From the NCBI RefSeq assembly GCF_036971445.1, contig NC_091471.1:237150001-237214000 (forward strand): a stretch of 64,000 nucleotides of DNA, in the 5' to 3' direction. This document shows, piece after piece, positions 1-64,000 of this stretch (positions are counted from its first letter, which is position 1; each line of letters begins with the position of its first letter). The position numbers and the translations under genes were made by a program. A model generated the notes under the pieces. That model saw only the letters and a list, made by a program, of their open reading frames with translations, ran no database searches and was not told the origin of the DNA. This DNA comes from Narcine bancroftii. Lineage: Eukaryota.

Positions 1-519
1 CTGTGCTCCTCCTCCTCTAGCCTCTTGCACGGACAGTTTCCATCTTTACCACTGAGGCCCAACTTGTTTCACTTTTATTTTGATCCTCAAAACCCATGTT
101 TTCTTGACAAATTCTTTGGTGCCCTTCTTGTAGCCCAAATTCAAATTTAGTTGTTAAAATTCGTGTGAGAAGTTTTGGCATTTTGCCACATTAAATGGAC
201 TTTTTAGATGGAAGAAATGATTGAAAACAAACTATTCCTAGCCCAATACAACAGGTTTCCTTTATTCACAACTTTGCACATCCTTAACATGTGCTCCACC
301 CTTAATAAAAATGATCATCTATGAATTGGGATATTTATGTATGGAGAGGCATCAGAGTTCAGCCTGATCCTATCCTAGCCTGACACTCCTCAATGCTTTC
401 AAGCAAGATTTATGGTTCTTGATTAGGAATGGCTGATGTAGTCTTTTAAACGTGAACAAAACAGAACAAGATTCAAATTTGATCCCTGTCATTAACTCTC
501 ATTTGCCATGAGGGACATC

Positions 520-850
520 AGAATCACAATGGGTATTTTGTCATGAACCTGTGTCATGAAATGTGTTGTTTTGTGGCAGCATTACAGGTGCAAAAATTGC
601 TATAAATTACATTTAAAAACGTTAAAAATAAATTAATTAGTGGAAAAGAAGAGAAAAATGAGATCATGCTGTGGTTCATTGCCATTCAGAAATCTGATGG
701 TGGAGGGGAAGAAGTTTTTGTAACGTTGGGTGCTCGTCTTCTGGCTCCTGTACATTTCTTCTTGATGGTTGCAGTGAGAAGAGGGAATGACCTGGGTGGT
801 GAGGCTCCTTGAGGATAGAGGCTGCTTTCTTGAGACACCATCTCTTGCTG
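520..850 (-). mobile_element. Rex1/Babar-type LINE, 3' fragment
   Basis: Minus-strand translation KRWCLKKAASILKEPHHPGHSLFSL matches the typical Rex/Babar ORF C-terminus, followed by the family 3' tail also seen at 14600-14750. Boundaries approximate. Confidence 0.6.
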
Positions 851-1159
851 ATCAGACTATGGTAGAGGGATATTGCAGATGAGGGAGGGGTAGGTTGGGT
901 AACCAAGTGTTTTCCTCAGAAACATTTAACATTTCAATTTCAGATTGTCATGGATTTCTAATCTACTGTGAATTTCATCAATAAACAAATACATTGGTAC
1001 AACTAAAACAAAAAAAAATTAATGTATGTAGCCTAAAAATAACCACTCATTCAACTAGTAATTTAAAAAAATATTTGCCACATGAACCCCATCAGTACTC
1101 ACAGTGGCTCCATCTTGTATCATCTCCCTATAAAAATAAAGAAACTTCAGATACCTCAC

Positions 1160-1272
1160 CTTAAATCAACTTCAGTGCAGAGTTTCTTCTTGCAACCACT
1201 TGTTTGTGGCTTGTTTTTGTTCATGCTTTCCTTCAAGTGTTCACAACTGTAATCTTTATCAGCCATTTTAAT
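1160..1272 (-). CDS. Candidate coding exon (IKMADKDYSCEHLKESMNKNKPQTSGCKKKLCTEVDL) of a gene leaving the window to the left; possibly SYCE2 exon 2
   Basis: Acceptor ctcctgcttttAG (1273-1275), 113-nt open frame with AAAATGG Kozak at 1266, donor AG|GTGAGG (1154-1159). Identity inferred only from mammalian FARSA-SYCE2 synteny, not from sequence recognition. Confidence 0.4.
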
Positions 1273-1829
1273 CTAAAAGCAGGAGTTTAACAGTTTCATC
1301 AGATATGATCAAACCATACTGGTGATTCAATCAACTTTCATTTTTATGCAATATGCTCCTCTCTATATATGATTGTCCGATGGTATATTACAAAATCCTG
1401 GGTCCGAGCACAATTTGGTACTTCTCTCAATTGATAACTTCTGGTGATGTTCGTCAGCATATGAATTAATCGATCAGGAAACCTGGGTTCCACCCCCACC
1501 CTTCCATGGCAAATTAAGAATTGACCTGGGGCCTCCCTTGTCAATATTGCCCTCTGGGAGAGTGGTTATCACCGAGTTAGCTCCAGGCTTCCCAGAATAT
1601 AAATAGAATCTTTCACCACCTCAGATACAAACTGACAGTGGTTTACAAATTTAGCACCATAGCCCCAAGAAGGAAAATGGAAGTGGAAATTTTCCGAAGG
1701 AGACAGCACATGAATAATAAGCTGAATAGACTCCTTCTGAGTTCATTCAGCCTGTCATTCATATACTCTCTTCTGAACTGTCAGATTCTATGTGGTAATT
1801 AATATACAATTTTGATTTGCTTACTCTGA

Positions 1830-2325
1830 AGGGAATGAAGAGGAGTTTCACTAGATTGATTCCAGAGATGAAGGGGTTGGCCTATGAGGGGAGATTGAGT
1901 CGTCTGAGACTGTACTCACTGGAATTTAGAAGAATGAGGGGATCTTATAGAAACGTATAAAATTATGGAAGGATTAGATAGATAGATGTAGGGTACGTTG
2001 TTTCCACTGGTGAGTGAGACAAGAACTAGAGAACGTTGCTTCAAGATTCAGGGTAGAAGATTTAGGACAGAGATGAGGAGGAACTTCTTTTCCCAGAGGG
2101 TGGTGAATCTGGAATTTGCTGCCCATTGAAGTAGTGGAGGCAACCTCAGTAAATATATTTAAGTCAAGGTTGGATAGATTTTTACTGAGTAGGGGAATGA
2201 AGGGATAATGGGGAAAAGGCAGGTAAGTGGAGATGAACCTATCATCAGATCAGCTGTGATCCAACTGAATGGTGGAGGAGGATTGACGGGCCAGATGGCT
2301 GTCTCCTGCTCCTATTTCTTATGTT
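1830..2325 (+). mobile_element. CR1-clade LINE (HER1-like) 3' fragment
   Basis: Typical CR1 3' motifs (..AGATTGAGTCGTCTG..TACTCACTGGAATTTAGAAGAATGAGGGG..; GTGGTGAATCTGGAAT; GATCAGCTGTGATC..GAATGGTGGAG..CTCCTGCTCCTATTTCTTATG tail). Confidence 0.75.
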
Positions 2326-2406
2326 TGCTGTACGTTTGGAACCAAATAAGCCCTCTATGCAATCCCAGCATTCAAATTACTGAGTTATTTGGTATTCCCA
2401 AGCCTT

Positions 2407-2650
2407 TTAGACATACAGCACGATTACAGACGATTTCGGCCCATGACTCCTTGCCACCCAATTTACACCCAATTAACCTACAACCCCGGTAGTTTCGAAC
2501 AGTGGCAGGAAACTGGAGCTCCCAGGGAAAACTCACACAAACATAGGGCGAATGTACAAACTCCTTACAGACAGTGCAGGCTTTGAACCCCGGTTCTGAT
2601 CGCTGGCACTGTAAAGGCGATGCGAGAATTGCTATGCCAAACGTGCTGCC
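2407..2650 (-). mobile_element. tRNA-derived V-SINE (HE1-like)
   Basis: Reverse complement has a tRNA-like head with GGGTTCAAA B-box and the V-domain core TGTAAGGAGTTTGTACATTC..GGGAGCTCCAGTTTCCTGCCAC; at least 7 related copies in the window. Confidence 0.75.
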
Positions 2651-3776
2651 CTCATTAATGTCTTTCCAGCCAATGCAACTTAGAAAGATCAGAATCACTT
2701 TCACACTCATTGAAACACAGACAAAAGATAATTTTGAAACACCCCCTTCAAAGCCCCAAATGATACAACCAGAAATACAATTTTCCTCCAATATGACAAC
2801 TTTGTCAGCTTTCTGCCTTCCAGGATTTCATTTTTTATCGTCTTTTGTTCACATGTAAGATCTGGGCACCCTCGCAAAGCTAAAATTAATTACCATGAGC
2901 AAGAAACCAAGAAACCAAAAAAAAACATAGACAACCCACATTGCTGTGGCTCCAACATTCAGGCCAGACAGCGACTAGCACATTTCCTTTTCGAATAATG
3001 CAACAATTTCTCAATTAGTGAGAAGCTTTTCAATTGCTGATTTATGAGATTATTGAGCTCAAAATTTATCTTTTTGATGTAGCTAATATATTTCTAATGA
3101 TAGGGGTTAAAATGATAGTGGTGTTAAAATGAAAGATCATTGGGCAAAAAGTGTGCACTGTTTATTTCCAGCATTTTCTGTTCCATACAAATGTTTACAC
3201 CTCTGGACTGGAATTAGGAGGCCTGAATCAATGATCAGAGACAGAAGTTTCCATTTCACAATGGAAGCCAAGGAGTTTAACTTCAATGGCAGTGATAATC
3301 CTGTTCCAGGGTCTCGCCCTGCCTGAAACACTAGCCTCCAGCAAGTTCCTGCAGCCGTTATTTTTTGCTCCTCTATCAGCATTTGCACTGCTGCATATGA
3401 TAGCTGCTGATACTGATGTGATTACAGACTCACAGAAATGTGGTGGACTGAATTGCTCTCTGAAGCGACCCAGAAAGGCACCCACAACCAACTATCAATG
3501 ATGCTGTGTTCAGGTTAGCCAAGGTTATGGCACAGGTTTGGGTTAGGGTGGAGGGGCTCCGAGGTTAGGATTGGGGGTCCCGGTTTAGGATTGGGGATCA
3601 GGGGTGGCCAAGGCGGCCGTGAGGTTTAACCCCGTGTCCAGGTGGATGCGGTCCTGCTCCGGCCGCCCCCCCCGCCTTCCGCGGCACCAGCCTCGGCGCA
3701 TCTGCTCACCATCCGGCGTGCGCCAAGGCCCGCAGGGTCCGCCCCGCTGCCCCCGCCAAGGCCCGTTGCTAAGGGC

Positions 3777-4019
3777 CGCGCCCCCCTCACCTGCCTGACG
3801 TCGCGCGCCCCCCTCACCTGCCTGACGTCGCGCGCCCCCCTCACCTGCCTGACGTCGCGCGCCCCCCTCACCTGCCTGACGTCGCGCGCCCCCCTCACCT
3901 GCCTGACGTCGCGCGCCCCCCTCACCTGCCTGACGTCGCGCGCCCCCCTCACCTGCCTGACGTCGCGCGCCCCCCTCACCTGCCTGACGTCGCGCGCCCC
4001 CCTCACCTGCCTGACGTCG
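3777..4019. repeat. Perfect minisatellite, 9 x 27 bp (CGCGCCCCCCTCACCTGCCTGACGTCG)
   Basis: Directly visible; 243 bp = 9 identical units, no spacers. Confidence 0.97.
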
Positions 4020-4090
4020 CGCACCCCCAACCCTGTGCACGCACCGCTCGTGGAACTCGGGCTATTTGGCCTTTCTACGTCACGGGGCCC

Positions 4091-4104
4091 GTGGCCATGG
4101 CAAC
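4091..4104. promoter_or_regulatory. RFX X-box GTGGCCATGGCAAC
   Basis: 13/14 match to the canonical palindrome GTTGCCATGGCAAC, inside the CpG island and next to ACGTCA (CRE half-site, 4077-4082). Confidence 0.6.
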
Positions 4105-4247
4105 GCGTTGGTGGAGTGATGAGGTCCCGGGCCCACCCGGGGACCAGGAGGTTGGCAGCTGCCCCATCCCCTCCACCGGGCAAACCTCGCCGCTGGTCAG
4201 TGGCCAGCCCCTGCAATGAGTGGATCTTCAGGGTGGCCTGGAGCCAG

Positions 4248-4318
4248 CAGAGGTACCTGGACCTGCCCCTGGAGCCCTGGCAGAGGTACCTGGACCTGCC
4301 CCTGGAGCCCTGGCAGAG
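4248..4318. repeat. Tandem duplication, 2.2 x 33 bp
   Basis: CAGAGGTACCTGGACCTGCCCCTGGAGCCCTGG at 4248 and 4281, partial at 4314. Confidence 0.9.
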
Positions 4319-4450
4319 ATTCTTCCCTTGGACAGACCCAGAATGTGCCCAAATCGGACCCCAGTGGTTCCCGAACAGTAGGTCATACATGTCCCATGTG
4401 GGCCACAGAGACTTCCCACCCCACTGTGGCCCGCATGGGTCTAGGGTATT

Positions 4451-4549
4451 GTCTCTGTCCTCCCGGGTGACTGTGGGTGGGGTGGCGAGCAATCCCCCAC
4501 ATCGTGTCTCTGTCCTCCCGGGTGACCATGGGTGGGGTGGCGAGCAATC
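4451..4549. repeat. Imperfect direct repeat, period 55 bp
   Basis: GTCTCTGTCCTCCCGGGTGAC(TG/CA)TGGGTGGGGTGGCGAGCAATC at 4451 and 4506. Confidence 0.85.
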
Positions 4550-4814
4550 TGCCACTGAGTTCATCTCCCAATACAAGCACTCAGTCACCATTCCTAACAG
4601 ACCTCCACACAACACATTCACATTGATTCATACATGTGTTTTGTCTTCTTACCGCTTGTTGTTCTTCACTTCTGTGGACTCCTAGAAAGGTGGTAATCTC
4701 TACCAATCCTACTGGACAGGATTCCATTGGGGCTTTAACAATCATATCTGCACCTAGAATCATTTGTATTGGGGAAAGTCTCTATAGATATAACACCGAT
4801 GTTGCTCACAAAAT

Positions 4815-5165
4815 AGCAAAACACAAGAACACAATAAAGAGGAGCAGGAGTCGTCCATCCAGACCTTCAAGCCTGTTCTTTCGTTCAATGAAATAATGGC
4901 CGATCTGATGATGGGCTCATCTCCAACTACCTGCCTTTTCCCCATATCCCTTAATTCCCTTACTCTGTAAAAATCTATTCAACCTTGTCTTAAATATATT
5001 TATTGAGGTCTCCTCCACTGGTTCAATGGGCAGTGAATTCCAGATTCACTATTCTCTGGGAAAAGCAGTTCCTCCTCATCTCCATCCTAAATCTACTACC
5101 CTGAATCTTGAGGCTCCATCAATGGAAACAATTTATCTACCTCTATTTTATCTATGGCTTTCAAA
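4815..5165 (-). mobile_element. CR1-clade LINE 3' fragment
   Basis: Reverse complement closely matches 2000-2325; both give the MGKRQV..GDEPIIRSA pseudo-ORF. Confidence 0.75.
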
Positions 5166-8046
5166 ATACTTCCAGCAATAGTGCTGTTGATAATACTCGA
5201 AATCAGAAGTTTGTAGGTGTAATTCCAAAGAGCTAAGCACAAAAATGTACATCAGAAGTTCAGTGTGATATGACAGCAGCTCAGGCTGTTGTAAAAAGCT
5301 TCAGGGTGAGAGCTTAAACCAAGGACCACATTTAAATACCCAAAACAACACTTCAGTCGTGACATTGGTCTCTGCCCCTCAGGTTGGGAACTTCCTTGAC
5401 CACTTTTAATCTTCTCAGGATGTGTGTTGGATAATTTAAAGCAAGTACATACTCTTGGTGTTTCCTGCAGCAATATTGGCTGTTGATGAGGATCTCAGGC
5501 TGAGATTACAAGCCAAATTGTCTTTGAACGCCCCGAGAATCTGTTTCCATCAGCTTGAGTTAAACAAGAAAGTCTGCAGGTCACGCAGCAACTGTATGAA
5601 GTAAAAGGCAATGTTTCAGGACTGAGCCCCTCGTCGGGAAAGAGAACAGACTACTAACCTTGCCTATAACGATAAGGCTATATTTGATCAGCCATGATCT
5701 CATTGAATGGCAGAGCAGGCTTGACAGGCTGGGTGGCCGACTCCCGCTCCTATTTCTTAATGTTTTTGTGTTCTAACCTGTGATTCCCACTGCCTCCCTG
5801 ACTGTGGAAATATTCATTTTATCATCATTGCAATACCACACTAGACTCTGGGATTTAAATATTCCTGTAGATTTCATACTGTAAAAACCTCAGGTCAGAT
5901 TCTTCTTCACAAATCAAATCAATTTCCAACATTTTATTGCACTCTGATTACATTTTCACGCTTACAGCATGAAATGCGTTACTGAACCAAAAGGTGTTTG
6001 TCTTCTCCCTGCTGCTAACAGTCTGTTAAGATGTTGTGTCACTCCACTGACTGGAAGCTTCCAGAATAAGATTGTGTCAATGATGTGCTGAGTTCTGGCA
6101 GGGGCTGCAGCAGCAGCAAGCCAGTGGTGTGAGAAGTAAGGTGTCTGAAATGAACAAAACCAGCCACTGTCTATCACAGCCGAAGACGCCCATGTCCTTT
6201 ACACACCTAAACCCCAAACCATTTCCACCTCCCTACAGGGCAGCTGTGGGATGGAATACTCACTAAAAAACACTCAATGCTGTCAGGGCTTCAAACGTTA
6301 ATGACCAAGTTGATCAGCACCACATCACCACCCTTGGCATTAAGTTCCACAACCATCGGTACAGTGACTGTCTACAGAATGCTCATTACTGTGACAACTC
6401 CATCCACTCTGGCAACCATCATCACCAACGGGGCAAGAGCAATTGGTGCACGAGAACTACCTGCAGATTCTCCGGGTCACTCACTGTAATGGTCGGAATA
6501 TATTCACAGCCCTGATCATTGCTGGGTCTAAACCTGTAATTTCCCACCCAAAAGCACTGCAGGACTACCCTTACCAGAGGGACTACATCAGTTCAAGATG
6601 TTGTGCCTATTAGTGAAGGGTTTTGTGCTCTGGGATCTGAGGTGGTTTGTTAAAGGGAGGAGAGAATGGGAGTGGGGAGGGAGTTCCAAAGCATTGCCAT
6701 CGATGACGGGGCACAAGAACAGCACTTCCTCAGAACAATAACATTAGAACATGGATCAAGCCAAGTACATCAGCACCCGTCATCTTTCAAAGGGATTGAG
6801 TCAGACTAATGAGCAGCCTGGATGAGCTCCCATTCCCTTCACCAATCCATCTAAATTAATGGTAGATGTTTCAGTTTGATCTGCCACTTCCAGAAATTAA
6901 CTTTACACCCCTCTTGCCCCTCAGTTTCTGGAAATGTGAACCTATTCTATCTTTTCTGAATTATAAATACTTCAATCAAATGACATTATTCTTTTGAAAA
7001 ATAATTTTCAAAACGTTTCTGCACATTTATATTTCCTCCTACCCAAAGCATCCTGCTGAATTTACATTGTACTCTATCTGAAGCCTTACTGTCCCAATTT
7101 ACAGTCCAACGATTTTACCGAGGTCTCTAAGTAAGATTCTTTTCAGGCTCTTTGTCATGCCTTTTAATTCTGCACATCAAGCTGGGAAATCCAGTGAGTG
7201 GCGCAGAATAGTCATAGAATGGTAGAGTGCAGAGAGCAGCTGTCTGGTACCTCCCATTGATAGCCAGTTGCCAAAGTCTCAACCACCGTGGTGGTTTTCC
7301 TTCTAAATCCTAATTGTTCCCCTTTGAAAGACATGAATAAACTTCTTTCACCCCATCCTTTAAGCAAGTTTAATCAAACTGACAGTTTTCTGCATTAAAA
7401 CTAATTCTCCTTGCCTCCTGATCCTATACAATTTCCTCAAAACCATGCTGTCTGTCTATAACCAGAAGCATTTCCCTTCTTACTCATGAAAGCATTTCAT
7501 GATTTTGAGCACTCATTAAATTTCTCACTAGCCTTTGGTTGAACAGTACTACAGAAGATTAAACAACTATGAACTTCTTATTGATTTTTTTTTCTTTTTG
7601 GCAAGCAATAGAACAGGCAATTATAGAAGTGGAAGAAAATATAATGATAAAATTCATTTGAAAGTGAATATCATTGATATGTAAAGGCAGGTGAGAATAG
7701 AAGTGTCAAGACAGAACATTGCAAAGGAACTGACAACAGAGTTGTGGTATCCTCCTGTGAGTATCACCAGGAACTCGGGAAGGTTCCAATTTCAAGTATT
7801 TTAATCGATGTGATTGGTGGTGGCATGAGAGGCATGAAAATTGACTTCATCGTCCCATATACAGAAGAGGTGAAATCATTTTCTCCCCTCCCCCCTTCAA
7901 TGCTGCAGTTCAAACAAGTGTACACCAGGTGACAAAAGGACGAAGCCTCATTGTGATGCCCTGGGTCCAGCAAGCTGCCAGCACTCACTGCCCAGGTGTC
8001 CCCATGAAGGCCTGTGCCAACTGTAAGCCTGCTAGCACCTGTGGCA

Positions 8047-9462
8047 ATGGAGAAGGTGCCAGAGCCAGCATCCATGGAAGACAAGGACCAGGCAGTAACA
8101 CCTGCTGAAGCAGAGGAAGAGGAGGGGAAACCTGAGGAGGCAGCGAAAGAGGAGGCAGAGCCCAAGGAAGCAGCGAAGGAAGAGGCAGTGCCTGAGGAAG
8201 CGGAGGAAGCAGTGAAAGAGGAAGCAGAGCCTGAGGAAGCAGCGAAAGAGGAGACAGCGCCTGAGGAAGCAGAGCCCAAGAAAGCAGCGAAAGAGGCTGA
8301 GCCCGAGGAAGCAGCGAAGGAGGAGGCAGAGACTGAGGAAGCAGTAAAAGAGGAGGCAGTGCCCGAGGAAGCAGTGAAAGAGGAGACAGCACCTGAGGAA
8401 GCAGAGCCCGAGGAAGCAGCGAAAGAGGCAGAGCCCGAGGAAGCAGCGAAGGAGGAGGCAGTGCCCGAGGAAGCAGAGGAAGCAGTGAAAGAGGAAGCAG
8501 AGCCTGAGGAAGCAGCGAAAGAGGAGACAGCGCCTGAGGAAGCAGAGCCCAAGGAAGCAGCGAAAGAGGCTGAGCCCGAGGAAGCAGCGAAGGAGGAGGC
8601 AGAGACTGAGGAAGCAGTAAAAGAGGAGGCAGTGCCCGAGGAAGCAGTGAAAGAGGAGACAGCACCTGAGGAAGCAGAGCCCGAGGAAGCAGTGAAAGAG
8701 GAGGCAGTGCCCGAGGAAGCAGCGAAAGAGGCAGAGCCCGAGGAAGCAGCGAAGGAGGAGGCAGTGCCCGAGGAAGCAGTGAAAGAGGAGGCAGTGCCCG
8801 AGGAAGCAGTGAAAGAGGAGGCAGTGCCCGAGGAAGCAGTGAAAGAGGAGGCAGTGCCCGAGGAAGCAGTGAAAGAGGAGGAAGGGCAAACGTGTCCAAA
8901 ACCACAGCCATCAGAAGACAGCACTGGTGAGAAAGCAAAGCCAGCACACGAGGAAAAAGCTGATAAAACTACACTGACAGGAGGCACTTGTGCAAAACCT
9001 ACACCAGAAGACAGAACGAAACAAAAAACAGAACAAGCAGACGAAAATACCTGTGGAAAGCAACAACCAGAAGAGAATAGGAGTGAGAAAGCAAAGGCAA
9101 CCCAAGGTGCTCCCTGTTCTACAGCAAATCTTGCTACAGCTACAGTTGGAGGCTGTAAATTCAAACCACCTGCAGACAGCTGTTCTACAAACAATGAGGC
9201 AGCTCCAGGCAGTCCCTGTGAAAAAGCAAACCCAGCAAGACCCTGTGACTGTCAATTCAAATCAGCAGACGTCAGCTCCCCAGCTGCCATTAACTCCAGG
9301 GGAAAATCAAAACCTACCCAATGCTGGGGAACTGAGCAGCCAGCAGAAATCTGTGCCTGTGGAAAACCAAAGGCAGCTGCAGCCAAAACCTGTGGAAGTT
9401 CACCCAGAGGCATTTGTGGCTCCAAACCAGTGGGCAAAACTTGTGGGAAACCAAGACAATAG
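8047..9462 (+). CDS. Uncharacterised acidic E/A/K/P-repeat protein with Cys-rich C-terminus (471 aa), single coding exon
   Basis: Strong Kozak GCAATGG at 8047; frame stays open through ~580 nt of non-repetitive sequence after the repeat; much repeat variation is synonymous in this frame (CCT/CCC, GAA/GAG, AAA/AAG); pyrimidine tract + CAG acceptor at 7908 and AAG|GTAAAG donor at 9476. Confidence 0.65.
   Translation: MEKVPEPASMEDKDQAVTPAEAEEEEGKPEEAAKEEAEPKEAAKEEAVPEEAEEAVKEEAEPEEAAKEETAPEEAEPKKAAKEAEPEEAAKEEAETEEAVKEEAVPEEAVKEETAPEEAEPEEAAKEAEPEEAAKEEAVPEEAEEAVKEEAEPEEAAKEETAPEEAEPKEAAKEAEPEEAAKEEAETEEAVKEEAVPEEAVKEETAPEEAEPEEAVKEEAVPEEAAKEAEPEEAAKEEAVPEEAVKEEAVPEEAVKEEAVPEEAVKEEAVPEEAVKEEEGQTCPKPQPSEDSTGEKAKPAHEEKADKTTLTGGTCAKPTPEDRTKQKTEQADENTCGKQQPEENRSEKAKATQGAPCSTANLATATVGGCKFKPPADSCSTNNEAAPGSPCEKANPARPCDCQFKSADVSSPAAINSRGKSKPTQCWGTEQPAEICACGKPKAAAAKTCGSSPRGICGSKPVGKTCGKPRQ
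8131..8880 (+). repeat. Coding minisatellite: ~30-nt unit (EEAVPEEAVK) with a 273-nt higher-order duplication
   Basis: Landmarks recur at 8251/8524 and 8281/8554 (period 273 nt = 91 aa); last four 30-nt units are identical. Confidence 0.92.
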
Positions 9463-11834
9463 GTGGCAATGACAAGGTAAAGTTACAACCCAGCTTCTGT
9501 CCAGGATAGACATCTAGCAGGGAACAATCCCGAATTTGACAATATTATTCAAATATTTAACCTCACTAAGAACAAATAACTGCGATGAAAAACTTGTATA
9601 CAATATGGGTCTGAGGTTTGCGCACAGCATGACTACTGCATTTAACTGAGCTGAGAACTTGACACGGATATGGTCACAGAAATATTCTTTTCTCCAAACC
9701 TTGATGAAGTAGAAGTAACTTCTTACCAACTACCATAAAGTCAATGAAGAATATCCATGGATTAGTGGGAGGGAGTTCTGAATGTTTTAAGATAGTGTTA
9801 GTGGAATATCATGAATTAGACCCTGAAATTGTTCCCATTCTCGCCACCAGAACCCAGACTGAATTATCGGATTTCACATTACTTGAACTTATCACATCTG
9901 CCTCAACGCCTCAACAATATATTGACTTAAAGAGGATTAATCTCACACTGCTCCCTATTTTTTTTCCAATGCAAACCCTGAACTTGGAGATAAATTGTCT
10001 GGTATTTAACGTGACTGTAGAAAGAGGATGTTAAAAATTAAGGGTAAGAGTGAACATGAGGATAAATGTCCATCAATCTGTTTTAAAATCTTTCCTCATC
10101 CCCTCACATATCCATTTCATTTTTCAATTAGTTTGCTTTTGTTGTAATTTTAATACTTACCTTATGAAACTGTGAACTTACACCTCATTCCAGCATCACA
10201 GTGTCGAGCACTCATTGGTCAGATATGATCCACACAGGCAAAACAAGAAGAATATTAGGATCCAGAGCAGGCCAGTAATCCCCTTGAGCTTGCTCTCCAA
10301 TAGTCGATCTGCACTCACACATCATCCACCTGTACTTAGACCATTAAAATGGGTCACATTAAAATTTGGGGCACATTAAAATGTCTTCAGCAACTACTTT
10401 AATCTCAACTTTCCCATTGTGTGTGACATTTACCTTGACAGCAGCACCATTAATAGGCCAGATAGAGTTCATCCAAGGCTGTACCTCTTCTCTGCTCCTC
10501 CGCCCCATTCTCATTGAATACCATCGTCCAACAATTACGCTTAGATGCTTACATTAACCTCAATGGCCCAGCCTCTCAAAATCCCCATGTCAAATAAACA
10601 CATTAAGGTCACTTCTCCACCTTTGTGGCATGCTTTGCTGTTGGTAGAAATCCTGGAAAAAGACAAGGTATGTGCAATTTGAGCAAAATCGGAATCTGAA
10701 GACTAGACCTCCATCTCTGCTTCTGGGCACTATTCCACCCCTTCAAGTTGTCAGAATCAAGACATGTTGATGAAGATTGAAGTGTACCATTGTGCATAGT
10801 GGTGTCACAGAAAACATCTTTCAAAACACGGCCTTGAATGTGTTCGAAATAAAGAAATGAGTTTTGGCTCAGTTTATCTGTCTTGCTGCAGTTTTTTTAT
10901 GAGCTACTTGTCAACTCACTATAAACAACAAAGCAAATAAAAGTAATGAACAACACTATTAAACCTCAAGGAGGCAAAGCTGAACCTCTGCAGTGCTGCA
11001 GGCAAAAGAACACAAGAGGCAGTAGGCCAGCCAACCCATTCACCATTCATTAACATCATGACTGATGGACTTGGCCTCAATACTACCCCTGTAGCCCAGA
11101 CAGCTTCTGGATTGCAACATGAGCATTCAGCCATGATTTGGTGACTTAAGACATGTAGGGAGGAGGCAGATCTGATCATCTCCTGTGGCAAGAATTGTGA
11201 TATCAGATGAAAAGAAACAACACAGAAAATTAAATCACAAGCAATAAAATGCCTTGATGAGGTAAGTCATGAGAGCAGTACAAGAGAGGTTCAAATAGGG
11301 AAGGAAAATCTTAAGGCTAAAAGCAGGAAGACATTCTTCACACACAGAATATACTTCGGAGTTGTGCAAGGGAGGCAAAGGCCAGCCAGAGGCATTCATA
11401 TGGAGACACGGATTGAACAAAAAAAACCCAAACTGCTGGAGAAACTCAACAGGTCAGGCAGAAGGAGGGTTGACATTTCAGATCAAAATCCTGCATCAGG
11501 ACAGGTTGGCTGTGCTCACTGAAATCGCAGTCCTTTTGGCTGACTAGTCTTCCCCCTCCTCCTGCATCTTCTACTTAACAAGTCAATCAACAATCTAGTG
11601 TTGTCTGTTCATCAAGAATCCCAAGGTTAGTTGCAGCATTGTTAAAAGTTTTCATTACTAATCTTTGGCATTTTAACCAGATGTCAGATTTTCAAGATCA
11701 ATGCAATAACCTGCTAGGTCTAGGATCCTTCTAGCAAAGCAGCAGAGATCCCAGTACTGTGGTCATTCCTATATGCAAGAGGAAATCAACTCAATTGCTG
11801 GGTCAAGTCTAGGTTCCGAAAAGACATTATGTAA

Positions 11835-12065
11835 TACGGGTGGTTAGCATAATGGCGCTACAGTGCCAGCGACTGGGACTGGGGTTCGAATCGCAAGCTG
11901 TAAGGAGTGGTACATTCTCCCCCTTGTCTGCGTGGGTTTTCCCCGAGGGCTCCAGTCTCCTCCCTCCATTTGAAGTGTACTGGGGGCTGTAAATTAATTG
12001 GGTGTAATTGGACGGCATGGGCTCGTGGGCCAGAAGGGCCTGCTGCCGTGCTGTGTCTAATTTTA
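11835..12065 (+). mobile_element. V-SINE (HE1-like)
   Basis: GGTTAGCATAATGG..GGGGTTCGAATC B-box; V-domain TGTAAGGAG..CTCCAGTCTCCTCCC. Confidence 0.75.
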
Positions 12066-12239
12066 AAAAAAAATGAAACACCTTGCGTGACCTTAAGATG
12101 CACAAAAGTGGCTCATTGCCCATGATAGGATTGGCCACACTTCAACAAAGACAATGTCATAACCCCGGGCTCACAGAAACATGACAGCGATTATTTTAGT
12201 GATGACGGAGAATGATAAACACGAACCTGGACAACACGG

Positions 12240-12420
12240 AGAACTGCCCTCTTCAAGACACTTTCATGGCATCTTTTCCGTCGCCTGAGGGCAGATGGGG
12301 CCACGGTTGAAGTGAGTCATTCGAAAAGTATCACCTCCAATTGTGCAATGCCTCCTCAATTCCACAATGGAAATTTCAGCCTACATAACATATTCTGCAC
12401 ACAGCACGGGACTTGGACAG
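12240..12420 (-). mobile_element. Ancient Deu-SINE (AmnSINE1/SacSINE1-like) remnant
   Basis: ATGGCATCTTTTCCGTCGCCTGAGGGCAGATGGGGCCACGGTTGAAG..TCATTCGAAAAGTATCACCTCC resembles the reverse complement of the Deu domain (recalled from memory). Confidence 0.55.
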
Positions 12421-12624
12421 ATGGAACTTTTCAGAACAAATTAAATGAATTACAATGAACAATGAGCCAGATGGTGTTTACATATTGAATCAGAACTGTA
12501 AATTTCAGGGTTTTAACTTCAGAATTTGCATTTTACAACAATATCACTTACGATACTGACCAAAAATTAAGTTTGAATAACTTGTGATAGGAACTTGCAA
12601 GCAGCAGGGGTCCACTGATGCCAG

Positions 12625-13185
12625 CATAGAACAATTGAACACTACAGCACAGAAAACAGGCCATTTGGGCCATCTAGACTGTGCTGAAACATCATACTGC
12701 TAGTTCCACTGACCTGCACCTATTCCATAACCCTCCAGACTTCTCCCATCCATGCATCGATCCAACATTTTTAAAACTTATTAAGTGAGTCCGCATTTAC
12801 TATGTCAGATGGCAGCTCGTTCCACATTTCTACCACTCTGAGTAAAATGGTTCCCCCTAAACCTTTCCCTTTTCACCCTAAAGCCCATATCCCCTTGTAT
12901 TTATCTCATCTAAGTAGAAAAAGCCTACTTGCATTTACTCTGACTACACCCCTCATAATTTTTAAAACCTCTATCGAGCTATCCTTATCTTGGGGTTGTG
13001 GGGCTGCTCAATGAGCGAATGGCGAGGACAGCAAAAAAAAAAAACCAACCTCTATCAAACCCCCCCTCATTCTTCTACGCTCCAAGGAATAAAATCCTAA
13101 CCTATTTAATCTTTCCCTGCAACTCAAGTCCTGAAGACCCAGCAACATCCTAGTAAATCTTCTCTGCACTCTTTCAATCTTACTG
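12625..13185 (-). mobile_element. CR1-clade LINE 3' fragment
   Basis: ATAGAACAATTGAACACTACAGCACAG..GGCCAT tail; CCCCTCATTCTTCTACGCTCCAAGGAATAAAATCCTAACC..GTAAATCTTCTCTGCACTCTTTC reverse CR1 motifs. Confidence 0.7.
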
Positions 13186-13914
13186 ATGGCTGGTAATCAG
13201 TCAATCTGGCCAGGATGCCATGGAAAGAGGCTGTGTGCTCAGAACTGTGACATAGGTTTTCTTGCACCCCTGTCTGGGATAGCACCTCACCTTAATGGTA
13301 GAATCTCCACAATAGTGCATGTCTCTGGAGAGACAGCAGTGATCAAGCTCAGAAGAGTCACACAGCACAGAACAGGCCCTGCAGCCGAACTGTTGGCATC
13401 CTGGGTAAGCCCCATTTGGATAGTGTCCTACTAAACCCATCTTACCCATACACATGCCCAAGTGTATTTTCAAAGTCATTATTGTACTCACTTCTAGAGC
13501 TTCCTCTGGCAGCTTGTTCTAGGTATGGACCACCTTTGTGTGATGTTGGTCAACATGGCTCTCCACCTCACCACCAAATTCATAATAAATATGAATAGCT
13601 GAGGCTCCAACAATTGGAAAGACACCCGATCATACCAATAAGAGGACCTGCTAACTACCGCTGTAAATGTTAATTTCTTGAGATGAGTCTTTTTACTATG
13701 AATTCCATGATCAAGCATTGTTATCAAATCAACATATGGAACATTAGGCGCTGAATGGGTTGGTTATTTCCCAGCTTTGCCTCTCAATGGGCCTAGAAAT
13801 GCTCTCCATCATAGCTTCCACATGAAGGATTCTAGTTTTGTTGCTGCTTGTTTTCTATTTTTTCCTTCACCATCTTTTTTGCTGCTTTTTAATTTTATTA
13901 TGGTCTTTTCTTAT

Positions 13915-14750
13915 CAAGGATGTGTACTTAGCCCACTGTTCTACTCATTCTACACCCATGACTGTGTGGCAGGGCACTATTCAAATGCCATCTACAAATT
14001 TGCCGATGGTGCCACAGTTGCCGGCAGAATCACAGATGGCAGTGAGGAAGCCTACAGGAGGGAAAGAGATCAACTAGTTGAATGGATGTAACGACAACCT
14101 TTCACGCAACATAAGCAAAACTAAAGAGTCATTGTGGACTTCAGGTGAAAATCAGAAAAGGAACCAGATCTTATCGAGGGGTCAGCAGTGAAGAGGGTAA
14201 GGAACTTCAAATTCCTGGGTGTAAACATCTCTGAAGATTTATCCTGGAACCTCACTGACAATGAAATCATGAAGAAGACTCGCAATGTCTATGCTTTGTG
14301 AGAAGTTTGAGAAGATTTGGTATCACCAAAGACTCTGAAAATTTCTACAGGTGGAGAGCATTCGGTCTGGTTGCATCACCGTCTGGTACAGAGGTGCCAA
14401 TGCACAGGACAGGAAAAGAAACTAGAGTTGCTAAACTCGGCCAACACCATCATGGGCACCACTCCATCGAGGACATCTACAAGAGAAGATGTCTTCTCTA
14501 CCCCCACTGCCCAGGCCATGCCCTCTTCACTCTGCTACCGTCAGGAAGGAGATACAAGAGCCTGAAGACGGCACCCAATGCTCTTCCCTCCCCACCCCAC
14601 CAGATTTCTGAATGAACAATGAACCACAGACACGACTTCACTTTCTTTTTTCCTTGCACTAATTTATTTTTGAAATGTACTGCAATTGCACTCCTTATAC
14701 TGCTGCAAAACGACGAGTTTAATGACATGTTCATGACAACAAATTCGGAT
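13915..14750 (+). mobile_element. Rex1/Babar-type LINE, degenerate RT and 3' end
   Basis: QGCVLSPLFYSFYTHDCVAGHYSNAIYKFADGATVAGRIT (RT motifs) and HPGHALFTLLPSGRRYKSL-like C-terminus, broken by stops and frameshifts. Confidence 0.8.
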
Positions 14751-15163
14751 TCCCTGTGGTATGTTCATTTCTCTTGCCTGATTATTTTTATTTAGTTTTC
14801 TCCCTTTTTCATTCTTCTCCATTGTAAAAAAATCCAAAATATAAAGAACCCTTCCTTAACCATTGATGTCGGCTAACAGCCAAAGGCACCCTCAGCAAGG
14901 GTGCACAGAGCCCTGACAAACACTAATAAGATTGTGAGCTTTTTAAATCTCCTTCACTGGGAATCAGGGAGGGACCAGGGAAAGGAATCAGCTCCAGTTA
15001 ACTGCAGACTGCCAGTTGTCACTCAGCCTGCAGCAGAGTCGGTCGGTGTACCTTCCTCAGCAGCAGAATGCTCGGAGTTATTTGAACAGAAGAGATGCAT
15101 TGATTTGGTATCTGAACATGCCCAGGCAGTGGGCTTCTCCTGCTCAGCTTTCTACACATATGA

Positions 15164-15589
<426 letters not shown>

Positions 15590-16139
15590 TGAATTTTGCA
15601 TTGTGATTTAGTTTCAGTACAATTTATATTGTAAAATGCCTAAGTGTTATATTCCTTAAAATAAATTGGAATCAGAAAGCAATTGCCAGCATTATGAGAA
15701 GCTGTTATACTGTCAGAGGCTTTAAATTCAGGTTAAAAACACCATACTGGAGAAATTTAGCTGATCAAACAGTGTCCTTTATGCAGCAAAGATAAAGATA
15801 CATGTACAACATTTGGCTTAAGCCCTTCCACAAGGAACAAGGAAAATGTAGGCAGGTGCCCGAACAAAAAAAAAAATGGAATTCAGGTGCCTTGTACATG
15901 CTCAAATGGACCTTAACGTTCCCTAATTTCTGCTTTATGACAACAAAGCTCTCTCATGTACTAGTCTGTAACAGCCTCAACTGATCATGCCCTTTAATTG
16001 CCGATTATGGATATGGTTTGATGAGATCACAATCTTGCTTGCCTAAAAAAAATCTTTAAAATTGTTAACAATAAGTTATGAAAATCTCTGAAGTTTACCA
16101 TTTGCAATCTAGCATGGTCAAGTCTATTTTCCTTATTCC

Positions 16140-16420
16140 AAGAGACTCAAGAGAGCACAACTTCAGGATTGAAGGGTGCCCATTTAAAAGGAATTTCCTT
16201 AGCCAGAGCGGTGAACTTCTTGAATTTGCTGGCATGGGTGGTTGTGGAGGCCAAGTCGTTGGGTGTGTTTAAGGCAGAGATTGACAAGTATCTGAATAGT
16301 CAGGGTATCAAAGGTAATGGGAAGAATTCAGGGGAGTGGAGCTGAGTGGGAGATTGGAGATGGAATAGTGCAGCGGACTCGATGGGCCAAATGGCCTACA
16401 TTATCTATCTTATGGTCTTA
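16140..16420 (+). mobile_element. CR1-clade LINE 3' fragment
   Basis: TTTAAGGCAGAGATTGAC..AGTCAGGGTATCAAAGG..GACTCGATGGGCCAAATGGCCTAC..TCTTATGGTCTTA tail. Confidence 0.7.
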
Positions 16421-18335
16421 CATGCTAACTGGTCTTATCAAATAAAGAGATCGTGGACCTCATACTACAAAGTTTACTGGCAACCCATGGATCAACAGCA
16501 ATATGATACTAATGTAATGTAAGCTACTTCCAGATGGTGGACTTGGTAACTGCAGCTGGGTTTTTTATGGGTCAGAATAATAATCAAATGAATGCATTAA
16601 TATTGGGCTTGAGGAGAGATGTGAGGGGGAACCACCTTGGCAACAAAAGGCAGAAATGCATAAAGATACTAGACTAAGTGAGGTGCATGTCACCCTGGAG
16701 GTATCAATGGAGCTCCAAAGATACATTCAAATAGTACCATTCTCTTCTTTTGCCAAGACCCTTGCAGAAGCAGAGTTGGGCAGAGGTTAGCTTTAATTAA
16801 ACACCTATTCTTTGGATATCAATGGGTTATTTGATCAGACAATCCATTAGAGTGCTGGTTTGAGAAATTCATTTCACTTCTCCATCTTCCTGGTCATGTC
16901 ACCAATCAAATACCATGACCCAGATGTACCACAGGTTCCTTACAGATCAAACATTTACTTCAAAGCAAAACTATAAGAGATTACCAGGGGCATATGCTTC
17001 TACAGAGAGATGTGCATTCACCAACCAAGCCCTCAACTCCCTCAAGTTTACAATATTCAAATAATTCAACGAGTCACATGTTGAAGATGACCAAAGAGGG
17101 GTTGGGATCTGCCCCCTTTCAAAATTCTATGGGTGCTGAAAAATCAATTCAACACAAAAATACCAGGAGTACTCTGTTGAGACAGGAGTTACTATTTCAG
17201 ATATCAGAATTTTTTTATTCCTGATGAATTCTGAGCACTCCAGGCATCCATTCTGAAACACTAAAAAAGAGCTTTCAGCCATCAAATTGGCAAGGAGGTT
17301 ATTACTTCAAAAGGGTGATCTGCTGAGCACCATCCCTCAAGCCCTCCGTTAATCTGGTGTTTGCAGCAAATCGCAGTAATTTATTGAGAAAGCTGGATGA
17401 CCCATAATCCATGTCTATTTAAACTAAAAACTTCTACATCTCCATCTGTTCAACAGAAGTGACAGTTTAATCACTTCTGCATTGGGAGCCTATGAACATT
17501 CAGTATTGAGAGAAATGACAGGTGTAAATCCTTTATTTGTTCTATGTTGGGCCCATTAAGTCCAGTTATAAGTGCGCACAATTGATAATCTCATTACATT
17601 GCTCTGAATTAAGAGTAGTTAGTCTGTAATGAATGCAAGAATATGTCCACCTCCATTAATCAAACTGTATGCCCTGAAAAGGCCACAGCATTGATAGGTA
17701 ACTCAACACACATAGTTCACTGCTCCGTCTGTAACATGGCAACCTGCCTCAAACTTATCTTGAGCGATAATAACTACAATGAGCTCTCATTCCTAATGGC
17801 CTCAAAAAACAATCATCTTACATAAATAGCAGTTATTTATTTTAATCTAAAATGCTACATTTTAGATGCCGATATCTTGTATAGTGTGAAATAAATGTTC
17901 AACTTGGAAATGGAGCTGTGTGTCGTAACTTAGAAGTTTAATTATTGGATAAAAACCTGTTTGATGCAAAGAAAGGCCCCAAAAAGGCTGGGTGACACTG
18001 GTAAAGGCTTCATTAACAAAAGCATCAGTTGCAGCGAGACTGCGTTAGATCTCCTGTTCTGGAGCAGAGGTATACCAGAATGATACTTGTGACAGAGAAT
18101 GGGAAACTACGATTGGTCCTAGAGCAGAGAGGGTTAAAGGATGAGATAATGGCAGTAGTTAAATTTATGAGGTGCTTTGATGAAAAAAAAATGAGAAAAG
18201 GTTTTCATTGCCAGGAGTGTTGTAATCAGAGGATACAGATTTAATATGATATTACATAACATTCTCAACAGTGTATTAGTTAGAAATGTATGGATTAAAG
18301 CAAGCTGCATTCACTCAAATGTTTCCATCCAATAG

Positions 18336-18664
18336 ATTGTATATTTGGACCGAGACAGCAACCAAGTGAGACTGGCACTGGTCTCAAGTGCATCACACCT
18401 GAAACAGCTTCGTTTTCGCTCCAGAATTGGGAGGAAATCTTCATCCCAGCAGAGGAGACCCTGTATCTTCCTCAGGAGATGCAACTTCAGAATCGAGAAT
18501 ACAGGGATGGATTGACCAAAGAGGATGCTGACGACAAAAGCTTTATTCCATCAGTAATACCAACCAATCCTATTCAAATCCCACCTTCTCCAACAGGCAG
18601 CAATTTTATTCTGAATGATGTGAATAAATCGGTCAAATTTACTCATGATATTTTTGCTCCTTGA
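18336..18664 (+). CDS. SMIM44-like protein, coding exon 2 (total 190 aa)
   Basis: Acceptor gtttccatccaatAG; the phase-1 join gives FA-D-CIFGP (family motif LADWAFGP); frame continues into listed ORF 18479-18664. Confidence 0.75.
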
Positions 18665-18959
18665 AATATAAATAATCCTTAATGCATTTCCAGAGCTAGA
18701 AGAACCCAAATAATTAAATATGCAAACCAAGATGACACTAACTATTATCACATATCATTTGGCCGACAGACATGAATACAAGACAGGAAGGACAAGGAAA
18801 GATCAAATCAATAGCCTGCCTTCTCATAGCGCCCAAGGTTCTTTAAAGAAATATTCTTGTTCTTTAGCCCTTCTACCCCTGCCTGTTAAAGTTCTAATCA
18901 TGTTTGCATGTTAACTTCCCTGCCCTGTGAGTTACTTCAGATATTTACCATCTTTTAAA

Positions 18960-19190
18960 TTTTTAAATTCAAATTTAGACATCAGCACGATAACAGGTCC
19001 TTCCAGCCCACAAGACCATGCCGCCCAATTACACCCAATTGACCTACAACCCCCATACGTTTTGAAGGGTGGGATGAAACTGGATCCCCCAGAGAAACCC
19101 CATGCAGACATGGAGTATGTACAAACTCTTTACAGACAGCCCTGGATTCAAACCCAGATTTTTGGCGCTGTAACATTGTGGTAACCATGA
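18960..19190 (-). mobile_element. V-SINE (HE1-like)
   Basis: Homologous to 2407-2650. Confidence 0.7.
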
Positions 19191-20899
19191 TACCCATTTT
19201 GTAGGAAGCTGTTCTTTCATCAAGACTTTGGCTTCAATATTCACTTTAAAAGTAGTATTTGGAACTTTATTTTATAAACCAGTCATTTATTTCCCCCTTT
19301 GATTGCTTTCTCTCTAGCTTAAAGTTTAGCATTAATTTAGGCTCTCAATACATCCTCACAACCATTCCAGGTTTCTGGTGCTATTTTCTGCACCTACACT
19401 TTACACCAACACATCAATTACTGTTAAATTATGCTTATTTTCTACATTGTGCATGAAAACTATTCAGATTTTAGACAACGCAGATGTCATCTGCTCGCCT
19501 CAGTGAAATGCCACTGGTGACAACTGCAGCTGAAAGGATAGAGATTTCTCACGATTCAAGACTGTTGCTAGCAAAGGGAAAATGTACTGAAAGCAAGCAG
19601 TAATCTCTCACTAACATAGATGCAGCATAGCATGTCTTGTGAATTCCTACTTCCTAAACAGTTCCCACATCCTGGGTACATCTCCAAAGGTTCTTACTCC
19701 AAGATGTTCCTTATTAACCATTTCATGCTTTGTCAGACTTGTGCTGTATCAGTCTTTAAACCCAATATTTTGGGCAGAAAATAAACATTTCCATAATTAT
19801 CCAGTCCTGAGCATGAAAATGTGCAGTGTGGAAGTCTCAATTTAGCCAATGTTATTCAAATTGCAGCAACGCCGCACTCTCGGAAATTGCACCAACGCAG
19901 AGGATCACAGGGATGAAGGGTTGCTACTGACCCAACTATTTGTCAGTGACTGTAAAAGGTTGTGTCTGTGGACATCAACTCCCATGAAGATATGTGAAAA
20001 CTACACCTCTATTAGAAAGGGTATTACCAAACACTTGCACAACTTGCTTTTGGTGCCTAAAGTTAGTTTGCTCGTAATGATCCCGAATAATAATAATAAT
20101 AGCCTCTAATTCACACTATTCAGCACAAGGGCAAGAATTCCTCAGATCTGACATCTCCTCACACATGCAAGAAGCTGGTCGCAAATGCATTCCTGGATGT
20201 CTTGGGTTCCAAATTTTGGTACATTCACTGATTTGGTAAGCACACCAAATTCCTTTAACTGGATGAACATTTATCCTGAACAAACAACTAAGATGACTTT
20301 GGGTTGGGCAGATCTCAGCCAAGGGGGCAATTGGAAACTACGATAACCAATATTTGTGAGTTCGACAAGTATCAATCCTTTTCTGGGAAGTGCAGGCGTG
20401 GGCATCCCAGGAACTGCAGAGCATTAGATTCAAGTGTGACAACCTCTAATGACAGACTGTTCCAGTGAATAGGCAGAGTTTATGTTACGCAAAGTTCTGG
20501 TTTCCTTTAGCATTATACAGATTATCTCCCATCTCCCCCCCCACCCCACACTGAAGTGGTAGAATGGTGAATTTTCAGGAAAAACTTGGGATACCAGCAA
20601 TATTCTCCCCTGGACACTGACATCATCACTCAAATACAAATGAACCTTCCAAAAAGAACGGCAGTTGTTGACTGAGAGAAGCACTGTGGAATATACTTCA
20701 GTTTTGTTCCATTTATTGTATTGGGTTTACAATTTAGTTTTGAAATAGATGAATGTTGTAAACAGACTCCTCGGATTCTCCCACTGAACGACATCTGAGC
20801 TGCTGACATAGCTTTCCACTTACAATTACTGTAGTGGGTTACCCAATGACCAAAACTATCTCATCTCCTTCAAATATTTTGTTACTTCATATGAAGAGT

Positions 20900-21145
20900 T
20901 ATTTAAATTTAGACATACAGCAGGGTAACAGGCCTTTCTGGCCCACGAGCCCTTGCCACCCAATTACACCCAATTAACCTACAACTGCCTGTATATTTTG
21001 AAGGGTGGGAGGAAACCAGAACACCCGGAGGAAATTCATGCGAATGTGGGGAGTGCATACAAACTCCTCACAGACAGCACTGGATTCAACCTGGATCGCT
21101 GGCACTGTAACAGTGTTGTGCTAACAGCTACACTAACCGTGCCTC
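20900..21145 (-). mobile_element. V-SINE (HE1-like)
   Basis: Homologous to 2407-2650. Confidence 0.75.
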
Positions 21146-21750
21146 CCCAAATTAGGAAGGGAGGAACTAACTGTTCTAGCACAGTGGCCCCAATTGTTCC
21201 AGCACAATGTTTCCAATTGACAACAATGAGCAAAGTTTAGATTGTATTGGAAACATTAAAACTGTAATTTGCTCAAAGTAACATGTGACACAATTCCAGC
21301 TTCCTTTTCTGTGGCTTCCAGAAATTAAGTGTAAATGTGCCAGGCTTCGGCAACATCTTCAAATATAAACACACAATGGAATGAGCCAACATTGTCATGG
21401 GCAAGTTGGGCCGAAGAGCCCGTTTCCACGTTGCACGACCATGCTGGAGCTTAGCGGGCCAAGCAGCACCACCAACATCAACCATTCTTCTCCCCCCGCA
21501 CATATGCTGCTTGACCTGCCAAGTTCTAGTTGTCTTTTTGCTCCGGATTCCACCAACCACAGTCTCATTCAATATTTAGGCAATTAAAATGACATGCCTG
21601 AAAGAGAGTAAAATATGGCCCAAGCTCCAAAGCCTGAAGATGTTTAATTCCTCCTTCCCCAGTCCCTGAATTTAAATAAAGTGAAACCTTGTCCAGGTTA
21701 AAGTGTCAAGCAGGAATCCTGCTGCACGAGTCTATCTGAAGACTAGGACT

Positions 21751-21856
21751 CTAGCAGTCGAGGCGGCACACGGGGCTGTCATACACCATCTGCAAGTTCA
21801 CCTTGTGGCCCACTAGTTCACGAATGTTGTTGATTCCATACTTGATCATGGTTGGC
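21751..21856 (-). CDS. FARSA: FARSA exon 13 ([34 protein letters not shown])
   Basis: Acceptor ttcctcctAG; TAG stop at 21751-21753. Confidence 0.95.
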
Positions 21857-24800
21857 CTAGGAGGAAATAAATGATAAATACAAAAAGATTTTTGATCTTT
21901 CCTGGATGTCCAACATAATCATCTAATTACACAAACACCAAAATGATCAATATAGTTTAAAGACATTACAAAAATCGCAATGGGACTGCCAGTTGAAAAA
22001 TTGAGGAAGGTAAAAATATGATGTAGGAAACCCATAGTGCAGAACACATGCCATTTAAAACATCTAATTGAAGATTAATGAATATGTACCTGGTGTCCTA
22101 AACTAGTGCTGTGAAGATAACTATCAGATTCCACACCAGTAGATGACAAGCAAGAAACATTCTACAAACTGCATTTAAGTACAATTGAATATTTAAATCA
22201 GTGAATAAACGTAAAAGGTTGGAGTATTGTGTGCAGTTTTGGTCGCCTAACTTCAGGAAAGTTATCAGTAAGATAGAAAGAGTGAAGAGATTTACTCGGA
22301 TGTTGCCTGGACTTCAGGAACTGAGTTACAGGTAAAAGTTAAGCAGGTTGGGACTTTACGCCCTGGAGTGTAGAAGAATGAGGGGAGATTTGATAGAGGT
22401 ATTTAAAATTATGAGGGGGGACAGACAGAGTAAATGTAGGTCGGCTTTTTCCATTGAGGGTAGGTGAGATACAAACCAGAGGACATGGATTAAGAATGTG
22501 GTGGGAGGTGGAACAAGCTGCCACATGAAGTGGTTAATTTTAACTTTTAAGAAGAATTTGGACAGGTACATGGATGGGAGTGATCTGAAGGGCTATGGTT
22601 GGGGTGCACGTCAGTGGGTCTAAGCAGAATAATAGTTTGAAACGTACTAGAAGGGGCAAAGGGCCTGTTTCTGAGCTGTAAGTTATTTGGTGATCGTGGG
22701 CAAGCAGGAACAGTTTCTGGAATGAAAGGAACACATCAGGTCACAATACCCACGCTGAGTCTCAAAGACATGAATTAGCAAGCAGTGGAACCGAGTATTT
22801 ATTGCATTCTTTTTTGAAGGTTATAAACAAATCTGCTTCCACCTCCTTTTGGACCACCTATTCTCAACAGGGGCCACAACACTTTTTCATCTCATGCAAC
22901 ATAAATATTTTTAATATCTTTTATGTAGGAGAGGAATACGGAATAAACCAAAACTTAACTGCGTCATTGGAAAGGGGCAGAGTTTTAGGGGGAATCACAG
23001 CCAAACAGAAAGGTTCAGAATGGCTGTTCTAGACCATAAGATTCATCACAATTACACAAAACTTTGCATCCTTTCTGGTTTAGATTTCAGATTTACGGTC
23101 GGAGAACATACACGACATCACATACAACCCCGAGATTTCTTTTCCTGCAGTCTGGGCAGAATTACCACTTAATGGCAGTGCAAAAAATAACTGTACTCGA
23201 TGTACACATGTAAACATATAAAGAAGTATAAACAAACTGACAAAAAAAAATCAAAGTGCACAAGGCAGAGTCCTTAAATGAGTGGATTGAGTTGCCATTG
23301 AAGAGTCTGGTGGTGGAGGGATAGCAGCTGTTCCTGAACCTGGTGGGTGCGGGTCTTGTGGCCCCTACACCTCTTTCCTGATGGCAGCAGCGAGAAAGTT
23401 ATTTTGCGAGTTATATTGATTGATGGTCTTGGCTTAAGTTAATTAAGGTAACAGAGCCCAGCAACTTTCTGGCTTGGGACATGCATTAGATGGGAAAGGT
23501 TTGACAGTCAAACCAGCCCCAACACAATTCCGGCATCTCTTGAGAAACATCTGAAGTGTCCAGCTAGCAAACCAGGAAATATTGCAGCATCAGAGAAACC
23601 AAGGACAAAATAGATTTAATTTTGGAATATTTCAATGATTTACCGTTAATTGGATAACATTTCACCTTGTATAATGGTTGAAGGTGAGAATATGCAATTA
23701 CAGGAAATTAAGGACACACTTCTTTTAATTCACTCTACAAGTAAATCCTCAATCAGACAATAAGATCATTGATTCTGGCCCTTATTTGAAGCTGCTATCA
23801 ACACTTATAAAGTTACAAGTCAATGCTGTGGCTTCTTGCCCTGTGAGACACAATCAGTTTATAAATGGAACAGAGGGACCATTGCAGTAATGTGTTTGGG
23901 GAGGTGCAGAGGACATTCTCTGGATTTGACCTGTAGGCCCAGTGACTGCAAATAATTCCCAAGGTGTTTCTCTCTCTTGGCCATTTCCCAGTGTTCATCC
24001 CTCTTGGCACCAGTGACTGCAAATTGGATAGAACCAGACAGACATCGCTGATGCCTCACTAAACATGCAGAGTGACAACACTGCAAGAGACCCTGAAAAG
24101 TTATATAAAATGATCACAAGATTTCCTGTCATGGTTGGAGATCACTGGTTAGAAATAAAAAGCAATATTGAAAGAAAATTCCATACAAGACAATAAATCA
24201 GATTATAGCCTTGTATTTTTTAAGATATTTCTTTCCTTCTCTCCTTTGCACCAAATTTAGATGTCATGCTTCTAGATATGGAGTAAATACGATAGTCAAG
24301 TGGCTTCTGTATCAGAAAGCTGGAAATGAAAGCACATTTGCATAGAAAGCCTACAACTCTCTACATTTCCCCTTACTAATGTCTCCTTAATGTCTTCAAA
24401 TTTCCCAAATAGCACTCTTGCCTTCTGCCTTCCTTCTTCTATTTGGATGACCTACATTTGGTTCACATCCCTCTAAGCCCACCACATCCATAAATCTCTC
24501 CAAATACCTCTGGAATATAGAAATTGTGCCCAGATTGACAGTATCCTCTGGTAGCTCATTCCAGACACAGATCATCCTCAATGAATCTTGCCTCTCAGGT
24601 CCCTCCCAAATCTCTCTCCTCACTGACATGTTCGTAAGTCATCTACCCTGGGAAAAGACTGAGCATTCACTGTATCTATTCCTCTCATGATTTTACATGC
24701 ACAGAGTCTTTTTCCTGCCAAATGTAATTTTGTTACTTTTGGATAACTGGCCTTTTAAACAAGAAAAGAGAGGCCGAGTATGGACAGAGTAGATGTGGCA

Positions 24801-27800
24801 AGGATGTTTCGCATCCTGGGGGAGGCTAGGAGAAGAGGCCAGAATTTCAAGATAAAAGGTGTCAATTTAAAACATAAATGTGGAGAAATTCCTCTGGTCA
24901 GAGGGCCATGAGTCTTGTTGTCATGGGTGGCTGTGAAAGTGAGGTCATTGAGTGTATTTAAGGCAGTGGTTGACAGGTATTTGATTAGTCAGGGCATTAA
25001 GGGTGACGGGGAGAAAGCCGGGGAGTGGGGCTGAGTGGGAGGATGGATCAGCTCATGATTAGAATGGCAGACCAGACTTGATGGGCCGACCTCTGCTCCT
25101 ATATCTTCTGATCTTGTATGGAAATTGAACCCTTCCCATTTCAGGCATTCAGTGTTTTGTTGACAAGCATTCCATCTTCACATGCTTGGGGCTTTGAAGT
25201 TGCCCATGAAGACAGTTTCCAAGGTCAAAATATTGAGGGAAGTGGGTGAAAAGAGAAGGAGAATCACACTCAGGGACAGGAACATAAAGACATTTCCTCT
25301 GCTGATTCAGGAGATCCATCCTATCATGAGGGACTGATCTTGCTTATTCTCTGCCTCCAGGGGAGATGGTGTTGTGGTTAAATTGCAGAACTGGCAGCCA
25401 GAGGTAACCAAAGATATGGTGGTTAAATATTTCAGATTTGAGATTTATTGTCAGAGTACATACATGACATTGCATACAACCCCGAGATTCTTTTCCAGCT
25501 GCCACTAATTGGTAGTGCAAAAAAAAAATTGTACCTGGAACAAAGAAAAGCTGGACAATAAAGATTTGGATTCCTGAAAACTTCTGGGTGTATTTTATGG
25601 ATTTTGAGCTGCTGATCACAAAACTTTCCTATCAGGTACTGCCTTGTAGAAATAACCTGTTTTTGTGATTTCCAGTTATATTTCAAGTGTCCAAGTTGAG
25701 TCCACGAATGAAGGGCTGTTTAATGAGCAATGGTGGGTCACGTCTCCAGAATGGAGGACCATCGCCTTCCCAAGATCGTGTTATATGGCGAGCTCTCCAC
25801 TGGCCACCGTGACAGAGGTGCACCAAAGAAAAGGTACAAGGACTGCCTAAAGAAATCTCTTGGTGCCTGCCACATTGACCACCGCCAGTGGGCTGATATC
25901 GCCTCAAATCGTGCATCTTGGCGCCTCACACTTTGGCGGGCAGCAACCTCCTTTGAAGAAGACCGCAGAGCCCACCTCACTGACAAAAGGCAAAGGAGGA
26001 AAAACCCAACACCCAACCCCAACCAACCAATTTTCCCCTGCAACCACTGCAACCGTGTCTGCCTGTCCTGCATCAGACTTGTCAGCCACAAACGAGCCTG
26101 CAGCTGACGTGGACATTTACCCCCTCCATAAATCTTCGTCCGCGAAGCCAAGCCAAAGAAGAAAGAAGAAATGAACAGGTTGAATTGTTTACAAGAATGG
26201 GAACAGATGTCATTGGACAATGAAGATTTGGCTTCCTGAACACTTTTGAGTTTATTTTATGGATTTAGGGCGCTGATCAGTAAAATACCATCACCAACCG
26301 TTTTTTTGGATCTAACCAATTTTTGTGATTTCCTGTCATATTTTGCGTCTACTTCAAGCAGACAAAACCATGAACTGCAACATGTCGTTGAAAATTCATT
26401 TTCTGCATTCGCATGTGGACGTCTTCCCTGCTGGTCTCGATGCCGTCAGTGATGAACACGGGTGAAAGGTTTCACCAGGACATTGCGACCATGGAAAAGC
26501 TGTATCAGGGCAACTGGAATCCATCAATACTGGCCGACTATTGTTGGACAATGACACGAGGGGCATCAGATGCTGAGTACAAATGAAAATCAGCGACAAA
26601 ACATTTTTCGGTCGGTTGAACTAACACAATGTGTCAGCATCAATATGTGATTAAACATGGTAAATTCAATCAAAGTTAATTTAATGTTTCACCAACTTCC
26701 TATGTGATGCATCAAATCTGAAATTATCTTTGTGTTCAGCTGAAGTTGTCTACAATACCCGATTGTTTTTCAGGAAGCAAACCTTTTTCATAAAAATTGT
26801 TGTCCAGCTAATTAGTAGATTTTTCTTTAAACCCTTGGGGCACACTGTCTGCAATCCCCAAGTGTGTGTAACTATCAGCGTACTGGTGATCTGGTCGAGT
26901 CCTTGCCAATTCAAGATGACAGGAGATTCCATGTGCACAAAATAAAAAGATTCTGATGTCAGGACAGACTCTGCCAACTTTTCTATGGATGGCAACTGGA
27001 GGTGTGGAAGTCTTCAGGAAAAACCATTAGCCATTTCAGATCCTACCAGTCCACTCCCATTCCAGTAATTCCACAGCTTTACTCCATGTGTTAATTTAAG
27101 TCTTGTTTTCCTGCAGGTTTCTTGATTATTGAAATAAAATTGTTGTTATCAAAGTTTCAACATGTTTCTCTGCCTCCCACTCTGTCTTCTTCATCAGCAC
27201 CAATTTCCATGCTTTAATAGGGACTAAATCGTATATATTCATGTAATCGTCAATCCCATATAATAGTCAAATCCCCCCCCTTTTTTTAGCCCCAGCCACC
27301 TGACAATCTGAACTCCCGACACCCCAACTGCAGATCCTCACCTCAGTTGCCTGCCCACCTGAACCCCCAACCACAGATCCTCACCCTGATCGCCCACCCA
27401 TTGAACTTCCATTGCCTCAACTGTGGATCCTCACTTCAGTTGCCCACCCATCCAAGCTTCCGATGCCCCGACCACAGATCCTTGTCCGGCCGTCCACCCA
27501 TCAGAGCTCCCAATGCCTTGAATGCAGACTTACCACCTGGTTTTGGCCATCCAAGCTCCCTACGCCTTGATCAACACAGGTACACAAAAGTCTGACCTGT
27601 GTAAAAGTTGACCTGCCCCCTCCCTCAATATGACCAAAAAATTGGTCCAAAAAAATTTGACAATTACACGAATATACAGTAGTTCGAAGGTTCATCTCTC
27701 TGGAACACTCAAGGCCAACACAGGAATGATTTGAATTTCTGAAAATGTTGCATAACCAGAAGGGAACTACATCATGGTTGTGAGTTCAGTCTCAAAGTCT

Positions 27801-30800
27801 ACTGGTTGCTATAGTACTCCTTACCGTTCAAGAGAGAGACCCCACGCAATCACACACACGCCTTCTGGTAGTCCCATCGGGAGTAGCATCTCTGGCCGGA
27901 AGACACCTGAATTTCCGACTTCCACCCACTTCTTTAATCCTGGGGGAAAGAAGAGTGTTGTCAATGGAGCAGGAGATCCCACACTGCAGAAGCAGCATGC
28001 AGTCAAAGCCTTTGGTCCTAGATCTAGTGGATTGGATCAGTGCTCTGCAGTACTGACACACCAAGTCATGATGGAAGGTGCACTGCTCTCAGCGCAAAGG
28101 GTATGAGGTAGGGAGATTTTTTTTAAAGGAATATACAAGTCGGCACAATTTCATGGGCCGAAGGGCCTGTACTGTAGGGTTCTATGTGCTAAGTTCAGAT
28201 GATGGAATCTTGAGTGAACAAAGAGACAGTGGAGAGACTCAGCATACTAGGCAGCATCCACAGAGAGAAATGGTCAGCCCAAGGTTTAAGTTAGAACCCT
28301 TTGTCAAGACTCCAGTCAACTTTGTCCCTCTAGCTCACACATGTCAAACTCAGGCCCATGGGCCAAATTTGGCCTGTGATATAATTATATTTGGCCCGCA
28401 AAATCATATCAAATATGTATTAGAGCTGGCCCGCTGGCTGCCGCACCAGTATAGCACATGCACAGCTAATACTACAAATCCCAGAATGCTTTGCAAATGC
28501 ATTGGCACCAGCCCATTAGCCCTCTAATCGCCCCCACCTCCTCTCTTTACTTTCATTAGCATCTGCGACCTGTCGCCCAACTCACATGTAATAAACCCCT
28601 TACAAAAAATGGCCAAACCAAAGACAGAAAACAGGACCTTTCAAGACAGGTGGGAGACAGACTATATGTTCATCATTTTAAAAGACAAACCTGTTTGTCA
28701 TTGAAGCAAGTTGTTATTTTTTTGACTTGTTGGCTTGTGAAAAAAAATAAATTTAAAAGGAGCTTAAAGGCTATAGAGAAATATTATTTATTGAATATTT
28801 TATTTCTCATTTGTTAATGCTTCTTCTGGAAAGAGTTTAACCAAAACTATTATTAAACATTTATTTTAATAAGAAAAAGTTTAAAATTACATATGTTGAA
28901 AGAAGAGAAAACATGCAGATGTTTTCAATAAAAAATTTTCAATAAATATTTAATTTTCAATAAATATTTAGTTTGGCCCACGACTTAGTCCAAGTTTTTA
29001 ATTTTGGCCCTCTGTGAATTTGAGTTTGACACCCCTGCTCTAGCTTCTCTGTTCTGTTGGTATTGAAGCTTATTACCACCATTTGGTGTTGTGCATTACA
29101 GATTTAAGCAACTGCCTGCTTATGTGATACAACCTGGAACCAGCCATATATTGTACTTTCCTCCTCTAATGGGATCATGCCACGTACAAACTTCCTGCCA
29201 TGAGAAATATGAACAACATTTCAAAAACAAATTGATTGTTTCAAAGGACCTTTGAGCATCTTGCTAAGGCATCCTTCAGAATTTATTTTTCAGTGTAAAT
29301 TTTCTATTTGCACAATTAGCGTAATGGTTTGCACAACACTGTTATAGCGCCAGCGACCTGTGTTCGAATCTGGCAGTGTCTGTAAGGAGTTTGCACGTTC
29401 TCCCTTTGTCTGTGTGGGTTTCCTTCAGGTGCTTTGGTTTCTTCCCACCCTTCAAAACGTACCAGGGGTTGTAGGTCAATGGGGTGCAATTGGATGGCAC
29501 GGGCTGTGGGCCGAAAGGGTCCATTACTGTGCTGTATGTCTAAATTTTAAAATTTTGAGAGCTATTACTGTAGAGAACAAAAAGCATTCCATCATCCTCT
29601 CACTGCAGAGCACCATTGTTCCAATTAAGAACTGGTGCTGTAATTCAATTATTTGTAGGCAGCACTGAAATTGGGCAAGGAGGAGGCAAATTATTAAAGC
29701 AGCGACAATATCCCTTCAATAGTCAGATCTAGGTTTCAACAAAAATTTAAATAAGGCATTGAGTGAAGGTACAAGAATTTCTGAAACCCAATTGACAAAT
29801 TTGCACTTTAAAAGAAACCAAAAAGAGCAACATTAATTGAATCTGCAGAAAGGAAATGTAGGCTTCGGATTTAGAGCAAAATGAATTAGAATGACTGAAG
29901 GGTACAGCAGACCCCAGGGAGTTTGTGAATATTAAACCCCATCCATGACAACTGCATCACACTTTCACAGTACTATCACCCACTTCTCATTTCAATTGTA
30001 CCTTCATGATAGCTGAAGATCTCCATACTTGGCTCAGTGTAGGGGTTGAAGGCTGGCTTGTATCGCAGCTTGGTTATACCTGTCAGGTGGTAAAGACACA
30101 ACAACATTTATACTTCAAATCTTAATGGAATAATTTGAATCCTAAAACAACTCAGCCGGTTGAAGGAAAGGGATGGTCGACATTTTTTGCACAAGACCTT
30201 GCGTCAAGAGAGCAAGAATTTGTATCCATTCATTCACGTAATTAAACAGATTCTCATCAGGAGGGTGAGAAAAGCAATGACAAGAGATCACATCCAATGG
30301 CTTGTGGGCCTTGCAAGGACGGCATGGTTAGTGGAAAGCTAATATAGTGCCAGCGACCCAGGTTTGAATCTGATGCTGTCTGTGAGGAGTTTGTACGTTC
30401 TCCCTATGTCTGCAAGGGTTTCCTCCGGGTGCTCTGGTTTCCTCCCACTCTTCAAAATCTACTGAGGTTGTAGGCGAATTGGGGGTATTTGAGCAACACA
30501 GGCTTGTGCACCAGAAGGGTTGTACATCTAAATTTATATCTAAAATTTAAATTTAATTCTGAGTTCCAAAATCCAGACAATTTGCACAAATCCCACCAAT
30601 GGAATTTGAAATGCACATTCAAGTTCATCTTGAAATAAAATCTGTAAATAAAGAATAAGCTTTCAGCAAAGAAGATTTGTTTATTACCAACCACACTGGT
30701 GTCTCACCAACATGTTAACTATGTTCTGAAGAGAAATACAAAAAATGCAGATGCCGGAATCTCAAATGAACAATGAGAAGTGGAGGTCAGGGAGTATGTG

Positions 30801-33800
30801 TGGAGAAAAATGGTCATTTAATGTCCCAGATTGAGACCCTTTATCAAGCCTCCTGTATTCTGAAGGGATTTTTAAAGATGAATGCATTCAAAGCTACATC
30901 AAACCATTGCTCAAATGCTTTCTCAATGCAACTTGAGAACTACTCAATGCATCCTAACCTTGTCAGCACAGTCCATGCCACGAAAATGCGTAATTAGTTT
31001 ACACAACCTTGAAGCTACTGTTAAGGACAGACCAGAGGGTTACACATTTACTCAGCTAGATGGTTTGAGAGTTGAATTAATGTGGCCATATAAAATATTC
31101 AGTATAACTTATTATTTCTTTTCATCCTGCAATTCCTCACCAGTGACTGCAGTATTTCTGAGCCTCCTTCCCAAGGTCATTAGCACCATAATAGCCAACT
31201 CCTTTGGGCCAACCACATTTGCCTTTCTAGTTCCAAGGTTATTGTCGCGCACCAAGATGCAGCAAAGGGTTCCAACATGAAACTTTTAATGGTATTCAAT
31301 TCTATGCTCTGTGAGCCGGGCAGAAGGAAGGATGTGCTGAAAGCCTCCTTGAGAGCAACAGCCCCACCAACTCTGGGAACGTCTAACTGCTCAAAGCGAA
31401 GAGGAGGAATGGCGGCACGGTTAGTGTAATGCTTTTACAGCGCCAGCGACCCGGGTTCGAAACCAGTGCTGTCTGTGAGGAGTTTGTATGATCTTCCTGC
31501 ATCTGCATGGGTGCTTTGGATTCCTCCCACCCTCTAAAATGTTTGGGTGGTAGGTTAATCAGGGTGTAATTCTGTGGCACAGGTTTAAATGGCCAGAATC
31601 AGCCTCTACCATGTTGTAAGTGAATAAAATTTAAAATGTAATTTAAACTTTGGGGTGGTATTTAAAATGTTAAGGCCATGCACTGGGGCACACAAACATT
31701 CTGAACCTATGGTAAAAGGAGCATTCTACTTCAACCGATCTGCCTGGCCTACCAACAACTTCCTGATCCATCTGTGCAAGTCACCACGTGGGTCTCGTTA
31801 TCCACCTCAGATGCACCAAAATCAGAGTTATTGTTGATCATTAGCCAGCCAAATAAATTTTTAAAAATTAAAGAAATCTATTACAAGTCTTTTCATTCAA
31901 AATAGCAAGGACAACCAATAGCTCGATCATCTTCTTGCACACACAGATTACAGGAGTGTGCTAGCCAGCAATGTCTCTGATCTTACGCCTCCATACCATG
32001 TTCCTATACCAGCCCCAGATCCCTTCACATCTAAAATAAAACCTACTGATCTTTGTCTTGAGTATGTTCAATGGCTGAGTCTCTACAGCCTCCTTGCATA
32101 GAGAATTCCAACAATTCCAGGATCAAAGGAACTGCTCACATTATCATCCGAGACTCTCATTTGTACAAAACAATGTTTATTTATTTATTTGTACAGATGA
32201 ATATTTGTCCTGCATATGTATTGTTTATCTGTATATGTGTTATGTCTGGTGTTTTGTATGGAGGACCGGAGACTTGAATTCACTTTCATCCCATCTTCGT
32301 CCTAAATAGCTCTCTCCTCATTTTGAGAATGTGACACAAGCTCGACTACTGGCACCCCAGTCAAAGCCACAGCACCAAATGACCTCCTTTTGTGCGGTCA
32401 TTTTATCATATGGGCAGCAGCGGTTATTTTATTGACCAGTGTCTGTATGGAGGAGAGCCACTGTCTCACCTAATTTGGTAAAGAATTGCTGAAGAACTCC
32501 CATCAAGTCACCCAGGGTAAGATCGTAATCTGCCACCACCCCCTCGATCTGGTGAAACTCTGCTAAGTGAGTGGCATCCAGTGTCTCGTTACGGAAGACT
32601 CGATCGATGGAGAAATACTTCACTGGTGTGAACACTTCCTGCACGATAAGGAGGAAGACCGTCAGTTAAACTGGAGAGGGAACACAAGCAGAACTTTAGA
32701 TAGAATTTAAAATTCAATCTATTGAAACTGGGTAAGCTGCTGATCTGCTTGGAGATAGCTGAAAGCTCAAGTGTTGCAACTTCACCTTTTAGTCGTTTTT
32801 GTGGTTCATTTCTTTCTCTTCTCCCATCCTACCTCAACCCTCAGAAGGCCTCATGAAAGACTCATTTAACCACATCATCCCAAGTCCATCTGAACTACTC
32901 CCATCAGGCAGGATTAGAAGTTACTTTTCTAACTGATTTAGTAATAACACAAATGTACCTTTAGCCACATTCTTACCAGATACTGCACCAGCCTAAGAAA
33001 TCTTTTAAAATAAAGAAATCTTATCATTCAAAGGCAAAGTAGCAGGGGCAACTAATACTTACCTCAATCAACCTCTTGCACAGACACAAGATTACAGGAG
33101 TGTGCTAGTCAATAATGCCTCTGATCTGACGCCTCCATGCCACGTTCCTATACCACCCCTAGCTTACTTTGACTGGTGTTATGATATCAGGAGACAGTTA
33201 GGACACAGATGAAAGTGATCCAAGAAGTCCAACACTCTCCAAACGTGGAGTCTGCAGATGCTGAATACGGAGCAAAAAACCATGCTAGGGAAATTCTGGG
33301 TCAAGCAGCATCGATGGGAGAATAATGGCCATCGTTCCCCATCCCTGGCCTACTGATCCCTTCTTCTTCAAAGCAGATCGGAGGCACATGTTTTCCACAC
33401 AAAGGATGGTGAATATTTAGAGTGAGCTGCCAGGGGAGGTAGTGGAGGAAGATAATTTTACAACATTTGGACAGGAACGGATAGGAAGGAAGCAGAGGGA
33501 TACAGACAAATGGGATTATCTTACAGTAGTGCCACTGTCAGCAAGTTCAAGGTAGGCCAAAAGGCCCCATTTCTCTGCTGCACAATTCTGTGATTAATAC
33601 TTCTCAATTCTCATTACCATCATGCAACACTATATTGTTTGCTCCATTGACTTACAATCATACATTAAAAGCATTGTAAAGGTCCTGATTACCTATTTAG
33701 TTTAAGTAGTGGACAGATGGACTGTGCATCCCTCTATTTAATCACTGACCTATGGTGAATTTACAGAGAGGAACACTAACTCCCTGAGAAATGGAAGGAG

Positions 33801-36800
33801 AATAAAATATAAAGCTTTATCCAGATTGTAACTTGTACAAAGACAAATTCAGGGGAACTCGCCTGTGAAAAGCAGCCACTTGCTTGTGGCATCTTTACCA
33901 GAAGGTGTGGGGACAGAAAAGCCATCTCACCTGTTGGGCCAGTTTGTACAGCATCCGTGCGCTGACAGCTGTCGTGTGTGTTCGCAGAAGGTTTTTCTGT
34001 GCTTCTTCAATCTTCCAATCATAATTGTATCTAAATTACACCCAAACACTGCACATTGGTATAGAGTGCAAATTTACACGCGGCAGTTTCTTTAACTCAG
34101 AACCTTGTAAAAAAGCTCTTCTCATTGCCCAATTTCGCTTATCACTCTCTTCCACAAAACAATCCAAGTTTTGTCCAAATGGAAGGCTTCATTTACCAGT
34201 ATCAAACTGCTAAGGGACTATTCAATGGAATTGCCAAATCTAATGTACGTTAAACCCTTCTCTGGTGTTGGTTCTAAATTGGAGACAAACACGACAAACA
34301 TACAACTGATCAGCATCCACCTGTAGCGTAAACTTACATATAAGTGCTCGGTTTCAAACAAAAGCTCCTCCTCAAACATAAAACAACCTTCTCCATAGAT
34401 GCATTTTCCTTGGAATCTTAAACCTTACAGCCATTGAGGTACTTTTGATGCATGATCAATGATACAATGCAGCAACTAACTTATACACAGCAAACTCCAA
34501 CAGAAAAATGTTAACGATCAGATATTCATTTCTCTGGTGTTAGGTGATGTCAAAGCCCTTCAAACTATTGTTCCACAGCTTAAATTACGACTTAATTATA
34601 TTGAATGCACATGAATAATAATGTCTTGAATAATTTGAGAAGTCTGAGATGAGGAATAAAGAAAGAAAACAAGAGAAAATAGAGCAGAGTTACCCTTGAG
34701 ATCCATATCCACCCTCCGAATGGACCTTCTTTACTCTTTCAAGATAATCCATGGGAAACTCAGTAGCAGTGGCAGGTTCTGGGAGCACAAGAGGAGAAAA
34801 CAGACAATGAACAGGCAAAACTCAAAAAAGGACATTTGTTATTTGTCCCCACTCAAAAACATGTGGGCACAAAATATTGACTCCTGACCAAATGCAGCAA
34901 CTTTCATTTCACTAACTCACTACAGTTGCCTTTTTGCTCATACCTTCACAAAGGGCTCAGGCCCAAAATGTTGGTTATGTGTCTTTGCTATAAAGAAATG
35001 CTGTGTGACCTTCTGAGTTTCTCCAGCAGTTTTGCGTATTAAACTACAATCACAGCATCTGCAGACTTTCTTGTTTAACTTGATTCATTGCATACCAAAT
35101 TAGAATAAAAATAAGTTATCATGCATAACCGTACATGTCTGAAACTTGGCATGCAGTGACAGTTAAACGTCTTGCTCACTACAAGATTCAAAGAAGTGAA
35201 CAAGTAGAATAATATACCCTTTAGTTGAAGAAATAGCATTGATACTTACATAGGTAAAGCATTGGCAGGTCAGCAGGAAAAAGAGAGTAGGAATAAAGGG
35301 ACCCTATCCTGGTTGCTACCAGTTACCAGTGCTGTTCTGCAAGGGTCAGTGTTGGGGCCGCTTCTTTTCACACTGTCTATAAGTGATTTGGATTGTGGAA
35401 TAGATGGCTTTTTGGCTAAATTTGCAGACGATACCAAAATAGGTGGTGGGGAGATGGTGCTGAGGATACCAGAAGGCTGTAGAGAGACTTTGATAGATGA
35501 GGAGAATGGGCAAAAGGGTGGTAGATGAAATATAATGTTGGAAAGTGTACAGTCATGCACTTTGATAGAATAGATGGGCAGACTATTATTTAGATGGGAA
35601 TAAAATTCAAAATACCGAGGTGCAAAATAACTAAGTGTGTGTTAAAGAATGTTGAGTCAGTGATGAAGAAGGCGAATGCAATATTGGCTTTCATTTCTAG
35701 AGGAATAACATACAAGAGCAGGGATGTGATGTTGAGACCTTGAGGTGTGGATGAGACCTCCCTTGGAGTACTGTGTACAGTTTTGGGTGCCTTTATTTGA
35801 GAAAAGACGTGCTGGCGTTGGAAAGGGTTCAGAAATTTTCTAGAATGATACCAGGAATGAAAGGGTTAGCATATGAGAAACGATTACAGCTCTTGGACTG
35901 TACTCGTTGGAGGATGAAGGGGACCCAATGGAAACATTTCTAATGCTGAAAGGCCTGTACAGAGTAAATGTGTGGCAAGGATGTTTCCCATGGTTGGGGA
36001 GTCTATGACAAGAGGGCATCAATTTAAAGCAGAGATGCAGAAAGAATTCCTTAGCCAAAAGGCCGTGATCAGTGGTACAGCAAGTTCGTTTGGTGTATTT
36101 AAGGCAGAGATCGACAGGCAGTTGGTCAGTCTGGGCATCAGAATTATGGGGAAAAAGCCAAGGAGTGGGACTGAGAGGGTGGATGGCTTAGCTCATGATT
36201 AGAATGGCAGAGCAGATTCGAAGGGCCAACTTCTGCTCCTATATCTTTCAAAGTTCAGAAAGAAATATTGTATACAGAAGGTGAGATCCCCAGATTACTT
36301 ACCTAGGAGGGTAGCGTTATCTGAGAAAGACAGATATACACCACACAACACAGGATGAGCACTACTATGGCAACTCGAGTACACCTGGCTGGGAATTGGA
36401 GCAAGGCCTCAGGAACTGATGCCTTCCCACTGACTACTCTGCTTCGAAGGATCACTGAAGCAATAAGGCCCCCAGCTTGATAACCCATATCAAGCTATCG
36501 TGCTCCACACGCCATGTAGGGGAAGGAAGGTGGGGCAAAATGAGGGCACTGCAAGACATGGACCATGTCAAACATCAACAAGATATTGGATTACTTTGGA
36601 TGTCACTGTCACATCTAATCCTGAGGTCACTCCATTCTTGCCGATTTTACATTGGCAACAACCTTGCCAATAAAGCCTTTCTAATTTTTCCCCCCTCTGG
36701 CTCCAATCGACCAGAGATTTACCACAGAACAGAAAATTAATCTATTTGGCTCATTTTTCTCACAGGTCTCAGCCATCCAAAGCATCCATGATGTTTTAAG

Positions 36801-39800
36801 TCAGTATCATTCTCCCATCTCCAGTTAACCCGGAAAGGCTTCGTACCAGACAGAAAGAAAGTGTCGTGCTGGTCTCGGGCAGGGTGCTGCTGTGGTTGAA
36901 AAAGAGAGTCAAAGTTCCAGAACGAACTCTCAATGAAATTATTGGTCGGCATCTCTGTGAATCTAGAGATTGGGAAAAATTCATTATAAAAATCTGGAAG
37001 GACAACAGAAGTATTTCTTTATCACAATTAATTCATCAAATGCAACACCTTTATGAAGAGTGACAGAATCTAACCATCACAATTAGTATTTGCAAGTAAT
37101 ATTAAGTGGAGATTCACCAGACATAATAAATGTTCTGGACTGGGAGCAGGTGCAAATGATGAGATCTCTATTTCAACAATTGGCTAGAAATGTTTGGAAA
37201 ATAAAGAGAAATTTCACAAGCTGGAAATGGCAAATTCCTCAAGTGCTGAGACTTGAATTTTCATAATACAAAATGTCACAAAGATGGGGTAATAAAGCCA
37301 AAAAATATATACAGTAAAACCCCTGGTATCTGGATTCAAGCAACTGGCAGCTTCAACCAACTAGCAAAAAAAAGAGGAAAATAAAAAAAAGATTTAAAAT
37401 AAATAAGAATTAAAATAAAAGGAAAAAAATACATTGTTTAAAATTGTAAAAGTAAATCTTTTGGTGAAGATGGGGAGCAAATGTTCAACCAGTGGAGGGC
37501 CTTGGTCATACTTTGTTCACAGCAGCTGTTTGAATAAAGTGGTGTAAAATGGTGTCACCCAGGATGAAGAGCTGGCTAATGCTCTTCGCCGTTGGGATGA
37601 CTTTCTGAAAGTGTCTCCTTATCTCTGCTTAGTGAGAGTCGCCCCGGTCAAGGGCTATATCTGTAAACTTGGTGGAGGGGAGGGTTAATTATCTATAATC
37701 TTATTGTTCGACTTTTGGGCGGCTCCGGGGAGGGGGAGGAACCTGCAGATGCAACGACGGTGAAATGTTTTCAAAGAATGTGATTGAAAATAAAGTAAGG
37801 TTTATACATTCATGCAAGTAGCTTGTTCAGTGTAAGTAGAGTCTAGTATTTTTGTTTTTTTAAAACTATTTATTATTAATTGTAAAAGTAAGTCTCAAGC
37901 AACTGGAAAATAAACTTATCCGGTATCTACTAAACCCCCATAGGTAGGGTTTTACCAAGGGTTTTACTGTACATTGGTTATCTGGAGGCTTTCCAGGAAA
38001 TCACAGAAATAGTCACTCAAATGTAGAGTGGTACCAAATCCGAAAAGTACAATTAGATGGACAGTTGTTAGGCACATCCTTACTTTTTGTGACAAATTTT
38101 GAGCACCATGTCACAAGAGTGAATACACATGGATAAATTATGAAGCATTTTGATACCTATTCCTTCTTTTTTTCCCAACTTTATTTAAAAGAAAACAGAA
38201 ACATAGCATACAATATAAAAATAGTTAAAGAAAATCCCTCCCCCCAACCCTTACAGCCTTAAGGGCAGCAACAACAAAAAAGAAAATATTAATCATATAT
38301 TAAACATTTTTTTAAAATGTGAACAACATTTCAAAGTATATCTAAATGCATATATTTCAAATACAGAGACCACTTACTAACAAAAGAAGAAGAATTATCA
38401 TGTAAAGTATAAGTAATTTTTTTCCATAACAACACATACTTTCAATTCATTCTGCCAACGAGCTATATTAATCTCAGTATCATCTTTCCAGATACTAACA
38501 ACACATTTACTCGCTACTGATAATACCAAACGTACAAAAGCAATTTGAATTTTATCCAATCCCATTCCTCTTAACAAATATAAATTTCCCAACAAAAAAA
38601 TCATTGGATAAAATTACGTAATTTCTCCAAAACTACTTTAATTCCTTGCCAAAATGATTGAACTTTAACACAATTTCATACAGCATGTAAAAAAGTTCCA
38701 ATACATGAACCACATCTAAAACAAGAATCCGAATTACTATATCCATTTTTTTAAAAAAAACTTTTCAGGGTTCAAATATAATTGATGTAAAAAATTATAA
38801 TTAACCATTCCATATCGCACATTGGTCATTTTAATTACATTGTCTTGACACATACTTGCCCAATCTTCAGGAAAAATAAATACTAAATCACTCTCCCACT
38901 GAAGTTTAGATTTCTCCCAATCTGGTTTCTCCATACTATCTTGTAACAAATTATACATAACCGAAATATAACCCTTTTTCGGTATACAGGAAATCAAAGA
39001 TTCAAATCTCGACAAAGTAGGTAAAATCATCTCTACCATAATTATCATTTATCAAAGCTCTGTTGATAATAAGCAAACAAATAATTTACAGGTATATCAA
39101 ATCTTTCTCTCAATTGATTAAAAGAAAGAAATTGCCCCTCTACAAAACAATCTTGTATTATCTTTATACCTTTAGAATCCCAAATCTTTAAATGATTCTT
39201 AAACATTGAAAAAGGAATAAGCTGATTATTATACAGTGGAGTTAAAATAGATAATTTATCTTTCGCCCCTAACATCCTATTTTCTTTTAGCCAAATCTTT
39301 AATAAATGTTTTAATATCGGCATATCATATTGCTGTAACAAATTCAAACAAAATATAAATTCATGTATTTCAACCTAGGAATACATGCCATTTCCATTTT
39401 AGCCCAGATAGGAGGCTGATCTAAATCCATCAATCTACTGATGAACTTCAACTGGTCTGCTTCATAATAATTTTGAAAAAGTGGTAGTTGTAATCCACCC
39501 AATGTATACTTCCATGTAAGTCTATGCAACGCCATTCGAGCTAATTTACCTTTCCATAAAAACTCTCTCACTGCTTTATTCAAATCTTGAAAAAAACTCT
39601 TAGAAAGTAAACAAGGTAGTGACTGGAATAAATATTGAATTTGTGGAAAAATATTCATTTTAATACAATTAAAGTTAACAGAAGATCTTTCCACTTAATC
39701 AAATCTGCTTTAATCCATCTTAATATAGGTACATAATTTAATTGATATAATGATTGATAATTCATATCCATAAACACACCTAAATATTTAATTTTACTTG

Positions 39801-42800
39801 TCCACCTTAATTTTGTAATTGTTTTAAATTCAGAATAATCTCCCACTCCAACTGGTAAAATTTCATATATCCCGATAATTCTCCAAATTTCAACAAACAC
39901 TCTTCCAATTGTTTCAGTGACCTCTACGGTTCCATCAAATATACCAAAACGTCATCCGCAAATAAATTAATTTTATATTCTTCATTCTTAACCCACATCC
40001 CTCTAATTTCTTCATTTTGTTTAATAGCCTGAGCTAACGGTTCAATAATCAATGCAAATAAGGCTGGTGACAATGGGCAGCCCTGTCGAGTTGAACAAGT
40101 CAATTTAAATGGTAAAGAAATCTGTCCATTCGTCACCACCCTAGCAATCCGATTCGTATATAAAGTCTTAACCCAACCAATAAAAAAAGGGTCGAATTTA
40201 AATTTCTCTAACACCTTTAAAAAAATCCCACTCAAACCTATCAAAAGCTTTTTCTGCATCTAATGGTTAGGTGGCTTTTGATATGCATTGACCAAAGTAA
40301 TTAAGATACCTATTCCTTCTTTATGTATTTTATAGATGCAAAATGGTTGGCAACTCAGGAAAAGGTTTAATATGATTGTCAACCGAACTGGAGGGATCAA
40401 AAGAGATTTTATTTCCCTCAAAGGGCATGAAACAAAATGGGTAACTACTTCAAAGATGAAAAGACTACAGGGGTACAACAGATCAGAAAAGGGAAGAGGA
40501 AGACTTTTAAAGTGGCCAATGAGATAAAAAAAAGGCTTCTTCTGTGCTGTATCTACTACTCCCATTGTTAAATTCAGCTGAACATCAGCATAATTATTTA
40601 GTGGTCATAGGATGAGATAGCAGAAATGGCTTATTTGTAGGCCAATTAAGATATTTAATATTTACCCCATTTCCAGGAATATCTGACGAAATTCTGTTCG
40701 GACTTTCATCAAGGGGTGCAGATGGCCACAGTCTGGAATGATGCCCTGGGCATCAAAGTTGTATGACTTGAATTTCCTCCCTTGCCATGAACCACTGTGA
40801 ACAGAATTTGCAGACGTTGCTTTAAAGATCTCCACATTACTTGCAGCAATAACAAGAGTCATAATCAGGCAGGGAAGCTTATTTTATGCAATGAAATTTT
40901 TTTTTAAATTTGTTTTGCTCTCAGTCTGAAGGTTATTGCATGTTCCAAATGAAAATTGTACAGTTTAGGACAAGAAAGAAACCCAAATATTGACAGCCCT
41001 TCTCAACCATTTTTTGGCTATGTTTAATGGTGACAATGACTTAGGACTCTGTTCAAGGTTTATGAACCCCTTTCCCTGTGATGCAGTCAAGTTTAGTTGG
41101 CTTCTCTTCTATCAACTACATAAAACGCTTTATGATTTCAGTCTGTGCCCCCACTCTTAAATGTGCTGTGGTCCCCATGGAGGAAGTAAGGCTCCCATTG
41201 AGAATGGCTGGTGAAGAGTATGATATAACGGAACATTGGAACAATAATATCAAGAATGTAAAACTGACTGATCTCCCTAGAACATTAATTGATGGATTGT
41301 ATTTGGATTCAACACCAAGGTAGAAGAGCTAGTAGAATGAAAGTTTAGCTTTCAATTGTGATCCAATTATTCAATGTAAAGTGAACATGATAAAAGAATG
41401 AACACAAACATCACCTAATGCTGAACAATATTTCTGAATGTGAATAGCACACCAACACTCCCTGCCCCCTTGTGAAAAGTTTCTGTGATCATCCACTGAA
41501 GACCAACACGAAATGGTTTCCAACAAGGTTCAACACATTGAGATATTCAGCTGCTGAAAACCAATCAAGTGGACATGCTCAATTCATTCAAGAAAACTCA
41601 AATCTCAGGGAAAAAGAATGAAAGAGAACGTGAAAGAAAATGTCCCAGTCTACCACGTGCAAATTTTGGAACTACGCCCTTTATTAGCAACCATGCCAGA
41701 GAACATCACAACATGATTTCTGTCTGGCACACAAATCATTGTGAGGAGAATCAAGGTGGGTGCTTGTCTGTGCTACAGGCCAATCAAGAATTTAACCAGT
41801 GCTGACAATCTGCATAAAAAAAGTTTCTGTTTAAGTTGCAATGTTTTGGGAGGAGTCACGTGATGGAGTAGTGGTCAGTCGGGGAACTCCAGCCCTCTCC
41901 AGAAAAGTAAAATAAAGACAGTGAAAAAACGAAGGCACAAACACAAAAACCAAAATAAAGTGAAAATAAAGGTGTGGAGAAAATGGCAGCGAAAAAAGAA
42001 AAGTCAAAAGCAATGGGAAGAAGAGAAGAAGAAAGGACGTCGGAAGAAGGTGAAGGCCTTACCTGTCCGAGGAGGCCCGCCGCGGAGAGAGAAGCCCGCT
42101 CCCTAAGGTCAGTTGAAGTCCCGAACTCGGGACTACAAAAATGGCTCACGGAGCCAAGCAAAAATGCGCAACCGCGCATGCGCGAGGAGTCGCGCACGAT
42201 GCGCAAGACAAAAATAATATTGAAGGGAGGGGGGAACCAGCTGAGGAGTCGATCTCCACAACTGAGATTGACAGCTACAACACAACAGCAAGAGGAAAAC
42301 GCAGAAAATAACGAGAGCAAGAAAGAGAGTAAGAAGAAATCAAAGAAACAACAGATGACCAACCCAGAGGAAGAAGACCATCAGCAAGACACTTCTAATA
42401 AAAATAAGAAGACCAAAAATACCCAACAAAATAAAACAAACAAACCAACAAGAAAACCAGAAGAGACAGAGGTAAAGGACACAGATCCTGGAATGGACTC
42501 AGAAGAAGAAGAAGAGGAAGAACACAGAGAAATGGAAGATGAAGGGAAGGGCAAGACAATGGATATATATTTTTTTAAAGAATATATGGAATCAGTAAAA
42601 GAATGGCAGTCACAAGAATTCAGTGAAATAAAAAGAAGAGTAAAAAGTACAGAAGAAAAAATGAACAGATTAGAGATGATCATGTCAGATATAGGAAAAA
42701 GAGTGGACAAGGTGGAAGAACGAGAAACAGCCGTAGAAATGGAAGTAGAGGACTTAAAAAAGAAATTAGAAGAATCTGATAAAAAAGTTAAAGAGACACA

Positions 42801-43387
42801 AGAGCTGTTAGCTAAAAAGATAGATAAAATGGAAAATTATAGTAGAAGAAACAATATAAAGATAGTGGGCCTTAAGGAAGATGAAGAAAGCAAGAATATG
42901 AGAGAATTTATAAAAGAATGGATCCCCAGGGTCCTAGGAAGACCAGAACTACAGGAAGAAATGGAAATAGAAAGGGCACACAGAACATTAGCCCCTAAAC
43001 CACAACCACAACAAAAACCAAGATCCATTCTAGTAAAATTCTTAAGATATGCAACAAGAGAAAATATATTGGAGAAAGCAATGAGGAAAATAAGAGAAGA
43101 CAAAAACCCACTGGAATACAAAGGTCAAAAAAATTTTTTCTATCCAGATACAAGTTTTGAACTCCTAAAGAAAAGGAAGGAGTTTAATGCAGCAAAAACG
43201 ATCCTATGGAAAAAAGGATATAAATTTATGCTAAAGTATCCAGCGGTACTTAAAATAGTTATTCCAGGGCCGCAAAACAGACTATTCTTGGATCCGGAGG
43301 TAGCAAGAAAATTTGCAGAACAACTACAAAACAGACAGAGAAAGGAAGATATGTAACGAGAACAAAAATAAATAAATAAACAAATAG

Positions 43388-43431
<44 letters not shown>

Positions 43432-46400
43432 ATGTATATATTAAAAAAAATAGAATATAGGTAAGAACTAAGAAGGGAAAGAAAGGGAAGAAAGGAAGTA
43501 TGGGGGGAATTAAGAGAGTGACCTTTGTTGCATATGAAAATTAAAATCTTTTCTGGGGGGGCTGGGTGTGGAGAGTTATGGTCACTGCGAAATCAGTTGA
43601 CGCTTGTGAGTGAATTCGCAAATCCAAATGGAGAGGGGAGATGTGGTTGCCCGACAAAGGATAAAGGGCAACTCAGGAAGGGGAGGGGATAGTGGGGTGA
43701 AAGAAATTTTAGATAGGAGAATAAGGGAAATGTTTGATGTTTTAGAAATGTTGTCTTATAAAGTGTTCAAAAAAAGAAAGCAGAAATGGATAAGAAGGAA
43801 AGGTGATGATGAGGAAACGGAAAGGAAAGATAAACAAAGTATGAAATGGCTATGTTGAACTATATGACTTTAAATATTAATGGAATACATAACCAAATCA
43901 AAAGGAAGAAACTGCTACATTTACTGAAAAAAGAAAAAATTGATATAGCTTTCGTGCAAGAAACACACTTAACTGAAGTGGAGCACAAGAAATTAAAGAG
44001 AGATTGGATAGGACATGTAACAGCAGCGTCATATAATTCAAAAGCTAGAGGAGTAACTATATTAATCAGTAAAAATGTACCAATTAAAATAGAAGAGGAA
44101 ATAATAGATCCAGCAGGGAGATATGTAATGATAAAATGTCAGATATATTCGGAGTTTTGGAATTTACTCAATGTATATTCACCTAACGAAGAAGATCAAA
44201 AATTTATGCCAGATATTTTTTTTGAAGATAGCAGACACGCAAGGGAACATACTAATAGGAGGGGATTTCAACCTTAATTTGGATTCAAAATGGATAAAAC
44301 TGGGAAAAAAATTAACAGAAAGAACAAAGTAACCAAATTTATAATTAAATAGATGCAAGAAATGCAACTTTTGGATATATGGAGGAAACAACACCCAAAG
44401 GAAAAGGAATATTCATATTATTTGGGTAGACATAAAACATACTCAAAAATAGACCTATTCCTGTTATCAGCTCGCATGCAAGACAGAGTTAGGAAAACAG
44501 AATATAAAGCTAGAATATTATCGGACCACTCACCCCTGATATTGACAATAGAGTTAGAGGACATCCCTCCAAGAATGTATAGATGGAGATTAAAATCCTT
44601 GCTACTTAAAAGACAGGATTTTAGAGAATTAATTGAAAGACAAATCAAAATGTACTTTGAAATAAATACAGAATCAGTGAAAGATAAGTTTATACTATGG
44701 GACGTAATGAAAGCGTTCATCAGAGGCAAATAATAAGTTATGTAACTAAGATGAAGAAGGATTACAATCAGGAAACAGAGCAGTTGGAAAGGGAAATAGC
44801 AAATATAGAAAAAGAATTAGCAATGAAGGAAGACACAACTAAAAGAAGAGAATTGGCAGATAAAAAAATAAAATATGAAACACTACAAACATATAAGGTG
44901 GAGAAGAACATAATGAAGACAAAACAGAAATATTATGAACTAGGAGAAAAAACACACAAAATTCTAGCATGGCAGCTTAAGACAGAACAAACTAAGAGAA
45001 TGGTATTGGCATCAAGGAAAAAAGACAAACAAATCACATATAATCCAACGGAGATTAATGAAAACTTCAGAGAATTCTACGAATAATTATACCAAACTGA
45101 AAACGAAGGGAAAGAAGACAAAATAGATGAATTTTTAACTAAAATTGACCTACCGAAATTACAAACAGAGGAAAAAAATAAATTAACAGAACCATTTGAA
45201 ATAGTAGAAATACAAGAGATAATAAAAAAACTACCGAATAATAAAACACCAGGAGAGGATGGATTCCCAATAGAAATCTATAAAACATTTAAAGATTTAT
45301 TAATTCCTCCCCTCCTGGAAGTAATCATCCAGATTGATAAAACACAAAGCTTATCAGAGGGAAAATAATAAGTTATGTAACCAAGATGAAGAAGGACTAC
45401 AATCAGGAAACAGAGCAGTTGGAAAGGGAAATAGCAAATATAGAAAAAGAATTAGCAATGAAGGAAGACACAACTAAAAGAAGAGGATTGGCAGATAAAA
45501 AAAAATATGAAACACTACAAACATATAAGGTAGAGAATAACATAATGGAGACAAAACAGAAATATTATGAACTAGGAGAAAAAACGCACAAAATTCTAGC
45601 GTGGCAGCTTAAGACAGAACAAACTAAGAGAATGGTATTGGCATCAAGGAAAAAAGACAAACAAATCACATATAATCCAATAGAGATTAATGAAAACTTC
45701 AGAGAATTCTAGGAACAATTATACCAAACTGAAAACGAAGGGAAAGAAGACAAAATAGATGAATTTTTAACTAAAATTGACCTACTGAAATTACAAACAG
45801 AGGAAAAAAATAAATTAACAGAACCATTTGAAATAGTAGAAATACAAGAGATAATAAAAAAACTACCGAATAATAAAACACCAGGAGAGGATGGATTCCC
45901 AATAAAATTCTATAAAACGTTTAAAGATTTATTAATTCCTCCCCTCCTGGAAGTAATCAACCAGATTGATAAAACACAAAGCTTACCAGATTCATGCAAA
46001 ACAGCAATAATTACAGTAATACCAAAGACAGGGAAAGATCTACTTGCACCAGCGTCGTATAGACCAATATCTTTACTTAACACAGATTATAAGATAATAG
46101 CTAAACTATTAGCAAACAGATTAGCCGACTATGTACCAAAAATAGTAAATCTAGACCAAACTGGATTTATTAAAAAAAGACGCACAACAGACAATATTTG
46201 TAAATTTATTAACTTAATTCATGCAGTAGAAGGAAATAAAGCTCCAACAGTAGCAGTTTTTAGACGCAGAGAAGGCCTTTGACAGAGTAGAATGGAATTA
46301 TTTATTCAAAGTACTACAAAAATTCAGCTTACCAGAGAAATATATTAATTGGATTAAAGCATTATATAAGGGGCCATTGGCAAAAGTGACAGTAAATGGA

Positions 46401-49400
46401 TATATATCATAACAATTTAACTTAGATCAACAAGGGAGGGATGCCCACTATCGCCCTTATTGTTCGCGTTAGCCATAGAACCACTAGCAGAACTGATAAG
46501 AACAGAAAATAAAATAAAAGGGATAAAAATAAAAGACAAGGAATATATAATCAGTTTATTTGCAGATGACGTTATAGTATACTTAACAGAACCAGAAATA
46601 TCAATAAAAGAATTACATAAGAAATTGAAGGAATATGCAGAAGTGTCGGGATACAAGATTAACGCAAATAAAAGTGAAGCAATGCCAATGAATAATGCGG
46701 ATTTCTCAAAATTTAAGAAAGAATCACCATTCAGATGGCAAATGCAAGCAATGCGATACCTAGGTATACAAATAAATAAAAACCTCGGCCATCTATATAA
46801 ACTCAATTATAAACTCACTAATGAAAAAATTACAGGAAAACTTAGCATTGGAAAGACCTACCACTAACACTAATAGGAAGGATAAACTGTATTAAAATGA
46901 ACATTTTCCCAAGGATACAATACCTATTTCACGCATTGCCAATACACTTGACAGAGAAATTCTTCAAGTAGTTAAAGAAAATATTAAGGAAATTTTTATG
47001 GAAAGGGGGGAAACCGAGGATAACACTAGATAAATTAACAGAATGGTATAAACAAGGAGGCTTACAACTGCCAAACTTTAAAAATTATTATAGAGCCGCA
47101 CAATTAAGATACCTATCAGATTTTTATCAAACAAGGGAAAAGCCAGATTGGACTAGATTAGAACTAGATAAAATAGGGGAGAAGATACCTGAACATATAT
47201 TATATAAATGGGATGAAAAATTGGTACAACGTAGGAATTCTCCAGTATTACGTCTTCTGCTCAATATTTGGAAGAAGATTCATGTAGAAAGGAATAAAAC
47301 AAATTACCAACTACCAAAACTAATACTGACGCAAAATCAGCTAATCCCTTTTAGAAAAGATAACCTTTCCTTTAGAGAATGGGAGAAGAAAGGGATCAAA
47401 AGAATAGAAAATTGCTTTTCGGGAAATAAATTATTATCCTTTGAACAAATGAAGGATAAATATAATATAACTCACGATACAGTGTCGGCATACTACCAAC
47501 TGAAATCCTACTTGAAGGACAAATTGGGAAGCAGTCTGAAGTTACCAGAGGGAAGTAATTTTGAATAAGTGATTACAGACACAATGATAATCAAAAAATT
47601 TGTAACAAACATGTATATTAAACTACAAGAAAAGGAAAATGAGGAAACAAATGGTAAAACTAAACAAAAATGGGAACGAGATCTAAACATAAAGATAAAG
47701 AATGAAACATGGAAGAAGCTATGCTCCGGAACTATGAGAAATACAATAAACACGAGGTTACGCATGATACAATATAACTGGATACACAGGCTATATATTA
47801 CACCTCAAAAGTTAAATAAATGGGACCCAACAGTATCTGACAGATGTTTTCGCTGCAAAAAGGCAATGGGAACAACAATTCATGCAATATGGACATGTGA
47901 GAAAGTGGAAAAATTTTGGGAAGATCTAAACCAGATATTAAATAAAATCACAAAAAGTAATATACCAAAAAACCCAGAGATCTTCCTCCTAAGTAACATA
48001 AAAAACAAAGAATTTGGACTTGATTTGGATGGTGCACAAAAAAGATTTGTTATGATAGCCCTAGCTGTCGCAAAAAAATGTATTATGTCAGCCTGGAAAT
48101 TAGAAGATAACTTGAGAATACAACAATGGTATATAGAAATGAATAAATGTATTCCATTAGAAAAAATAACATATAATTTAAGAAATAATATTACAATATT
48201 TGAACAAATATGGGAGCCATACATGAAACACAATAGAGAAAACCTACCGGGGACATCTACCACCTAAAATGACAGAAGGAGAAGAGAATGAAAAGAACTG
48301 ACTCAGTGGAATTTTTTGTTTGTTTTTATTGAGTGACAACATTATTTGACGGGTTTAATGTATCCTATTTTCTGAACTTTAAACGAATGGGAGGGGAGGT
48401 AGGGAGGGGAAGAGGGAGGGGGGGGAGAAAATAACACTGTATATGTTCAAGAGGGAAAATGTATGTATCATGATCAATGTGGTTTATAGTGTGAAAAATA
48501 AAATTTTTTTTTAAAAAGTTGCAACATTTTGAACAATTATCACTGTCAAGTCAAATCGTATATTTCTGAAATCTTACTTAGCTATCATCTCTGGGGTGAG
48601 GTCGGTATCTTGTTTGACCACTTTGGTGCTGAATGAACTTCCTTTGGTGATCCAATAGGTCTTCAAAGTCCTTAAATAGAAGTGATATTGTCAAAACACA
48701 GAAATGCAGATGAATTCCACAGTGTGAAGAGAAACAAGGAAAAAGATACAACTTGTGTATCTCTCTCTCTTGATGTCAAACAAATCTAATGGACAAAGAT
48801 TCACTTTCTTGCATCAAAGTTGTGACACAAAAAAGTAGATGACACAATTTTCTTGTTCATTTTCATTGTGTGATGACATTGTTTAATGGGTTTATTGTAT
48901 TGTATATGTTGAACATTTAATGGGTTGGGAGGGAGTGGGAAGGAGGAAGGGAGGGGGAAAAAGGGGAGAAAATGACACTGTGTATATTCAAGAGGGAAAT
49001 GTTTGTGTGTATTTTGGTTAATATGGTTCATAGTGTGAAAAATAAACAATTTTTTTTAAAAAATGTTGTGACACAACAGATATTTCCACAAAACTCCTAT
49101 AACCACAATGCATGATTGACCAGAAAATCCATTCTAATGTTTCTTAAAGAACAAGTATTGTTCAAAACACTAAGTAAATCTGCTGACAAAGTACTGTAGG
49201 ATATTTTATGGTCCTAAAAAGGACAGATGGGACTTTAGTTAATATCTAGGCCAAAATAAACCAAACATTCACAGTTCACGGTGACCTGGCATAAATCTCG
49301 TTGGCCCTGCGAGATTTACAAGCCTTGGTGCGGCCCTTGTCTATTTAACTGCTTCAGGTGATTCACATACTCCTCCCTGAACTCGCTACCTTCCACATCC

Positions 49401-52400
49401 TTCTCTTCGGTGAATAGAGAGGAATAATTAGGACCACCCTCATTGTTGGGCTCTGCATACAATTACTCCCTTGGTCCCTAGGAGGACCAACTCTTTCCCT
49501 GGTTTGTTTCAAAGTTTCAAGTTCAGATTTATTGTCAGAGAACATACATGACATCACATACACCCCTGAGATTTTTTGTCCTGCAGGTGAGGAAGAATTA
49601 CCACTTATTGGCAGTGCAAAAAAATCCTGACTCAACGTGCCCATGTAAACAAATAAAGATATGAAAACAACTGATTGTGCAATGCAGAGATTTTTAAAAA
49701 ATAAAGTGCAAATTTAAGAGTCCTTAAATGATTAAGTTTATTGTTGAGAAGTCTGATGGTGGAGGGGTGGCAGCTGTTCCTGAACCTGGTGGTGGAACCT
49801 GGTCTTTCTCATAGTCATAGAATGTCTTGAGATTTTCCTTAATTTGAGTCTGTCCTGCATGATTGATAGTCCTCAAGGGATTCCCTTGATCCTCATTGCC
49901 CCGTAGTTCTTTTTTTTTTGCTGATCAAGCTTTCAAATTAATTTCTTGTCCAACTTTTCAACTTTCTCCACCTTTATTGATCAGGACATGCTTTGAAAAT
50001 ACTCCCACTTATCAGATGTCATTCCATCTGCAAGCATCTGGTGTTGATCCACTTTCACCAGAATAAAATCAGCCTTCCCCAACCTTCTGCGATCAGAATG
50101 GTGGAGAAGGCAGAGATTAAATAATGATAAGAAATTATCAGCATCAAGCCTGCAACAGCAAAAAGAAAATGTTAAATAAATTAATTGTTTAAATATAAAA
50201 TTTCTCCTGTTCTGTCCAAGGCTGAGAAAAGAGCCATAAAATTCATTACAGATATAAACAGATGGAAATCAACCAATCACAGAAATTGGAAATCAGAAAT
50301 AAATTAAAATTAGATGCGGCCAGATGTGCAGAGTATTTCCAACAATTTCTGCTCTGTTGATGTGCTCACTTTCCACATGCAGGTGAAATTGTGATGTTAG
50401 GACAGACAGTGAAGAGATTGCAGTCTTTCAATGTTAACTTGTGAAAGTTCCTCAGCCACTTAATCGTAACTCAGAAGGTGGCTGCCTTGATATTTATTTT
50501 TAAACCGCTTGTGTGGACGCAATGTGCAGAGTGGCCTCCTTTTGTGCAAGGAGTTTAGAGTGAGAGAAAGGCTTTGTTGTGGGAAGTTACTCATACTGGC
50601 TTTTTAGAATGTCTGCTAAAGTTTTGTGGCTTCATCCCACTGAAACTAAGCAGATATCCAACTGGACTGTACAGACTCAAAGCAGCAGCCTTCTGATTGA
50701 CAACTGAATGGATTGACACCCAGCTCCCAGACTTGCGACGGCTCCTGTTGCTGGTCAGGCTAAGACTGTTTCTTCACTCCATCACTTCTGGTGCTTCCCA
50801 CAGCCAAGCAGCGCAAGGACATGTCAGAATATTTGTGGAGCATGGAGATAAAAGTACATAAGGAGAGAAAAAAAATCCTTGGAAGACTTACACCTCACTG
50901 AGCAGCTTCCTCTTTTTCAGGTCCTTCTTTTCCTTGTCGTCCAGGGTCTTGTCCTTTCCCTGCTGCACCAGCAACAACTTGGTCTTGACAGAGTCATCAA
51001 TGTCATCCATCTGTTGGAGAAAGGAAAGTTACACAAGCAGTGGATCTGAAGTGTTCAAGAATCATTTAAATTGGAGATAAGAACAGGATTGGTCATCCAA
51101 AGCAATTCCGATCAGTAAAAACAGTTTAAGGCAGGTTAATTAGCACCTTTGAAAACAACTGCTGTGAAAATAGATGAATTGTTTTGCATCATTAATGGAT
51201 TTAGCCAAATCACAAAATAGTTTAGAGAGTAAAAATGAAGATCTGCCAGGGTGCATAGAGTATAAAACCTTTATAGATGTAATCATGTATTGACTGCAGC
51301 TTGATTGACCAAATCTCTGTGGTACTTCATACCACGTTTCATTGTGCAATGCAGAGAAAAAGAGTCTGAGGGGACACTTTCTCTGCCAGGTTTTGAGCTT
51401 ACCTGCGCCTTCAGTTCCCCAGGATAAAGGTCTACTTATCTACTTCACTATTAAGCCACTGTCAAGAAGACTCAAGATGTCAGAGTTAAGACCATAAGAC
51501 CTAGGAGCAGAAATAGGCTATTCTGCCCATCAAGTTTCCCCTGCCATTTTATCATGAGCTGATCCATTTTTCTACTCAGCCCCACTGCTCGGCCTTCTCC
51601 CGATTACATGGAATCAAGAACTTACAAATCTTTGCCTTAAATACACAATTGCCTGTGGCAACAAATTCCACAGATTTACCACCCTCTGGTTGAGGAAATT
51701 CCTCCACATCTCTGTTCCAAGTGGGAGCCCTTCAGTCCTGAAATTGGCTCTCTTGACCTAGACTCTCCCACCATGGGAAATAACCTTTCTACATCTACTC
51801 TAACATTCCACCCACCACATGGATGACGTTTGCTCATGTACAAACCCTTTAGCTACCCGGTGTGGTTGAATACTGTAGTTTAAACTAATAGACAGAGTTT
51901 AAAGTAATACATCTCATAGCACATATCTGAGCAAAATTAGAAATCAGGTCTCATGATCTTATCAAGTATAATGGATGTGAACAGCCAAACAAGTCAGTCA
52001 GGGATCTTCAGATGCCAACAAGGGAATGAGAAACTGGACTCTTTACCAAGGCTGGGCAAGAAAAATGACCACAAACTGGAGAGAGTTTATTACCTTTCTT
52101 CCTGTGGGCACCTGACTACATACAGGTGAGAGAAAAATATAGAAAAGGTGAAGAGATTGCCATCATTTGGGAATGTAAAGAAAACCATTTCAGAAATACA
52201 GTAAAATCCTGGTATCTGGCATCTACGGGGATCGCGGATGCTGGAAATGTGAATTTTCCAGTTGACTGAGACTCACTCTATGACAATGCCTAACTATTAC
52301 TCCTGCATTAAGAATAAACAATTTAAAAGACAAACAATAGTGCTAAATGTGAAATAATTTGGAAAATAAAATCAGAATTCTCCTTAATTATGTCTCTCTC

Positions 52401-55400
52401 TCTCTCTTTGGCTTGGCTTCGCGGACGAAGATTTATGGAGGGGTAATGTCCACGTCAGCTGCAGGCTCGTTTGTGGCTGACAAGTCCGATGCGGGACAGG
52501 CAGACACGGTTGCAGCGGTTGCAAGGGAAAATTGGTTGGTTGGGGTTGGGTTTTTCCTCCTTTGTCTTTTGTCAGTGAGGTGGGCTCTGCGGTCTGCTTC
52601 AAAGGAGGTTGCTGCCCACCGAACTGTGAGGCACCAAGATGCACAGTTTGAGGCAATATCAGCCCACTGGTGGTGGTCAATGTGGCAGGCACCAAGAGAT
52701 TTCTTTAGGCAGTCCTTGTACCTCTTCTTTGGTGCATCTCTGTCATGGTGGCCAGTGGAGAGCTCGCCATATAACACGATCTTGGGAAGGCGATGGTCCT
52801 CCATTCTGGAGACGTGACCTACCCAGCGCAGTTGGATCTTCAGCAGCGTGGATTCGATGCTGTCGGCCTCTGCCATCTCGAGTACTTCGATGTTAGGGAT
52901 GAAGTTGCTCCATTGAATGTTGAGGATGGAGCAGAGACAACGCTGGTGGAAGTGTTCTAGGAGCCGTAAGTGATGCCAGTAGAGGACCCATGATTCGGAG
53001 CAGAACAGGTGTGGGTATGACAACGGCTCTGTATACGCTAATCTTTGTGAGGTTTTTCAGTTGGTTGTTTTTCCAGACTCTTTTGTGTAGTCTTCCAAAG
53101 GCGCTATTTGCCTTGGCGAGTCTGTTGTCTATCTCATTGTCGATCCTTGCATCCGATGAAATGGTGCAGCCGAGATAGGTAAACTGGTTGACCGTTTTGA
53201 GTTTTGTGTGCCCGATGGAGATGTGGGGGGGCTGGTAGTCATGGTGGGGAGCTGGCTGATGGAGGACCTCCGTTTTCTTCAGGCTGACTTCCAGGCCAAA
53301 CATTTTGGCAGTTTCCGCAAAACAGGACGTCAAGCGCTGAAGAGCTGGCTCTGAATGGGCAACTAAAGCGGCATCGTCTGCAAAGAGTAGTTCACGGACA
53401 AGTTGCTCTTGTTTCTTGGTGTGAGCTTGCAGGCACCTCAGATTGAAGAGACTGCCATCCGTGCGGTACCGGATGTAAACAGCGTCTTCATTGTAAAGTT
53501 CAATGAATTCCCATAACTTATAAAATTTAAATTCGAACCCGGGTTGCTGGCACTGTAACTAGCCGCTACACTAACTGTGGCGCTGTCATAATGAACCCAC
53601 CATTCCCCAAGTTTACAGATAAAGTCTTACTATACCAATATAACTAATAAAAATTCTTACCAGGCAGGGATAGAGAGAAACTTTGGGAGAGTCGTCCCAA
53701 AGCATCGTCGGCCGGCCCCTCATCCTGGGCGCTGACATTTTATTCAAACGCAACTTTATTCAAATAGTTGCTTTGGGTGGGGTACAACCAGGGCATTCCC
53801 ATCTTCACCAAGGGTTTGTCCGTTGCTTTAGAGAACATTTACTTTTACAATTTTAAACTTTCATTTAAATTTTTATAATAAAATATTGGGTAACAAGGCA
53901 CAATGTCCTGTTGGCTAAGTTGCACATTAATGCAAGAAGATCCTAATCTTGGCTGCACTAGTTGGGCAGGCTAGATGTAACTGATGAGGAAGCATCAAAG
54001 GAGCACATAAAGTTGTGACCCAGGGTGTAGAAACCAAAGGGCAGTTCGTTTGGTTGACTTCCCAGAATGAATTCCATGCTCAGCCCCAAGATGGAATCTC
54101 ATTTCAAAAGGAAATATCACCCTGAATCAGGAATAGCCCTGTACATTATCCCAAGGTGGAAAATCAGGGGTCCACTTACAGCCTTATAGATCCAGGGTCC
54201 TCCTTCGGCACTTTTATCAATGCGGATCCACTTATTGGACATGGCCTTGCTGAATCCCACTTTTCCACTTGGGAGTTTCTGCACAAGAGGAAAAATGTCA
54301 TGGAAATTGTGTTTAATGCTTTGTAAGCAATGCTACTGAAAATGCATGTGCTACAGATCTAGACTAAACAATAGCCTGCTATTACTCAAACCAAGTCAAA
54401 ATGAACAGAAACCAGGATAAGAGTAAAACACAAAAGTCTGCACATGCCATGACTACAATCAAGTAAAAACATAATGCTGGAGAAACTCAGCAGGTCAGTG
54501 TACTTTATATAGCAAGGATAAAGATACATAACCATTTTTCTGGGCTTGAGTCCTTCATCAAGTTATGAGCAAAATATAGGCTGGCACCTGAACAAAATGA
54601 TGGAAGGGGAGGGGCAGAGGTCTCAAAGGCAGGAGGTAATAGGTGGATAAGGGAGGGTAGGGACAGCAGCAAACAAGGGAGGAGGGGGTTGGCTCTGTGA
54701 ATGGAGAGGGAAGGGGTGGAGAACTGGAAGAGAGAGAGGAAAAACAGGAAGTAGACTAACAGAAACCAGAGAAATCAATATTAATTTTGTCTGGCTGGAG
54801 ACGCTGAGATGGAAAATTAGGTGTTACTCCTCCAATTTCTGGGTGGTTTGGATTTGACAGTACTTGGAGGCCACATACAGACACGTGGAATTTAAATGAT
54901 TGGCCACTGGTAGATCCCTGTCACTGAAGCAGACAGAGTGAAGGTGTTCAGCGAAGTGATTTCCCAGTCTGTGACCAGTCTCTCTGATGTAGAGAAGTCT
55001 ACAATGGGGCACCTGATGCAAAAATCACATGCTCACCATGAGTTCACTCTGAGCAATTCCGTTCGGTGGAATAGCATCAAAGACTTGGGCTTCATGGCTG
55101 CCTTTCTCCAGAATATCTTTTCCTTCTTCAGTCAGCTCCCAGTGTTTATGGGACCGTTGCTCGGCCTTGATCACCTGCGGGAGAACAAGCCAAAGCATCA
55201 AGATTCAACATCAAATATGATCAGATGGAAAAGCAGTTTCTAAAGAAGTCCCTGGTCTGACACTCTGTGCAATGTTTCCACCAGCAGAGCCTTTCCTCCC
55301 CTTTCAACATTGATCTTCTGTTCCCACCAACCACTATTCTTCTTACAACGCATCTGTCCTTTTGCCTCTGCTCTTCCCACTATTCAGGGACCCAAATGCT

Positions 55401-57173
55401 CCAAGTAAAGCAGAGAATTATTTGTATTTCTTCCAATCTAGTGGATTGCATTCAATGTCATGTGCAACTTGTAAATGGATCAAAATTCTTACTTGCAGCA
55501 GCCCCAGGAACTCGAGACACACCAACTACAATCGTAAAAATTAAATTACTACAATATGCCAACAGAAAAACAAATAATATTAAAGTAGAGATGAATCAAT
55601 GTTCACAGTAGCAGTGAGTACATGAAAGTTTCAATAGTACAGGCAGATCTTTTGGTGCTGCTGGAGTAGTTTGTAATTAGGGTTAAGTAGCTCAGTGTTC
55701 ACAATGCAAATGGCTCTGGAAAGCAACCAAATGTACCATTTTGTGAAGGATCTGCATGCCTGTGACTCTGAGTTCTCTGTTACGTATCTTATTTTAAATC
55801 CTCATCCTACTCTAACCTTTCTGTTCCCTTTGCACAGTTATAACAAAGGCCAATGCAAGTGCAAGCAACAGCACTTTATTATCCATCTGGGCATGTTGCA
55901 AGTCTTCTCAACACCATATTGAATTCGACAGTCAACCACCTATAAGAGCAGCTTAGGTTCTCTCTGCTCAGTCTGCCTTGATCTGCTGGCCCAGTATTTC
56001 ACAAAGTTTTAGATTCCTTTGTGTTCTCACTCTCTGTCTCCTATGCAACCCTTTAATCTATGCCTCTCCTTCTCTCATTCTACGCAACTCAAAGCTGATG
56101 TTTTACTTTCTGCAGGAGCAGCCTGACCGTGCTTCCAGCATTCTGTTTTCAGTTTAATTTTATCCAAACAGCGGGATTTTTAAAATTTCCACTTTTTGTG
56201 TTGAGTGCTGACTGATGGGTGGCATCAGCAGGACCTGGTGCAATGAGGTGATGGGGCATGGAGAAGGATTTAACAAGATGAACAATTTAAATTTATTCTA
56301 GTTAAATACTGGGAAGACCAAAGCCACTACATTCACTAATCTATAAGTTTATTAGATTGCCCAATTCCAGACCTCTCCCCAGCGAATCTCTGAATCAGAT
56401 TACAGACTTCCTTGATGCAGAGTAGAGTTTTAGACATCAAATCCATGGCATCTCCAAGCTTAACACTGCTCTGCTGCATCCAAAAACTGATTTAAATATT
56501 CAAATCTCAAGTTTCCATCTTGTGTTATTTCTTGTAAAGTTAAGGTCATGCAAATGCATGTTCCAACTAACATTTACATTATCCAATCAGCACCAAGCAG
56601 GGTCATTTATTATACTTTAATTTCTAGCTCAAAAATAGCTAGAGTTTCAAATTCCCATTTTCATTTTTGCACCTATCCAACATCTCGCCCTGCTTTTTCC
56701 TGCAGCATTGCATATGCTGAGTCCCTAACTGCCTTGCAGGGTGCCAGAGCCTTCCCCTCCCTCTCAAAGCAGGTCCCCATGCTACTCTCCTGCCTTTGCT
56801 TCCCTCTCACCTCACCCCTCCCATCTCCCCACCTGTCAACGCTCACCGGCCCCACCCATCTTCCACCCGGCCACGCCCACCTCCTTGGATCCTCCCATCG
56901 GGCCCCGCCCCACTTCGAACCCTCCGGGCCCCGCCCCTTCCCCAATCTCGCCCTCCCACGTGGGTGAATGACGGCCACTGCCTGCCTGCCGCTCCCCCGG
57001 TTCCTCCCTTCTCCCCTCCCACTCACATCGTCAAGAGTCTGCAGGCTCTTCACGGCCCCCACCACCAGCTGGTGGTCTAGGGCCAGGCTGGCGGCCATCT
57101 CAGCGCTGTCGGCGCCTCCATCCACCTCCTGCAGCCTCAGCAGCAACGCATCCTGCAGCTCTCGCTCCGCCAT
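21751..57173 (-). CDS. FARSA: Phenylalanine--tRNA ligase alpha subunit, 13 coding exons, 1494 nt, 497 aa (whole gene span)
   Basis: Exon lengths 147,138,99,119,93,129,116,85,100,169,78,115,106 join in frame with GT-AG sites; class II aaRS motifs [61 protein letters not shown]. Confidence 0.97.
22220..22680 (+). mobile_element. CR1-clade LINE 3' fragment
   Basis: TTGGAGTATTGTGTGCAGTTTTGGTCGCC ([10 protein letters not shown]) motif and CR1 tail. Confidence 0.75.
23080..23395 (-). mobile_element. Rex/Babar LINE 3' tail
   Basis: GTCTGGTGGTGGAGGGATAGCAGCTGTTCCTGAACCTGGTG..CTTTCCTGATGGCAGCAG; similar to 49515-49800 and 680-780. Confidence 0.6.
24440..25115. mobile_element. Two CR1 fragments in opposite orientation (- 24440-24700; + 24775-25115)
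   Basis: CR1 3' motifs on each strand; boundaries approximate. Confidence 0.6.
25725..26165 (+). mobile_element. RTE-clade LINE 3' fragment
   Basis: [57 protein letters not shown]; short (GAA)-rich tail; near-identical copy at 52395-53492. Confidence 0.85.
26211..26808 (+). mobile_element. Internally deleted DNA transposon, probably CMC/Chapaev3-like
   Basis: Imperfect TIRs (CATTGGACAA..TTTGGCTTCCTGAA / TTCAGGAAGCAAA..TTGTCCAGC); frameshifted transposase C-terminus [55 protein letters not shown] from 26382; a second left-end fragment at 25551-25680. Confidence 0.6.
27230..27679. mobile_element. Tc1/mariner (pogo/Tigger-like) MITE
   Basis: Imperfect TIRs CGTATATATTCATGTAATCGTCAA / TTGACAATTACACGAATATACAG followed by TA; C-rich internal repeats. 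Confidence 0.55.
27825..27939 (-). CDS. FARSA: FARSA exon 12 ([38 protein letters not shown])
   Basis: cccccAG / GTAAGG; 115 nt. Confidence 0.96.
28336..29037 (+). mobile_element. Non-autonomous hAT element (Charlie/Buster/SPIN-like)
   Basis: Perfect 8-bp TSD CTCTAGCT (28328-28335, 29038-29045); TIRs CACACATGTCAAACTC / GAGTTTGACACCCCTG; transposase N-terminal remnant [31 protein letters not shown]. Confidence 0.88.
29310..29550 (+). mobile_element. V-SINE (HE1-like)
   Basis: GTTCGAATC B-box plus V-domain. Confidence 0.75.
30002..30079 (-). CDS. FARSA: FARSA exon 11 ([25 protein letters not shown])
   Basis: gacAG / GTACAA; 78 nt. Confidence 0.95.
30318..30545 (+). mobile_element. V-SINE (HE1-like)
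   Basis: V-domain GTGAGGAGTTTGTACGTTCTCCC..GGTTTCCTCCGGGTGCTCTGGTTTCCTCCCAC. Confidence 0.78.
31410..31630 (+). mobile_element. V-SINE (HE1-like)
   Basis: GGCGGCACGGTTAGTGTAATG..CCGGGTTCGAAACC head plus V-domain. Confidence 0.78.
32470..32638 (-). CDS. FARSA: FARSA exon 10 ([37 protein letters not shown])
   Basis: tgcAG / GTGAGA; 169 nt; contains motif 2. Confidence 0.97.
33931..34030 (-). CDS. FARSA: FARSA exon 9 ([33 protein letters not shown])
   Basis: tttAG / GTGAGA; 100 nt. Confidence 0.96.
34694..34778 (-). CDS. FARSA: FARSA exon 8 ([28 protein letters not shown])
   Basis: cccAG / GTAACT; 85 nt. Confidence 0.95.
35255..36250 (+). mobile_element. CR1-clade LINE, degenerate RT to 3' end
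   Basis: [44 protein letters not shown] motifs; CR1 tail. Confidence 0.85.
36847..36962 (-). CDS. FARSA: FARSA exon 7 ([38 protein letters not shown])
   Basis: ctctAG / GTACGA; 116 nt. Confidence 0.97.
37312..37969. mobile_element. Tc1/mariner (Tigger-like) MITE
   Basis: TA|CAGTAAAACCCCTGGTA ... TACCAAGGGTTTTACTG|TA: TIRs with TA target duplication. Confidence 0.85.
38160..40290 (-). mobile_element. Older 5'-truncated L1-clade LINE (ORF2 remnant)
   Basis: [34 protein letters not shown] and GGLQLP motifs in fragmented ORFs; T-rich tail near 38160; divergent from the two younger L1s. Confidence 0.85.
40666..40794 (-). CDS. FARSA: FARSA exon 6 ([43 protein letters not shown])
   Basis: cacAG / GTAAAT; 129 nt. 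Confidence 0.96.
41983..43356 (+). CDS. L1 ORF1p (coiled coil + RRM + CTD), intact
   Basis: [37 protein letters not shown] motifs; first in-frame ATG at 41983 (true start uncertain). Confidence 0.85.
   Translation: MAAKKEKSKAMGRREEERTSEEGEGLTCPRRPAAEREARSLRSVEVPNSGLQKWLTEPSKNAQPRMREESRTMRKTKIILKGGGNQLRSRSPQLRLTATTQQQEENAENNESKKESKKKSKKQQMTNPEEEDHQQDTSNKNKKTKNTQQNKTNKPTRKPEETEVKDTDPGMDSEEEEEEEHREMEDEGKGKTMDIYFFKEYMESVKEWQSQEFSEIKRRVKSTEEKMNRLEMIMSDIGKRVDKVEERETAVEMEVEDLKKKLEESDKKVKETQELLAKKIDKMENYSRRNNIKIVGLKEDEESKNMREFIKEWIPRVLGRPELQEEMEIERAHRTLAPKPQPQQKPRSILVKFLRYATRENILEKAMRKIREDKNPLEYKGQKNFFYPDTSFELLKKRKEFNAAKTILWKKGYKFMLKYPAVLKIVIPGPQNRLFLDPEVARKFAEQLQNRQRKEDM
43391..43441. repeat. (TA)n(TG)n microsatellite in the L1 spacer
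   Basis: Directly visible. Confidence 0.9.
43846..48267 (+). pseudogene. L1 ORF2 (endonuclease/reverse transcriptase), disrupted
   Basis: LNINGI..VQETH, SDHSP, ISLFADD motifs; multiple stops/frameshifts and a ~634-bp internal duplication. Confidence 0.92.
48578..48670 (-). CDS. FARSA: FARSA exon 5 ([30 protein letters not shown])
   Basis: tttaAG / GTAAGA; 93 nt. Confidence 0.94.
48831..49064 (+). mobile_element. Heavily 5'-truncated L1 (3'UTR only)
   Basis: Homologous to 48310-48515; 12-bp TSD GTTGTGACACAA at 48819-48830 and 49065-49076. Confidence 0.88.
49515..49800 (-). mobile_element. Rex/Babar LINE 3' tail
   Basis: Homologous to 23080-23395. Confidence 0.6.
50892..51010 (-). CDS. FARSA: FARSA exon 4 ([40 protein letters not shown])
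   Basis: caacAG / GTAAGT; 119 nt. Confidence 0.94.
51490..51800 (-). mobile_element. CR1-clade LINE 3' fragment
   Basis: AAGACCATAAGACCTAGGAGCAGAAATAGGC tail; reverse homolog of 24775-25115. Confidence 0.72.
52199..53880. mobile_element. Second Tigger-like MITE copy (inverted relative to 37312-37969), split by an RTE LINE and a SINE fragment
   Basis: TA|CAGTAAAATCCTGGTATCTGG terminus; 52199-52390 and 53600-53880 match the reverse complement of the 37312-37969 element. Confidence 0.65.
52395..53492 (-). mobile_element. RTE-clade LINE, 5'-truncated
   Basis: [49 protein letters not shown]; one frameshift near 53010; (GA)n tail. Confidence 0.9.
54180..54278 (-). CDS. FARSA: FARSA exon 3 ([33 protein letters not shown])
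   Basis: tgcAG / GTAAGT; 99 nt. Confidence 0.95.
54430..55020 (-). mobile_element. Penelope-like retroelement fragment (GIY-YIG endonuclease end + 3' region)
   Basis: [34 protein letters not shown] resembles the PLE GIY-YIG consensus YIGETKRRLGDRFAEH; CCTTGATGAAGG..CTGAGTTTCTCCAGCA 3' motifs. Confidence 0.75.
55037..55174 (-). CDS. FARSA: FARSA exon 2 ([46 protein letters not shown])
   Basis: ccgcAG / GTGAGC; 138 nt. Confidence 0.95.
55250..56150 (+). mobile_element. Degenerate Penelope-like fragments with an inserted unrelated repeat (~55460-55740)
   Basis: [24 protein letters not shown] (GIY-YIG N-part) and [12 protein letters not shown] (C-part); CAGCCTGACC..TTCCAGCATTCTG tail. Confidence 0.5.
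57027..57173 (-). CDS. FARSA: FARSA exon 1 ([49 protein letters not shown])
   Basis: GCCAAGATGGCG Kozak; donor GTGAGT at 57021-57026; 147 nt; CpG-rich. Confidence 0.95.
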
Positions 57174-57360
57174 CTTGGCACTGACCTCTCACCCCGCCGC
57201 CCGCCTCGGTGATAAACACAAATAATATAACACCATATCTCACACCGCCGTTCTCCCAGCATAAGTATCAGCAAGGGCATGCTAAATTTACCAGCTATTT
57301 AATAAAATTCGCATCCTATGTAGGGGCGGTTTTGGTTGGACTGATCACGTGATGCCACCC
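57174..57360 (-). promoter_or_regulatory. FARSA 5'UTR / proximal promoter
   Basis: GC box GGGGCGG 57323-57329, palindromic E-box ATCACGTGAT 57344-57353, YY1-like AAGATGGCGG at the start codon. Confidence 0.6.
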
Positions 57361-57639
57361 CTACTAAGATGGAGGACAGTGGGGTAGCTGTGCTCTCTCA
57401 GTGACCATTCATCTGTTCTAACTCCTCACAGTCACCACCAAACACCTTCTAACACGTTATTCTTTAACCAGGCGCCCCTGATTCTGCAGTCTGTGTGCGA
57501 AGGAGGAGGGGGGGCAGATGGATGGCTCCACACAACCTCATGCCCATGGTCTCCATCAACAGTAAGTGACAAATATCTGCAGATGTTGGGGGAATACTTG
57601 CCTCCTCTGACATCTCAGCACTTGGTTCAGGCTCCACAT

Positions 57640-57920
57640 ATAATCGAGCCTGCTCCGCCATTCAATGTGATCATGGCTGATCTGATGTTGGGTTCATCTC
57701 CACCTCCCCATATCCCTTAATTCTCAGCTAGGTAAAAAATCTATCCAACCTTGCCTTAAATATATTTACTGAGGTCGCCTTCACTGCTTCAATGGGCGGC
57801 AAATTCCACAGATTCCCCTCCCTCTGACAAATCAGTTCTTCCATTCTAACTCTACTACCCTGGATTCTGAGGTTCTGTCCCCTAGTTCTGGTCTCCCCCA
57901 CCAATGGGAACAACTTGCCT
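57640..57920 (-). mobile_element. CR1-clade LINE 3' fragment
   Basis: FPLVGETRTRGQNLRIQG..IFKARLDRF; homologous to 4815-5165. Confidence 0.75.
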
Positions 57921-58492
57921 TCTGTGACTGAATATGTAATATTTTATATATTATATATAGATACATTTTAAAGGAGAAATACTGTAGCAGGTTTTCCAGT
58001 GTAGGTCACAAACACTTCAAAACTGATCTCATTTAAAATGCAAGACAGACAGTCCAGTGCTGAGTGCCTTTGCAAAAACTTTGAAGAATTCCTGTAAGGA
58101 CTTCACAAGTAAGTGTTAATTGGACATGCTGTGGAGTTATAGATTATTGTTTTGGAAAGGAACAGATGAACAGACTCGGAATATTAGGTCCGTTGCCTCA
58201 ATCTGTCTGAATGCAGTGTGCTGTTCTTTTTTTTTATTTTTTATTTTTCACACCATAAATCACATTAACCATGGTACACACTTTTTCCTTTTCACACATA
58301 TACAGTGCCATTTTCTCCCCCCCCCCCCACCTTCCCTCCTCACATCCCACCCTCCCTACCTCCCCCCTCCCGTCCATTTAAAGTATACAATCTAGGATAC
58401 ATTAAACCAGTCAGACAATGTTGTCATTCAATAAAAATACACCAGAAATTCTACTGAGTCCATTCTTTTCATTTCCTTTTCCTTCCGTTAAC

Positions 58493-61400
58493 TTAGGTAA
58501 TGATTGTCCCCGGTAGGTTTTCGCTATTGTATTTAATGTAAGGCTCCCATATTTGTTCGAATATTTCAATATTATTTCTTAAACTATATGTTATTTTTTC
58601 TAATGGAATACATTTATTCATTTCTATATACCATTGTTGTATTTTCAAATTATCTTCCAATTTCCAGATTGACATAATACATTTTTTTGCTATGGCTAGA
58701 GCTATCTTAACAAATCTATTTTGTGCATCCTCCAAATCAATTCCAAATTCTTTGTTTTTTATGTTACTTAGGAGGAAGATCTCTGGATTCTTTGGTATAT
58801 TGTTTTCTGTTATTTTATTTAATATCTGATTTAGATCTTCCCAAAATTTTTTAACTTTCTCACATGTCCAGATTGCATGAATTGTTGTTCCCATTTCTTT
58901 TTTACATCGAAAACATCTATCAGATACTATTGGGTCCCATTTATTTAACTTTTGAGGTGTAATGTATAGCCTGTTTATCCAGTTATATTGTATCATACGT
59001 AACCTCGTATTTATTGTATTTCTCATCGTTCCGGAGCATAACTTCTCCCATGTTTCCTTTTTTATCTTTTAATTTAAATCTTGTTCCCATTTTTGTTTAG
59101 TTTTACCATTTGTTTCCTCATTCTCCTTTTCTTGCAGTTTAATATACATATTTGTTATAAATCTTTTGATTAACATTGTATCTGTAATCACATATTCAAG
59201 ATTACTTCCCTCTGGCAAACTTAAACTGCTTCCTAATTTATCCTTCAAGTAGGATCTCAATTGGTAATATGCCAGTGCTGTATCTCCAATTATATTGTAC
59301 TTATCTTTCATTTGTTCAAAGGATAAGAATCTATTTCCTGAAAAACAATTTTCTATTCTTTTAATCCCGTTTTTTTCCCATTCTCTAAAGGAAAGGTTAT
59401 CTATTGTAAAAGGGAGTAACTTGTTTTGCGTCAATATTAGTTTTGGTAATTGATAATTTGTTTTATTTCTTTCTACATGAATCTACTTCCAAATATTGAG
59501 GAGATGATGTAATACTGGAGAACTTCTATGTTGTACCAATTTTTCATCCCATTTATATAATATATGTTCAGGTATCTTTTCCCCTATTTTATCTAATTCT
59601 AATCTCGTCCAATCTGGCTTTTCCCTTGTTTGATAAAAATCTGATAGGTATCTTAATTGTGCAGCTCTATAATAATTTTTAAAGTTTGGCAGTTGTAAGC
59701 CTCCTTGTTTATACCATTCTGTTAATTTATCTAGTGCTATCCTCGCTTTCCCCCCTCTCCATAAAAATTTCCTTATTATTTTCTTAAACTCCTTGAAGAA
59801 TTTCTCTGTCAGTTGTATTGGCAATGCCTGAAATAAGTATAATATCCTTGGAAAAATGTTCATTTTAATACAATTTATCCTTCCTATTAGTGTTAGTGGT
59901 AAATCTTTCCAATGCTCTAAATCGTCCTGTAATTTTTTCATTAGTGGATAATAATTGAGTTTATATAGTTGGCTGAGATTTTTGTTTATTTGTACACCTA
60001 GGTATCTTATTGCTTGCATTTGCCATCTAAATGGTGATTCCTTCTTAAATTTTGAGAAATCTGCATTATTCATAGGCATTGCTTCACTTTTATTTATGTT
60101 TATCTTGTAACCCGACACTTCTCCATATTCCTTCAATTTCTTATATAATTCTTTTATTGATAGTTCTGGTTCTGTTAAGTACACTATAACATCATCCGCA
60201 AATAAACTGATTTTATATTCCTTGTCTTTTATTTTTATTCCTTTTATATTATTATCTGTTCTTATCAATTCTGCTAGTGGTTCTATAGCTAACGCAAACA
60301 ATAAAGGTGATAGTGGGCATCCCTGTCGTGTTGACCTGCTTAAGTTAAATTGTTTTGATACATGTCCATTTACTGTCACTTTCGCTAATGGTCCCTTATA
60401 TAATGCTTTAATCCAATTAATATACTTCTCCGGTAAACTGAATTTTTGCAATACTTTGAACAAATAATTCCATTCTACTCTGTCAAAGGCCTTCTCTGCA
60501 TCTAAAGCAACTGCTACTGTTGGTGCTTTATTCCCTTCTACTGCATGAATTAAGTTAATAAATTTACAAATATTGTCTGTTGTGCGTCTTTTTTTGATAA
60601 ATCCAGTTTGGTCTAGATTTACCATTTTCGGTACATACTCTGCTAATCTGTTTGCTAATAATTTAGCTATTATCTTATAATCTGTGTTAAGTAAAGATAT
60701 TGGTCTATATGGCGCTGGTGTGAGTGGATCTTTCCCTTGCTTTAGTATTACTGTAATTATTGCTGTTTTACATGAATCTGGTAAGCTTTGCGTTTTATCA
60801 ATCTGGTTGATTACTTCCAGGAGGGGCGGAATTAATAAGTCTTTAAATGTTTTATAGAATTCTATTGGGAATCCATCCTCTCCTGGTGTCTTATTATTTG
60901 GTAATTTTTTTATTATCTCTTGTATTTCTACTATTCCAAATGGCTCTGTTAATTTATTTTGTTCCTCTATTTGTAGTTTTGGTAGTTCAATTTTAGTTAG
61001 AAATTCATCTATTTTCCCTTCTTTCCCTTCGTTTTCAGTTCGGTATAATTGTTCATAGAATTCTCTAAAGTTTTCCTTAATTTCTTTTGGATTATATGTA
61101 ATTTGTTTGTCTTTTTTCCTTGATGCCAATACCATTTTCTTAGCTTGTTCTGTCTTAAGCTGCCATGCTAGGATTTTGTGCGTTTTTTCACCTAGTTCAT
61201 AATATTTCTGTTTTGTCTTCATTATATTTTTCTCCACCTTATATGTTTGTAGTGTTTCATATTTTATTTTTTTATCCGCCAATTCTCTTCTTTTAGTAAT
61301 ATCTTCCTTCATTACTAATTCTTTTTCTATATTTACTATTTCCCTTTCCAACTGCTCTGTTTCCTGATTATAGTCCTTCTTCATCTTAGTTACATAACTT

Positions 61401-62290
61401 ATTATTTGCCCTCTAATGAATGCTTTCATTGCATCGCATAGTATAAACTTATCTTCCACTGATTCCGTATTTATTTCAAAATACATTTTAATTTGTTTTT
61501 CAATAAATTCTCTAAAATCCTGCCTTTTAAGTAACATGGGGTTTAATCTCCATCTATACATTCTTGGAGGGATGTCCTCTAACTTTACTGTCAATATTAA
61601 GGGTGAATGGTCCGATAGTATTCTAGCTTTATATTCTGTTTTTTTTACTCTATCTTGCATACGAGCTGATAACAAAAATAGGTCTATTCTTGAGTATGTT
61701 TTATGTCTAGCCGAGTAATATGAATATTCCTTTTCCTTTGGGTGTTGTTTCCTCCATATATCCAAAAGTTGCATTTCTTACATCGATTTAATTATAAATT
61801 TGGTTACTTTGTTCTTTCTGTTAATTTTTTTCCCAGTTTTGTCCATATTTGAATCCAAATTCAGGTTGAAATCCCCTCCTATTAATATGTTCCCTTGCGT
61901 ATCTGCTATCTTCAAAAAGATATCTTGCATAAACTTTTGATCTTCTTCATTAGGTGAATATACATTGAGTAGATTCCATAACTCCGAATATATCTGACAT
62001 TTTATCATTACATATCTCCCTGCTGGATCTATTATTTCCTCTTCTATTTTAAATGGCACATTTTTACTAATTAATATAGCTACTCCTCTTGCTTTTGAAT
62101 TATACGATGCTGCTGTTACGTGACCTACCCAATCTCTCTTTAATTTCTTATGCTTCAATTCAGTTAAATGTGTTTCTTGCACAAATGCTATATCAATTTT
62201 TTCTTTTTTCAGTAAATTTAGCAGTTTCTTCCTTTTAATTTGGTTATGTATTCCATTAATATTTAAAGACATATAGTTCAACGTAGCCAT
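58493..62290 (-). pseudogene. L1 ORF2, nearly intact (stops at 61778 and 59483, frameshift near 59069)
   Basis: 170-aa endonuclease piece, 763-aa RT piece ([24 protein letters not shown]) and C-terminal pieces. Confidence 0.92.
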
Positions 62291-62954
62291 TTTATACTTT
62301 GTTTATCTTCCCTTTCTGTTTCTCCATTATTACCTTTCCTTCTTATCCATTTCTGTTTTCTTGTTTTGAATCCTTTATAAGACAACATTCCTAAAACATC
62401 AAACATTTTCCTTATTCTCCTATTTAAAACTTCTTTAGCCCCAATCCCCCCTTCCCCTCCTGAGTTGTCCTTTATCCCTTGTCGGACAACCATATCTCCC
62501 CTCTCCATTTGGATTTGCGAATTCACTCGCAAGCGTCAGCTGATTTTTCAGTGACCGTAACACCCCCCCACCCAGCCCCCCCCAGAAAAGATCTCACTTT
62601 TCATATGTGACAAAGGTCACTCTTTTAATTCCCTCCTTATTCCCTCTATACCTTTTCCTTCCCTTATTAATTCTTGTCTATACTATCTATATTTTCCTCT
62701 AAATACGGATACATTCATGTATGCACATTATACATATACACACATATACCTCTTTACCCACATACATATAAATCGTGGTCATTTTTACTCTTATTACGTG
62801 TCTTCATCTCTCTGTTTGTTTTGTAGTTGTTCTGCAAATTTCCTTGCTTCCTCTGGATCCGAGAATAGTTTTTTTTCCATAAGATCGTTTTCGATGTTTT
62901 GAACTCCTTCCTCCTCTTCAGATTCTTTTTAGTTTGCAGTTTTTTGTACTCTCG

Positions 62955-63998
62955 TTACACGTCTTCATCTCTCAGTCTATTTTGTAATTGTTCTGCAAAT
63001 TTTCGTCCTTCCTCTGGATCCGAGAATAGTCTGTTTTGCTGTCCTGGAATAAATATTTTCAATACCGCTGGATGCTTTAGTATAAATTTATACCCTTTCT
63101 TCCATAAAATCGCCTTTGCTGTATTGAACTCCTTTCTCTTCTTCAGGAGTTCAAAACTTATATCTGGATAAATGAAGATTTTTTGCCCTTTGTACTCCAG
63201 TGGCTTATTGTCCTCTCTTACTTTTTCCATTGTTTTCTCCAGTACCTTTTCTCTTGTAGTATATCTTAGGAATTTTACTAAAACAGATCTTGGCTTTTGT
63301 TGTGATTGTGGTTTAAAGGCCAATGATCTATGTGCCCTTTCTATTTCCATTTCTTGCTGTAGTTCTGGACATCCTAGGATCCTAGGGATCCAATCTTTTA
63401 TAAACTCTCTCATATTCTTGCCTTCTTCATCTTCCTTAAGGCCCACTATCTTTATGTTATTTCTTCTGTTATAATTTTCCATTATATCTATTTTCTGAGC
63501 TAACAGTTCTTGTGTCTCTTTAACTTTTTTATTAGATTCCTCTAATTTCTTTTTTAAGTCCTCTACCTCCATTTCTACTGCTGCTTCTCGTTCTTGCACC
63601 TTGTCCATTCTTTTTCCCATTTCTGATAAGGTCATATCTATTTTATTCATTTTCTCTTCTGTATTGTTTATTCTTCTTCTTAAATCATTAAATTCTTGCG
63701 CTTGCCATTCTTTAAATGACTCCATGTATTCTTTAATAAGAGAAAGTATATCCTTTATCTTGCCTTTCCCTTCTTCTTCTATTTCACTGTACTCTTCCTC
63801 TTCCTCTTCTTCTTCCTCTGGGTTGGCCATCTGTTGTTTCTTTGTTGCCCTTTTCTTCTCTTCTTTCTTGTTTTCGTTGTCTTCTATGTTCTCCTCTTGC
63901 TGCAGGTGTTCTGCAGCTGTCGTTGCCGGCTGTGGAGATCGACTCCCCAGCTGGTCACCCCTCCTGTCGGTGTGTTTTTTTTCATGCGTATCGCGCAT
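62955..63998 (-). CDS. L1 ORF1p, intact within the window (N-terminus probably truncated by the edge)
   Basis: [38 protein letters not shown]. Confidence 0.85.
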   Translation of the reverse strand: MRDTHEKKHTDRRGDQLGSRSPQPATTAAEHLQQEENIEDNENKKEEKKRATKKQQMANPEEEEEEEEEYSEIEEEGKGKIKDILSLIKEYMESFKEWQAQEFNDLRRRINNTEEKMNKIDMTLSEMGKRMDKVQEREAAVEMEVEDLKKKLEESNKKVKETQELLAQKIDIMENYNRRNNIKIVGLKEDEEGKNMREFIKDWIPRILGCPELQQEMEIERAHRSLAFKPQSQQKPRSVLVKFLRYTTREKVLEKTMEKVREDNKPLEYKGQKIFIYPDISFELLKKRKEFNTAKAILWKKGYKFILKHPAVLKIFIPGQQNRLFSDPEEGRKFAEQLQNRLRDEDV

Positions 63999-64000
63999 GC

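Follow-up and report, generated by a model that had tools for sequence, protein, structure and literature searches.

A third open reading frame at the ORF2 start of ray L1 elements and its recurrence in distant L1 lineages

Two L1 elements and the ORF in their spacers

The window analysed here, a 64,000-nt stretch of Narcine bancroftii DNA (contig NC_091471.1), contains two L1 elements. Copy A (41849..48515, forward strand) is full length, has 85-90% identity to copy B, and is flanked by a 16-bp target-site duplication (41833-41848 and 48516-48531; 14/16 identical). Its ORF1 (41983..43356) is open for 457 codons, with a dN/dS of 0.24 between the copies. A 489-nt spacer (43357..43845) follows, with a TA/TG microsatellite in its 5′ part (43390..43441) that is poorly conserved between the copies. 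ORF2 of copy A (43846..48267) encodes endonuclease and reverse transcriptase (RT) and is disrupted by stops, frameshifts, and a 641-bp tandem duplication. Copy B (58227..64000, reverse strand) has an A tail at its 3′ end; its 5′ end lies outside the window. Its ORF1 (62955..63998) is open as far as the window edge, and its ORF2 (58493..62290; endonuclease, RT, and zinc-binding end) has three internal stops. A Pfam scan matched copy B ORF2 to Exo_endo_phos (3.8e-12), RVT_1 (4.5e-42), and zf-RVT (5.9e-05), and matched no L1 ORF1 family. Copy B ORF1 shared 93% identity with an N. bancroftii protein that bears the name LINE-1 ORF1, and 30-39% with named teleost L1 ORF1 proteins. Both elements are L1 clade non-LTR retrotransposons, as indicated by an ORF2 with APE endonuclease, RT, and zinc-binding end, an L1-type ORF1, and a target-site duplication with an A-rich 3′ end. 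A sequence-only reading of this DNA had placed ORF1 about 490 nt from ORF2. This is correct for copy A and incorrect for copy B, whose spacer measures 664 nt because part of the ORF1 3′ end is present in it a second time (62782..62876, reverse strand; 85% identical to 62943-63037).

The same reading had reported a 76-codon ORF in both spacers, overlapping the start of ORF2. We found it at 43628..43858 (copy A, forward strand) and 62278..62508 (copy B, reverse strand), ungapped between the copies; in both, its TGA begins 10 nt past the A of the ORF2 ATG (+10). Its frame differs from that of ORF1, and the variable microsatellite lies in between. In copy A, its ATG is 271 nt from the ORF1 stop, with five intervening ATGs. 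The two remaining frames are closed, by 7 and 8 stops in copy A and 6 and 7 in copy B. An ATG-initiated ORF of at least 76 codons with its stop no more than 15 nt from the ORF2 ATG occurred in only 0.04-0.5% of 5000 shuffled sequences, and any ATG-initiated ORF of at least 72 codons in 0.5-2.9%. The earlier caveat, that a purine-rich composition makes open frames likelier, was not borne out: there were 4.3-6.6 stops in each 72-codon frame of the shuffles.

Openness in two copies, taken alone, is weak proof. Across ~1260 codons, ORF2 of the two copies has 8 stops along with 7 internal indels, a density at which ~0.9 lesions are expected over 76 codons and the chance of none is ~0.4. Neutral change at the observed divergence kept the ORF open in 20% of simulations (P ~0.2).

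Sequence change in and around the spacer ORF

The copies differ at 27 nucleotides of the spacer ORF; 21 codons are changed non-synonymously and 2 synonymously. The changes are distributed 10/10/7 over the three codon positions, and dN equals dS within the ORF. Its dN/dS was 0.91, versus 0.12-0.16 for ORF2 and no more than 0.39 in all 19 windows across ORF1 and ORF2. Variants within the ray family were taken from contigs of four organisms; among 86, 40 were listed and 37 scored, three upstream variants that were rare in two deep runs being omitted. Among the variants listed, 14 of 15 mid-frequency changes in the spacer ORF were non-synonymous, several of them radical, versus 4/4 synonymous changes among ORF2 variants below 50% frequency. 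All five listed indels at a frequency of at least 5% lay upstream of the ORF and none inside it. None of the 20 listed substitutions creates a stop in the ORF when two neighbouring changes, whose linkage was inferred from equal depths, are taken jointly. The absence of stops alone is not significant in the ray family (P ~0.2). As far as sequence can test it, the suggestion that the peptide is unconstrained held.

Database searches gave no credible homologue of the peptide. No Pfam family was matched, no candidate of near length was found, and none of 19 longer candidates scored. An Atlas search gave a best score of 0.78, below lead level. The sole HMMER match among 1.84 billion sequences, a 494-aa tandem-repeat protein, was rejected as a repeat artefact because 30 positions were matched nine times. 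Neither purifying selection on amino acids nor homologues, the marks of a protein-coding small gene, were found.

The 3′ spacer is conserved irrespective of codon position, with 26 differences versus 44.7 expected. The 122 nt immediately upstream of the spacer ATG (43506..43627, forward strand), a candidate element for ribosome entry or loading, showed 14 differences between the copies versus 27.7 expected, about half the four-fold-site rate. Pseudoknot-free folding of this segment revealed no common structure in the two copies (z 0.04 and -1.97), and gave no support to a hairpin just 5′ of the spacer ATG or to a longer-range pairing, both spotted by eye. A search of Rfam returned nothing near gathering score, only microsatellite-driven miRNA scores far below threshold.

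Two smaller ORFs are nested within the 76-codon ORF. The first (43786..43806, forward strand), present in both copies, has 6 codons in the ORF2 frame; its ATG is at -60, and its stop at -42 overlaps the next ATG. The second (43806..43844, forward strand) has 11-12 codons in the third frame, with its ATG at -40/-37 and its stop (TGA in copy A, TAA in copy B) at -4, which leaves 1 nt between it and the ORF2 ATG. We offer these mini-ORFs as a second possible route to ORF2 in the ray element. The longer may be due to chance, because some ATG-initiated ORF of at least 10 codons ended no more than 15 nt from the ORF2 ATG in 24-36% of shuffles.

The spacer ORF in other L1 lineages

We fetched 34 further loci. 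Six covered the end of ORF1 as well as the start of ORF2, 27 lacked an ORF2 start in the fetched DNA, and one was left unscored because it had a weak endonuclease match only and looks like a different element with a short spacer (L034). Two of the six, L004 and L005, were the same, so that the complete spacers represent five distant lineages, whose endonucleases are 35-41% identical. Eight additional loci comprised six viral endonucleases, one without upstream DNA (L042), and one spacer-less relative that serves as a contrast (L041).

All five distant lineages contained an off-frame ORF of 62-104 codons with its stop at +1 to +11 of the ORF2 ATG, two of them depending on the choice of ATG, and in each it was the longest ORF of the spacer. 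The values were 82 codons with stop at +8 for L005 (trinucleotide-shuffle P 0.019), 64 codons and +8 for L001 (P 0.008), 62 codons and +11 for L002 (P 0.035), 68 codons and +1 for L006 (P 0.008), and 104 codons and +11 for L008 (P 0.0007). Use of the upstream ATG in L005, where both ATGs are plausible, places the stop at +32, outside the range; use of the second ATG in L002 places it at -31, also outside. L002 aligns with L001 from residue 1, which speaks for the first. The stops were nearer the ORF2 ATG than in codon-shuffled ORF2 (single P 0.11-0.70; product 0.001 over six spacers, of which L001 and L002 are not independent). In the six spacers including that of the ray, the ORF starts 108-370 nt downstream of the ORF1 stop, with 1-10 ATGs between. 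In the spacer-less relative, the ORF1 stop itself lies at -2 (n=1).

The peptides were dissimilar across lineages, ranging from hydrophilic to hydrophobic (GRAVY -1.23 to +0.84); those of L001 and L002 were 36% identical. Gaps between these two lineages were 12, 3, and 6 nt within the ORF, and 7, 2, and 3 nt upstream. L008 also holds a 74-codon ORF on its minus strand. TURBS-dependent reinitiation was rejected: the calicivirus-type motif 1, UGGGA, was found in 1/6 spacers, more than 110 nt upstream there, and was absent in the ray. A programmed -1 frameshift fusion was likewise rejected, with a slippery heptamer at 0/6 junctions.

Published long spacers of mammal, lizard, frog, and zebrafish L1s (PMC5381506, supplement parts 1-4 of 7; L1-17B was left out, and zebrafish L1-16B was unscored because its ORF2 start is unclear) were inspected by eye. 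An ATG-initiated ORF of at least 55 codons reached ORF2 in 23 of 34, and a stop-free run of at least 50 codons was present in 33; null rates from the six analysed spacers (2-11% and 8-36%, respectively) predict ~1-4 of 34 for the ATG-initiated ORF. The remaining 11 lacked such an ORF, and opossum lacked a long open frame. Pig, zebrafish L1-6, 10B, and 13A, and frog L1-35 had a long open frame in which no ATG comes early, and in frog L1-38 the long frame was ORF1's own. Five of the 23 ORFs stopped just 5′ of the ORF2 ATG, which fits coupling and not repression by overlap. The proposal that the frame and its stop/start overlap are retained was supported, as far as sequence can test it, by recurrence in 5/5 distant lineages and, by eye, most published long spacers. 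This recurrence is the decisive evidence for the third ORF.

Possible routes to ORF2

The observations are the frame and its position, the freedom of its amino acids from constraint, and the reappearance of such a frame in spacers unrelated to one another. From them we consider it fairly probable that the third ORF is a ribosome relay, feeding ORF2 by termination-reinitiation with a peptide that is immaterial. Some ribosomes would begin translating from the spacer ATG, having either reinitiated after ORF1 or entered internally on the conserved 122 nt. As elongating ribosomes they would then traverse 175-300 nt with G-runs and 2-6 out-of-frame ATGs, which would trap or slow a scanning small subunit. 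Termination would come no more than ~11 nt from the ORF2 ATG, where they would restart, as proposed for human L1. Two inefficient restarts would keep ORF2p scarce. A stop of an upstream ORF close to the ORF2 start, as termination-reinitiation calls for, is present at +10 in both ray copies and at +1 to +11 in the other lineages, two by choice of ATG. Several points count against the relay: the spacer ATG is far from the ORF1 stop, in 6/6 lineages analysed the stop comes only after the ORF2 ATG, which is the geometry of a repressive upstream ORF, and a short ORF would reinitiate better than one of 60-100 codons. The dependence of two lineages on the choice of ATG, the want of a shared UGGGA motif, the 11 published spacers without such an ORF, the inhibitory megabat spacer (see below), and the nested mini-ORFs weigh on the same side.

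In human L1, ORF2 is proposed to be translated by termination-reinitiation (Alisch et al. 2006, as cited in PMC4091050, PMC5972666, and PMC4072516), and ORF2p depends on an upstream ORF, not necessarily ORF1, being completed (PMC4091050). The ray element resembles it in that ORF2 starts near the stop of an upstream ORF of indifferent identity. However, that ORF is ORF1 in human L1, 63 nt away, whereas in the ray ORF1 stops 489-664 nt short of ORF2, and another ORF, of 76 codons, closes 10 nt into ORF2. The third ORF would take over from ORF1 the role of the upstream ORF whose completion is needed. The idea that small spacer ORFs aid ORF2 translation has a published precedent in megabat L1, which also has a long spacer (445 bp) and whose small ORFs were proposed as the source of a nearby stop. 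Removal of spacer AUGs cut its retrotransposition 3.3-fold, and the spacer as a whole inhibits mobility ~26-fold (Yang et al. 2014, PMC4072516). The megabat ORFs are several and lie in three frames; the sections of that paper available to us describe neither one long ORF tied in position to where ORF2 starts nor conservation across vertebrates. Boissinot and Sookdeo (2016, PMC5381506) addressed the same region and question. They judged the long spacer ancestral, interpreted long vertebrate spacers as a dicistrovirus-like IRES adjoining ORF2, and doubted reinitiation; the available parts of their paper do not mention a spacer ORF, yet most of their spacers hold one by eye. A review (PMC3894237) rates reinitiation over long spacers as highly improbable, which is against the relay. 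SART1 (UAAUG) and the TURBS of calicivirus and influenza B likewise place stop and restart a few nt apart in different frames (PMC5972666); however, both ORFs encode needed proteins there, whereas here the upstream ORF is free in sequence, and the ray junction has no UAAUG overlap or conserved UGGGA. Primate L1 ORF0 is also a third small ORF in an L1, but it is antisense, in the 5′ UTR, and primate-only (cited in PMC9252281 and PMC5381506), whereas the ray ORF is sense and lies between ORF1 and ORF2. Our literature search, with subscription papers and Repbase notes mostly outside its scope, found no single long position-fixed third ORF in an L1 spacer. The main rival to the relay is a repressive overlapping upstream ORF, which we regard as unlikely. 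Ribosomes from the spacer ATG would overrun the ORF2 ATG and be lost, and ORF2 would be translated by ribosomes that skip the spacer ATG, possibly more under stress. The model is ATF4 uORF2, an out-of-frame ORF that starts upstream of the main ORF and ends just within it, and whose peptide is unimportant; it lies in a capped 5′ leader behind a short permissive uORF, where the ray has the 457-codon ORF1, and does not require a stop near the main ATG. The unconstrained peptide and the out-of-frame overlap of the main start in 6/6 lineages analysed fit this account, as do the scarcity of ORF2p (PMC4091050) and the overall inhibition by the megabat spacer. However, the overlap is absent in 5/23 published ORFs (by eye). 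Moreover, repression could do without stops at such short range, 11 nt or less from the ATG (product P 0.001), skipping ribosomes would face 2-6 further ATGs ahead of ORF2, and removal of megabat spacer AUGs lowered activity (PMC4072516).

A working small protein with a loose or fast-evolving sequence is improbable. Lengths of mostly 55-105 codons, frame-keeping gaps between L001 and L002, and a dN (0.126) below the ORF2 dS (0.27-0.30) leave room for some constraint, but the non-coding 122 nt upstream changed equally slowly, dN did not differ from dS, the family variants were mostly non-synonymous, and the character of the peptide varies by lineage. Somewhat less probable still is an untranslated frame, an accident of low complexity or of a conserved DNA or RNA element such as an IRES, internal promoter, or G-rich tract. 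Conservation regardless of codon position, the minus-strand ORF of L008, the T-rich spacer of L005, which lifts the null to 11%, and IRES programs that flagged 32/36 long spacers (PMC5381506) are consistent with it; however, the frame recurs in both A/G-rich and T-rich spacers well above trinucleotide shuffles, no common pseudoknot-free fold and no Rfam family was found, and an IRES could itself belong to the relay, by loading ribosomes at the spacer ATG. Least probable is a piece of a larger protein, made by frameshift to ORF2 or by splicing or read-through from ORF1: spacers with a long frame but no early ATG, and frog L1-38, agree with it (by eye), but slippery heptamers are lacking, a stop closes the ORF2 frame at -15 in the ray and at -3 in L006, the ray frame differs from that of ORF1, with the variable microsatellite in between, a spliced RNA copied back as template should lose the intron (judging from cis-preference), and, a weak point, no longer protein contains the peptide.

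The claim of a third ORF is confirmed and, judged from the spacers compared, extends beyond the two ray copies. IRES and reinitiation are competing accounts of ORF2 translation over spacers of hundreds of bases, and an ORF conserved in position would bring the L1s of fish, frog, lizard, and some mammals under a single rule. It is an evenly balanced question whether the ancestral vertebrate L1 had three frames, every long spacer from rays to elephants keeping a peptide-free bridge ORF of 55-200 codons that passes elongating ribosomes to ORF2; the two-ORF L1 of human and mouse would then be derived, with the ORF1 stop taking over. The frame would have been overlooked so far because position alone, not sequence, is conserved. 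The relay, if true, would account for the tolerance of the human mechanism to any upstream ORF, and the third ORF brings ORF2 translation within reach of reporters altered at a single codon. It would also stand as a clear example of a long frame that is maintained only for being translated, invisible to annotation based on dN/dS.

ORF content of the two ray L1 spacers

Two L1 elements lay in the window, ~10% apart. Copy A (41849-48515, + strand) was full length and flanked by a 16-bp target-site duplication; copy B (58227-64000, - strand) was truncated by the window edge. Pfam matches to endonuclease, RT and zinc-binding domains were found in ORF2, and copy B ORF1 was 93% identical to a Narcine bancroftii protein named LINE-1 ORF1. 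ORF2 was damaged in both copies (five stops in A, three in B, seven internal indels). Copy A ORF2 also carried a 641-bp tandem duplication (44719-45358 and 45353-45990; 96% identity), and another L1 3′-UTR fragment (48846-49062; 77% to the copy A 3′ end) followed directly past this copy. A 471-codon ORF without Pfam match was present in an A/G-rich tandem-repeat region (8047-9462, +).

The sequence-only reading had proposed a third, 76-codon ORF between ORF1 and ORF2. It was present in both spacers (43628-43858, +, in A; 62278-62508, -, in B), with its stop at +10 relative to the A of the ORF2 ATG. The 27 nucleotide differences between copies gave 21 non-synonymous and 2 synonymous codons, as had been counted by hand. 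The ORF1-to-ORF2 distance of ~490 nt put forward with it was correct for copy A (489 nt) but not for copy B (664 nt). A partial repeat of the ORF1 3′ end in the copy B spacer (62782-62876, -; 85% identity) suggests a template switch between subfamilies.

The third ORF was open, and each of the other two frames contained 6-8 stops. When spacers were shuffled with 1-, 2- or 3-letter content preserved (5000 trials), an ATG ORF of at least 76 codons whose stop lay no more than 15 nt from the ORF2 ATG arose in 0.04-0.5%, and any ATG ORF of at least 72 codons in 0.5-2.9%. The earlier concern that purine-rich sequence raises the chance of open frames was not borne out; spacer composition therefore does not explain the third ORF. 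A 1-3% event drawn from a large scan is not proof by itself. Openness in both copies adds little, because the ORF2 decay rate predicts ~0.9 lesions per 76 codons (our own arithmetic) and the frame stayed open in 20% of simulations of neutral change at the observed A-B divergence.

Spacer ORFs in other L1 lineages

PMC5381506 gives the sequences of 36 long spacers in its supplement, and 34 were scored by eye (unscripted, so that single errors are possible; homopolymer lengths in the consensuses are uncertain). The best of three frames was counted if it reached the ORF2 start off-frame or stopped within ~16 nt of it; for two families the ORF2 start was shifted upstream, the endonuclease start lying within the printed spacer. 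An ATG ORF of at least 55 codons was found in 23 of the 34: 2/4 mammals (elephant, 88 codons; hyrax, 85), 11/15 lizard and frog families (up to ~200 codons) and 10/15 zebrafish families. In pig, an open run of 68 codons lacked an early ATG, and the opossum spacer had neither an ATG ORF of this size nor a long open run. Stop-free runs of at least 50 codons were seen in 33/34. Under the same rule, shuffles of six fetched or ray spacers gave 2-11% and 8-36%, respectively; this null, borrowed from spacers other than those scored, predicts ~1-4 ATG ORFs in 34. Among the 23, five stops fell at -3 to -16, two at +5 and +16, and 16 beyond the printed end.

By eye, the printed intergenic sequences of frog L1-29 and zebrafish L1-12B and L1-16B contain the ORF2 endonuclease start, and their spacer lengths look overstated in PMC5381506. 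Ray (43622-43637, +), elephant and hyrax spacers were alike in the context of their ATG, with C at -3, G at +4 and a peptide beginning Met-Glu (by eye, n=3); this context was absent from the five lineages described below.

An ORF1-alignment scan yielded 34 loci, six with a whole spacer; two were near-identical, leaving five lineages. Their endonucleases were 35-41% identical to that of the window, their ORF1 was nearer teleost-type proteins, and their spacers, mostly T-rich, measured 346-545 nt up to the ATG used. In all five, the longest spacer ORF was off-frame and terminated at the ORF2 start: 82 codons with stop at +8 in L004 and L005 (trinucleotide-shuffle P 0.019), 64 at +8 in L001 (0.008), 62 at +11 in L002 (0.035), 68 at +1 in L006 (0.008) and 104 at +11 in L008 (0.0007). 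The result depends on the chosen ATG in two: L002 qualifies from its first ATG, the one to which the sole ATG of L001 aligns, and L005 fails with its upstream ATG (stop at +32). Minus-strand controls gave 7-74 codons. Stops lay closer to the ORF2 ATG than in codon-shuffled ORF2 (product P 0.001; six cases, not fully independent). The third ORF is a real feature.

A spacer-less relative, the non-LTR element L041, had an ORF1 (651 codons) whose stop overlaps the ORF2 start at -2, around 1973; its contig, filed under a bacterial MAG, is likely eukaryotic contamination.

Proposed translational relay and possible repression

Judging from sequence, the spacer ORF probably serves as a relay, in which ribosomes terminating at its stop would restart at the ORF2 ATG. 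Human ORF2p is reported to require a completed upstream ORF, not necessarily ORF1 (PMC4091050, citing Alisch 2006). In megabat L1, where the spacer overall is inhibitory, removal of the spacer AUGs reduced mobility 3.3-fold (PMC4072516). Spacer ORFs contain 2-6 out-of-frame ATGs plus G-runs. An elongating ribosome would pass over these, which may be why the ORFs are long.

The weak link of the relay is ribosome entry at the spacer ATG, which sits 108-370 nt beyond the ORF1 stop with 1-10 ATGs intervening; a review doubts reinitiation across such spans (PMC3894237). The conserved 122 nt upstream of the spacer ATG could act as an entry site; structure prediction in both copies and an Rfam search supported no fold there. 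Directly 5′ of the ATG is a small hairpin-like inverted repeat (43603-43622, +). A G-U/G-C copy difference leaves its stem paired, and its loop contains the site of a common variant; the hairpin appeared in the predicted fold of copy B only. In both copies, two nested mini-ORFs (43786-43844, +; 62292-62350, -) are linked stop to start, and the chain closes 1 nt ahead of the ORF2 ATG; three stop codons are TGA in copy A and TAA in copy B. This chain may be chance; between a quarter and a third of shuffles gave similar ends. A TURBS motif was sought and rejected.

ATF4 is an example of repressive ORF overlap, and by analogy the spacer ORF might repress ORF2. Stops downstream of the ORF2 ATG are consistent with this main rival, which is nevertheless rather unlikely: it is at odds with the clustering of stops near that ATG, with stops upstream of it, and with the megabat result (PMC4072516). 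The two could also be combined as a throttled relay.

Peptide and nucleotide constraint

That the spacer ORF encodes a selected peptide is improbable. As the sequence-only reading had held, the ray peptide appeared unconstrained: dN/dS between copies was 0.91 (dN 0.126, dS 0.140), with 10/10/7 changes across codon positions, vs 0.12 and 0.16 for ORF2, 0.24 for ORF1 and a maximum of 0.39 across 19 ORF1/ORF2 windows of third-ORF length. Pfam and protein database searches gave no family and no credible homologue. The L001 and L002 peptides shared 36% identity; gaps measured 12, 3 and 6 nt within the ORF and 7, 2 and 3 nt upstream (their positions are uncertain in so distant a pairwise alignment); the remaining peptides had nothing credible in common (GRAVY -1.23 to +0.84). 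A Gly-rich, then hydrophobic Cys-rich stretch in L001 (2776-2967), L002 (1958-2143) and L005 (1353-1598) tracks G-run and T-rich DNA; DNA composition and a membrane-binding peptide are candidate explanations.

Relative to four-fold sites, the third ORF diverged roughly half as fast (26 differences observed vs 44.7 expected, P 0.0006), as did the 122 nt upstream (14 vs 27.7); the 3′ UTR was not slowed (46 vs 50.5). This points to probable nucleotide-level constraint, or else to recombination between subfamilies. That the open frame is a by-product is quite improbable.

Contigs of four organisms (5764, 1112, 33 and 65) were aligned to copy B. Among the 40 of 86 variants listed (37 scored), all five indels fell upstream of the third ORF, 19 of its 20 substitutions created no stop, and neither its ATG nor its stop varied. 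The remaining substitution makes a stop if alone; in the two shallow runs its depth equalled that of its neighbour, and we infer that they are linked, the pair encoding arginine. Two of the 20 would create stops in another frame. Among those scored, third-ORF variants below 90% share were non-synonymous in 14/15 cases, and ORF2 variants below 50% in 0/4. Fusion of the frame into a larger protein is highly improbable; frameshift fusion was tested and rejected.

Position is kept, the peptide is free, and the layout recurs across lineages. Boissinot and Sookdeo regarded the long spacer as ancestral and predicted IRESs (PMC5381506); no mention of a spacer ORF was found in the part of that source covered. 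A single long, position-fixed third ORF was not found described in the portions of the literature searched, including PMC2241872, PMC9252281 and PMC5972666; subscription papers, Repbase notes and the megabat supplements may mention it. Earlier papers have already reported termination-reinitiation at L1 ORF2, as well as a role for small ORFs in the spacer, and the third ORF is a fresh form of this known mechanism.
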